Source: Deltaproteobacteria bacterium (GTDB taxonomy: Bacteria; Myxococcota_A; Polyangia; Haliangiales; Haliangiaceae). From it: DNA of 64,000 nt. Location: NCBI GenBank assembly GCA_026129065.1, contig JAHCIV010000002.1, forward strand, positions 1 to 64,000. Reading direction: 5' to 3'. Below the pieces are notes generated by a model that ran no database searches, had not been told where the DNA came from, and saw only the letters and a list, made by a program, of their open reading frames with translations. This document shows positions 1-64,000 of this stretch, piece by piece (positions within the stretch are counted from its first letter, which is position 1; each line of letters starts with the position of its first letter). A program made the translations under genes and the position numbers.

Positions 1-485
1 GCGCGCAGGTGGATCGACCGCAGCGCACCGCCCGGCGTGCGCCACCCGGGCGGGCGCACGGCGGGCCGAGGCGGTCGCCAGCGCGCCACGACCGCGATCA
101 CGAGCGTTTCGGCGCCGACGATCGCCAGGCCCAGGGGGCCCTCGCCGATCGCCCACAGCGCGAGCCACGGCAGCTGGAGCGCGATCAGCGCCGCCGCTCC
201 CAGGGCGAGCGGGGCGACCTCGGGGTGCGGCAGCGAGCGCAGGTAGGCGGCCGCGTCGCCGCGCACGATCACGCGCGCCGCCGGCAGGAACACGAGCAGC
301 CACGTCACCGCGAGCACGGCGCCGACCGCCGGCTGGTGCAGCGCCAGCCCGGTCAGGTCGCGCGGGTGCATCGCGGTCGGGCCGAACAGCACCCCTCCGA
401 CGATGCCCGTCCCGACCCACACGGCGATCGCGCGCCGGAGCGCCGCCCCGACCACCGCGCGATTCCATGCTGCGAGCCACGTCAT
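1..485 (-). CDS. Integral membrane protein, 5' part only (the gene continues past the window start). Hydrophobic segments AVVGAALRRAIAVWVGTGIVGGVLF and LAVTWLLVFLPAA.
   Basis: ATG is the reverse complement of cat at 483-485 (MTWLAAWN...). The minus-strand frame stays open to position 1, with GC3-rich codons and helical hydrophobic stretches. It is not in the ORF track because it has no stop in the window. Confidence 0.45.
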   Translation of the reverse strand, partial: MTWLAAWNRAVVGAALRRAIAVWVGTGIVGGVLFGPTAMHPRDLTGLALHQPAVGAVLAVTWLLVFLPAARVIVRGDAAAYLRSLPHPEVAPLALGAAALIALQLPWLALWAIGEGPLGLAIVGAETLVIAVVARWRPPRPAVRPPGWRTPGGALRSIHLR

Positions 486-530
486 GCGCTTGATCCCCGT
501 CCCGGATCGGCCATAGATCTGCCCGCCGCC

Positions 531-1544
531 ATGCAATTCATCGACGAGGCCATCATCCACGTGAAGGCGGGAGACGGCGGGAACGGGTCCGCCGCGTTCC
601 GGCGCGAGGATGGTGTACCACGCGGCGGTCCGTCGGGCGGCGACGGCGGGAACGGCGGCAACGTCGTCGTCGTCGCCGACAACCACCTCGCGTCGCTGCT
701 CGACTTCAAGTACAAGCGCGCCTACAAGGCCGCGCGCGGCGAGGACGGCCGCAACAAGGACCAGTACGGCGCCGCCGGCGACGACCTCACGGTGAGGGTC
801 CCGATCGGCACCGTGATCTACGACCAGGACTCCGGCGAGCAGCTCGCCGACCTCGCCACCGACGCCGCGAGCTTCGTCCTCGTGCGCGGCGGCGTCGGCG
901 GCAAGGGCAACATCCACTTCAAGACGCCGTGGAACCAGGCGCCGCGCACCGCCGAGCCGGGCACTCCCGGCGAGGAGCGCCACGTCCGGCTCGAGCTCAA
1001 GCTCCTCGCCGACGTCGGCCTCCTCGGCTTCCCGAACGTCGGCAAGTCGACGTTCATCAGCGTCGTGTCGCGCGCGCGCCCGAAGATCGCCGACTACCCG
1101 TTCACGACGCTGGTGCCGAACCTCGGCGTCGTTCGCATGTCCGGCGAGCGCGACATGGTCATCGCCGACATCCCGGGCCTCATCGAGGGTGCCTCGGAGG
1201 GTGCAGGCCTGGGACACCAGTTCCTGCGCCACGTCGAGCGCTGCCGGGTCCTGCTCCACATCGTCGAAGGCACGTTCACGACGGGACCGGAGCGCTCGCC
1301 GCTGGGCGATTACGGCACGATCAACGCCGAGCTGAGGCACTACGCCCCAGGGCTCGCCGACAAGCCGCAGGTCGTCGTCCTCAACAAGTGCGACGCGCTC
1401 TCCGACGAGGAGGTCGCCGAACACCGGCGCGCGTTTGCCGCCGCCGGTGTGGAGCTGCTCACGATGTCGGCCGCGACGCGCGACGGAATCGAGGCCGTGC
1501 TTGAACGTCTGTGGGTTCACCTGCAACGATCCTCGGGTTCGTGA
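531..1544 (+). CDS. obg: Obg/CgtA family GTPase
   Basis: Internal ATG at 531 (MQFIDEAIIHVKAGDGGNG...) in the 9..1544 frame. Glycine-rich Obg fold (GDGGNGGNV), G1 GFPNVGKST, DIPGLIEGA and NKCD motifs. The upstream part of the track ORF is Arg-rich junk. Confidence 0.93.
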   Translation: MQFIDEAIIHVKAGDGGNGSAAFRREDGVPRGGPSGGDGGNGGNVVVVADNHLASLLDFKYKRAYKAARGEDGRNKDQYGAAGDDLTVRVPIGTVIYDQDSGEQLADLATDAASFVLVRGGVGGKGNIHFKTPWNQAPRTAEPGTPGEERHVRLELKLLADVGLLGFPNVGKSTFISVVSRARPKIADYPFTTLVPNLGVVRMSGERDMVIADIPGLIEGASEGAGLGHQFLRHVERCRVLLHIVEGTFTTGPERSPLGDYGTINAELRHYAPGLADKPQVVVLNKCDALSDEEVAEHRRAFAAAGVELLTMSAATRDGIEAVLERLWVHLQRSSGS

Positions 1545-1617
1545 GGTGACCGCAATCCGCGGGAGCTTCCTTGATGGCCCCCAGGTGCAGTGTTACAACC
1601 GCAGAACCACAGGAAAT

Positions 1618-1669
1618 TGCGTCGCTCGCCGTCACGCGACGCCGGCATGAGGGACTGGCCGTAGCGGCC
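1618..1669 (+). other. Two GC-rich stem-loops in the obg 3' region (gcgtcgc-N10-gcgacgc and ctggccg-tag-cggccag); no U-tract
   Basis: Perfect 7-bp inverted repeats read directly from the sequence. Could be a U-less terminator or stability element. Very tentative. Confidence 0.2.
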
Positions 1670-1685
1670 AGCTGGAGATCAAGGC

Positions 1686-2453
1686 ATGCGAGCTTCGTCG
1701 ACTGTCGTCATCGTGCTGTGTTCGGTGCTCGGACCGGTCGCCCTCGCGACGGCGGCACCGGATCCGAAGACGGATCCGAAGGCGACGCCACCCGCACCGA
1801 CGCCGGCGCCGCCGCCCGCGCCGACGCCGAGCCCGCAGCCCGATCCGTCGACGGTGCCGCCCGGTGACATGCCGACGCCGGTGCGCATGCGCCGCCTCGA
1901 GCAGCGCACGCAGGCGCTGAAGGAGCGCGCGTGGCAGCTGAAGGCGCGCGTGCAGATGCTGAAGGAGCAGATGCTCGGCGGCGGCGTCGGCGCGCAGACG
2001 CTGATCGCGCACGCGAACGAGATGGGCAGCTCGTTCCGCCTGATCAAGCTGATCTACAACCTCGACGGCACGCAGGTGTTCGTCCGCACCGACGAGTCCG
2101 GCGAGAGCCTGTTCAAGGCGAAGAGCTTCGACATCTTCTCGGGCCCGATCGCTCCCGGCAACCACACGATCACCGCCGTCGCCACGTACCGCGGCCATGG
2201 CTACGGCGTGTTCGAGTACCTGTCGAAGTACACGTTCACCGCGAAGGGCGCGCAGGCGTTCACCGCCGGTGAGGGCAAGATCGCGAAGGTCGACTGCAAG
2301 GGCTTCGAGAAGGGCGGCCCGACGACGCCGCTCGAGAAGCGCCCCGCCGTCGAGTGCAAGGTCCTCCAGGTCACGCCGGAGAAGCCGGCGGACAAGCCGG
2401 CGACGGCCCCGACGCCCGCGCCCACGCCCGCCGCGACCGAGCCGGGGAAGTGA
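1686..2453 (+). CDS. Secreted protein with a signal peptide, a Pro-rich linker (PAPTPAPPPAPTPSP), a short coiled coil and a C-terminal beta-rich domain. First gene of the Glt/Nfs-like envelope cluster.
   Basis: ORF track. N-terminal MRASSTVVIVLCSVLGPVALATA signal. GC3-rich. Located 3 bp upstream of the next gene. Confidence 0.6.
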   Translation: MRASSTVVIVLCSVLGPVALATAAPDPKTDPKATPPAPTPAPPPAPTPSPQPDPSTVPPGDMPTPVRMRRLEQRTQALKERAWQLKARVQMLKEQMLGGGVGAQTLIAHANEMGSSFRLIKLIYNLDGTQVFVRTDESGESLFKAKSFDIFSGPIAPGNHTITAVATYRGHGYGVFEYLSKYTFTAKGAQAFTAGEGKIAKVDCKGFEKGGPTTPLEKRPAVECKVLQVTPEKPADKPATAPTPAPTPAATEPGK

Positions 2454-2456
2454 GCC

Positions 2457-4967
2457 ATGGGCCGCTTCCGAAGCCTCACACTCCTCTTGTGCCTGCTGGT
2501 ACCCGCGACCGCGGGCGCTGACGACCTCGACAAGCGGCTCGCCGCCTACGAGGCCGAGGCGCGCCAGCTCGGCACCGATCTCCCGCAGCCGAACGCGCAG
2601 ACGCCGACGCAGGGCCAGCGCAAGCTCGTCGACGCCGAGGTCGCGTACTCGCTCGGCGACTACGACACGGCGGCGCTGATGCTGTTCGATCTGGCGAGCA
2701 AGCCCGGTCCCGACCAGGAGGTCGCGACGTACTACCTCGGCGAGTCGCTGTTCCAGAAGGGCGACCGCGGCGCCGCGCGCGGCTACTACGACCAGGTCGT
2801 CGCGAAGAACAACGTCGCGAGCAAGTACTACCAGCCGTCGCTGCTGCGGCTCGTCGAGATCTCGATCGCGCAGAACGACACCACCGGCGTCGAGCCGTAC
2901 CTCACGGCGCTCGATCGCCTGTCGCCCGGCCTGCGCCTGCCGCTGGTCCCCTACGTGCGCGGCAAGTTCGCGTTCACGCAGGGCAAGCTCGACGAGGCGC
3001 TCGCGTACCTCCAGGACGTCCCCAAGGGCAGCTCGCACGAGCTCCAGGCCGCCTACTACACCGCGACGGCGCACGTCGCGAAGAAGGACCTCAACCGGGC
3101 GACCGACATCTTCACGGACCTCATCAACCGAAAGCCCAGGACGGCGAACGATCGCCGCGTGATCGAGCTGTCGCAGCTCGCGCTCGGCCGCCTGTACTAC
3201 GAGCGCGATCAGCCGTCGAAGTCGATCGACTCGTACCTGCTCGTCGACCGGCGCAGCGACCTGTTCCCGGACGCGCTGTACGAGGTCGCGTGGGTCTACG
3301 TGAAGAGCAAGCAGTTCGACAAGGCGCTGCGCGCGCTCGAGCTGCTGCACCTGTCGGCGCCGCAGTCGACGAAGACGCCGACGGTGCGCATCCTCGAGGG
3401 CAACCTGCGCGTGCGCAAGGCCCAGATGATCCGCCAGGCGCAGATCACCGGCACGCTCGACGCGACGAAGGACGACCCGCAGTCGCAGTACGACAAGGCC
3501 AAGGCGGTGTTCGCCGAGACGCACGACGCGTACTTCCCGTCGTACGAGGCGCTCCGCCAGATGGCGGAGTCGACGGGCGATCCGGCGCAGTACCTCGCGC
3601 AGATCGCGGGGCGCTCGTCGACGGTGTTCCAGGCGACGGCGCCGATCCCCGAGGCCGCGGCGCAGTACCTGCGCGACGAGCCCGAGGTGCAGCGCGTGGT
3701 CTCCGTCGAGACCGACCTCAACACGATCGAGCACAACATCACCGACGCGGAGAACACGATCGCGCGGCTCGAGGCGGTGCTCGGCGCGAACGACCGCACC
3801 GCCGTGTATCCGGCGCTGCAGGGCCGGCGCGCGCGCATGGGGCAGATCCAGGACGACCTGATCAAGATCCGCTCCGAGCTCGCCGATCAGCAGCTTCGGC
3901 TCGTCGACAGCCCGGCCGAGCTCGCGTCGCTGACGTCGAACCGCAAGGCCCTCGCGGCGCCGTACCTCGCGATGCCGAACGCCGAGCAGGCGTACGCTGA
4001 TCGCCTCGCGCAGACGCGCACGCAGTACGACGGGATCGACCAGGGCGCGGCCGACATCGACGCGCTCATCGACTCGACGCAGGCCGTGTCCGTCGCGCTG
4101 CGCAAGTACATGGTCGACGCCGGGTCCGCCGGCGGGCAACCGATCCCGGCCGATCAGAAGGGCACGATCACCGAGACGCTCGACCAGGTCGCGAAGGAAG
4201 CGCAGGCGATCGAGGCGGAGCTCGCGGACATCCACCGCGAGGTCCAGCTCGGGCGCGACCTCGCCGGCGTCGGCGACGACGGCCTGGCGAAGGCGCGCGG
4301 GGCGCGCAAGGCGATGAAGGCCGCGCTCGACGCCGAGCACAGGGCGCTCGCGGGGCCGGCGGCATCGGCGCGCGACAGGGCGGCGGCGCAGAAGCTCGCG
4401 GCGCTCGGCGACCGCGCGGCGCGCATCGCCGACAACCTCGCGCAGACCGACGCGCAGATCGACGGCATCGTCGACCGCGGCTTCGAGCAGGTGCGCGGCG
4501 CGATCGCGCAGGAGCGCGGGAACCTCGCCGGCTACAAGGACGAGCTCGCCGCGTACAACGCGGAGTCGCGCTCGATCGGCGGCACCGTCCTCGGCGGCAG
4601 CTTCAAGGAAGTGAAGGCGAAGTTCTACGACATCGTCATCCGCACCGACGTCGGCCTCGTCGACGTGAGCTGGTCGCAGAAGGAAGACAACGACGACGAC
4701 TTCAAGCGGCTGAACCTGTCGCGCACGCGCGACCTGAAGCAGCTGAAGGACGAGTTCCGCGACGTCCTCGAGCCGCCGAACAAGACGGCACCGAAGAAGC
4801 AGGACTCGCTCGTGCCGCCGCAGGAGGGTCCCGCCGGCGGCAGCCCCGACAAGGGCGCCACCGACACGCGCGTGAAGCCCGGCGGCGACCAGGGCGTCGG
4901 ACCGGCGGCGCCGGTCGTGAGGCCCGGCGACACGCAACCTCCCGCACCGCCGAAGGGAGGCCGCTGA
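2457..4967 (+). CDS. Periplasmic TPR protein (836 aa) with a long coiled-coil region and a Pro-rich C-terminal tail (GltC/AgmK-like?)
   Basis: Signal peptide MGRFRSLTLLLCLLVPATAGADD. N-terminal YxxAxxxY-type TPR motifs, then heptad-rich coiled coil. The stop overlaps the next start (TGATG). Confidence 0.75.
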   Translation: MGRFRSLTLLLCLLVPATAGADDLDKRLAAYEAEARQLGTDLPQPNAQTPTQGQRKLVDAEVAYSLGDYDTAALMLFDLASKPGPDQEVATYYLGESLFQKGDRGAARGYYDQVVAKNNVASKYYQPSLLRLVEISIAQNDTTGVEPYLTALDRLSPGLRLPLVPYVRGKFAFTQGKLDEALAYLQDVPKGSSHELQAAYYTATAHVAKKDLNRATDIFTDLINRKPRTANDRRVIELSQLALGRLYYERDQPSKSIDSYLLVDRRSDLFPDALYEVAWVYVKSKQFDKALRALELLHLSAPQSTKTPTVRILEGNLRVRKAQMIRQAQITGTLDATKDDPQSQYDKAKAVFAETHDAYFPSYEALRQMAESTGDPAQYLAQIAGRSSTVFQATAPIPEAAAQYLRDEPEVQRVVSVETDLNTIEHNITDAENTIARLEAVLGANDRTAVYPALQGRRARMGQIQDDLIKIRSELADQQLRLVDSPAELASLTSNRKALAAPYLAMPNAEQAYADRLAQTRTQYDGIDQGAADIDALIDSTQAVSVALRKYMVDAGSAGGQPIPADQKGTITETLDQVAKEAQAIEAELADIHREVQLGRDLAGVGDDGLAKARGARKAMKAALDAEHRALAGPAASARDRAAAQKLAALGDRAARIADNLAQTDAQIDGIVDRGFEQVRGAIAQERGNLAGYKDELAAYNAESRSIGGTVLGGSFKEVKAKFYDIVIRTDVGLVDVSWSQKEDNDDDFKRLNLSRTRDLKQLKDEFRDVLEPPNKTAPKKQDSLVPPQEGPAGGSPDKGATDTRVKPGGDQGVGPAAPVVRPGDTQPPAPPKGGR

Positions 4968-7900
4968 TGCGCCTCGCGAAGCTAGCCGCGCTCACGGCGC
5001 TCCTCCTCGGCGGCGGCCTCGCGCTCGCCCAGCCTCCGGGCGGTACGCAGCCGCCGGCGCGGCCGCTCCCCGGCACGACGGGCCCCGGCTCGGGTCCGGG
5101 CCTCGGGGCGCCGGCGCAGCCGACCCGGCGCGTCGACACGCGTCCCCTCGTCCTCACCGACAAGGAGATGAAGGAGCTCGAGGACCTCGAGAAGGACCAC
5201 GACCGCTTCAGCGCGGCGGCGGCGGAGCACGACAAGCGCATGCGCACGATCGCGAAGCGCGAGTACGACACGCGCGTCGCCGAGCTCCAGAAGCGCTACG
5301 CCGATCGGATCGCGAAGACGGTCGCCGAGAAGGGCAAGCGCCACGGCGACACGATCGCGATCCTCGAGAAGTTCCTCGCCGATCACCCCGCGCACGAGCA
5401 GTTCACGCCGGACGCGATGTTCCGCCTCGCCGACCTGTACCTCGACCGCGCCGAGGACGAGGTCGAGGCGCGCCTCGCGGCGCTCGATGCGCTGCCGCAG
5501 GGCGGCCCGATCCCGCCGCCGGATCCCGCGTCGATCGTCGCCGACTACACGCCGGCGCGCGACATGTGGGAACAGATCCTGACGAAGTTCCCGTCGTACC
5601 GGCAGACGCCGTCGACGCTGTACCTGTTCGCGTACTACACGAAGTACAAGGACGAGCGGAAGGCGCTCACCGCGTTCCTCGCGCTGGCGTGCTCGAACCG
5701 CTTCAAGTGGAACGACAAGCCGATCAAGGTGCCGGAGCGCGCCGAGGCCTTGAAGCGCGCCGAGCTGAAGACGGTGCGCGATCCGTACGGCGACTGCGAG
5801 GCGTACCCGGGCTCCGACACCGAGCTCATCCGCCACGCGTGGGTGCGCGGCGTCGCCGACCACCACTTCGCGATCCCCGGCGAGCTCGACGAGGCGATCA
5901 CCTCGTACAAGAAGGTCGCCGACAAGGGGACGGACTCGAAGCTGTACGCCGAGGCGCTCTACAAGCTCGCGTGGTCGTTCTACAAGCGCGACTTCCTGAA
6001 GGACGCGATCGAGCACTTCGACAGGAGCGTGAAGCTCTACGACTCGATCGTCGCGACCGGTGCGCAGCCGACGCTCGAGCTGCGCGACGAGTCGATCCAG
6101 TACATCTCGGTCGCGTTCACCGACCCGTGGCCGGGCGAGACGAACACGAACCCCGCGAACGCGCTCGCGCGCACGAAGGACTTCTACCGCGGCCGCGAGA
6201 ACGAGCCGCACGTGCGCGACATCTGGGTCGCGATGGGCAAGGCGTTCGCCGACATCCAGGCGTGGGACGAGAGCATCGCGTCCTACCGGATCGCGATCGG
6301 CCCGCCGTGGGAGCTGAACCCGAAGAACCCGATGGTCCACCAGGAGATCGTCAACATCTTCGAGGCCAAGGGCGACAAGATGGCGGCGGACTCGACGGCC
6401 GCGGAGCTCGCGACGAAGTACGCGCCGGGGACGGCGTGGTACGCGGCGAACGAGAAGGACCGCGAGGCGATGGACAACCAGCGCCGCATCGCGGAGCGCG
6501 CGCTGTACGCGGCCGCGCGCAACACCCACTCCGCGGCGACGACGATGCGCAAGGAGTGGGAGGCGAGCAAGGGCAAGCTCGGCACCCGGGAGGAGTGGCT
6601 CGCGCTCTACAACAAGGCCGTCGAGCTGTACCGCGTGTTCATCTCGACGTACCCGCAGTCGGACTACGTCTACGAGTTCAACTACAACACCGCCGAGGCG
6701 CTGTTCTACAGCGAGCGCTACCTCGAGGCCGTCGACTCGTACAAGTGGGTCCGCGACCACCGCGACATCAGCCAGCAGTTCTACATCGACGCCGCGCGCA
6801 GCGTCGTGCTCGCGTACGAGGCCGAGGCGGCGCGCCAGGTCGCTGCGGGTCGGCTCGTCGCGCTGAGGATCCCGACGATCGAGGAGATGAAGAAGCTGCC
6901 GCAGCCGTTCGCGCCGCAGCCGATCCCGGACATCTACCTGAAGATGCAGGCCGAGTACGACACCTTCCAGGAGAAGGTCAACGACCCGGCCGAGGCGCCG
7001 AAGCAGGGCACGAACGCGGCGATGATCTCGCTGGCGTACCTCCACATCGACGACGCGATCGCGCGCTTCACGAAGGTGATGGACAAGTTCTGCGGGCAGC
7101 CGTACGCGGTGAAGTCCAAGGACGGCATCCTCGCGATCTACGAGGCGCAGTCGAAGTTCGACGCGATCGAGGCGACGAACAAGAAGTTCATCACCGCGAA
7201 GTGCGGCGACGACAAGGCGATCAAGGACGCGATCGTGCAGAACCGATCGCTCAACTTCTCGCGCGCGAACCTCCTGTTCGCGAACAAGGAGTACAACAAG
7301 GCCGCCGAGGCCTTCTACACGTTCTACAAGACCGCGCCGGAGAAGGACACCGACCTGCCGGTCGCGCTCTACAACGCCGCGCTCAGCTACAAGTACGGCG
7401 ACCGCCCGAACAACGCGATCGCGCTGTTCAAGGAGTTCACCGACAAGAAGGACAAGCCGTTCCGCGAGAGCCCGTTCTACCTCGATGCGATGCGGCTCCA
7501 GGCGGCGAGCTACCAGGCGAAGTTCGACTACAACAACGCGGTCGCGACGTACCTCGAGCTGTACGCGACGACGAAGCGCTACAAGGCGCAGGGCCTGAAG
7601 GCGCCGCCGCCGCTGGAGGGCGAGGCGCCGCGCACGCTCGATCAGATCGGGCTCGACGCGCTGTTCAACGCGGCCGTCGCGTCCGAGCTCAACCGCGACT
7701 TCAAGAAGGCCGTCGAGCTGTACACGCAGTACCAGGGTGTCGAGCCCGACGTGCGGCGCAAGGACCGCGCGCACTGGTCGGTGATCGGCATCTACCGCCA
7801 GTCGGGCGACCTCAACTCGATGACCGAGTCGCAGATGTTCTGGCGCGCGCGGTACGGCAAGGACCCGCAGAACCAGGACGACTTCATCCAGACCTATTAC

Positions 7901-8521
7901 GACGAGGCCGCGCTGCGGAAGAAGAAGGGGCAGACGGCGCTCTCGAACCAGGCCGGCACCGAGGCGATCAACGCGTGGAAGAAGTTCGGCAAGCCGAAGA
8001 ACACGCGCGGCGCGAAGCTCGCCGGTGAGTGGGCCGTGTCGTTCGCCGAGGACAAGTACGCGCGCGACTGGGATCCGTTCGAGATCAAGGCGGCGGCGGC
8101 GACGATCCCGGCGTTCGAGGCGCAGGTGACCCAGCTGAAGACGGCGCGCGCGAAGATCGAGCAGGTCTACCTCGACCTCCTCGAGTACGGCGTGATCGAG
8201 TACTCGATGGCGGCGACCGTGCGGTTCGGCGACATCCAGTTCACGAACTCGCTGAAGACGTCGAACATGCCGCCGCCGTCGCTGCTCAACAAGCCGGGCA
8301 ACGAGGCGGCGCTCGAGAAGTTCCTCAACACGCGCGACGCGAACCTCCTGAAGTTCACCGAGGAGGCGAAGAAGCAGTGGCTCGACGTCCTCGACGTGGC
8401 GAAGAAGAACGGCATCTCGAACCGCTGGAGCCGCCTCGCGCTCGAGAACCTCGGCCGCGAGTTCCCGAAGGAGTTCACGGTGTTGCGCCAGGAGATCATC
8501 CAGGGCACGGACACGCCGTGA
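4967..8521 (+). CDS. Large periplasmic TPR-repeat protein (1184 aa), GltD/AgmU/NfsD-like
   Basis: Signal peptide MRLAKLAALTALLLGGGLALA. TPR-like helices throughout. Size and position (followed by a TPR lipoprotein, a roughly 100-aa secreted protein and GltG-like genes) match Myxococcus gltD-gltE-gltF-gltG. Confidence 0.75.
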   Translation: MRLAKLAALTALLLGGGLALAQPPGGTQPPARPLPGTTGPGSGPGLGAPAQPTRRVDTRPLVLTDKEMKELEDLEKDHDRFSAAAAEHDKRMRTIAKREYDTRVAELQKRYADRIAKTVAEKGKRHGDTIAILEKFLADHPAHEQFTPDAMFRLADLYLDRAEDEVEARLAALDALPQGGPIPPPDPASIVADYTPARDMWEQILTKFPSYRQTPSTLYLFAYYTKYKDERKALTAFLALACSNRFKWNDKPIKVPERAEALKRAELKTVRDPYGDCEAYPGSDTELIRHAWVRGVADHHFAIPGELDEAITSYKKVADKGTDSKLYAEALYKLAWSFYKRDFLKDAIEHFDRSVKLYDSIVATGAQPTLELRDESIQYISVAFTDPWPGETNTNPANALARTKDFYRGRENEPHVRDIWVAMGKAFADIQAWDESIASYRIAIGPPWELNPKNPMVHQEIVNIFEAKGDKMAADSTAAELATKYAPGTAWYAANEKDREAMDNQRRIAERALYAAARNTHSAATTMRKEWEASKGKLGTREEWLALYNKAVELYRVFISTYPQSDYVYEFNYNTAEALFYSERYLEAVDSYKWVRDHRDISQQFYIDAARSVVLAYEAEAARQVAAGRLVALRIPTIEEMKKLPQPFAPQPIPDIYLKMQAEYDTFQEKVNDPAEAPKQGTNAAMISLAYLHIDDAIARFTKVMDKFCGQPYAVKSKDGILAIYEAQSKFDAIEATNKKFITAKCGDDKAIKDAIVQNRSLNFSRANLLFANKEYNKAAEAFYTFYKTAPEKDTDLPVALYNAALSYKYGDRPNNAIALFKEFTDKKDKPFRESPFYLDAMRLQAASYQAKFDYNNAVATYLELYATTKRYKAQGLKAPPPLEGEAPRTLDQIGLDALFNAAVASELNRDFKKAVELYTQYQGVEPDVRRKDRAHWSVIGIYRQSGDLNSMTESQMFWRARYGKDPQNQDDFIQTYYDEAALRKKKGQTALSNQAGTEAINAWKKFGKPKNTRGAKLAGEWAVSFAEDKYARDWDPFEIKAAAATIPAFEAQVTQLKTARAKIEQVYLDLLEYGVIEYSMAATVRFGDIQFTNSLKTSNMPPPSLLNKPGNEAALEKFLNTRDANLLKFTEEAKKQWLDVLDVAKKNGISNRWSRLALENLGREFPKEFTVLRQEIIQGTDTP

Positions 8522-8534
8522 AGGGAGAGATCCG

Positions 8535-9665
8535 ATGACGACGTCGCTCGTTGGTAGGAACATGACCCGGCGTCTCGGGGCGCTCCTCCTGTGCTTCGCC
8601 GCGGCGTGCAGCGGCGGCAACAAGAAGGAGTCGACGACGCCCGGCGGGAAAGGGAGCGGCGACGACCCGTCGATGAAGGATGGGACCGTGCCGGGTGGGC
8701 CGCCGGGCGGCGATGGCCCGGTGAGCTCGGGCGGGACTTTTGGTGGGCCGGCGACTCCCGGTGGGCCGGCGACTCCCGGCGGGCCGGCGGGCGACCCCGA
8801 CGGCATCAACGGGCCGCCGGTCACGATGCCGAACCTCGACCGCGATCCGGCACAGGCCAAGGCCGAGGTCGACGCGCACCTGAAGCTCGCGAAGGCGGCG
8901 CTGTCGCAGCAGATCCCCGACGGCGAGCTCGCGCTCAAGGAGGCGCGGCTCGCGCTCGCGGCCGATGCGTCGAGCATCGATGCGGCGGCGATGATCGCGT
9001 TCGCCTACTACCACAAGAAGCTGTACGACACGGCCGAGCTCATCCTCGACGACCTGTTCAACGCGGCGAGCGAGCCGCGCAAGCGGGCGGCGAAGGCGAA
9101 CCCGTACTGCTTCTACGTGTACGGGCTCATCTACGACAAGACGAACCGGTTCGAGCAGGCGCAGCTCGCCTTCAAGTCCGCGGTCGAGCTCGACGGGAAC
9201 TTCGCGAGCGCGCTCGTGAACCACGGCATGTACCAGCTGCGGAACAGCCAGTACGCGGCGGCGCAGGCGACGTTCGAGAAGGTCACGAAGCAGCTCAACC
9301 GGATCGACGCGATCACCCTGACGTCGCTCGGCTCGGCGTACCGCGGCCGCTCGGCGGAGTTCCCGCAGAACAACCCCGAGCGCAACCAGTACATCCTCAA
9401 CGCGGCCGCGGCGTACGAGCGCGCGATCAACCAGAGCGGCGGCACGTACGCGCCGGCCGTCTACAACCTCGGGCTGCTCTACCTCGACACGGATCCGTAC
9501 CCGGGGATCGCCGACCCGGTCGCGCGCCTCAACAAGGCGAAGGACCAGTTCGATCGCTACCAGAAGATGGCGGGCTTCGACGCGAAGCTCTACGACGCGC
9601 GGATGAAGGACATCACGCGCGCGATGAAGAAGGCGCAGCAGAAGAAGCCGGGGAAGAACCCGTAG
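8535..9665 (+). CDS. TPR lipoprotein (GltE/AglT-like)
   Basis: Lipobox LLLCFAAAC|SGG, Gly/Pro-rich linker (GGPATPGGPATPGGPAG), then TPR motifs. The alternative start MTRRLG at 8562 gives a cleaner signal peptide. Confidence 0.7.
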   Translation: MTTSLVGRNMTRRLGALLLCFAAACSGGNKKESTTPGGKGSGDDPSMKDGTVPGGPPGGDGPVSSGGTFGGPATPGGPATPGGPAGDPDGINGPPVTMPNLDRDPAQAKAEVDAHLKLAKAALSQQIPDGELALKEARLALAADASSIDAAAMIAFAYYHKKLYDTAELILDDLFNAASEPRKRAAKANPYCFYVYGLIYDKTNRFEQAQLAFKSAVELDGNFASALVNHGMYQLRNSQYAAAQATFEKVTKQLNRIDAITLTSLGSAYRGRSAEFPQNNPERNQYILNAAAAYERAINQSGGTYAPAVYNLGLLYLDTDPYPGIADPVARLNKAKDQFDRYQKMAGFDAKLYDARMKDITRAMKKAQQKKPGKNP

Positions 9666-9717
9666 ATCGGCTGCCCGTGGAGCCGGCCTCCGTCCGAGTC
9701 ATACTGAGGAGACGATC

Positions 9718-10020
9718 ATGAAATCTCTCGCCCTGACCCTCGCGACCCTCGCGACCCTCGCCGCCACGGCCGGGATCGCGCGCGCCGAAGGTTGCCCCGA
9801 CGAGAACGACGGCGAGAAGAAGCAGGGCAAGTTCCACATCGAGTACGTCAACGGCAAGCCGGTGACGGTGATCGACACGGTCGTCTCGGTGTGCGGCAAG
9901 GTCCCGCGCCCGAGCGTGGCCTACGTCCTCACGCCGAAGAACATCGACTACGAGTGGGAGAGCCTGAAGCAGGACTTCATGCCGCTCATCCTGGCAACCG
10001 TGAAGAAAGCCCCCTTCTGA
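9718..10020 (+). CDS. Small secreted protein (100 aa), GltF/NfsF-like
   Basis: RBS gaggag 7 nt upstream. Signal peptide MKSLALTLATLATLAATAGIARA. TGATG overlap with the next gene. Confidence 0.6.
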   Translation: MKSLALTLATLATLAATAGIARAEGCPDENDGEKKQGKFHIEYVNGKPVTVIDTVVSVCGKVPRPSVAYVLTPKNIDYEWESLKQDFMPLILATVKKAPF

Positions 10021-18021: not shown

Positions 18022-19082
18022 CAGAACCCCACCAGCGCGGAGACGCCCCACGCCGAGGTGTTGTGGATGCCGGTGAAGCGCGCCGGCACGATCTTGACGC
18101 TGTCGGGGAGGTCCCAGTCGCGCGTCGCGACGGCGGCGATGCCGAGGCCGGCGGCGGTGCCGAGGAACAGCGACACGCCGGCCGCGTTCTCGTCCCTGGT
18201 GCCGACGGCGACGAGGCCGCCCGCCAGGATGCCGAGGATGCCGCCGACGTCGATCAGCAGCGTGCGGCCGCGGCTCATCTTGACCTGCGTCGACACGTAC
18301 GCGCCGACGAGGAGGCCGACGTCGCCGGCCGCCACGACCGTGCGGAGCGACGGCTCCTCGGCGAACGCGAGGTGCCCCCACAGCGTGAGCACCGTCGACC
18401 ACAGGAGGAACGAGTTCGTGAGCGCGACGTCGCCCTGCGTCGGCTTCCACGACTTCCACAGCCCGATGCCGGCGGCGATGCCGACGCCCTGCGCGGCGAG
18501 CGAGATCACCGCGGCGTCGGTCGCCTCCGCGAAGCCGTCGTTGATCGCGAGCGCGTTCCACGCGGCCCACGTCTGCGCCGAGTTGTACAGCTGCGCCTCG
18601 CCCTGCGCGACGCCGCGGTGCGAGGCGAGCGCGGCGATCGCGAGCGAGCCGCCGACGGACAGCGTGTAGACGGCGGCGCTCTCGCGATCCGACCGGCAGT
18701 CGACGATCACGCACACGTTCGCGGCGGTGAAGATGCCGCCGACCGTCGACCAGAACAGCAGCTCGCCGCGCGCGGTGCGGTTCGCGCGGCTCGTCGCGGT
18801 CATCGACTCGTCGCGCTCGAACGCGCGGGTCAGCGCGCCGGCGCGCCGGCCGGCCGGGTGCTGCGGCCAGCGCGCCGCGAGCTCGGCCAGGCGCGAGCTC
18901 GCGAGCGAGCGATCCCCACTCGCCGCCTTCGCGAACGCGTCGTCGTACGCGCTCCACACCGGATCGGGCGGAGGTGGCGCCGGATCGGGCACGGGATCGG
19001 CCGGTCGTGGTTCGGGAGCCTGTGCGTGCGCGATCCCGTGAAGGATCGCGAGCACGGCGACGGCGGTGACGGGCGCGCGCAT
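18021..19082 (-). CDS. Tandem paralog of the previous protein (353 aa). Signal peptide, Pro-rich N-region, Gly/Ala-rich repeats, ends in ALVGF.
   Basis: ORF track. MRAPVTAVAVLAILHGIAHA signal. Overall similarity to 16927..18021. The stop overlaps the downstream start by 1 nt. Confidence 0.55.
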   Translation of the reverse strand: MRAPVTAVAVLAILHGIAHAQAPEPRPADPVPDPAPPPPDPVWSAYDDAFAKAASGDRSLASSRLAELAARWPQHPAGRRAGALTRAFERDESMTATSRANRTARGELLFWSTVGGIFTAANVCVIVDCRSDRESAAVYTLSVGGSLAIAALASHRGVAQGEAQLYNSAQTWAAWNALAINDGFAEATDAAVISLAAQGVGIAAGIGLWKSWKPTQGDVALTNSFLLWSTVLTLWGHLAFAEEPSLRTVVAAGDVGLLVGAYVSTQVKMSRGRTLLIDVGGILGILAGGLVAVGTRDENAAGVSLFLGTAAGLGIAAVATRDWDLPDSVKIVPARFTGIHNTSAWGVSALVGF

Positions 19083-19174
19083 CGTGCGGGCGTTGTATCA
19101 CGCGATTCTTGCGTGGTTTCAGGTAGTTCCGAGGCTTGCCGCGGATTGCGACGACCTTGCCGATCTCGTCTACA

Positions 19175-19597
19175 ACTACGCCGATGAAGACCCTCACGAT
19201 CTGCGCGATGGCGCTCGCGATGGCGGCCTGCGGCGGCAAGAAGGACGACGCGAAGAAGGAGGAAGCCAAGGACGACGCGCTCACGTGCGCGCAGGTGGCG
19301 GACAAGGCGGTCGCCGCGCTCGGCGATCGCGGCGGTCCGGTGAAGGACAAGCTGCGGCCGATCTACGAGGAGCGCTGCACGCAGGACAAGTGGCCGGCCG
19401 ACGTCATGGCGTGCTTCGCGACGGCGAGCGGCTTCGAGGCGCTGCAGGGGTGCCGGCAGCGCCTGGTGTTCGAGCCGCGCGAGAAGCTGATCCAGCAGAT
19501 CCGCGGCGTGATGGGCGCGATGGGCGGCGGGATGGGTGGACGTCCGCCGATGGGGCACGGCGGCGCGGGATCGGACGCAAAAGCGCCGGCGCCGTGA
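19175..19597 (+). CDS. Small lipoprotein (lipobox LAMAAC|GG) with Lys/Asp-rich and Gly/Met-rich tails
   Basis: Internal ATG at 19175 (MKTLTICAMALAMAACGGKK), in frame with track ORF 19136..19597. Confidence 0.5.
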   Translation, partial: TTPMKTLTICAMALAMAACGGKKDDAKKEEAKDDALTCAQVADKAVAALGDRGGPVKDKLRPIYEERCTQDKWPADVMACFATASGFEALQGCRQRLVFEPREKLIQQIRGVMGAMGGGMGGRPPMGHGGAGSDAKAPAP

Positions 19598-19640
19598 CGC
19601 CCGGCTCGCGTTCGCGGGCGCCATGTTCCACACTCGAGAG

Positions 19641-20504
19641 ATGGCGCGCCGTACGCTGCTGCTGTCGCTGGTAGCGCTCGCGCTCGCCGCGTCGACGGCC
19701 GCGGCGAAGCCGAAGCCGTGGGAGTTGCTGCCGCTGCCGCCGCCGATGCCCGCGGCAACGTCGTCGGGGCACGTCGAGGTCGCCGACGGGGCGAAGATCT
19801 ACTACGCGATCTACGGACGCACCGACGGCAAGGCCGATCCCGTGATCCTCCTGCACGGCGGGATGGGCAACTCCGATCACTTCGGCTTCCAGGTGCCGGA
19901 CCTCGTCGACAGGTTCCAGGTGATCGTGATCGACAGCCGCGGGCAGGGCCGCTCGACGCTGTCGAAGGCCAAGCTCAGCTACCACGCGATGGCCACCGAC
20001 GTCGTCGCCGTGATGGACGCGCTCAAGATCGGCAAGGCCGCGCTCGTCGGGTGGAGCGACGGCGGCGAGATCGCGCTCGACCTCGCGATCCACCACCCCG
20101 ACCGGGTGGCGAAGCTGTTCGTGTTCGGCTCGAACTACGACGCGAACGGCCACAAGCCCAACAGGAACCCGACCACGTTCCAAAGCTACAACGCGAAGTG
20201 CGCGTCCGACTTCGCGAAGATCTCCAAGGACCCGAAGAAGTACCAGGCCGTCGTCGAGGCCCTCCTGCCCGTGTGGCGCAACCCGGCCGTGTTCACGAAG
20301 GACCAGCTGCGCTCGATCAAGGCGCCGACCGTCGTCTCCGACGGAGAATTCGACGAGATCATCGAGCTCGCGCAGGTCCGCGAGATGGCCACGCTGATCC
20401 CGAACGCGAAGCTGATCGTGTTCCCGAACACCTCGCACTTCGCGCTGTGGCAGGACCCGCTGTCGTTCAACAAGGCACTCGTGGAGTTCTTGATCGCGAA
20501 ATAA
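19641..20504 (+). CDS. Secreted alpha/beta-hydrolase fold protein
   Basis: Signal peptide MARRTLLLSLVALALAASTAAA. HGGMGNSDHF oxyanion-region motif and nucleophile elbow GWSDGG. Confidence 0.8.
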   Translation: MARRTLLLSLVALALAASTAAAKPKPWELLPLPPPMPAATSSGHVEVADGAKIYYAIYGRTDGKADPVILLHGGMGNSDHFGFQVPDLVDRFQVIVIDSRGQGRSTLSKAKLSYHAMATDVVAVMDALKIGKAALVGWSDGGEIALDLAIHHPDRVAKLFVFGSNYDANGHKPNRNPTTFQSYNAKCASDFAKISKDPKKYQAVVEALLPVWRNPAVFTKDQLRSIKAPTVVSDGEFDEIIELAQVREMATLIPNAKLIVFPNTSHFALWQDPLSFNKALVEFLIAK

Positions 20505-20559
20505 CAGGGATTAGCCTCAATGTCAGTCCGCGGGTGTATTCGGATTGTGGAGGTGGCGA

Positions 20560-22899
20560 ATGATCAGCGCGAGCCAGAACTTCGTGTATACGTGCAACGG
20601 GACTGAGGGCACCAACTTCCTCGTGACGCTCCCACGAGCGCAGCCGGATGACGGGTACTTCGTCACGGCCTCGCTTGCGGCGGTGACGTCGATCTTCAGC
20701 GTGAGCCTGCCGAACACCGTGGCCGGAGATCGGACGACGACGCAGTTTCGCGTGAAGACGTCCAGTGCGGTGGCGAACGGCGACAAGATCGAGCTCCACA
20801 TCTACGACCCTGCGGGGACGTACATCGTGGACCTGCGGACGTACGGTGTGATCGCCGACGTCGACGACGGCGGCGCGGGCGGCGCGATCGCTTCGGCGAA
20901 CGGCGATGCGATCTCCCAGGCGTTCGCCGATCACCCGAGCAATGCGGTGTTCGTCCTGCCGCACGGCACGATCTACGTGAACCGCCCGATCTCGGGCCCC
21001 CTGACGGCGGCGCTGCGAATGCACGGCCTCACCGACGTGGTGCTGACCGGCTGGGGACCGGGCGCCACGCGGCTGGTGATGACCGGGCCGCAGCACAGCG
21101 GCCTGACCCAGGTCATCGAGGTCCAGAATTGCGTGCGAGCGACGATCCGGGATCTGACGGTCGCGCACGGGCCAAATATGTCGAATCCCAGTGGCACCCA
21201 GCAGAATCACCATATCCAGCTCGGTCGCAGCGATATGGCCAATGACATCGTCGATACGGTGATCCGGCACGTCCACTGTGGTCCGTGCATCGGCGACGGT
21301 ATCCGCGCGTGCGGTGGGACTACGCACTACCTGCGCAACACGCGCGTGCTCGACGTGACGATGCGGACCGGAGGCCATCCGCTCGCGACCAACGGCTCGC
21401 GCTCGTGCATCTCGTTCCAGCTCGGCATCATCGAGCTCGAGCTGGGGAACTTCTTCCTGCACGGCGCGAAGAACACGCCGATCGACTTCGAGCCGAGCGG
21501 CGGAACGCTGCGGTCGTTCGACATCCACGACGGCATCGTCGACAACTCCGGAGGTCAGACCGTGGGGGCGGTGTCCTTCGTCGGCTTCCCGGGGAGCCCG
21601 CTGACGGACTCGCGGATCGCGAACGTCAACGTGATCGAGGGACAGGTACAGGTCCTCCAGACCGACAACTGCACGCTCGACAACGTGAACATCTATGCGT
21701 CCGGACAAGCGGGGATGTCCGGATACGGCGGCCCACTCCTGTACATCTACCAGCGGAACACCGGACTGAACGTGCGCAACGTGGACATCTTCCGCGACAC
21801 GGGTTCGGCGACCGGTCCACTCGTCGAGGTGAACAGTACCGCCGTCGGTGGATCGTCGAGTCGGCTCACGATCGAGGGAGGTACGTGGCGCACCACGACG
21901 ACCGTCGGCGGTAGCAGCGACGGTGCGCACGTAAGGCTCGTCGATGCCGATCGCCTCGCGATGCGCGGTACGCGGCTGCGGCTCGAGGATCCGACGCCGT
22001 CGTCGCACCACGCGGTGATCGTCCGGCCCGTGCAGGCGAGCATCGACGCGCTCACGTTCGACGGCATCACGGTCGAATCGCCGAACGGGAAGCTGACGAC
22101 CGGCCTACTCCTGGCCGCGCAGGACGTCCTCGGCACGCCGCGCAGCATCCGCGACATCACGGTGACGGATTCGCGCTTCACGTCGTCCGTCACGACCGGG
22201 ATCAAGTTCGACAACTCCACGGCGACCACCGCTGTCATCGATCCCCAACCGCTCGTGCAGGGCTGCGACTTCACCGGCGCGACGAATCCCTGGATCACGG
22301 ACCACGCCGCCTTTGGCAAGGTCTATCCGATCCTGGCCGGCAACAAGGGATCGGTGTGCGAGCTGGCGGGGACGGTGACTCCGGAGAACAACGTGACTGC
22401 GGTCCAGGGAAGTATCTACACCTGGATGAATGGGAATGCGACACAGCGTCTGATCAAGACCTCCGGAACCGGCACGTCCGGGTGGAAGCAGATCCCGAGC
22501 GCGACGCGCTGGCAGTCGGTCCAGCGCGGGACCGTCGAGACCAACATCACCTACGACGGCGGCGAGATGCTGCACGCGAACGCCGCGGCGGCGTCGATCG
22601 CGATCCCGCTCCAGGGGCCGAACGTCGGCGACCGCATCACGAACCTCGTCGCTCGCCTGAAGGGGACCGGGACCGCGCAGACCGTCCAGGTCTCGCTCGT
22701 GCGTGCGGACGGCGACGGGACGACCACCACGGTCCAGACGCTGTCGGCGGTGAACCCGGCGAACGCATGGGCGACCTTCACGGTCGCGCTGGGAACGCCG
22801 GAGGTGGTGCCGGCGGACAAGTCGTACTTCTGGAGCATCTCGCTGCCGAATGCGAACACGTTCGTCGGCAACCTCGGGTACACGTTCGACCGGCTGTGA
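20560..22899 (+). CDS. Right-handed beta-helix (pectate-lyase/tailspike-like) protein, 779 aa, with no signal peptide
   Basis: RBS ggaggtgg then ATG at 20560 (MISASQNFVYTC). Periodic beta-helix rungs (VxNxxI/V, NCTLDNVNIY). Visibly lower GC and more A/T-ending codons than its neighbours, and an AT-richer 55-bp leader. Confidence 0.7.
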   Translation: MISASQNFVYTCNGTEGTNFLVTLPRAQPDDGYFVTASLAAVTSIFSVSLPNTVAGDRTTTQFRVKTSSAVANGDKIELHIYDPAGTYIVDLRTYGVIADVDDGGAGGAIASANGDAISQAFADHPSNAVFVLPHGTIYVNRPISGPLTAALRMHGLTDVVLTGWGPGATRLVMTGPQHSGLTQVIEVQNCVRATIRDLTVAHGPNMSNPSGTQQNHHIQLGRSDMANDIVDTVIRHVHCGPCIGDGIRACGGTTHYLRNTRVLDVTMRTGGHPLATNGSRSCISFQLGIIELELGNFFLHGAKNTPIDFEPSGGTLRSFDIHDGIVDNSGGQTVGAVSFVGFPGSPLTDSRIANVNVIEGQVQVLQTDNCTLDNVNIYASGQAGMSGYGGPLLYIYQRNTGLNVRNVDIFRDTGSATGPLVEVNSTAVGGSSSRLTIEGGTWRTTTTVGGSSDGAHVRLVDADRLAMRGTRLRLEDPTPSSHHAVIVRPVQASIDALTFDGITVESPNGKLTTGLLLAAQDVLGTPRSIRDITVTDSRFTSSVTTGIKFDNSTATTAVIDPQPLVQGCDFTGATNPWITDHAAFGKVYPILAGNKGSVCELAGTVTPENNVTAVQGSIYTWMNGNATQRLIKTSGTGTSGWKQIPSATRWQSVQRGTVETNITYDGGEMLHANAAAASIAIPLQGPNVGDRITNLVARLKGTGTAQTVQVSLVRADGDGTTTTVQTLSAVNPANAWATFTVALGTPEVVPADKSYFWSISLPNANTFVGNLGYTFDRL

Positions 22900-22904
22900 C
22901 GCCG

Positions 22905-23218
22905 CTTGTCGCGGGGAGGTCGAGCGCCTCGGGAGCGCCGACGGCGCCCGGGGCGGCGGTCGCGAGCACGGTGCCGGCGGCGTCGAAGTTGGCCTCGGTG
23001 AGGAGCCCGGTCGTCGAGACCTTGAGGACGTAGGCGACGACCCGCTGCCCGGCGTCGCTCGGAGACTGCCACGCGAGGTGGATCCGCTGCCGGTTCGTCG
23101 CCGTCGCCACGAACGCCGGGACCGGCGGCGGCCGCGTGAGGTCGACGCGCACGACGAGCGAGCCGGTGCCGAACGACGCGCCGGCCGTCGCGTTCGCGAC
23201 GATGTTAGCGCGCCGATG
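22905..23218 (-). pseudogene. Possible 5' remnant of a minus-strand gene encoding a fibronectin-III-like domain (…TRPPPVPAFVATATNRQRIHLAWQSPSDAGQRVVAYVLKVSTTG…), truncated where the low-GC beta-helix gene begins
   Basis: GC3-rich fn3-like reading frame only on the minus strand. All three plus-strand frames here are Arg/Ala junk. The frame continues as junk antisense to the beta-helix gene until a stop at 22778. Confidence 0.2.
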
Positions 23219-24457
23219 CACGGCCCCACCGGCATCTCGTCCGTCCCCGATCTCACGATCATCCACGCCGCCGCGAACGCGCAGTTCGGCAGCGGCCTCA
23301 CCGCCGTGCGCTGGTCGAGCGCGACCCGCGACGACCTCGTCGTCGGCGCTCCCGGCGCCGACACGCACGGCCACGTCTTCGTGTTCCGCGGCGGCACCCT
23401 GACCGCCGGGACGCGCACCGCCTCCACCGCCGACCTCCACATCACCGCCAGCGCCACCTCCCCGGGCTTCTTCGCGACCGGCTCCCTCGGCCGCACGCTC
23501 GCCACCGCCGACGTCGACGGCAACGGCGTCGACGACCTCGTGATCGCCGCCCCCACCGGCGGCGCCACGATCGGCGGCATCGTCGTCCTCTACGGCGACA
23601 CCGTCACCGGCAACATCGCCCTCTCCGATCTCGACGCCGGCGGCGCCAACGGCTCGATCGCCGAGCTGTTCCGCGACCCGAGTGGCACCCCCGGCCACCA
23701 GCTCGGCTTCTACCTGCACTCGGTCGGCCCCACGGAGGGCCCGACCGACATCACCGACGACCTCGTCGCCGCCTACGTCGACGACTACAACACGATCGGG
23801 GATTCGGTGTTCGTGCTCCGCTCCGACGGCACGCGGCCGCCGACTCCCGGCGTCTCCGCGCGGACGTTCGCGATCGGCCGCGACGTCCGCATCGACTTCG
23901 CGCAGACGGTCTACCGCTCGACCGAGTGGGGCTCGCAGGTGACGAGCATCGACGACCAGAACGGCGACGGCTCCCGCGACCTCGTGATCGGCGCCTACCG
24001 GACGATCAGCGACGCCGGCCAGGTGCTGATCATCGACGGCAAGACCGTCGGCACCGCCGGCGTCGCGAGCACCGCCGACGCGGGAGTCGTGCTCACGACG
24101 ATCACCGGCACCACGAAGTCCAAGCTCGGCGCCGTCGTGTGGACCCACGACAAGGCGGTGGCCGACATCGACGGCGACGGGCGGCAGGACCTGGTGCTCG
24201 GCGGGGTCCAGGGCACGCAGGGCCGCGCCTTCGTGTGGTTCGGCGGGGCGATCCCGAAGGGCGCCACGACCCTGGCGAGCGCCGCGACGGCGATCGACGC
24301 ACCCGCCGGCTTCGCGTTCACCCGCCAGACGCCCAAGGGGCCGGCGGGGCAGGCGCGCTGGGTCGGCGACCTCGACGGCGACGGGCTCGAAGATGTGTGC
24401 TGGGCGGCGCCGTTCGACAACAACGGCGATGAGATGTTCGAGGTCCTCTCGGACTAG
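23216..24457 (+). CDS. FG-GAP (integrin-alpha-like) repeat protein with no recognisable signal peptide
   Basis: Repeats DVDGNGVDDLVIAAP, DDQNGDGSRDLVIGAY, DIDGDGRQDLVLGG and DLDGDGLEDVCWAAPFDNNGD. The start is uncertain. The first ATG after the junk N-extension is at 23216. Confidence 0.7.
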   Translation: MHGPTGISSVPDLTIIHAAANAQFGSGLTAVRWSSATRDDLVVGAPGADTHGHVFVFRGGTLTAGTRTASTADLHITASATSPGFFATGSLGRTLATADVDGNGVDDLVIAAPTGGATIGGIVVLYGDTVTGNIALSDLDAGGANGSIAELFRDPSGTPGHQLGFYLHSVGPTEGPTDITDDLVAAYVDDYNTIGDSVFVLRSDGTRPPTPGVSARTFAIGRDVRIDFAQTVYRSTEWGSQVTSIDDQNGDGSRDLVIGAYRTISDAGQVLIIDGKTVGTAGVASTADAGVVLTTITGTTKSKLGAVVWTHDKAVADIDGDGRQDLVLGGVQGTQGRAFVWFGGAIPKGATTLASAATAIDAPAGFAFTRQTPKGPAGQARWVGDLDGDGLEDVCWAAPFDNNGDEMFEVLSD

Positions 24458-24469
24458 TATCCTCGGCAC

Positions 24470-26788
24470 GTGCCCGAGCCGGGAGAGTTGATCGGACCGT
24501 TCCGGCTGATCTCTCAGCTCGGGAAGGGTGCGATGGGAGAGGTCTGGCGCGCGCGCGACGAGCGCCTCGATCGGTACGTCGCGCTCAAGGTGCTCCCGCC
24601 CGAAGCCGCGGAGGACATCGAGCGCCGCGCCCGCATGCTGCGCGAGGCGCGCGCGGCGGCGGCGATCCAGCACACGAACGTCGTCACGTTGTTCGACATC
24701 GTCAGCCAGGACAACAACGACATCCTCGTGATGGAGCTCGTCGAGGGCCGCACGCTCTCCGAGGTGCTGCGCCGCGACGGTTCGCCCGGTGTGGCGATGG
24801 CGCTCGCGTGGATCGAATCGATCGCCGCCGCGCTCGCCGCGGCGCACGAGCGCGGGATCCTTCACCGCGACATCAAGGCGGCGAACATCATGGTCTCCAC
24901 CGAGGGGATCAAGGTGCTGGACTTCGGGCTCGCGAAGCTCAAGGGAAGCGATCCGTTCCAGTCCGTCACGCGCTCCGTCGCGAAGGCCCCGCCGGCGAGC
25001 GCGCTCGATGGGACGATGCCGGGCGACGTCTCGCTCGACGCCACCCAGCGCGACGGGATCGTCCAGAGCCCGAGCCTCGCCGTCGCGAGCTACCGCACGC
25101 ACGTCGGGCAGCTCCTCGGCACGCCGCTCTACATGGCGCCCGAGCAGGTCGACGGACAGCTGCCCGACGAGCGCAGCGAGGTGTTCTCCGTCGGCGTCCT
25201 CGCGTTCGAGATCCTGACCGGCAAGCCGCCCTATGCGGCGACCTCGCTCGACGAGCTGTTTCGCGAGATCACGCAGAACCAGACGCCCGAGCTCGTCGAC
25301 ATCCCGGCTCCGGTGGTGGACATCGTCGAGCGCGCGCTCGCCAAGGATCCCGCGGCGCGGTACCCGACGATGAAGGCACTGCGCGATGCCGTCGCGCAGA
25401 CCCGCCGCCGGCTGTTCGCCCCGAGCGGTCGCCGCGGGATCTTCGGGGCGGCGATCGGCGGGACGCTCCTCCTCGCCGCAGCAGCAGCAGCGCTCGTCGT
25501 GTGGTGGTTCACGCGCGCGCCGGCGACGCGCCCCGGCGACAAGGAGGTCGCGCGCGCGCTCGAGGAGTACAACGTCTTCTACAACGACAAGGCGCTGTCC
25601 TCGCTGCGCGGGGCGCTCGCGGTCGCGCCCGACCACCCGCTCGCGAACGCGTACATGGTGCTGTTCGGTGGCGTCGACGCCGATCGCAACGCCGCCCTCG
25701 CGACGGCGCGCCGCATCCGCGACCAGGTCGGCGACCGCAGCAAGGATCGCGCGCTCCTCGAGGCCGCGATCGCATTCGTCGACCGCGGACCGAAGGCCGC
25801 GCGCGCGGCGCTCGTCGACGTCGGGGCGAAGAGCGATCGCGAGCTGGCGTTCTGGGCGGCGGAGCTCGACTACCGTGCCGGCAACTTCACGGCGGCGAAC
25901 GCGGAGTACAAGTCACTCCTCGACGATCCGGCGCCCGAGTTCCGCGGGCGGATCTACGACCACTACTCGTCGGTGCTGCTCTACCTCGACGAGCCCGCCG
26001 AGGCGCTCCGCATCGGCACGCTGTATCGAGATGCGTTTCGCGGCGAGGCCGATGCGGTCGGCGTGTACGCGACGACGCTCGCCGCCGCCGGCAAGTTCGA
26101 CCTCGCGATCCAGGCCGCCGAGGAGGCCGTCCGCCTCTCCGAGGGTGAGGATACGCTCGCGGGACTCGCGAAGGTGGTCGCGCTCTCCGGCGACCATGCA
26201 CGCGCGCGCGAGTTGTACCAGCGCTCCCTCGAGCGCGCCGGTGCGGCGCGGCGCCCGCTGCGGCGCGCGGCGCTGGCGCTCCTGCAGTGGATCGACGGAG
26301 ATGCGCGGGCCAAGGACACCGTCGCGCCGTGCCTGCCCGGCGGATCCGACGCGACCACCTCGACACGCGGCGTGTGCCTGTTCGTCGCGGGCGTCGTCGA
26401 TCCGCGGCGCGGCGAGGAGGCGGCGAAGCTCCTCGACGCACTCGCCGCCGAGGCGAGCGATCCTCGCCCGGCCTACGGGTCGCCGGCCTCGCTCGCCCGG
26501 CTCGTTCGCGCTCGCCTCGCGTTCTTCGGCGGCGCCTGCCTCGTCGACCCGGCGCGCCCGGACGTGGCTCCGCTCCATCCGAGCGACGTCTCCGAGGAGG
26601 CCTTCACGCAGGACGTCGACTTCTACGGCGCCTACCACGTGCCGTTCTTCGCATCCTGGGCGCTGTGCGAGCGCGCGGCGCTCCTCGCGTCCCACGGCCA
26701 GCGCCTCGCGGCGAAGGCCCTGCTCGAACGAGCGATCGCGCGCGGCGCGCATCGCACGTGGCTCGCGAATGCAATGAAGTCAATGTAG
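24470..26788 (+). CDS. Ser/Thr protein kinase with a TM segment and a C-terminal TPR/tetratricopeptide-like domain
   Basis: GTG start. GKGAMGEVW, VALKVL, HRDIKAANIM, DFGLA and PLYMAPE kinase subdomains. TM helix GAAIGGTLLLAAAAAALVVWWF. Confidence 0.85.
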   Translation: MPEPGELIGPFRLISQLGKGAMGEVWRARDERLDRYVALKVLPPEAAEDIERRARMLREARAAAAIQHTNVVTLFDIVSQDNNDILVMELVEGRTLSEVLRRDGSPGVAMALAWIESIAAALAAAHERGILHRDIKAANIMVSTEGIKVLDFGLAKLKGSDPFQSVTRSVAKAPPASALDGTMPGDVSLDATQRDGIVQSPSLAVASYRTHVGQLLGTPLYMAPEQVDGQLPDERSEVFSVGVLAFEILTGKPPYAATSLDELFREITQNQTPELVDIPAPVVDIVERALAKDPAARYPTMKALRDAVAQTRRRLFAPSGRRGIFGAAIGGTLLLAAAAAALVVWWFTRAPATRPGDKEVARALEEYNVFYNDKALSSLRGALAVAPDHPLANAYMVLFGGVDADRNAALATARRIRDQVGDRSKDRALLEAAIAFVDRGPKAARAALVDVGAKSDRELAFWAAELDYRAGNFTAANAEYKSLLDDPAPEFRGRIYDHYSSVLLYLDEPAEALRIGTLYRDAFRGEADAVGVYATTLAAAGKFDLAIQAAEEAVRLSEGEDTLAGLAKVVALSGDHARARELYQRSLERAGAARRPLRRAALALLQWIDGDARAKDTVAPCLPGGSDATTSTRGVCLFVAGVVDPRRGEEAAKLLDALAAEASDPRPAYGSPASLARLVRARLAFFGGACLVDPARPDVAPLHPSDVSEEAFTQDVDFYGAYHVPFFASWALCERAALLASHGQRLAAKALLERAIARGAHRTWLANAMKSM

Positions 26789-26909
26789 TAACGCTCGAGC
26801 ACGTCCGTCCTCGCAGACGCCTTCGCGCGAGGTGATCGGGATCCTGCTCGGCGATCCATCACCGGTGCGGTGTGGGCGTTCCGTATTATGGTCGCCCCCG
26901 AGGAGAGCG

Positions 26910-27587
26910 ATGGAGTTCGACAAGCTCGCGAACAGCTACCTCGGCGAAGCCGCCGAGCGCTACAACGACGCGCGGACGCGCTCGCGCAAGTGGGCGAACG
27001 AGCAGGCGCGGATCGCGGAGATCATCGCGAGCCTGGCGCCGGGCTCGTCGATCGTCGACGTGCCGGTCGGGACCGGGCGGTTCCTCGAGCTGTACGTCCG
27101 GCAGGGACTGCGAGCGGTGGGGCTCGACATCTCGGACGACATGCTGGCGGAAGCGCGCAAGGTCGCGAGCGCGCTGGGCGGCGAGGTCGAGCTGCGGCGC
27201 GGCGATATCCGCGCGATCGACGCCGGCGATCGCGCCTTCGATACCGTGCTGTGCGTGCGGTTCCTCAACTGGATCGGCATCGCCGACGTCCGCGTCGTGG
27301 TGCGCGAGCTGGCCCGGGTGGCGCGCCGCGACCTCGTGCTCGCGATCCGTCACTACACGCCGGTGTCCGAGGTCGCGCTGTCCCGCCACGACGTGGTGCG
27401 GTTCGCGCGTCAGCTCGTGTGGCGGGCCCGCCGCCGGATCCGCAAGCGGCGGCTCGTCATGCACGAGAAGCGCGACATCGATCAGCTGTTTCGCGACCTC
27501 GAGCTCGATGTGCTGAGCGCGACCACGATCGAGCGGCGCGACGACGGCACCGACTACGTCATCTATCACGCGCGCAGGACGCGGTGA
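26910..27587 (+). CDS. Class I SAM-dependent methyltransferase
   Basis: RBS aggagag. ATG at 26910 (MEFDKLANSYLG), in frame with track ORF 26832..27587. VDVPVGTGRF and VGLDISDDML motifs. Confidence 0.75.
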   Translation: MEFDKLANSYLGEAAERYNDARTRSRKWANEQARIAEIIASLAPGSSIVDVPVGTGRFLELYVRQGLRAVGLDISDDMLAEARKVASALGGEVELRRGDIRAIDAGDRAFDTVLCVRFLNWIGIADVRVVVRELARVARRDLVLAIRHYTPVSEVALSRHDVVRFARQLVWRARRRIRKRRLVMHEKRDIDQLFRDLELDVLSATTIERRDDGTDYVIYHARRTR

Positions 27588-28462
27588 CCACGTCGGCGAT
27601 CGGCACCCGGATCGTCCAGCTGCGACGACTCGCCCGAGGAATCCTGCGTTCGCCCGAGGAGTCGAGCCTGACCTGGCCGGGCGGCGTGCGCTTGACCCGG
27701 CTGCGACCGGTCAAGCCGCGCGACGTTCACGTCACCAACAAGTTCGGACGGATCACGCTGCGCGGCGAGCACGAGGGACGCCCGATCAAGCTGATCGAGG
27801 CGTTCTCCATCGAGCACGCGCAGTTCCTCGCGGCGATGTCCGCGCTGCCCGCGCTGCGCGCGCGGTTCCCCGAGGTGATCGCCAGCCACGGCCGCTTCCT
27901 CGTCACCCGCTGGGTGGAGGGCACCGCGCCGCCGCGGGTGATCGATGATCTCGTGGAGCTCCAGCTCGCGCTGCACCGGACCGAGCTCGCCGGGTTGCCG
28001 CCGGCCGGCTACGACCTGTGGCGCGACTTCCTGCGCCCGCGGCTGGTGCGCGCGGCCGAGATGGCGGGGCGCGATCCGGACGGGATCACCGCCTCGGTCG
28101 ATGACGTGGCGGATCGCCACCCGCGCACGCTGGTGCAGCCGGACCTTCGCCTCGAGAACCTGGTGGCGGTGAACGGCATGCTGGTCTCGATCGACAACGA
28201 AGCGTGCACGACCAGCGCGCTGCCGCTGCTCGACGTCTGCCACACCGCGCATGCGCTGCGCGGCGACGGCCAGCGCTACTGGACCGCCTATCTCCGTCAC
28301 GGCGGTGCGCGACCGGACCCGAACGAGCTGCGCGCCGTGCGCGGTGCGTGGCTGGCGCGGCTGGCCGGCGCGGCGTTCGTCGCCGGCCGGATCGGCGAGT
28401 CGGCGCGCCTCCTCGACGAGCACCACCGCGGCCGCAACCTGTTACCGTTCGATCCGACGTGA
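27584..28462 (+). CDS. Kinase-like protein (aminoglycoside/choline-kinase APH fold, putative small-molecule kinase)
   Basis: GTG start overlapping the methyltransferase stop (GTGA). LVQPDLRLENLV and SIDNEA resemble the HGDLHPGN and IDWE motifs. Confidence 0.5.
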   Translation: MTTSAIGTRIVQLRRLARGILRSPEESSLTWPGGVRLTRLRPVKPRDVHVTNKFGRITLRGEHEGRPIKLIEAFSIEHAQFLAAMSALPALRARFPEVIASHGRFLVTRWVEGTAPPRVIDDLVELQLALHRTELAGLPPAGYDLWRDFLRPRLVRAAEMAGRDPDGITASVDDVADRHPRTLVQPDLRLENLVAVNGMLVSIDNEACTTSALPLLDVCHTAHALRGDGQRYWTAYLRHGGARPDPNELRAVRGAWLARLAGAAFVAGRIGESARLLDEHHRGRNLLPFDPT

Positions 28463-29841
28463 TCCACTCCGGGCTCGACGCCGCGCGGCTCGACGCCGAC
28501 GTCTGTATCGTCGGCTCCGGTGCCGCCGGCCTCACGCTGGCGCGCGAGCTGAGCGGCGGCGCGCTTCGCGTGTGCGTGCTCGAGAGCGGAGGCCGGCGGC
28601 CGGCGGTCCAGCCCGATCCACATTACGCGCTGCGCGCCACCGAGCTGCCGATCGCCTCCGATTCGCGGGTGCGCGCGCTCGGCGGCACCACCACCGCGTG
28701 GGTCGGGCGGTGGAAGCGCTTCGATCCGATCGATCTCGCCGCGCGGCCGTGGGTGGCGGGCCCGGGCTGGCCGCTCCCGTACCACGAGCTCGAGCCGTAC
28801 TACCGGCGCGCCGCGGCGCTGGTCGAGCTCGACGAGCGGCCGCGCCCCGACGACGCTCCCGGCTTCCTGCCCGCCGGGTCCGTCGTCTCGACGGTGTTTC
28901 GCACGGTCGAGCTCGCCCGCCGCGACTTCGGCCGCGTGCTGGGCGGCGCGCTGCACGCCGCGCCGAACATCGAGATCGTGCTCGACGCCCACGCGATCGC
29001 GCTCGAGCGCACCGGGTCGCGCGTCACCCGCGTCCGAGCTCGCACGCCGCGCGGCGAGCTCGAGGTGATCGCGAACCGCGTCGTGCTCGCGGCCGGCGGC
29101 ATCGAGAACGCGCGCCTGCTCCTGCTCTCGGAGCTGGATCCGCACGATCAGGTAGGCCGGTGCTACATGGACCACCCCAAGGCGGTGATCGGCGTGGTCG
29201 AGACCTATCGCCCGCTCGATCTCTCGAGCTGGCGCGGGCTGAGCGAGGACGCCCCGGTGTACGCCGGCTATCGCCTCGCGGACGCCGAGCAGCGCGATCG
29301 CGCCGTGCTCAACTGCTATGCGTTCCTCGCGCCGCTGTTCGAACGCGACCTGCCGTCGCGGCTGGTCCGCCGTGTGCGGCGACCGCGCCGCGCGCGCGTC
29401 TTGGTCGTGCGCAACTACCTCGAGCAAGAGCCGCGTCCCGACAACCGCGTGACGCTCGATCGCGATCACCGCGACCCGTACGGCCAGCCGATCGCGAGCG
29501 TGCGCTGGACGATCAGCGACCTCGAGCGGCACAGCCTGACCGAGCTGCACCGCGCGCTCGCACGCGAGCTCCAGCGCGCGCGGATCGGCGAGCTGCACAG
29601 CGAGTTGCTCGATGGCCGCACGCCCCCGGCGCTCGGCGACGCATCGCACCACATGGGGACGACGCGCATGGGCCGCGATCCGCGGACCAGCGTGGTGGAC
29701 TCCGACGGGCGCGTTCACGAGCTCGACAACCTGTTCGTCGCCGGGAGCTCGGTGTTCCCGACGTCGGGCTACGCCAACCCCACGGCGACGATCGTCGCGC
29801 TCGCGATCCGCCTCGCCGATCACCTGAAGGAGGCCGGATGA
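28459..29841 (+). CDS. GMC-family FAD-dependent oxidoreductase
   Basis: GTG start with GTGA overlap. DVCIVGSGAAG Rossmann motif. C-terminal HHMGTTRMG...VVDSDGRVHELDNLFVAGSSVFPTSGYANPT, typical of GMC oxidoreductases. Confidence 0.75.
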   Translation: MIHSGLDAARLDADVCIVGSGAAGLTLARELSGGALRVCVLESGGRRPAVQPDPHYALRATELPIASDSRVRALGGTTTAWVGRWKRFDPIDLAARPWVAGPGWPLPYHELEPYYRRAAALVELDERPRPDDAPGFLPAGSVVSTVFRTVELARRDFGRVLGGALHAAPNIEIVLDAHAIALERTGSRVTRVRARTPRGELEVIANRVVLAAGGIENARLLLLSELDPHDQVGRCYMDHPKAVIGVVETYRPLDLSSWRGLSEDAPVYAGYRLADAEQRDRAVLNCYAFLAPLFERDLPSRLVRRVRRPRRARVLVVRNYLEQEPRPDNRVTLDRDHRDPYGQPIASVRWTISDLERHSLTELHRALARELQRARIGELHSELLDGRTPPALGDASHHMGTTRMGRDPRTSVVDSDGRVHELDNLFVAGSSVFPTSGYANPTATIVALAIRLADHLKEAG

Positions 29842-30818
29842 CCCGCGTCGCGGTGATCGGCGCCGGCCGGCGCGTGCTCGGCGCGATCCTGCCGGCCCTG
29901 CACTGTCTGCGCGATCGGTTCGAGCTGGCCGCGGTGTACGCGCGGCGCGAGCGCGAGATCGACTACGGGCTCGGCCGGGTGGTCACGCGCTCGTCGCGCG
30001 AGATCACGCTCGACGGCGTCGATCTGGTCGCGGTCGCGGTCGGGCTCGACGCGATCCCCGAGCTGCTCGGCCGGCTCGCCGCGCGGCGCCCGCGGCACGC
30101 CGTGCTGCTGCTCGACACCCCGGTGCTGCCGCCCTCGCGGCTGGACGCGGCGCGCCACTTCGCGGCGTTCCGCCGGGTGCTGGTGGCGGAGGACAACCTC
30201 GCGCTACCGCCGTTCCTGCTCGCGCGGCGCCTGATCGACGACGGCGCGATCGGCGACGTCCGGCGCATCTACTTCTTCCACAACGGCTACAAGTACCACG
30301 CGCTCGCGAGCCTCAAGCTGCTGGCCGGTGCGCCCATCACCGGGCTGCGCAGCCGGCGCTACAAGGGCAAGCTGCGCCAGAAACAGATCGAGCTCGCGAA
30401 CGGCACCTCGGCGATCATGTACGAGCCGCGCGATTACGCGGTCGGCCGGTTCCTCGTCGAGGGAACGCGCGGCGCGATCGCCGACTATTCGTTCGACGGC
30501 CCGGCCGCGCGCATCATCGGCTACCGCCTCGACGGTCCCGTCTACCGCGGGCTCACGCTCGACGGCAGCCCGCTCGCGCCCGCGGGGCTCGACGCCGCGT
30601 ACCTCGCCCACGCCGGCCCGACGATTCCGGAGGCGTCGCCCATGAACACGATGAAGTTGCGGGGGCTCATGGACGTCCTCGCCGGCGCGCTCGAAGATCG
30701 ATCGCCTTTCCACTACGCGCCCGGTGAGGGAGTGACCGACGCGCTCGCGATCCGGATCGCGGATCGCGTGGGATGGGTGCCGGCGCTCGGGCTCCTCGCG
30801 CGGCTCGGGCGGCGCTAG
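29838..30818 (+). CDS. Gfo/Idh/MocA-like NAD(P)-binding oxidoreductase
   Basis: RBS gaaggagg. ATG at 29838 (ATGA overlap). N-terminus MTRVAVIGAGRRVLGAILPAL. Confidence 0.55.
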   Translation: MTRVAVIGAGRRVLGAILPALHCLRDRFELAAVYARREREIDYGLGRVVTRSSREITLDGVDLVAVAVGLDAIPELLGRLAARRPRHAVLLLDTPVLPPSRLDAARHFAAFRRVLVAEDNLALPPFLLARRLIDDGAIGDVRRIYFFHNGYKYHALASLKLLAGAPITGLRSRRYKGKLRQKQIELANGTSAIMYEPRDYAVGRFLVEGTRGAIADYSFDGPAARIIGYRLDGPVYRGLTLDGSPLAPAGLDAAYLAHAGPTIPEASPMNTMKLRGLMDVLAGALEDRSPFHYAPGEGVTDALAIRIADRVGWVPALGLLARLGRR

Positions 30819-31834
30819 TTTTCGGCGCGGAGCTGCTCCGCGATCCACTCCGAGTAGACCCGGGCCGCGTCGCCGACCACGTGATCCGCGTTCTCCATCT
30901 GGTCGGCCGGGAACGTGAGCGGCGGCCCGTCGACCACGCGCACCGGCGAGCCGGGACCCACGGTGCGGTGCAGCTTGTCGCGCAGCGTGGCGAGGTGGCG
31001 CTGCATGTCCGGCTCGAGCCACAGCTCGGTGAAGTACGGCGACGGCAAGATCACCACCGGAAACCCGTGGCGGCGGGCCAGGCCGTCGATCGCGAGCAGC
31101 GCCCGGTGGTTGATCGCCGACAGCGGCTGCTTGATGGCGCGCAGCTCGCGGAGGTATCCGCGCTTGCTCGCCGCCACCCGCTTGGGGTTGGCATCCGGCA
31201 CCAGCATGAACCCGCCGCGCTCGAGCGTGAACCGCGTGGCCATCGCCTCGCGCGGCGAGGTTAGCCAGGTCAGCACGCTCGTGCTCTCGGAGTGGAGCGG
31301 CAGGTAGCGGCTCGAGATCACGTCCTCGATCTCCGAGGTCGACAGCTCCAGCGATGGATCGAGCTCGCGCCAGAACCCGAGGCCGCGCGGGATCTTCGCG
31401 AGCAGGTGGAGCGACGAGTAGTCGAGCTCGCGCGACCACGCGTTGGTGACGTGGACGATCACCACGCGTCGTGGCGCGCCGTGGCGGGCGATGTACTCGC
31501 CGAGCATCCACGCGTCGTTGAGCACGAGCGCGTTGCCCACGGTGCACAGGTTGAGCGAGCGGGTCGCGAGCTTCGCGTCGAGCACGTCGGGGCGGATGCC
31601 CTGGTTGCAGCTCGAGTCACCGAGCAGCAGCGTCTCGACCGGCTCCGTGCGATCGAGCAACTCCCACTTCTCGCGGACCAGCCAGGTGCCGCGGTTGACC
31701 GGGCGCCAGGTGAGCAGCGCGAGCAGGATGAGGTTGGCGAGCACGACGAACGCGATGAGCCCGAACGCCAGGCGCAGCGTCGTGGCCCGGCTGAATTCGC
31801 CGATGCGTTCGGGGGTGGTCTCGGGAGTCGACAT
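30815..31834 (-). CDS. Membrane-anchored periplasmic partner of the MBOAT O-acyltransferase (AlgJ/AlgX/DltD-like, putative)
   Basis: Internal ATG at 31834 (MSTPETTPERIGEFSRATTLRLAFGLIAFVVLANLILLALLTW, one TM helix). Immediately downstream of MBOAT. The N-terminal part of track ORF 30815..32698 is antisense junk. Confidence 0.55.
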   Translation of the reverse strand: MSTPETTPERIGEFSRATTLRLAFGLIAFVVLANLILLALLTWRPVNRGTWLVREKWELLDRTEPVETLLLGDSSCNQGIRPDVLDAKLATRSLNLCTVGNALVLNDAWMLGEYIARHGAPRRVVIVHVTNAWSRELDYSSLHLLAKIPRGLGFWRELDPSLELSTSEIEDVISSRYLPLHSESTSVLTWLTSPREAMATRFTLERGGFMLVPDANPKRVAASKRGYLRELRAIKQPLSAINHRALLAIDGLARRHGFPVVILPSPYFTELWLEPDMQRHLATLRDKLHRTVGPGSPVRVVDGPPLTFPADQMENADHVVGDAARVYSEWIAEQLRAEN

Positions 31835-31836
31835 GG

Positions 31837-33258
31837 TCAGAACGCGAAGTAGATGAACTCGTTGTGGCCGCGCGCGGCGAACAGCACCATCGCGATGATC
31901 ATGATCACGTAGAGCACGAACAGCTTCCCGGTGCCGATCTTCGTCGGCGCGAGCAGGTCGTGGGCGCGGTACTGCCACAGCTCGATCGCGAGCAGCGGGA
32001 GCCACAGCGCCACGATCCGCCACGCGTGCCCCCAGCTGCGATCGGTGACCGAGACGCCGAAGCTGCGGACGAGATCGACGACCTGCCCCATCGACTCGGC
32101 GCGGAACAGCAGCCAACCGATCGCCGTGAGCACGAACATGACCGCCATGCGCGGGAGGACGTCGCGCGCGCGCCACGCCGGCGTGCCCGGCTGCGGGTGC
32201 GCGTCGGGCCGGTTGGTCGCGCGATACACGATCAAGATCGCCCCGTGGAACGCTCCCCAGAACACGAAGTGCCAGGCCGCGCCGTGCCACAGCCCGCCGA
32301 GCACCATCGTCAGCGCGAGGTTGCGGTAGGTGCGGAGCTCGCTGCCGCGGTTGCCGCCGAGCGGGATGTACAGGTAATCGCGCAGCCACTGCGAGAGCGA
32401 CACGTGCCAGCGCTTCCAGAAGTCGCTCGGGCTGAGCGCGAAGTAGGGCAGCTGGAAGTTGAGCGGCAGATCGAAGCCCATGATCTTGGCGAGCCCGCGC
32501 GCGATGTCGGTGTAGCCGGAGAAGTCGCCGTAGATCTGCAGCGTGAACGCGAGCACACCGAGCATCGGGTCGACGCCGGACGGGTTCGCCGCGGGATCGA
32601 ACACCGCGTTGGCGATCTGCGCCGCGTTGTCGGCGATCACCAGCTTCTTGAAGAAGCCCCACACGATCAGCCACAGCCCGGCGTGGACCTGCGGCCACAC
32701 GAGGACCCGCCTCTCGGCGACCTGGCGCAGCAGCACGTGCGTGCGCTGGATCGGACCCGCCACGAGGTGCGGGAAGAACGCGATGAACGTGGCGTAGGTC
32801 AGGTAGCTGCGCTCGGGCTGGAGCAGCCCGCGATAGACGTCGACCGCATAGCCGATCGCCTGGAACGTGTAGAAGCTGAGCCCCACCGGGAGCAGGAACT
32901 CGAGGGTCGGCGTGTCGACCGAGATCCCGATCGCCGACAGCAGCGCCACCAGGTTGTCCGCGAAGAACCCGAAGTACTTGAAGAACCCGAGGATGAGCAG
33001 GTTGGCGATCACGCTGACCAGCAGCCAGCGGCGCTTGCCGACGCGCTCGCTCGCCGCGGCGATCCGCTGCGCGGTGAAGAAGTCGATCGACGTCGACAGG
33101 ATGAGCAGCCCGAGGAACCGGACGTCCCAGAAGCCGTAGAACAACCAGCTACAGCCGAGGAGCCACGCGTTCTGCACGCGCAGCTTTGCGCGCAACGCGA
33201 GGTACCCCGTGTAGAACACGACGAAGAACCCCACGAACACGAGCGAGTTGAACAGCAC
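31837..33258 (-). CDS. MBOAT-family membrane-bound O-acyltransferase (AlgI/DltB-like)
   Basis: GTG start. Multi-TM. The conserved His region (WHGAAWHFVFWGAFHG) is typical of AlgI/DltB. Confidence 0.85.
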   Translation of the reverse strand: MLFNSLVFVGFFVVFYTGYLALRAKLRVQNAWLLGCSWLFYGFWDVRFLGLLILSTSIDFFTAQRIAAASERVGKRRWLLVSVIANLLILGFFKYFGFFADNLVALLSAIGISVDTPTLEFLLPVGLSFYTFQAIGYAVDVYRGLLQPERSYLTYATFIAFFPHLVAGPIQRTHVLLRQVAERRVLVWPQVHAGLWLIVWGFFKKLVIADNAAQIANAVFDPAANPSGVDPMLGVLAFTLQIYGDFSGYTDIARGLAKIMGFDLPLNFQLPYFALSPSDFWKRWHVSLSQWLRDYLYIPLGGNRGSELRTYRNLALTMVLGGLWHGAAWHFVFWGAFHGAILIVYRATNRPDAHPQPGTPAWRARDVLPRMAVMFVLTAIGWLLFRAESMGQVVDLVRSFGVSVTDRSWGHAWRIVALWLPLLAIELWQYRAHDLLAPTKIGTGKLFVLYVIMIIAMVLFAARGHNEFIYFAF

Positions 33259-33261
33259 CGC

Positions 33262-33363
33262 TCACGGCCCGCCGCGCCGCACGCGCGGCGCCACGTCGTC
33301 GGTCTCGCGCCACATCTCCACCATCGCCAGGATCGAATAGAACGTCGCGTGCGGCGTGTCCAT
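33262..33363 (-). CDS. Candidate 33-aa micro-ORF (MDTPHATFYSILAMVEMWRETDDVAPRVRRGGP) translationally coupled to MBOAT
   Basis: Strong RBS aaggaagga 8 nt before the ATG. The stop lies 3 nt before the MBOAT GTG. Confidence 0.25.
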   Translation of the reverse strand: MDTPHATFYSILAMVEMWRETDDVAPRVRRGGP

Positions 33364-33395
33364 GGCGTGGGTCCTTCCTTTGTCGGGCTCGCAGA

Positions 33396-34079
33396 TCACG
33401 CGAGCAGCGAACGCGCCTCGGGACCGAGGTTGAACAGCGCATCGACGACCGCGAGGTTCGGGATGAATCCGTGCCTCGGGAAGAGCTGAGCATACTCGCG
33501 GCCTCGGTAGTCCTGCCACCGGATCGCGATCCCGGCGCGCTCGAACTCCGTCACATCCATGTACTCCTTGCCGCCCGGGCCGGACAGATACGTCTCCGCC
33601 CCGACGGCGCGGCAGATCGCGATGTGGTGCGCGTTCGGGCCCTCACTCGGCGGGAGGCCGAGCTCGGACGCGATCCGGATCGCGGTCGTGATCTGGAGTG
33701 CCTCGAAGGCCCAGCGCAGGAGGTCGACGTCGAGGTCAACCAGGCGTTCGTGCGTGCCGTCGCGCAGGATTGCACGCAGCCCGGGCGCGAGCGCGGCGAA
33801 GTAAGGCGCCGGCCGATAGTTGGTCTCGATCGCGGCCCACACCTTGCGACGCCACGGGATCGGCGCCAGCGCGACGTCGCGGATCAGCTGACCGCGGTGC
33901 TTGACCACCGGCACGGTGAGCATCTGCGTGCCGGTCTGCATCTTGATCAGGTTGCGGTGCTGGAAGTGACGGTCCATGAACAGGACGTCGTCGAGCAGCA
34001 CGAGCACGTCGCTGTGCGCGACCTTGTGAAAGAACCCGAGGTAGGGCAGGAACTGCGGCTGATGGTTCGCGGCGATCAT
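33396..34079 (-). CDS. WbqC-like family protein (LPS/polysaccharide locus protein)
   Basis: MIAANHQPQFLPYLGFFHKVAHSDVLVLLDDVLF matches the WbqC-like N-terminal signature. ATG at 34079. Confidence 0.7.
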   Translation of the reverse strand: MIAANHQPQFLPYLGFFHKVAHSDVLVLLDDVLFMDRHFQHRNLIKMQTGTQMLTVPVVKHRGQLIRDVALAPIPWRRKVWAAIETNYRPAPYFAALAPGLRAILRDGTHERLVDLDVDLLRWAFEALQITTAIRIASELGLPPSEGPNAHHIAICRAVGAETYLSGPGGKEYMDVTEFERAGIAIRWQDYRGREYAQLFPRHGFIPNLAVVDALFNLGPEARSLLA

Positions 34080-34627
34080 CGCGGCGGCTGCCACTCGTCG
34101 CGCAACAGGCCCATCACGATCACGTCGTCGGTGACGCCGCGCAGGTGCCACGCCCGGCGCAGCCGGCCCTCGACGACGAACCCGAGCTTCTCGTACATGC
34201 GCAGCGCGCGCGTGTTCGGCGCGAACACGCGCAGCCAGATGCGCTCGAGGTTGAGGTGGCGAAAGCCGAACTCGACGAGGAGGCCGCACGCCTGCCGGCC
34301 CAGCGACGCGCCCCACGCCTGCTTGTCGCCGATCCGGATGCGGAGCTCGGCGACGCGGCCGACCCAGTCGATGTCGACCAGACAGCACGTGCCGATCAGC
34401 TCGGGGGGCGCGAGCTTCTCGATGCCGAACCACGTTTGGTGCTCGCCGGTCACCGCCGCGCGGAACCACGCGTCCTGCTGGACGTCGCTGATCGGCCGGA
34501 ACACGTTCGACAGCGCCAGCACCTCCGGGTCGTTGATGAACGACCGCAGGACCTCGCGGTCGTCGGTGGTCAGCGCGCGCAGGCGCACGTGGGACGAGGC
34601 GAGGCCGGTGTCGGGATTGCGCGCCAT
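34076..34627 (-). CDS. GNAT-family N-acetyltransferase
   Basis: ORF track. Acetyl-CoA binding region RIGDKQAWGASLGRQA. Four-nt overlap with WbqC. Confidence 0.8.
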   Translation of the reverse strand: MARNPDTGLASSHVRLRALTTDDREVLRSFINDPEVLALSNVFRPISDVQQDAWFRAAVTGEHQTWFGIEKLAPPELIGTCCLVDIDWVGRVAELRIRIGDKQAWGASLGRQACGLLVEFGFRHLNLERIWLRVFAPNTRALRMYEKLGFVVEGRLRRAWHLRGVTDDVIVMGLLRDEWQPPR

Positions 34628-34628
34628 G

Positions 34629-35327
34629 TCAGTTCACCGTCCCGGCGGGGCTGCCGCCCGGTACCTCGGCGACCGCGGGCGCGGTGTGGCGCTGCGCGAG
34701 CAGCACCCACGCCGTGCCGGCGAGCACGCGGAGATCGAGGCCGATCGACCAGCGCCGCACGTAGTCCGCGTTGATCGCCTGTCGGGTCGTCCAGTCGTTC
34801 GCGAACGCGCCGCGCGTGAACGTCCACGCCGTGCAGCCCGGCGGCATCGCGAACCGCACCAGGAGGTCATCCGGGTACGCGGCGAGGTTGTCCGGCAGAT
34901 CGGGGCGCGGGCCGACCAGGCTCATCCGCCCGGACAGCACGTGGAGCAGCTGCGGCAGCTCGTCGAGCCGCCAGTCGCGAAGCAGCGCGCCGCCGGGGAT
35001 CAGCCGAGGATCCCCACGCGTCACCTCCCCGCGCGCGCGGACGGCGCCGGCCGGCGTCTCGCTCCGCATCGTCCGGAACTTCCACATCGTGAACGTCCGG
35101 CCGTCGAGCCCGACGCGGGGCTGGCGGAAGATCACCGGACCGGTGGGATCGACGGCGCGCACGAACGCGGCGACCGCGCCCATGACGGGCAGCGCGGCGA
35201 CCGCGGCCGGGGCGGCGATCGCCAGGTCGAGCGCCCGCTTCGCGATGCGCCGCAACCGCCCGGTGCGCCACGGCAGGGATCCCGCCCGGTGGATCGCCTC
35301 GAGGATCCGGGCGCGCTGCTCGATCAT
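34629..35327 (-). CDS. Small polyprenyl-phosphate sugar phosphotransferase (Bac_transf domain, PglC/WbaP-C-like priming enzyme)
   Basis: One TM helix, then VGPRPDLPDNLAAYPDDLLVRFAMPPGCT. Characteristic PGT motifs. Confidence 0.8.
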   Translation of the reverse strand: MIEQRARILEAIHRAGSLPWRTGRLRRIAKRALDLAIAAPAAVAALPVMGAVAAFVRAVDPTGPVIFRQPRVGLDGRTFTMWKFRTMRSETPAGAVRARGEVTRGDPRLIPGGALLRDWRLDELPQLLHVLSGRMSLVGPRPDLPDNLAAYPDDLLVRFAMPPGCTAWTFTRGAFANDWTTRQAINADYVRRWSIGLDLRVLAGTAWVLLAQRHTAPAVAEVPGGSPAGTVN

Positions 35328-36502
35328 CGCCGCTGCATCCTATCAGCTCGCGCGCGGAGCAGCCGCTCGTAGGTCGCGAGCACGGTCGCGAACACCGTGC
35401 GCTGATCGAAGCGCGCGGTCGCGAGCCGCCGCCCCGCCCGGCCCATCGCGCGCGCGCGGTCCGGAGCTCCGAGGATCTCCGCGATCGCCGTCGCGAGCGC
35501 GCCGGGATCGCGCGGCGGAACGAGCACGCCGGTCTCGCCGTCGTCGACGGCCGTCCGGCAGCCGCGGATCCGCGTCGCGATCACCGGCAGCCCCATCGCC
35601 GACGCCTCCATCACGGTGCGCGGGAAACCCTCGCGGTGCGACGGCAGCACGAACAGGTCCATCGCCGACATGAGCTCGGGGATGTCGCGGCGGTGACCCG
35701 TGAACACGCACCGATCGGCGATCCCGTGGCGCGCCGCGGCCGAGGGATCGATCGCATCCTGCTTCGCGCGATCGTGCCAGCCGACGAACAGGAAGCGCAC
35801 GTCGGGAACGCGCGCGCGCACCGCCGCCGCCGCCGCGAGCAGCTCGGGCACGCCCTTCTCCGCGACCAGGCGGCCGACGAACCCGACGACCGGTGCGCCC
35901 GGCGGGATCCCGAGCTCGCGCCGGAGGTCCGCCGTGGTCGCCGCGGGGATCCGGGCGCGATCGAAGCGCTCGACGTCGATGCCGTTGCCGAGCAGCGCGA
36001 TCTTGGACGGCGGGCAGATCCGCTCGCGGATCGCGGTGTCGATGTCCTCGGGGTTCTGCGACAGCACGGCGTCGCAACACGCCATGCCGGCGCGGGCGAG
36101 GTGGACGAACAGCCGGCGGGTTCGCCGCGGCATGTCGTCGTGGAAATAGAACCCGTGCAGCGTCGTGACCACGATCGGCACCCCGGCCGCCCGCGCCGCG
36201 ATCGCCGCGTACAGGTCGGGCTTGGCCGTGTGCGTGTGGACCACCGCGAAGCGCTCGCGCCGGAACGTGCGCACCAGGTGACCGAGCGCGCGCAGGTCGG
36301 CGAGCGGCGTGAGCCCCGAGGCGCGCACGAACGGGACCGCGAGGTGAGGGATCCCGGCGCGCGCGAGCACCGCCGTCGCGGGCCCGGCCGCCGACAGCCC
36401 GGTCACGGTGTAGCCAGCGCCGCGGATCGCGCGCAGCTGGTCGAGGAGCAGCAGCTCGAGCGAGTCGGCGATCGTCGTGACGTGCGCGACCGACGGCGTC
36501 AT
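35324..36502 (-). CDS. GT4-family glycosyltransferase
   Basis: Internal ATG at 36502 (MTPSVAHVTT). GT-B fold, with an EX7E-type C-terminal region (FVLPSHREGFPRTVMEASAMGLPVIAT). Confidence 0.8.
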   Translation of the reverse strand: MTPSVAHVTTIADSLELLLLDQLRAIRGAGYTVTGLSAAGPATAVLARAGIPHLAVPFVRASGLTPLADLRALGHLVRTFRRERFAVVHTHTAKPDLYAAIAARAAGVPIVVTTLHGFYFHDDMPRRTRRLFVHLARAGMACCDAVLSQNPEDIDTAIRERICPPSKIALLGNGIDVERFDRARIPAATTADLRRELGIPPGAPVVGFVGRLVAEKGVPELLAAAAAVRARVPDVRFLFVGWHDRAKQDAIDPSAAARHGIADRCVFTGHRRDIPELMSAMDLFVLPSHREGFPRTVMEASAMGLPVIATRIRGCRTAVDDGETGVLVPPRDPGALATAIAEILGAPDRARAMGRAGRRLATARFDQRTVFATVLATYERLLRARADRMQRR

Positions 36503-37191
36503 CGATCGAGCAACCGGATCGCCACGAACGCCTCGGCGGCCGACATCCCCTGCTGGGCGCCGCGCCACGTCGCGAGCGCGCGGACCGCCTCGAGCGAACG
36601 CGCATCCGGCGCCGGCCGGAGCTGGCTGTCGTAGCAGGCGAGCGCGCGCAGCTTCGTCTCGAGGTGGTCCGAGATGTCGACCCAGGTGTTCGGCACGAAG
36701 CTCGCCTCGAGGTACGGGGCGTTCCAGTGCGTCTCGGACTGCACCTCGTAGCAGTAGACCGCGCGGATCGCGCGCCCGACCGCCGACGAGGGACGCCACC
36801 CGACGCTCGCCGCGTGGAACACCTCGCGGTGGTCCTTGTGCAGATCGAACGGAAACGGCACGTAGAGCACGCTGGGCGCGACGCGTTCGATCACCCGCTT
36901 GATCACCTCGTTGACCCGCCACACCGGCTGGTCGGCGACGAGCGCCGCCGGCAGCTCCTCGAAGTGCAGGTGGGCTCCACCCAGGATCCCCATCGCGCGC
37001 GCGGCCTCCGCGCGCACCGTGTCCCAGACCGAGCGCGGCCACAGCGGGTGCGGCTCGTCACCGTGGCCGGTGATCACGGCCACGTGGACCTCGTGGCCCT
37101 CGGCGATCCGGCGCGCGATCGTGCCGCCGACCCCGAGCGTCTCGTCATCGGCGTGGGGGGCTACCACCAGGATCCGGCTCGCCGACGACAT
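36499..37191 (-). CDS. PIG-L/LmbE-family N-deacetylase
   Basis: Internal ATG at 37191. ILVVAPHADDETLGVGGTI motif. Confidence 0.8.
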   Translation of the reverse strand: MSSASRILVVAPHADDETLGVGGTIARRIAEGHEVHVAVITGHGDEPHPLWPRSVWDTVRAEAARAMGILGGAHLHFEELPAALVADQPVWRVNEVIKRVIERVAPSVLYVPFPFDLHKDHREVFHAASVGWRPSSAVGRAIRAVYCYEVQSETHWNAPYLEASFVPNTWVDISDHLETKLRALACYDSQLRPAPDARSLEAVRALATWRGAQQGMSAAEAFVAIRLLDR

Positions 37192-37254
37192 CGCGTCGAC
37201 GATGCCATAGCACGCCGGCTTGCGCGCGCCGAGGGCGCACGCAACAGTCGCGGC

Positions 37255-38226
37255 ATGCACGTCGTCGTGACCGGGGCGGCCGGGTTCATCGGCTCGCACA
37301 CCTGCGAGCAGCTGGTCGCGCGCGGCCACCGCGTCACCGGGATCGATTCGTTCGACGGCTATCTCTACCCGGCGGCGGTCAAGCGAGCGACGGCGCGCGA
37401 GCTCGCCGCACTCCCCGCGTCGCGGTTCGCGCTCCACGAGCGCGACATCACGGACCCCGCCCACGTCGCCGCGACGATCGACGACGGCACCGACGTCGTC
37501 TGCCACCTCGCGGCGCTCGCCGGCGTCCGGCCGTCGCTCGTCGAGCCGCTGCGCTATCTCCGCACCAACGTCGAGGGGACCGGCGTGATCCTCGAGCGGA
37601 TGCGCGCGGTCGGCGTGCGCCGCATGGTGTTCGCGTCGTCGAGCTCGGTGTACGGCGCGAAGCACGGCGCGGTCGAGGCGTTCCGCGAGGACGATCCTTG
37701 CCTGACCCTGGCGTCGCCGTACGCCGCGACCAAGCGGATGAACGAGCTGCAGCTGTCGACGTACCGCGACCTGTACGAGATCGGCGTGTTCGCCCTGCGC
37801 TTCTTCACGGTCTACGGCCCGCGCCAGCGCCCCGAGATGGCGATCGCGAAGTTCACGCGCGCGATCGCCGCGGGCGAGCCGATCACGCTGTTCGGCGACG
37901 GGACGTCGCGACGCGACTACACGTTCATCGACGACATCGTCGCCGGCGTGGTCGCGGCCGTCGAGCGCGTCGAGCCCGCGCGCTACGAGCTGATCAACCT
38001 CGGTGGGACGCAGACCACGTCGCTGGCGGAGCTGGTCGCGATGATCGAGGAGACCGTCGGTCGGCGCGCGGTCATCGATCGCCAGCCCGATCAGCCCGGC
38101 GACGTCCCGCTCACGTTCGCGAGCATCGCGCGCGCGCGGGCACTGCTCGACTTCCAGCCGACGACGGCCCCGGCGGCGGGCATCGCGTCGTACTGGGCGT
38201 GGCTTCAGCGCCGCCCGATCGCGTGA
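37255..38226 (+). CDS. NAD-dependent nucleotide-sugar epimerase/dehydratase (SDR)
   Basis: ATG at 37255. VVTGAAGFIGSH and YAATK catalytic motifs. Divergent from the deacetylase operon with a 63-bp spacer. Confidence 0.85.
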   Translation: MHVVVTGAAGFIGSHTCEQLVARGHRVTGIDSFDGYLYPAAVKRATARELAALPASRFALHERDITDPAHVAATIDDGTDVVCHLAALAGVRPSLVEPLRYLRTNVEGTGVILERMRAVGVRRMVFASSSSVYGAKHGAVEAFREDDPCLTLASPYAATKRMNELQLSTYRDLYEIGVFALRFFTVYGPRQRPEMAIAKFTRAIAAGEPITLFGDGTSRRDYTFIDDIVAGVVAAVERVEPARYELINLGGTQTTSLAELVAMIEETVGRRAVIDRQPDQPGDVPLTFASIARARALLDFQPTTAPAAGIASYWAWLQRRPIA

Positions 38227-39506
38227 TACGAGAACCCGGCGGCGCGCGCCGCCTCGGGCGACCACACGTTGCGGCCGTCGAACAGCGCGGGCGTTCGCAT
38301 GATCGACCTGAGGCGCGCGAAGTCGGGCTGGCGGAGCTCGTGCCACTCGGTGACGAGCGCGACGGCATCGGCACCCGTCGCGGCCTGGTACGGATCGGTG
38401 ACGAGCTCCATCGCGTCGCCGTGCTGGGCGCGCACGTTGTCCATCGCGACCGGATCGTAGCCGACGACCGTCGCGCCTCCGGCGCGCAGCTGACTCGCGA
38501 GGACGAGCGCCGGTGACTCGCGGATGTCGTCGGTCTCCGGCTTGAACGCCAGGCCCCACAGCGCGATCCGCTTGCCTGCGAGCGCGCCGCCGAAGTACGC
38601 CGCGATCTTGTCGCCCAGCCGGCGCTTCTGGCGATCGTTGGCCGCCTCCGCCGCCTGGACGACGCCGAGCGGGAGGTCGTGCGTTCGCGCGGTGTGGAGC
38701 AGCGCGCGCAGGTCCTTCGGGAAGCACGATCCGCCGAACCCGGCGCCCGCGAACAGGAACTTCGGGCCGATGCGCGGGTCGGCGCCGATCGCCTTGCGGA
38801 TCGATTCGATGTCCGCGCCGACGACCTCCGCCAGCCCGGCCAGCTCGTTCATGAACGAGATCCGCGTCGCGAGCATCGCGTTCGCCGCGTACTTGGTGAG
38901 CTCGGCCGAGCGGATGTCCATGACGTGGATGCGATCGTTGGTGCGCAGCACGCCGCGGTAGAGCTCGCGCAGCAGCGCGATCGCGCGCGGATCCTCGGCG
39001 CCGACCACGACGCGCGCCGGCTTGAGGAAGTCGTTGATCGCGTCGCCTTCCTTCAGGAACTCGGGGTTCGACGCCACCGCGAACTCGTGGCGCGCGACCT
39101 CCGCGAGCACCGCGCGCACGCGATCCGCCGTGCCGACCGGCACGGTGCTCTTCGTGATCACGACCGTGAAGCGATCGAGGGCGCGACCGATCGCCTGCGC
39201 GGCCTCGAGCACCGCGCCGAGGTCGGCGGCGCCGTCGTGGCTCGACGGCGTGCCGACCGCGATGAACACGACGTCCGCGCCCGCGACCGCCCGGTCGGTC
39301 GCCGTCGTGAAGCTCAGGCGCCCGAGCTGCGCGTTGCGATGGACCAGCTCGGGCAGCCCCGGCTCGTGGATCGGGATCGTCCCGGCATGCAGCGCCGCGA
39401 TCCGCGCCGCATCGATGTCCACGCAGGTCACCGCGTGGCCGAAGTCGGCGAAGCCTGCGCCGGTCACGAGCCCGACGTAGCCCGTTCCGATCACCGCGAT
39501 CTTCAT
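38205..39506 (-). CDS. ugd: UDP-glucose 6-dehydrogenase
   Basis: MKIAVIGTGYVGLV. Catalytic GFGGSCFPKD. Confidence 0.9.
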   Translation of the reverse strand: MKIAVIGTGYVGLVTGAGFADFGHAVTCVDIDAARIAALHAGTIPIHEPGLPELVHRNAQLGRLSFTTATDRAVAGADVVFIAVGTPSSHDGAADLGAVLEAAQAIGRALDRFTVVITKSTVPVGTADRVRAVLAEVARHEFAVASNPEFLKEGDAINDFLKPARVVVGAEDPRAIALLRELYRGVLRTNDRIHVMDIRSAELTKYAANAMLATRISFMNELAGLAEVVGADIESIRKAIGADPRIGPKFLFAGAGFGGSCFPKDLRALLHTARTHDLPLGVVQAAEAANDRQKRRLGDKIAAYFGGALAGKRIALWGLAFKPETDDIRESPALVLASQLRAGGATVVGYDPVAMDNVRAQHGDAMELVTDPYQAATGADAVALVTEWHELRQPDFARLRSIMRTPALFDGRNVWSPEAARAAGFSYHAIGRR

Positions 39507-39522
39507 ACTCGGTGCATATCAG

Positions 39523-40341
39523 CTAGCAGCCGCTACAGTCGTGACCGGCGCGGTAGTTCTGCATCACCTCGTCGGCGGTGAGGGCGGCGTCGTGGATCGC
39601 GAGCAACCACAGCGTGCCCAGCCAGTGACGGTCGGCACTGTCCTCGTCGCCGATGCGGAGCTTGTAGTTCGGATCCCAGCCCGACATCACGCCCTCGGCA
39701 CCCGGCGACGTGAACGGTTCGCCGTTCACGTACAGCACGCGGCTCGTCGCATCGGCGACGAGCACGAGGTGCGTCGGCATCGCGGTGTCGATCGGGGCGG
39801 TGGCGATGATCGCGGGCTCGGCATTGCCGGTGGTCGCCGTGGTGCGGACGCGGCCCACCCACGCGGCGCCGCGCTGTTCGAGCGCGATGTTGCGCAGCAT
39901 CACGCTGACGGAGGTGCTCGCGATCACCGCGTAGTTGTTCGCACCCTGCGACGCGACCGCCGGCGTCACCCACGCCTCGAGGGTGACCGCGTTCGATAGC
40001 CTGACGTCCCGGTTGACGTGCGGCGTGGGAGCGGAGACCGCGCTCGTGCGCGCGTCGAACCGCAGCCCGCCTCCGCCCCAGGTCACTCCCGCCCCCGATG
40101 GCAACGTCAGCGTGATCGGCTGGCCGACCACCGAATCGCCCGCGGTCACGCCGGCGCTCTCGTCGAACCTCCACAGCGCGCGCGGACTTCCCGTGCGCTG
40201 TGGCGTCGTCGACATGTCGATCGGGACCGCGGTGTCGCCCGGTGTGTCGACCGGTGGTGCGTCGACGCGCGGTTCGAAGCCCGCGTTCGCCGGGAACGAG
40301 CACCCGGTCGCGACGGTCACGAGCCAGCCCCAGCGCGACAT
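39523..40341 (-). CDS. Lipoprotein with a concanavalin-A/LamG-like lectin domain
   Basis: Lipobox VATGC|S. LamG-like core (LEAWVTP...HLVLV...LYVNG). Confidence 0.6.
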   Translation of the reverse strand: MSRWGWLVTVATGCSFPANAGFEPRVDAPPVDTPGDTAVPIDMSTTPQRTGSPRALWRFDESAGVTAGDSVVGQPITLTLPSGAGVTWGGGGLRFDARTSAVSAPTPHVNRDVRLSNAVTLEAWVTPAVASQGANNYAVIASTSVSVMLRNIALEQRGAAWVGRVRTTATTGNAEPAIIATAPIDTAMPTHLVLVADATSRVLYVNGEPFTSPGAEGVMSGWDPNYKLRIGDEDSADRHWLGTLWLLAIHDAALTADEVMQNYRAGHDCSGC

Positions 40342-40433
40342 GCGGCGAGCTTATCAAAGCGGCTCGCGAGATCACGTGACTGACGTCTCCGTATGAACGC
40401 TGCGCAGCCACCTGGAGTCTCACCCTGGGTCGG

Positions 40434-40463
40434 TTGACGCGACGTGTGAACGGTCCCTACAAT
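40434..40463 (+). promoter_or_regulatory. Sigma70-like promoter TTGACG-N18-TACAAT, 25 bp upstream of the beta-barrel gene start
   Basis: Near-consensus hexamers read directly from the sequence. Spacer of 18 nt. Confidence 0.35.
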
Positions 40464-40487
40464 GCCGGGGCGACCCGCGTTCAGATC

Positions 40488-41804
40488 ATGAAGAAAATCC
40501 TCATCCTCGCCAGCTTGGTGATCGCGAGCGCGGTCTGGGCAGAGAACGCCCCAGATCCGATGAACCCGAATGATCTCGTCAATCCGACGTCCGTGATCGT
40601 CGACGGACCCGGGATCAAGGTCGGCGAGGGCACCATCATCCGCCCGACCGTCGGGCTCGAGACCGGTGTGGTCACGAACGTGTTCTTCGAGGACACCAAC
40701 GCGACTGCCGCGGGCCTGCTGCGCGTCCTCCTCGAGATCTCGACCGGGACGCTGCCTCCCGCGCGGCTCGGTATCCACAACGCGGCCGCGACCAATCCGA
40801 CCGAGCAGATGGCGGAGGCCGGGATGGTGCAGTTCCTCGCCACGGCCTATGCAAGCTGGGACCAGTACCTGTCGACGAACGACTTCGTGCAGGCGCAGGG
40901 CGGGCTTGGCGGTGGTGCGCTGTTCAAGGGTGTGGTCAATCCGCGCAAGCCGATCTCGTTCGGGTTCCTCGAGCACTTCGATCGCGCGATCCGCGCCACC
41001 AACTTCGAATCCGGAAACCGCACCAACCGCGACGTCAACCGGCTCTCGTTGCAGCTCAACCTCCGGCCGCGGGAGCGCAACCTCGGTGGGTACCTGTACT
41101 GGACCAACCTGATCGACCACTTCGAAGACGAGAATCAGCAGTTCGCAAATCGCTTCCAGAACACGTTCGGCGGGCGTGCCGAGTACCAGTGGCTCCCGCT
41201 CACGCGGCTGTACCTCGAGAGCTCGATCGGTGTGTTCACGGGGCTCGGCGATTCCAGCACCAAGGTCAACGCATTTCCCCTGCGCGTGTTCACCGGGATC
41301 CAGACGGCGCTCACGTTGAACTTCACGATGACCGCCCAGCTCGGCTACACGAACGGCTTCTACGCCGAGGGAAGCAACTACTCGACCGTCACCGGCGGTG
41401 TGCAGGCCGGGTATCGCTACAGCCCGTTCGGCCGCGTGACTGCGATGTACATGTACGATCACCAGGACTCGATCAATGCGAACTTCTATCGAGATCACCT
41501 GTTGAACTTCAACATCGACCATCAGTTCGTGCCGTTCGCGGTCAACCTCGGAGCGGAGCTGCGCTTCCGGCACTACGGGAGCACGCTGGTCATGGGCGTC
41601 GACGGCTCGACCTCGCGCGATGACGTGCTCGGCGCGGTGAACGTCGGTGCGCGCTACATGTTCCGCAACTGGATCGCGGCCGTCGCCTCGTACCAGTTTG
41701 CGGCGCTCCAGACCGACTTCCGGTACGACGCCGGAGGCGGCTTCATCGACAATCCGAGCTTCTTGCGCCACCAGCTGCTCACCGGCGTGCGCGTCGCGTA
41801 CTGA
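40488..41804 (+). CDS. Outer-membrane beta-barrel protein, the likely integral-OM partner of the short OPX protein (EpsX/ExoB/WzpX-like)
   Basis: ATG at 40488 (MKKILILASLVIASAVWA signal). Alternating amphipathic strands. C-terminal aromatic (…GVRVAY). Confidence 0.65.
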   Translation: MKKILILASLVIASAVWAENAPDPMNPNDLVNPTSVIVDGPGIKVGEGTIIRPTVGLETGVVTNVFFEDTNATAAGLLRVLLEISTGTLPPARLGIHNAAATNPTEQMAEAGMVQFLATAYASWDQYLSTNDFVQAQGGLGGGALFKGVVNPRKPISFGFLEHFDRAIRATNFESGNRTNRDVNRLSLQLNLRPRERNLGGYLYWTNLIDHFEDENQQFANRFQNTFGGRAEYQWLPLTRLYLESSIGVFTGLGDSSTKVNAFPLRVFTGIQTALTLNFTMTAQLGYTNGFYAEGSNYSTVTGGVQAGYRYSPFGRVTAMYMYDHQDSINANFYRDHLLNFNIDHQFVPFAVNLGAELRFRHYGSTLVMGVDGSTSRDDVLGAVNVGARYMFRNWIAAVASYQFAALQTDFRYDAGGGFIDNPSFLRHQLLTGVRVAY

Positions 41805-41805
41805 C

Positions 41806-42807
41806 GTGCGCGTCGGTGTGGTCGGCGCGGGTGGATGGGGGATCAACCACGTCCGGGTGCTCGCGAACGAGCGTCTGTGTCGCGAGCTGGTGGTGCACGA
41901 TACCGACCCCCGCCAGCGCGCGCGCGTGGCCGAGGTCGCACCGGCCGCGCAGTGGGTCGCCACGTTCGACGAGGTGGTCGCGCGCTGCGATGCGATCGTG
42001 ATCGCGACTCCCGCGGCGACGCACGAGGAGCTGGCGACGCGCGCGATCGCGGCGGGCAAGCAGACGCTGATCGAGAAGCCGCTCGCGCTGTCGCTGGAGG
42101 GGGCGCGCAAGCTTGCCGCGCTGCCCACGCAGCCCGGCCAGATCGTGATGATCGGGCACCTGATGCTGTTCCATCCGGCGGTGCGCCGGCTCCACGAGCT
42201 GGTGCGCTCCGGAACGCTCGGTCACCCGTACTACGCGCAGGCGACGCGCGTGAACCTCGGCCGGCTGCGCGCGGACGAGACCGCGCTGTGGTGCCTCGGG
42301 ACGCACGACCTGTCGATGCTCGACTTCCTGTTCGGCGAGCCCGGCGTCGAGGTCTCGGCCTGTGGCAAGGCGGTGCTCCAGCCCGGTGTCGAGGACGTCG
42401 TGTTCGCGACCGTGCGCTACGCCAGCGGGCTGATGGCCAACCTGCACGTGTCGTGGTTGCACCCGCGCAAGGAGCGCCGCTTCACCCTCGTGTGCTCGCG
42501 CCAGATGGTGGAGTTCGACGACGTCGCGCGCGAGAAGCTCAAGATCTACGACCGCGGCTACGATCGCCCGCCCGACTTCAAGGAATTCGGTGAGTTCCTG
42601 ACCATCCGGGACGGCGACGTCCACATCCCGCAGATCCCGATGATCGAGCCCCTCCGCGCCGAGCTCCAGGCGTTTCTGCACGGCGCCGCGACCGGAACCC
42701 AGCCGGAGACCGACCTGGCGAGCGCGCTCCGCGTGACCGCGATCCTCGACGCGGCCGAGCGCTCGATCCGCCACGGCGGCACGCCGCAAGCCGTGGAATC
42801 GACATAG
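41806..42807 (+). CDS. Gfo/Idh/MocA-family sugar dehydrogenase
   Basis: GTG start 1 nt after the upstream stop. VGVVGAGGWG Rossmann motif and EKPLAL motif. Confidence 0.75.
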   Translation: MRVGVVGAGGWGINHVRVLANERLCRELVVHDTDPRQRARVAEVAPAAQWVATFDEVVARCDAIVIATPAATHEELATRAIAAGKQTLIEKPLALSLEGARKLAALPTQPGQIVMIGHLMLFHPAVRRLHELVRSGTLGHPYYAQATRVNLGRLRADETALWCLGTHDLSMLDFLFGEPGVEVSACGKAVLQPGVEDVVFATVRYASGLMANLHVSWLHPRKERRFTLVCSRQMVEFDDVAREKLKIYDRGYDRPPDFKEFGEFLTIRDGDVHIPQIPMIEPLRAELQAFLHGAATGTQPETDLASALRVTAILDAAERSIRHGGTPQAVEST

Positions 42808-42860
42808 GATGCGCGTCGCATGAACGTCGCGAACCCACGCGACCACTGACCCGAGTCATC

Positions 42861-45029
42861 GTGGAAACCCAAGACACACCCGCGGCAGCCCCCGACCAGG
42901 AGCAGGTGGTCAGCATCGACTACCACCGCTACCTGGCCGCGTACCGGAAGTTTGGTTGGTTGCTGGCGGCGCTCGTCGTGCTCGCGGTCGTGGGAGCGGT
43001 GGTGTTCACGACGCGGCAGACGCCCGTCTACGAGGCCGTCGCCTCGATCCAGATCGAGCCGCGCCTGCCCGATCTCCTCGGCACCGGTGACCTGTTCAAC
43101 GTCGCCGCGGGTGGTGGCAACGCGACCGAGTACTACAACCAGCAGCGCGAGGTGCTCGGGAGCTACACGCTCGTTCAACAGACGATCGAGCAGAACGACC
43201 TGGTCCCCAAGCTGACCACGGAGCTCGAGCGCAAGGACCTGAGCGCCGGCGACCAGCTCGAGGTCGCCACGGGGCGGCTGCGGAAGGCGCTCTCGATCGA
43301 GTATCCCAAGCCGAACCACATCATGTACATCGGCGTCCGCAACGCGGACCCGGAGCTCGCGAAGCAGATCTCGAACGCGCACGTCACGACGTACATCAAC
43401 TACTCGAAGGGCCTTTTGTCCTCGAACAGCACCCAGGCGTCCGAGAAGCTACAGGCGGATTTCGAAGAAGCCGAGGGTCAGCTTCGCAAGGCCGAGGAGA
43501 AGGTCTACCAGTTCCAGGCCGACAACGACATGATCGCGGTGACGCTCGAGACCCAGCAGAGCCTCGTCGCGTCGAACATCCTCGCGTTCACGACCAAGCT
43601 CAACGACGCGCGCGCCGAGGAGATCTCGATGTCGGCCAAGCTCGTCCAGGTCCAGAAGCAGGCGAAGCAGGACGTCCTGGCGACGCCGATCATGTTGATG
43701 GAGAACGCGAGCGGGTTCACCAACCTCCGCGCGCAGTACTACGCCGAGAAGATCCGCCTGCTCGAGCTCGAGAAGGACCTCGGGCCCCGGAACTCGGACT
43801 ACATCGCGCAGAAGCAGAAGGTCGACGAGCTGTTCAAGGCGCTCGAGTCCGAGGTCAAGCTCGTGCTGCAGGGCACGCAGGACAAGCACACGGCGGCGCT
43901 CTCGACCAACGTCGGACTCGCCGCCGAGCTCGACCGCTACAAGCAAGAGGCGAAGCTGCTCAGTCCGAAGATCGTCGTCTACAACGACCTGATCCGGCAG
44001 AAGAAGGAGTACGAGGACAAGTACAACATCCTGCGCGCGCGCCTGTCGACGACGCAGATGACCGGCAGCATGAGCTCGATCATCTCGAACGTGCGGCCGC
44101 TCGATCCGGCGCTGTTGCCGTCCACGCCGGTGTCGCCGAACATGCGCTCCAACGTCAGCATGGCCGCGCTGGTCGCGGCGATGCTCGGGATCGCGATCAT
44201 CTTCCTGATCGTGTTCCTCGATCGGTCGATCAAGTCGACGGCCGACGCGACGCACTCCACGGGAGCGCCGGTGCTCGGCATCATCCCGGTGCTCGACACC
44301 GTGGGGACCACCGACGATCGCGCGCGCGATATGTACGTTCACCAGCACCCCACGTCCCACGTCGCCGAGTGCTGCCGTTCGCTGCGGACGAACCTGATGT
44401 TCTCCGCGGCGGATCGACAGCTCGGGACGCTGCTCGTGTGCAGCGCGAACCCGCGCGAGGGCAAGACGACCGGCGCGATGTACCTCGGCACGACGATGGC
44501 GCAGAGCGGTCAGAAGACGCTGTTGATCGACACCGACATGCGCCGGCCTCGGTTGCACGCGTCGACCGGTGTCGCGCGCGGGCGCGGGATCTCGAACCTG
44601 CTGATCGGTGACGAGAACTACGACGAGGTCATTCGCCCGACCGAGATCCCCAACCTGTTCGTCCTGCCGTGCGGACCGCTGCCGCCGAACCCCGCCGAGC
44701 TGCTGATGACCAAGCGCTTCGAGCACGTGCTCGCGGAGCTCAAGCGGCGGTTCGAGCGCATCATCCTCGACTCGCCGCCCCTCGGTGCCGTCACCGACGC
44801 GGTCGTGCTCTCGCGCCACGTCGACGGTGTCGTCATCGTCGTGCGCTCCGGCCGCTCGCAACGCGATGAGGTCCGCCGCGCCGCGCGCCAGCTGCGGGAC
44901 GTCGGTGGCTCGCTGTTCGGCACGATCGTGAACGAGTTCGACACGACCTCGCGCGGCGGCTACTACTACTACCAGAGCTACTACGGGTACGGTCGGGACG
45001 AGAAACCCGACGACGACAAGGCCGCATGA
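42861..45029 (+). CDS. wzc: Polysaccharide co-polymerase (PCP-2a) fused to a BY-kinase (Wzc-like)
   Basis: Two TM helices flanking a coiled-coil periplasmic domain. Walker A SANPREGKTT. C-terminal Tyr cluster GGYYYYQSYYGYG. Confidence 0.85.
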   Translation: METQDTPAAAPDQEQVVSIDYHRYLAAYRKFGWLLAALVVLAVVGAVVFTTRQTPVYEAVASIQIEPRLPDLLGTGDLFNVAAGGGNATEYYNQQREVLGSYTLVQQTIEQNDLVPKLTTELERKDLSAGDQLEVATGRLRKALSIEYPKPNHIMYIGVRNADPELAKQISNAHVTTYINYSKGLLSSNSTQASEKLQADFEEAEGQLRKAEEKVYQFQADNDMIAVTLETQQSLVASNILAFTTKLNDARAEEISMSAKLVQVQKQAKQDVLATPIMLMENASGFTNLRAQYYAEKIRLLELEKDLGPRNSDYIAQKQKVDELFKALESEVKLVLQGTQDKHTAALSTNVGLAAELDRYKQEAKLLSPKIVVYNDLIRQKKEYEDKYNILRARLSTTQMTGSMSSIISNVRPLDPALLPSTPVSPNMRSNVSMAALVAAMLGIAIIFLIVFLDRSIKSTADATHSTGAPVLGIIPVLDTVGTTDDRARDMYVHQHPTSHVAECCRSLRTNLMFSAADRQLGTLLVCSANPREGKTTGAMYLGTTMAQSGQKTLLIDTDMRRPRLHASTGVARGRGISNLLIGDENYDEVIRPTEIPNLFVLPCGPLPPNPAELLMTKRFEHVLAELKRRFERIILDSPPLGAVTDAVVLSRHVDGVVIVVRSGRSQRDEVRRAARQLRDVGGSLFGTIVNEFDTTSRGGYYYYQSYYGYGRDEKPDDDKAA

Positions 45030-46186
45030 GGATCCTGTACCTGTCGCTGTCGTACGTCCCGTCGCGGCGTGCCTCGAGCATGCACGTGATGCGGATGTGC
45101 GCGGCGCTCGCGCGCGCGGGGCACGAGGTCGAGCTCGTGGCCAAGGCGAGCACCGAGCCGTCGTCGTCGGGCTTCGACGACTACGCGTTCTACGGCGTCG
45201 CCCCGAGCTTCAAGCTCACGAAGCTGCACCGGCCGGCCTGGCGCGGAGGTGGCGTCGTGTTCACGGCCGAGCTCTTGCGCACGCTGCTCCGCGAGCGCTC
45301 GCGCGCCGAGCTCGTGTTCGGCCGCGATCCGCTCGGGCCGCTGCTCGCCGCCGAGCTCGGCATGCCGGTGGCGTTCGAGTGGCACGAGATCCCGAGGTCG
45401 CGCCTCCAGCTCGCGCTCCTGCGGCGGCTCGCGCGGCAACGCACGTTGCTCGGCATGGTGTCGATCTCGGATGCGCTCCGGCGCGACGTCCGCGCGGCGG
45501 ACCTCGCCGCACCGGATCGCCCGCACGTGGTCGCGCACGATGCCGCGGACGCGCCGCATGGCGTGGAGGTCACGCGCCCGTCCACGGCGCGTCCCGTCGT
45601 CGGGTACGTCGGCAGTCTGTACGCCGGCCGTGGCATCGAGCTGATCCTCGAGCTCGCGCGGCGCATGCCCGACCTCGACTTCGAGCTCGTCGGAGGCAAC
45701 GAGCGCGATCTCGCGACGTGGCGCGTCGGCCTGCCGTCCAACGTCCGGCTCGCGGGGTTCGTCCCGCCGGCCCACCTGCCCGCGCGCTACGCGGCCATGA
45801 ACGTGCTGGTCCTGCCTCACTCCGCGCGCGGCGTGGCCGGCGCGAGCGGCGGCGACATCAGCCGCTGGACCTCGCCGCTGAAGATGTTCGAGTACATGGC
45901 CTCCGGCGCGCCGATCATCGCGTCGAGCCTGCCGGTGCTCGGCGAGGTGCTTCACCACGAGCGCAACGCGCTGATCGCACCGGCGGGTGACCTCGACGCG
46001 TGGGAGCGCGCCGTCCGGCGGCTCGTCGGCAATCCCACGCTCGCGGCCTCGCTCGCCCGGTGTGCGTACGACGACCTCGTGCGCCACTACACGTGGGATG
46101 CGCGCGTCCGCACGATCTTCACGGGTCTGGGGCTCGAGGACGCACCGGCCGAGCGCAGCTGGTCGAGGCGCTCGAGCAGCCTGTAG
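45026..46186 (+). CDS. GT4-family glycosyltransferase
   Basis: ATGA overlap with wzc. GT-B C-terminal region (VLVLPHS...PLKMFEYMASGAPIIAS). Confidence 0.75.
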   Translation: MRILYLSLSYVPSRRASSMHVMRMCAALARAGHEVELVAKASTEPSSSGFDDYAFYGVAPSFKLTKLHRPAWRGGGVVFTAELLRTLLRERSRAELVFGRDPLGPLLAAELGMPVAFEWHEIPRSRLQLALLRRLARQRTLLGMVSISDALRRDVRAADLAAPDRPHVVAHDAADAPHGVEVTRPSTARPVVGYVGSLYAGRGIELILELARRMPDLDFELVGGNERDLATWRVGLPSNVRLAGFVPPAHLPARYAAMNVLVLPHSARGVAGASGGDISRWTSPLKMFEYMASGAPIIASSLPVLGEVLHHERNALIAPAGDLDAWERAVRRLVGNPTLAASLARCAYDDLVRHYTWDARVRTIFTGLGLEDAPAERSWSRRSSSL

Positions 46187-47676
46187 CGCGGTCGCCACGC
46201 GCGCACGTCGACGACGGTCAGCCCGTCGCAGGCGTTGATCGTGTGCAGGCCGACGAACCGCTCGTCCGCCACGAGGGTGCCGGTCGCGGTCTCGGCGAAC
46301 GCTTGCTCGTCGAGCCGATCGATCCGGTGGATGACGATGCGCGAGCCGTAGCCTCCCGAGCCGTCCTGCGCCGGCCGATACCATACGCCGTCGACCTGCC
46401 ACGGCCGACCCGCCGGGCGCGCGCTGCGGACGTCCGACTTGGTGGGGTTCGTGGAGTGCGGGATCCACGGCCCGAGGGGCGTGGTGGCGTGGAAGAGGTG
46501 GAGCTCGTCGTCCTTCGAGGCGCCTCGCTCGCCGACGTTGCAGAACATCCACCACCGGCCGCCGTGCTCGATCAGCGTGGCGTCGACGGCGATCACGTCC
46601 TCGAGCAGCACGCGCTCGCGCACCCAGCGGTGGGGAAACTCGGTCGCACGCCAGAGCTCGACGGTGCGGTTGCGCGAGGTCTCCGGGATCATCCACCAGG
46701 AGCCGCTCCACGCGAACACGAACGGATAGGACAGGTGGTACGGCGTCGCGAGCGCTCGCGACGGCGGTCCGATCCGGCCCGCGCGATCGACGTGCATCAC
46801 GGAGATGTGCGCGTGCGGCTCGTCGTAGCAGCGCTCCTCGAGGAACAGGAACCACCCATCCGGCGCGGGCGTGACGAACGGATCCGCCCAGAAGCGGTCC
46901 AGCGGCGGCACGAGCAGCGTCAGCTCGGTGTCCTCCGAGGCGCTCGGCACCGGGCCGCGATCCGCGTCGATCCGGTACGCGAGCACCCACGGGTCGCGGC
47001 CGACGAGGCGGCGGGCGCGGTCGCGCAGGAGCTCGCGCCCGAAGGTGCGGAGGCCGGCCGCCGCGGCGACGGCGGGGCGGTCGACACGATGTGGCCGCGG
47101 CGCGCTCGCGTCCGCGCCGCGCCGGTGCAGGTCGCGCAGCAGCCGGGCCGCGAACGTCGACGCCTTCCAGTGCGAGCTCGTACGGTTGCGCCGGAGCGAC
47201 ACCGGATCCGTGCGCGCCCAGGACTCGTACAGCGCGTTCCCCTCGGCATCGTGCACGAACGATCCGGTGACCGGCGTGCGCGTCAGGATGTCGCGCAGCG
47301 GATCGCCGAACGAGTAGGACCACACACCGTGGCGTGCGGCTGCGGCCGCGATGGGCGGCGCGCCGAAGTCGATGATCACGTCGAGTCGGTGATCGCGCGC
47401 TCGCTCCGGTAGGTCGATCGGCACGCCGGCGAGCCGATCGTCGACGGCGACGGCGGCGAGGGGATCGTTCGCGATCCGGAACAGGCGCCGGTCGAGTGCG
47501 TCGTACGCGCGCCGCGCCACCGACGGCTGCGGCGGCGGGCCGCGGTCGAGGATCGCGACGATGCGCGCCTCCGCCGAGGCCTGGATGTACTCGATCGCGC
47601 GAGCGACCCACGCCGGAGCGCGCCGCGACCGCGCGTCGTCGAGCGCGACGCCGACGCGGAGTGGCTCGCGGATCAT
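46087..47676 (-). CDS. Hypothetical protein (530 aa). The C-terminal half is Trp-rich with beta-propeller or glycoside-hydrolase-like motifs (WWMIPETS, GGRWWMFCN).
   Basis: Internal ATG at 47676 (MIREPLRVGV) of track ORF 46087..48318. The upstream part of that ORF is antisense to the methyltransferase gene. The 3' end overlaps the convergent GT4 gene by 100 bp. Confidence 0.5.
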   Translation of the reverse strand: MIREPLRVGVALDDARSRRAPAWVARAIEYIQASAEARIVAILDRGPPPQPSVARRAYDALDRRLFRIANDPLAAVAVDDRLAGVPIDLPERARDHRLDVIIDFGAPPIAAAAARHGVWSYSFGDPLRDILTRTPVTGSFVHDAEGNALYESWARTDPVSLRRNRTSSHWKASTFAARLLRDLHRRGADASAPRPHRVDRPAVAAAAGLRTFGRELLRDRARRLVGRDPWVLAYRIDADRGPVPSASEDTELTLLVPPLDRFWADPFVTPAPDGWFLFLEERCYDEPHAHISVMHVDRAGRIGPPSRALATPYHLSYPFVFAWSGSWWMIPETSRNRTVELWRATEFPHRWVRERVLLEDVIAVDATLIEHGGRWWMFCNVGERGASKDDELHLFHATTPLGPWIPHSTNPTKSDVRSARPAGRPWQVDGVWYRPAQDGSGGYGSRIVIHRIDRLDEQAFAETATGTLVADERFVGLHTINACDGLTVVDVRAWRPRYRLLERLDQLRSAGASSSPRPVKIVRTRASHV

Positions 47677-48470
47677 CTCGTGCGTTCGAACAGGACGATG
47701 AAGCCGGTGCCCAGGTACTGCGCGGGGCCGCGATCGATGCTCTCGAGCTGCTCGGCGAGGAACACGGCCGGGCGCGGGAACAGCTGGTCGAACGGGTACG
47801 GCGTGACCTTGTAGTTGTAGTACCGGACCGCGGAGACGTTCAGCCCGTGCCGAGCGGCGTCGCGCGCCACCTGCTCCTCGTGGAACGTCTGCTTCGCCAC
47901 GCGCCGGATGCCGTCGCCGCGCAGCCTCTCGAACAGGCGCTTGGTGCGCGACAGCCACGGGCGCACGCTGAGGCGCCGGTACACGCTGCTGGCGTTCGGG
48001 TACGTCACCAGCAGCTTCCCGCCGGGCTGGAGCACGCGCGTCACCTCGCGGTAGATGACGTCGACGTCGGCGTCGTCGAAGTACTCGACGAGGCCCATCG
48101 CCAGCACGAGGTCGAAGCGCCGGTCGGGGTACGCGAGCCGCGTGGCATCGCCGACCTCGCAGGTGAGCGCGGAGACGCCGTGGAACCGCTTGCGGCAGTC
48201 CTCGACCATGCCGGGCGACACATCGATCGCGTGCACCTCGGCGAAGCTGCGCGCGAGCAGCTCCGCGACCATGACGCCGGGTCCGCACCCGATGTCGAGC
48301 ACGTGCTTGCCGGTCCACGGACCGGCCGCGTCGATGCAGGCTAGCGTCCTCTGCTTGCGCGACCGGAAGGAGTGCCCCTCGGTCTTCGCGCTGCCGTACT
48401 TGTCGAAGTACGACGGCGACATCTCCTCGAAGAACTCGCGGACGTTGTGTCTGTCGAACTGGGGTTCCAT
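47673..48470 (-). CDS. Class I SAM-dependent methyltransferase
   Basis: Internal ATG at 48470 (MEPQFDRHN). VLDIGCGPG motif. ATGA overlap with the downstream gene. Confidence 0.75.
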   Translation of the reverse strand: MEPQFDRHNVREFFEEMSPSYFDKYGSAKTEGHSFRSRKQRTLACIDAAGPWTGKHVLDIGCGPGVMVAELLARSFAEVHAIDVSPGMVEDCRKRFHGVSALTCEVGDATRLAYPDRRFDLVLAMGLVEYFDDADVDVIYREVTRVLQPGGKLLVTYPNASSVYRRLSVRPWLSRTKRLFERLRGDGIRRVAKQTFHEEQVARDAARHGLNVSAVRYYNYKVTPYPFDQLFPRPAVFLAEQLESIDRGPAQYLGTGFIVLFERTR

Positions 48471-48480
48471 GCGTGCGAGC

Positions 48481-48999
48481 TCAGTTGAACGGCGAGGCGT
48501 AGGCGGGAGGCTCGAGCGAGGTCCCGAACGGGTGGACGTAGGGACTGTCGGGCATGTCGGGAGCCGTGTATCCGGAGTTCGATTCGGTCGCGAGGACGGA
48601 CTCACCCACGCACTGGTCGGATTCCTCGCGCAACCGGCGGACCTGCTCCGCGGCCTCCGTCACCTCGGCGAAGAGGCCGGGCGCGTCGGTCTCGCTGCTC
48701 GACTCGAGGCTGTTCATCGCCGAGTCGGCGATGTTCATCAGCGGCTTGACCTGAACCAGCTTGTCGTTCACGCAGTTGAGCTTGATGACGTCCTTCTCCT
48801 TGCGCGCGACCTCGCGCAGGTGAAGGATTCGCTTGAGATTCTTCTGGATTTCGGCCTTCGTCGCCTGCGAGGCGTTGATCATCTCGGCGATCGTGCCCGT
48901 CGGTGACGAGCTCTTCGACGTCGGCTGCGCGTACGAGAACGCGATCCCCACACCCATCCCGACCGCGGCCACCATCCCTATTTTCGCGAGCAATTTCAT
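48481..48999 (-). CDS. Small secreted coiled-coil protein
   Basis: Signal peptide MKLLAKIGMVAAVGMGVGIAFSYA. Somewhat lower GC than the surrounding sequence. Confidence 0.5.
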   Translation of the reverse strand: MKLLAKIGMVAAVGMGVGIAFSYAQPTSKSSSPTGTIAEMINASQATKAEIQKNLKRILHLREVARKEKDVIKLNCVNDKLVQVKPLMNIADSAMNSLESSSETDAPGLFAEVTEAAEQVRRLREESDQCVGESVLATESNSGYTAPDMPDSPYVHPFGTSLEPPAYASPFN

Positions 49000-49147
49000 C
49001 CCGTTCTCCGGCTCAGGGCAAAGCCTACTGGTGCGATCCGGAACCTGTCAACCGATGGGTTAGTGTTCGACCCGGAGAAGTCGTTCACGGTGGCGAGCAA
49101 GAATGAACCTGGTCGGCCTGGATGACAACCTACACGCCGGAACAGCG

Positions 49148-49756
49148 ATGCGTCGTTCGTGCTTCTTCCTGCTCCTTCTTCACTTCCTCGCGGTCCTGGG
49201 ATCCGGCTGTCTTCGCGACGATCCACCGATCGTCTACCCCTCGATCGCGCAGATCGACGAATCCAAGCTCCCGCTCGGTCCGGGCGACAAGCTGAACCTC
49301 GTCGTCTACTACGGCTCGCGCTCGATCAGCGCGCAGTACGTGCTCGATGCGAGCGGGACGCTCTCGGTGCAGTTCATCGGGACCGTGAGCGCGGGCGGCA
49401 AGACCATCGAGCAGATCCGCTCCGAGGTCCAGCGGCGGCTCGCCGACGGCTACTTCAACGATCCGATCGTGTCGCTGACCGTCGTCGAGCTCAAGTCGCT
49501 GACCTTGTCGGTCTCCGGGATGGTGCTGAAGACGGGTAACCTCAGCTTCGTGCCGGGCATGACGATCACCGAGGTGATCGCGCAGAGCGGCGGCTTCGCC
49601 CCGATGGCGCGCAAGAACATGGTGAAGGTCACACGGGAGGCCGGCGGCGTGAAGCACGTCTACAAGCTCCCGGTGGAGAAGATGGCCGAGGGCGATCGCC
49701 CGAACTTCCAGATGATGCCGGGCGACGTGGTCTTCGTGCCGGAGCGTCCCTGGTAA
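49148..49756 (+). CDS. Short outer-membrane polysaccharide export (OPX/Wza-like) lipoprotein lacking the C-terminal OM helix
   Basis: ATG at 49148. Lipobox LAVLGSGC. Poly_export motif and SLBB domain (DVVFVPERPW). Confidence 0.8.
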   Translation: MRRSCFFLLLLHFLAVLGSGCLRDDPPIVYPSIAQIDESKLPLGPGDKLNLVVYYGSRSISAQYVLDASGTLSVQFIGTVSAGGKTIEQIRSEVQRRLADGYFNDPIVSLTVVELKSLTLSVSGMVLKTGNLSFVPGMTITEVIAQSGGFAPMARKNMVKVTREAGGVKHVYKLPVEKMAEGDRPNFQMMPGDVVFVPERPW

Positions 49757-49762
49757 GCCCTC

Positions 49763-52153
49763 GTGCGGTCGCGCGATCAGATCTCGTTCGGCCTGCTCGC
49801 CGCCGCACTGCTGGGCTCCGTGCTCATGGTCGGGGGTGTCGCGCGCGGCGCACAGGCGGTGGTCGCGGTGCTGGTCGCGGGTGCGCTCGGGGTGCAGCTG
49901 TTCTCGCGCCGGTCGCTGGACCGCGTCTCCCCGCTGCTGGTGTTCCTCGGGATCGCGGTGCTGCTGACGACGATCCAGCTGATCCCGCTCCCGGCGGGAC
50001 TGCGCGAGCTACTCGATCCCACCGGAGAGGCGCTGCGGCGTGACGGTGCGCTCGTCGCGGGTACCGCGCCCTGGACCTCGCTGTCGCTCGATCCCCCGGG
50101 CACGCTGCGCGGCGTCGTGTTCTTCACGATCCTGAGCGGGACCGCGGTCCTCTCGCTGCGGTTCGCGGCCTCGGAGCGCGGGCGGTTCGGCGTGCTGGCG
50201 GCGGTCGCCGGGACGTGCGGAATCGCCGCGGCGGTCGCCGGCGTGCACACGCTGCTCCAGACGCGCGCGCTGTACGGCATCTACGAGCCGGCCGAAGCGA
50301 CGCCGCGCGTGCTGGGGCCGCTGCTCAACGGGAACCATTTCGGCAGCCTGATGGCCGCCGGCGCCGTGCTCTCGATCGGGCTCGCGTTCCACGTCCGCCA
50401 GCGCGTCGGGCTGCGCGTGCTGTGGATCTGCAACGCGGTCGCTTGCCTGCTCGTGCTGTCGGCGACGCTGTCGCGCGGCGCCGCGCTCGCGTTCGCGTTC
50501 GGGCTCGCGATCGCCGGCGCCGCGATGCTCGTGCAGCGATTCCAGGCGTCGGACCACAACTTCGCGGATCGGCGCCGCCGCACGTCCTCGAACGTGCTCA
50601 CCGGGCAGCTGCCGATCGCGATCGTCATCGCGTTCGGCCTCGGGCTCGCGATCTATTCGAGCTCGGGCAAGGTCGCGAGCCAGCTCGACAACACCACGCT
50701 CGCCGAGCTGAGCCAGCCGTCGAGCAAGTACGCGGCCTGGCGATCGTCGGTGAAGCTCGTGACCGAGGCGCCGTGGTTCGGGATCGGGCGCGGTGCATTC
50801 GAGCCGACGTTCACGCGGATCCACGATCCCGCGGGGTCCGTCACGTTCTCCCACCTCGAGAACGAGTACCTGCAGACCGTCGTCGAGCTCGGGCTCGTCG
50901 GCGCCGGCCTCCTGGCCGTCGCGTTCGGGTGGTGCCTGCTCGCCGCCTTTCGCAGGTGGCGCGATGGCCCGCTCGCGGCCGCCGCGCTCGGCGCGATCGG
51001 TGGCGTGCTGCTCCAGAGCACGGTGGACTTCGGGCTCGAGCTGCTCGGTCTCGCCGTCCCGATGACCATGGTCGCGGCGACCGTGCTCGTGGTGCCGCTG
51101 CGCGAGCGGTCGCGGGACCGTTCGAGGTGGCTCGCGCGCCCCGTCATCGTGCGCGGTGCCACGATCGGAGCGCTCGCGGTCGCCGCGCTTCTCGTGATGC
51201 AGCCGTTCGCGCGCAGCGTTCAGGAGGACCACACCGCGATGCTCGACGGGCCGAGCTCGCTCGAGGACGTCACCGCGGTGATCGAGCGTCACCCGTTCGA
51301 CTACTTCGGGTTCGGTTACGCGGCGGGGATCCTGATGCGGTCCGGCGACCCGCGGGCGGTCGTCTACCTGAACCATGCGCTCCGCCTGCACCCGACGCAT
51401 CCGGGCCTGCACCGGCTCGCCGCGCAGATGCTCGTCGCGGAGCGCCCCTCGCAGGCCGCGATCCAGTACGCGCTCGCACTCTCGCGGTCGGCGAGCCCGG
51501 GCAAGCTGATCGACGAGATCCTGACCCTGTTGCCGCGCGCCGAGGATGCGGCCGGTGCCTTTCCGGCGGAGCCGAAGACGGTCGAGCCGTTCTATCGCGA
51601 GCTGATCAAGCGCGAGCGCAAGGACGTCGCGCTGCGCTGGCTCGCGCGCGTGATCGAGCGCCCGCAGCGCGACATCGCCGTGGTCGATCGGCTCTACGAT
51701 CTCGCCGTCGCCGAGAAGGCGTACGACGTGGCGGAGCGCGCGGTGCGGGTCCGCCTGGCGATCGCTCGGACGACGACCTCGCGCCTGAAGCTCGCGAAGG
51801 TTCACGTCCTGCGCGGCGCCACCGATCGCGTGCTCGCCGACCTGGCCGACGTCGCGACCTGGCGCGGCCGCATCGACGAGAAGGCCGAGGCCTGGCTGAT
51901 CGTCTGCGACGTTCACGTGGAGCGCCGGAACTGGGACAAGGCGGTCGAGTGTTTACACCGCCTCGACGGGTCCGGTACGGTGGCCTCGAGCCAGCGACCC
52001 GAGATCGCGAAGCGTCTCAACTTCGTCAAGGAGCAGCGCAACCTCGAGGCGCGACTGCAGACGATCGAGCGCATGAAGCGCCAGCTTCCGGCACCCCCGC
52101 CGAACCAACCTCCGCCGAACCAGCCCCCGAACCAGCTCCCGCCGAAGCGATGA
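49763..52153 (+). CDS. O-antigen ligase/Wzy_C-family polymerase-like membrane protein with a C-terminal TPR domain
   Basis: GTG start. Multi-TM. Conserved SHLENEYLQTVVELGLVG loop. TPR-like C-terminal 250 aa ending in PPNQ repeats. Confidence 0.65.
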   Translation: MRSRDQISFGLLAAALLGSVLMVGGVARGAQAVVAVLVAGALGVQLFSRRSLDRVSPLLVFLGIAVLLTTIQLIPLPAGLRELLDPTGEALRRDGALVAGTAPWTSLSLDPPGTLRGVVFFTILSGTAVLSLRFAASERGRFGVLAAVAGTCGIAAAVAGVHTLLQTRALYGIYEPAEATPRVLGPLLNGNHFGSLMAAGAVLSIGLAFHVRQRVGLRVLWICNAVACLLVLSATLSRGAALAFAFGLAIAGAAMLVQRFQASDHNFADRRRRTSSNVLTGQLPIAIVIAFGLGLAIYSSSGKVASQLDNTTLAELSQPSSKYAAWRSSVKLVTEAPWFGIGRGAFEPTFTRIHDPAGSVTFSHLENEYLQTVVELGLVGAGLLAVAFGWCLLAAFRRWRDGPLAAAALGAIGGVLLQSTVDFGLELLGLAVPMTMVAATVLVVPLRERSRDRSRWLARPVIVRGATIGALAVAALLVMQPFARSVQEDHTAMLDGPSSLEDVTAVIERHPFDYFGFGYAAGILMRSGDPRAVVYLNHALRLHPTHPGLHRLAAQMLVAERPSQAAIQYALALSRSASPGKLIDEILTLLPRAEDAAGAFPAEPKTVEPFYRELIKRERKDVALRWLARVIERPQRDIAVVDRLYDLAVAEKAYDVAERAVRVRLAIARTTTSRLKLAKVHVLRGATDRVLADLADVATWRGRIDEKAEAWLIVCDVHVERRNWDKAVECLHRLDGSGTVASSQRPEIAKRLNFVKEQRNLEARLQTIERMKRQLPAPPPNQPPPNQPPNQLPPKR

Positions 52154-53676
52154 CGACCGACGAGGCACGCGGCGTGGGACGGCGGACCCGTCACGCGCTG
52201 TCGTGGAGCCTGGTCGCAGCGGTCGCGACCAACGTCGTCCGGCTCGGCGTGGTCGCCGCGCTGGGGCGGCTGTTGACGCCCGGCGACTTCGGCGTCGTCG
52301 CCGCCGCGATGACGCTGATCATCTTCGCGAACCTGCTGCGCGACTTCGGCGTCGGCTACGCGCTCGTGCAGCGGGCCAAGATCGAGCCCGAGCACGTCGA
52401 GGCGGCGTTCACGGTCTCGGTGATCCAGGGCGTCGTGCTGACGCTGATCGTCGCCGCGGCCGCCGCGCCGTTCGCCGAGCTGATGGGCGTGCCGCAGGCC
52501 ACGACGCTCCTGCGCGTGCTGTCGCTGCTGTTCCTCGTCCGCAGCTGCGCGATCGTGCCGAACTGCATGCTCCAGCGTGCGCTGCGGTTTCGCGCGACGT
52601 CGATGATCGACGTGGCCGGCTATGCGGTCGGCTCGGTCACGAGCGTCGCGCTCGCGGTGGCCGGCTACGGCCCGTGGGCGCTCGTCGGCGGGTACTTCGT
52701 CGAGACGCTCACCGGCATGGTGCTGCTCGTGTGGTTGTCTCCGCCGCCCGTCCGGTTGCGCTGGCACCCGCGCCACCTCCGCGACCTGCTCGGGTTCGGC
52801 ATCGGGCAGAGCCTCGCGACGATCGTGAACTACTTCGCGGTCCAGGGTGACTACCTCGTCGTCGGGAACGTGCTCGACAAGGTCCAGCTCGGTCTGTACC
52901 AGCGGGCGTACGAGCTGATGCGGCTGCCGGCGAACGTGTTCTCGAGCGTCGCGGGATCGGTGCTGTTCAGCGCGCTGTCGAAGGTCCAGGACGACCCGGA
53001 TCGCCTCGGTCGCGTGGTGCGCCGCAGCTCGTTCGCGAGCGCGTTGGTGCTCTTGCCCGCGTCGGTGATGCTGATCGTCCTCGCGCCCGAGATGATCCGC
53101 ATCCTGCTCGGCTCGCAGTGGGATGGCGCGGTGTGGCCGTTTCGCGTGATGGCGACCACGATGCTGTTCCGGACCACGAGCAAGCTCGGCATCCTGGTCG
53201 CGCGGTCCTCCGGCGACGTGTTCGCGATCGCCAAGTGGCAGGTGGTGTACGCCGTCGCGGTGATCGGCGGAGCGGCGGTGTCGGTGCAGTGGGGCATCCT
53301 CGGGGTCGCGACGACCACGACCGTCGCGATCGTGATCAACTACGTCACGACGACCTGGATCGGCCTCGCGCGGACCACGCTCACCGTGCGCGAGCTCGCC
53401 GCCGCGCACGTCGTGCCGCTGCTGATCGCGCTCGCGGTCGGCGGTGTGTCGTGGTCGGTGGCCGCCGCGCTGCGCGCCGCCGGAGTCTCCTACGTCGTCG
53501 TCGCCGCGGCGTCCGTCGCCGCCGGCGGCCTCGTGTTCGTCGCCTTCATCTACGCGGGCGTCCGGCGCGCGACCGGCGACTGGCCGTGGTTGCGCGAGAC
53601 GTTCGTCGCCGTGTTCTCGAGGAGCCGCACCCGGCGCAGCAAGGCTCCCGCCACGACGTCGCCCCCAGCGCCGTAG
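52150..53676 (+). CDS. wzx: Wzx-type flippase (MOP superfamily, polysaccharide biosynthesis protein)
   Basis: ATGA overlap. About 12 TM helices. Polysacc_synt-like N-region. Confidence 0.8.
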   Translation: MTTDEARGVGRRTRHALSWSLVAAVATNVVRLGVVAALGRLLTPGDFGVVAAAMTLIIFANLLRDFGVGYALVQRAKIEPEHVEAAFTVSVIQGVVLTLIVAAAAAPFAELMGVPQATTLLRVLSLLFLVRSCAIVPNCMLQRALRFRATSMIDVAGYAVGSVTSVALAVAGYGPWALVGGYFVETLTGMVLLVWLSPPPVRLRWHPRHLRDLLGFGIGQSLATIVNYFAVQGDYLVVGNVLDKVQLGLYQRAYELMRLPANVFSSVAGSVLFSALSKVQDDPDRLGRVVRRSSFASALVLLPASVMLIVLAPEMIRILLGSQWDGAVWPFRVMATTMLFRTTSKLGILVARSSGDVFAIAKWQVVYAVAVIGGAAVSVQWGILGVATTTTVAIVINYVTTTWIGLARTTLTVRELAAAHVVPLLIALAVGGVSWSVAAALRAAGVSYVVVAAASVAAGGLVFVAFIYAGVRRATGDWPWLRETFVAVFSRSRTRRSKAPATTSPPAP

Positions 53677-53684
53677 CCGGGCCG

Positions 53685-54665
53685 TCAGCCGACGCGGTTG
53701 CGCGGGGGCTCGCCGCGCAGCACGCGCAGCGCCTCCTCCGCCGCCTTGCGGCGCATCTCGATCATCGCGTCGAGGGAGTAGAACGCGCAGTGCGGCGTGA
53801 TGACCAGGCGATCGCGCACCGCCGGATCTTCGGCGAGCCAGCGCGCGAGCAGCGGATCGGTGCGATCGAGCGGCTCGTCGGGCAGGACGTCGAACCCGGC
53901 GCTCGCGATCCGCCCGGCCTCGAACGCCGTGGTGAACGCCGGCCAGTCGACCACCGGTCCGCGCGCGGTGTTGACCAGCACGAGTCCGGGCCGCGCGGCC
54001 TCGAAGAACGCGGAGCCGATCATGCCGCGCGTCTCCGCGGTCAGCGGGACGTGCAGGCTGACGACGTCGGACGCGCGCGCGAGGTCGGCGAGCGAATAGA
54101 AGCGGGTCAGGCCGAGCGTCTTGTCCCAGCCCTCGGGCCGGTACGGATCGTAGAACCCGACGCGCAGCCCGAACGCCTTCGCGCGCAGCGCCGTCGCGGC
54201 ACCGATGCGGCCGAGGCCGACGATGCCGAGCATCCGATCGGTCAGCCGGAACGTCGGCGTGACGCCCCAGCGCCACGTGTCGCCGCGCACGGCCCGCTCG
54301 TGGCCGGGGAGGCCGCGCGCGAGTGCGAGCAGGAGCGCGAGCGCGTGATCGGCGACGTCGTGCGTCCCGTAGTCGGGCACGTTGCACACGACGATGCCGC
54401 GCGCGCGGGCGGCATCGAGGTCGACGTTGTCGAACCCGACCCCGATCCGGACCAGCACCTTGCACCGGCGCAGCGCACCGAGCGTTGCGGCGTCCCACCG
54501 CAGATCGTGCCAGGCCAGGATCGCATCCGCGTCCTCGATGCGACCGGCGAGCTCGGCATTGCCGCGCGCGCCGAGCGTCGTCACACGGGCCGCGTCGCCG
54601 AACACCGCCTGCTCGACCTCGGCGTCGGCGGTGCGGTCGGGGACGATCACCTGCCAGGTCGTCAT
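53685..54665 (-). CDS. D-isomer-specific 2-hydroxyacid dehydrogenase (NAD-dependent)
   Basis: GIVGLGRIG NAD-binding motif. Catalytic His-Glu-Arg region. Confidence 0.85.
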   Translation of the reverse strand: MTTWQVIVPDRTADAEVEQAVFGDAARVTTLGARGNAELAGRIEDADAILAWHDLRWDAATLGALRRCKVLVRIGVGFDNVDLDAARARGIVVCNVPDYGTHDVADHALALLLALARGLPGHERAVRGDTWRWGVTPTFRLTDRMLGIVGLGRIGAATALRAKAFGLRVGFYDPYRPEGWDKTLGLTRFYSLADLARASDVVSLHVPLTAETRGMIGSAFFEAARPGLVLVNTARGPVVDWPAFTTAFEAGRIASAGFDVLPDEPLDRTDPLLARWLAEDPAVRDRLVITPHCAFYSLDAMIEMRRKAAEEALRVLRGEPPRNRVG

Positions 54666-55468
54666 GCGCGCGCTCCCGCGATCGTGTTCGCGAGTGTACC
54701 GAGGCCGGCGATCGCGAGCTCGACGCGGTCGCCGGCGCGGACGACCGACTGGCGGCCGCCGAGCGGCGTCCCGGTCAGCACCACGTCGCCCGGCTCGAGC
54801 GTCATGATCCGCGACGCCAGGGCGACCGACGCGTAGGTGTCGAGCACGCGGTCCGCCGTCGTCCCGTCCTGGGTGATCCGTCCGCCGATCGCCGTCGTCA
54901 TCCGGACGTCGGCGTCGTCGAACCCGACCACGAGCTCGGGCCCGAGCGGACAGAAGCCGTCGAGGCTCTTGCTGCGCGCGAGGTGCCAGTCGCGGCCGAG
55001 GATGTTGAGCGCGGTGATGTCATTGCCGATCGTGAGCCCGGCGACCACGTCGCGCGCCGCGTCGGGCTCGCGCAGGTCGCGGGCGCGCCGGCCGATCACC
55101 GCCGCGATCTCGACCTCGACCCACACCTCGGTGTCCGGAATCCGGACCGTCGCCTCCGGATCGGCGAGGCTGTTCGGGGCCTTCAGGAACACCAGCGGCT
55201 CGAATCCCGGGTCGGTGTAGTGCGCCTCGGTCTTCCTCGCGAGCGCGGCCGGGTCGCCGAACAGCGCCTTGTAGTTGTAGCCGAGCGCGAGGATCTTCGT
55301 CGGCTCGGCGGGCGCGAGCACCCGGACGCGATCCGCCGGGAGCGCGACGCTCGTGCGGCGCGTGCCGAGCCACGGCGCGGTCTCGAGCACGGCCACATCG
55401 TCGCCATCGCGCACGCCCCACCGCGGACGGTCGTCGTCGTCGGTGCGGAACCGGACGTAGCGGATCAC
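54662..55468 (-). CDS. Fumarylacetoacetate-hydrolase (FAH) family enzyme (hydratase/decarboxylase-type)
   Basis: GTG start overlapping the upstream stop (GTGA). FAH-fold motifs (GYNYKA, EVEIAAVIG, GTPLG). The upstream part of track ORF 54662..56854 is Arg-rich junk. Confidence 0.7.
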   Translation of the reverse strand: MIRYVRFRTDDDDRPRWGVRDGDDVAVLETAPWLGTRRTSVALPADRVRVLAPAEPTKILALGYNYKALFGDPAALARKTEAHYTDPGFEPLVFLKAPNSLADPEATVRIPDTEVWVEVEIAAVIGRRARDLREPDAARDVVAGLTIGNDITALNILGRDWHLARSKSLDGFCPLGPELVVGFDDADVRMTTAIGGRITQDGTTADRVLDTYASVALASRIMTLEPGDVVLTGTPLGGRQSVVRAGDRVELAIAGLGTLANTIAGARA

Positions 55469-56196
55469 GGGTAGGGCGTCTCGGTCTCGGAGAACCCGAC
55501 CCGGCGGAGGAAGTGCTCGACGATCGGGAACTGCCACTCGAAGTCCACGTCGCAGCCGCCCTCCTGGTGGAGCGGGTGCACCGTGCGGCCGATCCAGCGG
55601 AACGGGATCTCGCCGCGCGTGTAGTCGAAGCAGCGTGGTCGCAGCACGAACACGGAGCAGTCGACGAAGTAGGTGTCGCCCTGGCTGTCGCGGTCGCAGC
55701 TCGCGCCGGTGAACAGGGCGGGATCGACGAACGGCTTCACGAGGCCGTTCTCGAGCCGGCGCGCGCGCAGCGCGCTGAACATGTTGTACTTGCTGACGCT
55801 GACCGCCGAGTCGTACTCGGGGTGCGCGCGCAGCCACTCGATGCCCTCGTCGATGACGCCGGGCGTGATCGTGGCGCCGTTCGCGAACAGCAGCACGATC
55901 AGCTCGACCGGCTCGGCGGCCTGCGCGACGATCGCCTCGTAGCCATGCTTGAACGCATCCTCGGCGAGCGCCTCGTGGGTCGCGAGGAACGCCGGACGCT
56001 CGACGTAGGTGCAGTCGTTCGCGAGCGCGAGGTCGCGAATCGGATCGCTGTCGGTCGACACGAAGACGTGGCTGACGTGGCGGGCGTGCTTCGCGGCGAG
56101 GATCGGGTACAGCGCGAGCGGCCGGCCGAGCACCGGGCGCACGTTCTTGTCCTTCACGCGGCTGCCCTTGCGGCCGATGATCAGGGTCGGAATCAC
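55465..56196 (-). CDS. KdsB/NeuA-like CMP-sugar-acid cytidylyltransferase (CTP_transf_3 family)
   Basis: GTG start. N-terminal IIGRKGSRVKDKN...LGRPL...VSTD, typical of acylneuraminate/Kdo cytidylyltransferases. Confidence 0.75.
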   Translation of the reverse strand: MIPTLIIGRKGSRVKDKNVRPVLGRPLALYPILAAKHARHVSHVFVSTDSDPIRDLALANDCTYVERPAFLATHEALAEDAFKHGYEAIVAQAAEPVELIVLLFANGATITPGVIDEGIEWLRAHPEYDSAVSVSKYNMFSALRARRLENGLVKPFVDPALFTGASCDRDSQGDTYFVDCSVFVLRPRCFDYTRGEIPFRWIGRTVHPLHQEGGCDVDFEWQFPIVEHFLRRVGFSETETPYP

Positions 56197-56924
56197 GGGG
56201 GATGCTCCTGTTCGTGGCGTTCGAGCGCTCGGTCGAGATCACCGAGCGCCAGGCACGGTAACCCGGCGGTCCGGGCGGTTTCGAGGTCGTCGGGACCGAG
56301 ATAGCCCCACGTCGCGAGGTGCGCGGCGACGCCACGGTGGTGGGCCGGCACGGCGTGGTGCGCGTAGTCGTCGAGGAAGAACACCCGCCGCGGCGCGACG
56401 TCGCAGCGCGCGGCGTGCTCGAGCAGCAGCTCCCACTTCTCGCGCGCTCCCGCGCGCGGGAGCAACACCGGGTCGGCGATGCCGGCGAGGTGTCCGAGGA
56501 TCGCCGCGATCGAGACGTCGTCGCGGGTCGACAGGATCGTGGCGCGCCCGGCCGCGTGCAGCCGGTGGTACGCCGCGAGTGCGGGCGTCGGCGCGATCGC
56601 CGCGCACCACCGCGCGACGTCCTTCGCGAGCGCGCCGCGGGCCGCAAAGTAGCTTGCCGTGAACCCCTCGAGCTCGGCGCGGCGCAGCTCGGCGCGTGTG
56701 AGGAACTCGCTCGTGGTCCGCGGCAGCTCGCCGCGCTCGATGCACTCGAGCAGCAGCGCGTACTGCCACGGCGGTCCGACCCAGTGGCGGTTCGCGAGGA
56801 ACCGCTCCGCGACCTCGGGCGGCGGCTCGGCGGCGAGCCCGTGCACGGCGGCATACGCGACGGCGAGACACTCGCGCGCGGTGTCGAACAGCACCCCGTC
56901 GAAGTCGAACACGTAGCGGGTCAT
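56193..56924 (-). CDS. HAD-superfamily phosphatase
   Basis: Internal ATG at 56924. Motif I FDFDGVLFDT. Confidence 0.75.
   Translation of the reverse strand: MTRYVFDFDGVLFDTARECLAVAYAAVHGLAAEPPPEVAERFLANRHWVGPPWQYALLLECIERGELPRTTSEFLTRAELRRAELEGFTASYFAARGALAKDVARWCAAIAPTPALAAYHRLHAAGRATILSTRDDVSIAAILGHLAGIADPVLLPRAGAREKWELLLEHAARCDVAPRRVFFLDDYAHHAVPAHHRGVAAHLATWGYLGPDDLETARTAGLPCLALGDLDRALERHEQEHPP

Positions 56925-64000: not shown

Follow-up and report, generated by a model that had tools for sequence, protein, structure and literature searches.

Glycan enzymes with the tailspike fold are known from bacterial chromosomes but are rare, WceF being the example. WceF of Pantoea stewartii has a Tat signal, and its gene lies inside its own EPS cluster, that for stewartan (PMC7949094). 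The MAT fibres of Bdellovibrio are built from a conserved N-terminal beta-rich module joined to exchangeable phage-like distal domains, and their genes are dispersed over the chromosome (PMC10769870). Here, we describe a gene within a 64-kb stretch of DNA from a Deltaproteobacteria bacterium (64,000 nucleotides, referred to as the window), the product of which is identical to the NCBI entry [quoted passage not shown]. We consider it reasonably probable, taking all parts together, that this is a multidomain beta-helix protein of a new family that was brought in with an inserted block, has a putative action on polysaccharides and leaves the cell through neither Sec nor Tat.

The block between the hydrolase and kinase genes

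The target gene is located between an alpha/beta-hydrolase gene and a Ser/Thr kinase gene, together with two further pieces of coding-like DNA:

19536-20504, plus strand: alpha/beta-hydrolase gene (Pfam Abhydrolase_1, 1.2e-28)
20482-20504, plus strand: 3' end of the hydrolase gene (VEFLIAK-stop), junction copy 1 and left border of the block, placed by alignment with the L013 ortholog
20505-20559, plus strand: leader of 55 bp, 56% GC, with the RBS GGAGGTGG at 20549-20556
20560-22899, plus strand: target CDS, 779 aa plus stop, start ATG
22900-23215, minus strand: coding-like remnant (...PPPVPAFVATATNRQRIHLAWQSPSDAGQRVVAYVLKVSTTGLL...), placed by GC3 phase and translation
23216-24456, plus strand: fragment of an FG-GAP repeat CDS, 413 aa (Pfam FG-GAP, 3.9e-20)
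24437-24456, plus strand: relic of the hydrolase 3' end, copy 2 (TTCGAGGTCCTCTCGGACTAG, FEVLSD-stop), right border of the block, placed by a 17-mer match
24470-26788, plus strand: Ser/Thr kinase and TPR gene (61% identity to the L013 ortholog over 791 aa)

The sole comparator for this junction is L013, a related metagenomic contig, in which the orthologs of the hydrolase and the kinase are 17 nt apart, versus 3,965 bp here, and in which the hydrolase ortholog is 65% identical up to the last residue. In our window, the 3' end of the hydrolase gene is duplicated (about 20 nt, diverged) so as to flank the block. The second copy ends 13 nt upstream of the kinase start, is in frame with its stop and supplies the last codons and the stop of the FG-GAP fragment. 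The 17-mer from the 3' end of the L013 hydrolase has a single match with no more than 2 mismatches on either strand of the window, and this match is the relic (24438-24454); the empirical background is 0.02 to 0.2 matches per window, and the chance of a match at that very site is about 1e-4. Because the orthologs adjoin in L013 and a hydrolase relic precedes the kinase, this comparison of sequences shows the target to have arrived within a 3.9-kb composite block, consisting of the target, the minus-strand remnant and the FG-GAP fragment, that was inserted at a pre-existing hydrolase-kinase junction. The initial annotation had proposed horizontal acquisition from composition, and the proposal is borne out mainly by this junction and its relic, where the block is absent from the one relative compared. 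Gene acquisition of this type is of an ordinary kind.

In the minus-strand remnant, the GC3 phase follows a minus-strand pattern over 22951-23220. The remnant has no clear start, and its frame continues into the 3' end of the target without a coding signal. A longer minus-strand ORF (22778-25636) was rejected as a gene, since beyond about 22900-23220 it mirrors the FG-GAP and kinase genes; the ATG at 22850 was rejected as a gene start, since what it would add is Arg-rich and carries no coding signal. An FN3 identity of the remnant was also set aside, being a likeness seen by eye with no match in Pfam. The FG-GAP fragment has no signal peptide, and the ORF that could be annotated upstream of it is Arg-rich non-coding read-through. 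These non-phage fragments have a native-like composition. As had been noted at the outset, no phage genes accompany the target: in the 64-kb window none were found, nor any tRNA or integrase, and among the neighbours no transposase was found either. There were no long direct repeats or att-like repeats beyond the 20-nt duplication, and scans for promoters, att-like repeats, tRNAs and terminators around the block gave nothing useful.

The gene itself is intact. Its leader has the lowest GC content of the intergenic stretches listed, in agreement with the AT-richer leader described initially, and the strong RBS assigned to the 779-aa ORF is indeed present. No signal peptide is found at the N terminus, as the initial annotation had also stated; an in-frame stop at 20512-20514 limits any upstream extension of the ORF to 15 codons or fewer, and the start position is the same as in the closest homologs (MPTATEQNFVY and MVIEHEQNFVY). 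The N terminus (MISASQNFVYTCNG...) has neither the twin arginine nor the hydrophobic core of a Tat signal such as that of WceF. The terminator scan found no terminator-like site between the hydrolase and the target, and the two genes are probably co-transcribed.

Base composition is weak evidence for the acquisition. The GC3s of the target (0.883) is below that of the five upstream genes (0.91-0.99) and the three downstream genes (0.91-0.94), and the claim that the gene is lower than every neighbor therefore stands for GC3s against these eight. For total GC it hardly does, the 0.662 of the target differing little from the 0.672 of the adjacent hydrolase. In a ranking of the 44 gene models of the window from the lowest value up, the target comes 5th for GC (z -1.45) and 4th for GC3s (z -1.77), and the fit of its synonymous codon usage is the poorest (z-score -5.9), with a value per codon (-0.819) similar to those of six other window genes; taken together, these values place it in the low tail and not as an outlier. 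The bulk of the GC deficit is found at GC1 (0.596 versus a mean of 0.691) and is due to an amino acid composition rich in T, G, S, N and I. The region encoding the C-terminal domain has a GC3 of 0.96, versus 0.87 for the remainder of the gene. Since the composition is only mildly atypical, the transfer would be old or the donor compositionally similar.

Predicted fold and domains of the protein

AlphaFold2 (AF2) modelling from the single sequence was useless (pLDDT 37), and we therefore used an alignment of 142 sequences, with which the target, modelled as a monomer, reached a pLDDT of 88.6 and a pTM of 0.79. The model has the multi-rung right-handed parallel beta-helix and the N-terminal capping helix of the pectin-lyase-fold superfamily, and in a Foldseek search against BFVD and PDB it matched tail spikes and pectate-lyase-superfamily proteins, which corroborates the tailspike- or pectate-lyase-like beta-helix that had been read from the translation. 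The target has no Pfam match at E<=0.1, including to Beta_helix, Pect-lyase_RHGA_epim and NosD, and searches of PHROG and PDB with the target sequence alone gave no significant match; the fold assignment is hence based on the predicted structure and on family-level profiles. On the model, the protein would begin with a beta-sandwich at the N terminus (NTD) and continue with a right-handed beta-helix that is capped and of the pectin-lyase/tailspike type, followed by a small knob and, at the C terminus, by a second beta-sandwich (CTD):

20560-20832, plus strand: NTD, predicted beta-sandwich, aa 1-91, motif DRTTTQFRV (AF2 model)
20833-20937, plus strand: linker and predicted capping alpha-helix, aa 92-126, helix 109-124 (AF2 model)
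20938-22239, plus strand: predicted right-handed parallel beta-helix, aa 127-560 (AF2 model, Foldseek, conservation)
22240-22503, plus strand: knob, aa 561-648, ending ...GSxY...NG...K..GTG.TGW (conserved in the family, no Pfam match)
22504-22896, plus strand: low-confidence linker, aa 649-670, and CTD, predicted beta-sandwich, aa 671-779 (AF2 model)

The conserved residues of the beta-helix, H217, D246, R281, Q287, D309 and E311, are spaced by about one rung. The knob unit is conserved across the family and occurs in up to 5 repeats in some other proteins, for which Pfam returned nothing. Among the sequences fetched, the CTD was found only in the target, in P0002 and in short NTD+CTD proteins (P0120, P0128, P0131 and P0146). 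The NTD is a separate module with no match in Pfam; a search with its profile gave 96 matches, mostly of 84-150 aa. Searches of PDB with the NTD and CTD profiles returned only noise, and no paralogs of any of the four domains were found elsewhere in the 64-kb window.

The protein family and its genomic contexts

The family to which the target belongs is undescribed and so far metagenome-only, and it comprises about 590 cluster representatives (586 at E<=1e-3 in the family profile search, 88 of them at <=1e-30). Six polar residues are conserved among about 120 members, namely R281 (100%), E311 (97%), Q287 (94%), D309 (90%), H217 (86%) and D246 (85%), and the target retains all of them. The family profile matches AlgE6 (1.5e-13) and AlgE4 (5e-12), over the linker and capping-helix region and the first rungs, as well as GH110 and a pectate lyase. 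When 61 relatives were searched, Pfam assigned Beta_helix to 15, Pect-lyase_RHGA_epim to 10 and NosD to 5, and 12 matched the PHROG tail spike phrog_2234, which the target does not. Cluster look-ups for family names gave "hypothetical protein" throughout. No match to the target or to the phage member P0013 was found by tblastn in the 50,697 cultured phage genomes of INPHARED, and a search for related loci in viral contigs found none. In GTDB genomes, a collection that lacks the source MAG, the sole match was at the end of an Amycolatopsis contig, and when profile A2 was used in a second word-indexed search, just the five close relatives already known came back.

Members of the family come in two settings: in uncultivated phages they are the last of the tail genes, and in bacteria they stand alone on the chromosome. 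P0013, P0015 and P0010 are each at the end of a phage tail module and ahead of the lysis genes, a location that the target does not share; P0006, P0009 and P0005 have bacterial contexts. Across the bacterial loci we found no conserved neighbor, and none of the neighbors had a convincing match to a phage family. Several of the lone bacterial members carry Tat or Sec signals, with Tat-like signals in the sister proteins P0006, P0009 and P0025, and the nearest sister branch of the target in the tree is made up of genes on bacterial chromosomes whose products carry Tat signals. The branch of the target itself is bacterial, and in it the NTD (about 85-91 aa) replaces the signal of the Tat-bearing sisters or an N terminus of the phage type. 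The NTD+core architecture recurs in homologs of 50-55% identity, which indicates long-term maintenance of the clade.

The suggestion that the gene possibly came from a phage agrees with the members in tail modules and with the presence of NTD-like domains in phage tail-region proteins. The sister branch with Tat signals and the native-like, non-phage fragments of the block are caveats to such an origin. Because of the nature of these fragments, direct transfer from a phage is no more likely than a bacterial donor or a rearrangement within the genome.

Possible function and comparison with known systems

We infer that the protein is a glycan depolymerase that is exported independently of Sec and Tat; its extracellular role is assumed, since it has neither a signal peptide nor a known export partner. 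Folding would take place in the cytoplasm, as it does for tailspikes and Tat substrates, and the protein could then reach its substrate through, e.g., lysis, vesicles or docking by the NTD. A polysaccharide chain may be bound in the groove that R281, E311, D309, Q287, H217 and D246 are predicted to line on successive rungs, where it would be cleaved or otherwise modified, and the knob and the two beta-sandwiches may serve in oligomerisation, in glycan or partner binding, or in both. If active, the target is a candidate depolymerase for a polysaccharide of a poorly studied soil or sediment lineage.

About 9 kb downstream of the target is the start of a large Wzx/Wzy-type locus (about 31.8-61.5 kb, with Bac_transf, several GT4 genes, Wzc-like, Wza-like, Wzy_C and a Wzx flippase). 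The target could be a housekeeping enzyme that trims or modifies this EPS in the manner of WceF, in which case its place in the genome would reflect its function and not chance. The Tat signals of the sister members, which WceF also has, are in line with such a role. However, the target gene is outside the cluster, with the kinase, a methyltransferase and a GMC oxidoreductase among the genes in between; it came in with a composite insertion, it lacks a Tat signal, and its homologs in other bacteria have no polysaccharide-synthesis neighbors in common, which makes this explanation unlikely. It is quite improbable that the protein is instead an orphan receptor-binding spike, a structural protein that recognises host or prey and is docked by its NTD on a particle (phage, prophage or tailocin-like) with genes in another part of the genome. 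No signal peptide would be needed for this, because the protein would leave the cell with the particle, and virion proteins typically have none; moreover, the NTD is an exchangeable N-terminal module joined to varied distal parts, and a similar domain is found in phage tail-region proteins of three contigs (L010, L011 and L014). In these contigs, though, the domain is C-terminal in small proteins or internal in a large one, never N-terminal, the phage beta-helix members P0013 and P0015 have no NTD, and no tail or capsid genes were found within the 64 kb or around a Kofleriaceae gene for an NTD+CTD protein.

It could also be that the block is a collection of rearranged debris and that its one intact ORF arrived recently and has no role in the host, given that the other two pieces of the block are truncated, that the export signal is absent and that the codon fit is the poorest in the window. 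A 779-codon ORF that has stayed intact in a genome of 70% GC behind a strong RBS, with all family-conserved residues kept and with its architecture shared by homologs at 50-55% identity, argues against a functionless passenger, and we give this possibility a low probability. Least probable of all is that nothing was acquired, the order hydrolase, target, FG-GAP and kinase being ancestral and the block having been deleted in the L013 lineage. There is a single comparator, and the block could be lost by recombination between the duplicated hydrolase 3' ends, but the two copies around the block themselves require an earlier insertion at the junction, and the genes inside it are truncated. We retain the inserted beta-helix protein with a putative action on polysaccharides as the main explanation.

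The NTD allows a more speculative reading, which we regard as having a slim chance of being correct. Myxococcota may have taken it over from phage tails as a module for docking or sorting, and it would then head dispersed, signal-less chromosomal proteins with exchangeable distal parts, mounted on a common surface or particle platform for the recognition and degradation of the polysaccharides of prey or kin. Examples of the combinations headed by the NTD would be beta-helix plus CTD in the target, CTD alone in the Kofleriaceae protein P0120, and others in P0103, P0139 and P0143. Interest would extend further should the NTD prove to serve docking or export; if the whole reading is true, myxobacteria would have in these proteins an equivalent of the Bdellovibrio MAT fibres that exits through neither Sec nor Tat.

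Compared to phage tailspikes and capsule depolymerases (phi29 gp12, S2-4 of Klebsiella phage K64-1, K1 lyase, CBA120 TSP2 and those of P22, HK620 and Sf6), the target is chromosomal, has no phage genes around it, is without a sequence match in cultured phages and has N- and C-terminal domains that match nothing known. With AlgE4 and AlgE6, the mannuronan C-5 epimerases of Azotobacter vinelandii, it shares a similarity to the A-module beta-helix. The profile alignment stops at AlgE residue 148, just before the catalytic rung, the motif of which in AlgE4 (2PYG) is reportedly YG(F/I)DPH(D/E); the target lacks it, having CIG245-DGIRAC (CIGDGIRAC) there and no DPH anywhere in the protein. It also differs from AlgE in having a knob and a beta-sandwich at the C terminus in place of RTX-type Ca-binding R-modules for type I secretion. 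From WceF, it differs in the missing Tat signal and in its location outside an EPS cluster, and no sequence similarity to WceF was detected. The MAT fibres, compared here by description, are alike in logic, with a conserved N-terminal beta-rich module, exchangeable distal parts and genes scattered over the chromosome of a predatory "deltaproteobacterium", although they are long fibres in which a signal peptide precedes the conserved domain. The locus is a clean, datable example of a tailspike-fold gene dropped into an operon junction, instructive though not surprising as it stands, and it defines a family with a conserved R/E/D/Q/H/D groove and three domains without a database match (NTD, knob and CTD) that recur, shuffled, in phage tail proteins and in chromosomal proteins of myxobacteria.

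The hydrolase-kinase junction

The initial annotation proposed that the beta-helix gene was acquired horizontally, and our results support this through synteny and a relic at the junction rather than through base composition. In a JGI metagenome contig (L013, 67.6% GC), an ortholog of the alpha/beta hydrolase upstream of the gene (65% identity) is followed after 17 nt by an ortholog of the downstream Ser/Thr kinase (61% identity over 791 aa). The corresponding distance in the window is 3,965 bp and holds three elements.

Features of the hydrolase-kinase interval and its flanks
19536-20504, plus strand: alpha/beta hydrolase gene
20560-22899, plus strand: beta-helix gene, ATG start, 779-aa product
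22900-23215, minus strand: coding-like remnant (...PPPVPAFVATATNRQRIHLAWQSPSDAGQRVVAYVLKVSTTGLL...) with the GC3 phase of a minus-strand gene over ~300 nt
23216-24456, plus strand: FG-GAP repeat CDS, no signal peptide, start at about 23216
24470-26788, plus strand: Ser/Thr kinase and TPR gene

The remnant, FN3-like in translation by eye, has neither a start nor a proper end, is wedged between the beta-helix gene and the FG-GAP fragment, and gave no match in a Pfam search. The FG-GAP CDS appears truncated; the ORF upstream of it, from 22850, is an Arg-rich, non-coding read-through. Its last codons, TTCGAGGTCCTCTCGGACTAG (FEVLSD*), end 13 nt before the kinase start and match, in the identical frame, the 3' end of the L013 hydrolase, GTCGAGTTCCTCTCGGCCAAGTAG (VEFLSAK*). 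The FG-GAP ORF takes its stop from this relic of the end of the hydrolase gene. The L013 hydrolase 17-mer has only one match with <=2 mismatches on both strands of the window, the FG-GAP ORF end, and control 17-mers gave 0.02-0.2 hits per window, so that the chance of a match at that site is ~1e-4. With the relic, the hydrolase 3' end occurs twice, once on each side of the block, which identifies the block as inserted into a hydrolase-kinase junction that already existed. A later deletion in the L013 lineage would still presuppose that insertion. No tRNA, integrase or longer repeats were found around it.

Just upstream of the L013 hydrolase ortholog, an ORF at 11-817 shares 37-38% identity with the C-terminal portions of two tandem genes of the window (10020-11435 and 11476-12729). 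If it is orthologous to them, the 6.8 kb at 12730-19535 (RtcR, MVP homolog and three unknown genes) would be a second block absent from L013. This region holds a bacterial major-vault-protein homolog (14405-16963, plus strand; Pfam MVP_shoulder 3e-25, Vault_3 7e-11), adjoined by a divergent RtcR-type sigma-54 activator (12716-14293, minus strand).

Base composition

The gene and its leader had also been described as visibly lower in GC and GC3 than every neighboring gene. For GC3, this holds against the immediate neighbors (0.91-0.99), and the 55-bp leader is 56% GC, but among the 44 codon-model-based gene calls of the window (70.5% GC overall) it ranks only 5th lowest in GC (0.662; z -1.45) and 4th lowest in GC3s (0.883; z -1.77). 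GC1 is low (0.596; mean 0.691), GC2 does not depart from the average, and so most of the GC drop reflects amino acid composition (T 11.6%, G 11.2%, N 5.6% and I 5.9%). Expressed as a z-score (-5.9), its fit to synonymous codon usage is the poorest among the 44, whereas the per-codon value (-0.819) resembles that of six others, of which several belong to the downstream polysaccharide locus. Composition alone would not establish that the gene is foreign. GC3 differs between its parts, at ~0.87 in the N-terminal domain (NTD), helix and knob versus 0.96 in the C-terminal domain (CTD) (Fisher p 0.0014, post hoc), which hints at a mosaic gene. Several genes of the polysaccharide locus have a GC content equal to or lower than that of the beta-helix gene.

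Fold, family and putative function

Searched alone, the protein had no match in Pfam, PHROGs or PDB sequences. A word-indexed search returned only five proteins, namely, the protein itself (NCBI MAG 'Deltaproteobacteria bacterium' KIT31_00575) and four metagenomic homologs with 42-55% identity. An exhaustive profile search seeded with these five gave 586 representatives, 88 of them at E<=1e-30, with matches covering positions ~88-640. A 61-member family profile matched the A-modules of AlgE6 (1.5e-13) and AlgE4 (5e-12) in the PDB, as well as PfbA, GH110 and pectate lyase; Pfam Beta_helix was matched by 15/61 members, Pect-lyase_RHGA_epim by 10/61 and the PHROG 'tail spike' phrog_2234 by 12/61. 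An AlphaFold model with a 142-sequence alignment (pLDDT 88.6, pTM 0.79) gave the following architecture.

Domains in the AlphaFold model
aa 1-91: NTD, beta-sandwich
aa 109-124: capping helix
aa ~127-560: beta-helix
aa 561-648: knob
between knob and CTD: linker, low confidence
aa 671-779: CTD, beta-sandwich

The model and the profile matches bear out the description of a tailspike- or pectate-lyase-like beta-helix, and the reported lack of a secretion signal was confirmed as well. An in-frame stop at 20512-20514 blocks upstream extension, GGAGGTGG at 20549-20556 precedes the ATG, the N-terminus (MISASQNFVYTCNG...) has no basic n-region or hydrophobic core, and the closest homologs share the start point. 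Taken together, the stop, the N-terminus and the common start indicate that the protein truly lacks a Sec or Tat signal, and export, judged by the N-terminus, would not be by Sec or Tat.

Six polar residues spaced roughly one rung apart are conserved among ~120 family members (R281 100%, E311 97%, Q287 94%, D309 90%, H217 86% and D246 85%), and all are kept here; we infer that they form a catalytic or substrate groove. Although the family shares profile similarity with the AlgE4 and AlgE6 A-modules, the AlgE catalytic rung motif is absent from this protein in the 61-member profile alignment and in its sequence, and therefore no chemistry can be assigned. Most likely, the protein would be a beta-helix enzyme that cleaves or modifies glycans and carries modules for binding or oligomerization. 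Less probably, it could trim the cell's own exopolysaccharide, like WceF, an EPS-trimming enzyme with a Tat signal (PMC7949094). A large Wzx/Wzy-type biosynthesis and export locus does lie downstream at ~31800-61500 (MBOAT, WbqC, GNAT, Bac_transf, several GT4, UDP-glucose dehydrogenase, a Laminin_G_3 protein, Wzc-like, Wza-like, Wzy_C and a Wzx flippase), but unrelated genes separate it from the beta-helix gene, which is inserted elsewhere and lacks the Tat signal of WceF.

A ~50-aa knob unit (...GSxY...G...K..G.G.TGW) closes the family core. Some unrelated metagenomic proteins (P0112, P0138 and P0152) carry it in 4-5 copies, and a search of these found no Pfam model for it; a similar motif occurs at the N-terminus of P0008, another protein from the searches.

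Phage links and accessory domains

The suggested phage link holds at the level of family and domains; direct transfer from a phage would be no more likely than a bacterial donor. Three family members 33-37% identical to our protein (P0013, P0015 and P0010) each form the final large gene in a phage tail module, ahead of lysis genes; neither P0013 nor our protein had a match in 50,697 cultured phage genomes. P0010 (L009 426-2996, on a phage contig) starts with a hydrophobic stretch of Sec-like or transmembrane type (MKHRIISILLLFSLVFLMG...), which is unusual among virion spikes. Other members (P0006, P0009, P0005 and one in an Amycolatopsis genome) are lone genes in bacterial contexts, with no common neighbor and no convincing phage genes nearby. 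Family N-termini fall into Tat or Sec/lipoprotein signals (P0006, P0009, P0025, P0011 and P0017), a recurrent phage-type extension, and the NTD (our protein, P0002, P0003 and P0041); in a rough neighbor-joining tree built from the core, the NTD clade adjoins the Tat-signal bacterial members and the phage clade lies one step further out. As initially annotated, no phage genes accompany the gene, the rest of the window being chromosomal (Obg, TPR proteins, RtcR-type activator, kinase, methyltransferases and GMC oxidoreductase). Because the two truncated block pieces have a native-like composition, the donor may have been not a phage but a different (myxo)bacterial locus. On the contig of P0002, a 50%-identical homolog, an FG-GAP gene lies two genes away.

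NTD, knob and CTD had no match in Pfam or PDB sequences, and we regard the protein as a bacterial tailspike-fold enzyme that has these three unclassified domains and belongs to a family not yet described. Judged by its recurrence, the NTD is a module in its own right. Short proteins of 210-250 aa begin with it and have a homolog of the CTD as their C-terminal half (P0146 ends ...VNYDRP versus ...YTFDRL here), and one of these, P0120, is encoded in the chromosome of a Kofleriaceae (Myxococcota) MAG with no phage genes around it. An NTD profile search found 96 proteins, mostly of 84-150 aa. The three readable metagenomic contexts (L010, L011 and L014) are phage structural regions in which the NTD-like domain sits C-terminally or internally. 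In the uncultivated phage contigs L010 and L011, it forms the C-terminal ~75 aa of two small proteins per contig, which in L010 (4811-5377 and 10001-10450) flank two Pect-lyase_RHGA_epim tail proteins and in L011 are adjacent (9114-9983 and 10001-10456); in L014, it lies within a 1,286-aa protein beside a Peptidase_S74 protein. We consider it improbable that the NTD came from phages and serves to dock or sort myxobacterial proteins encoded at dispersed sites, an idea modeled on the MAT fibres of Bdellovibrio (PMC10769870).
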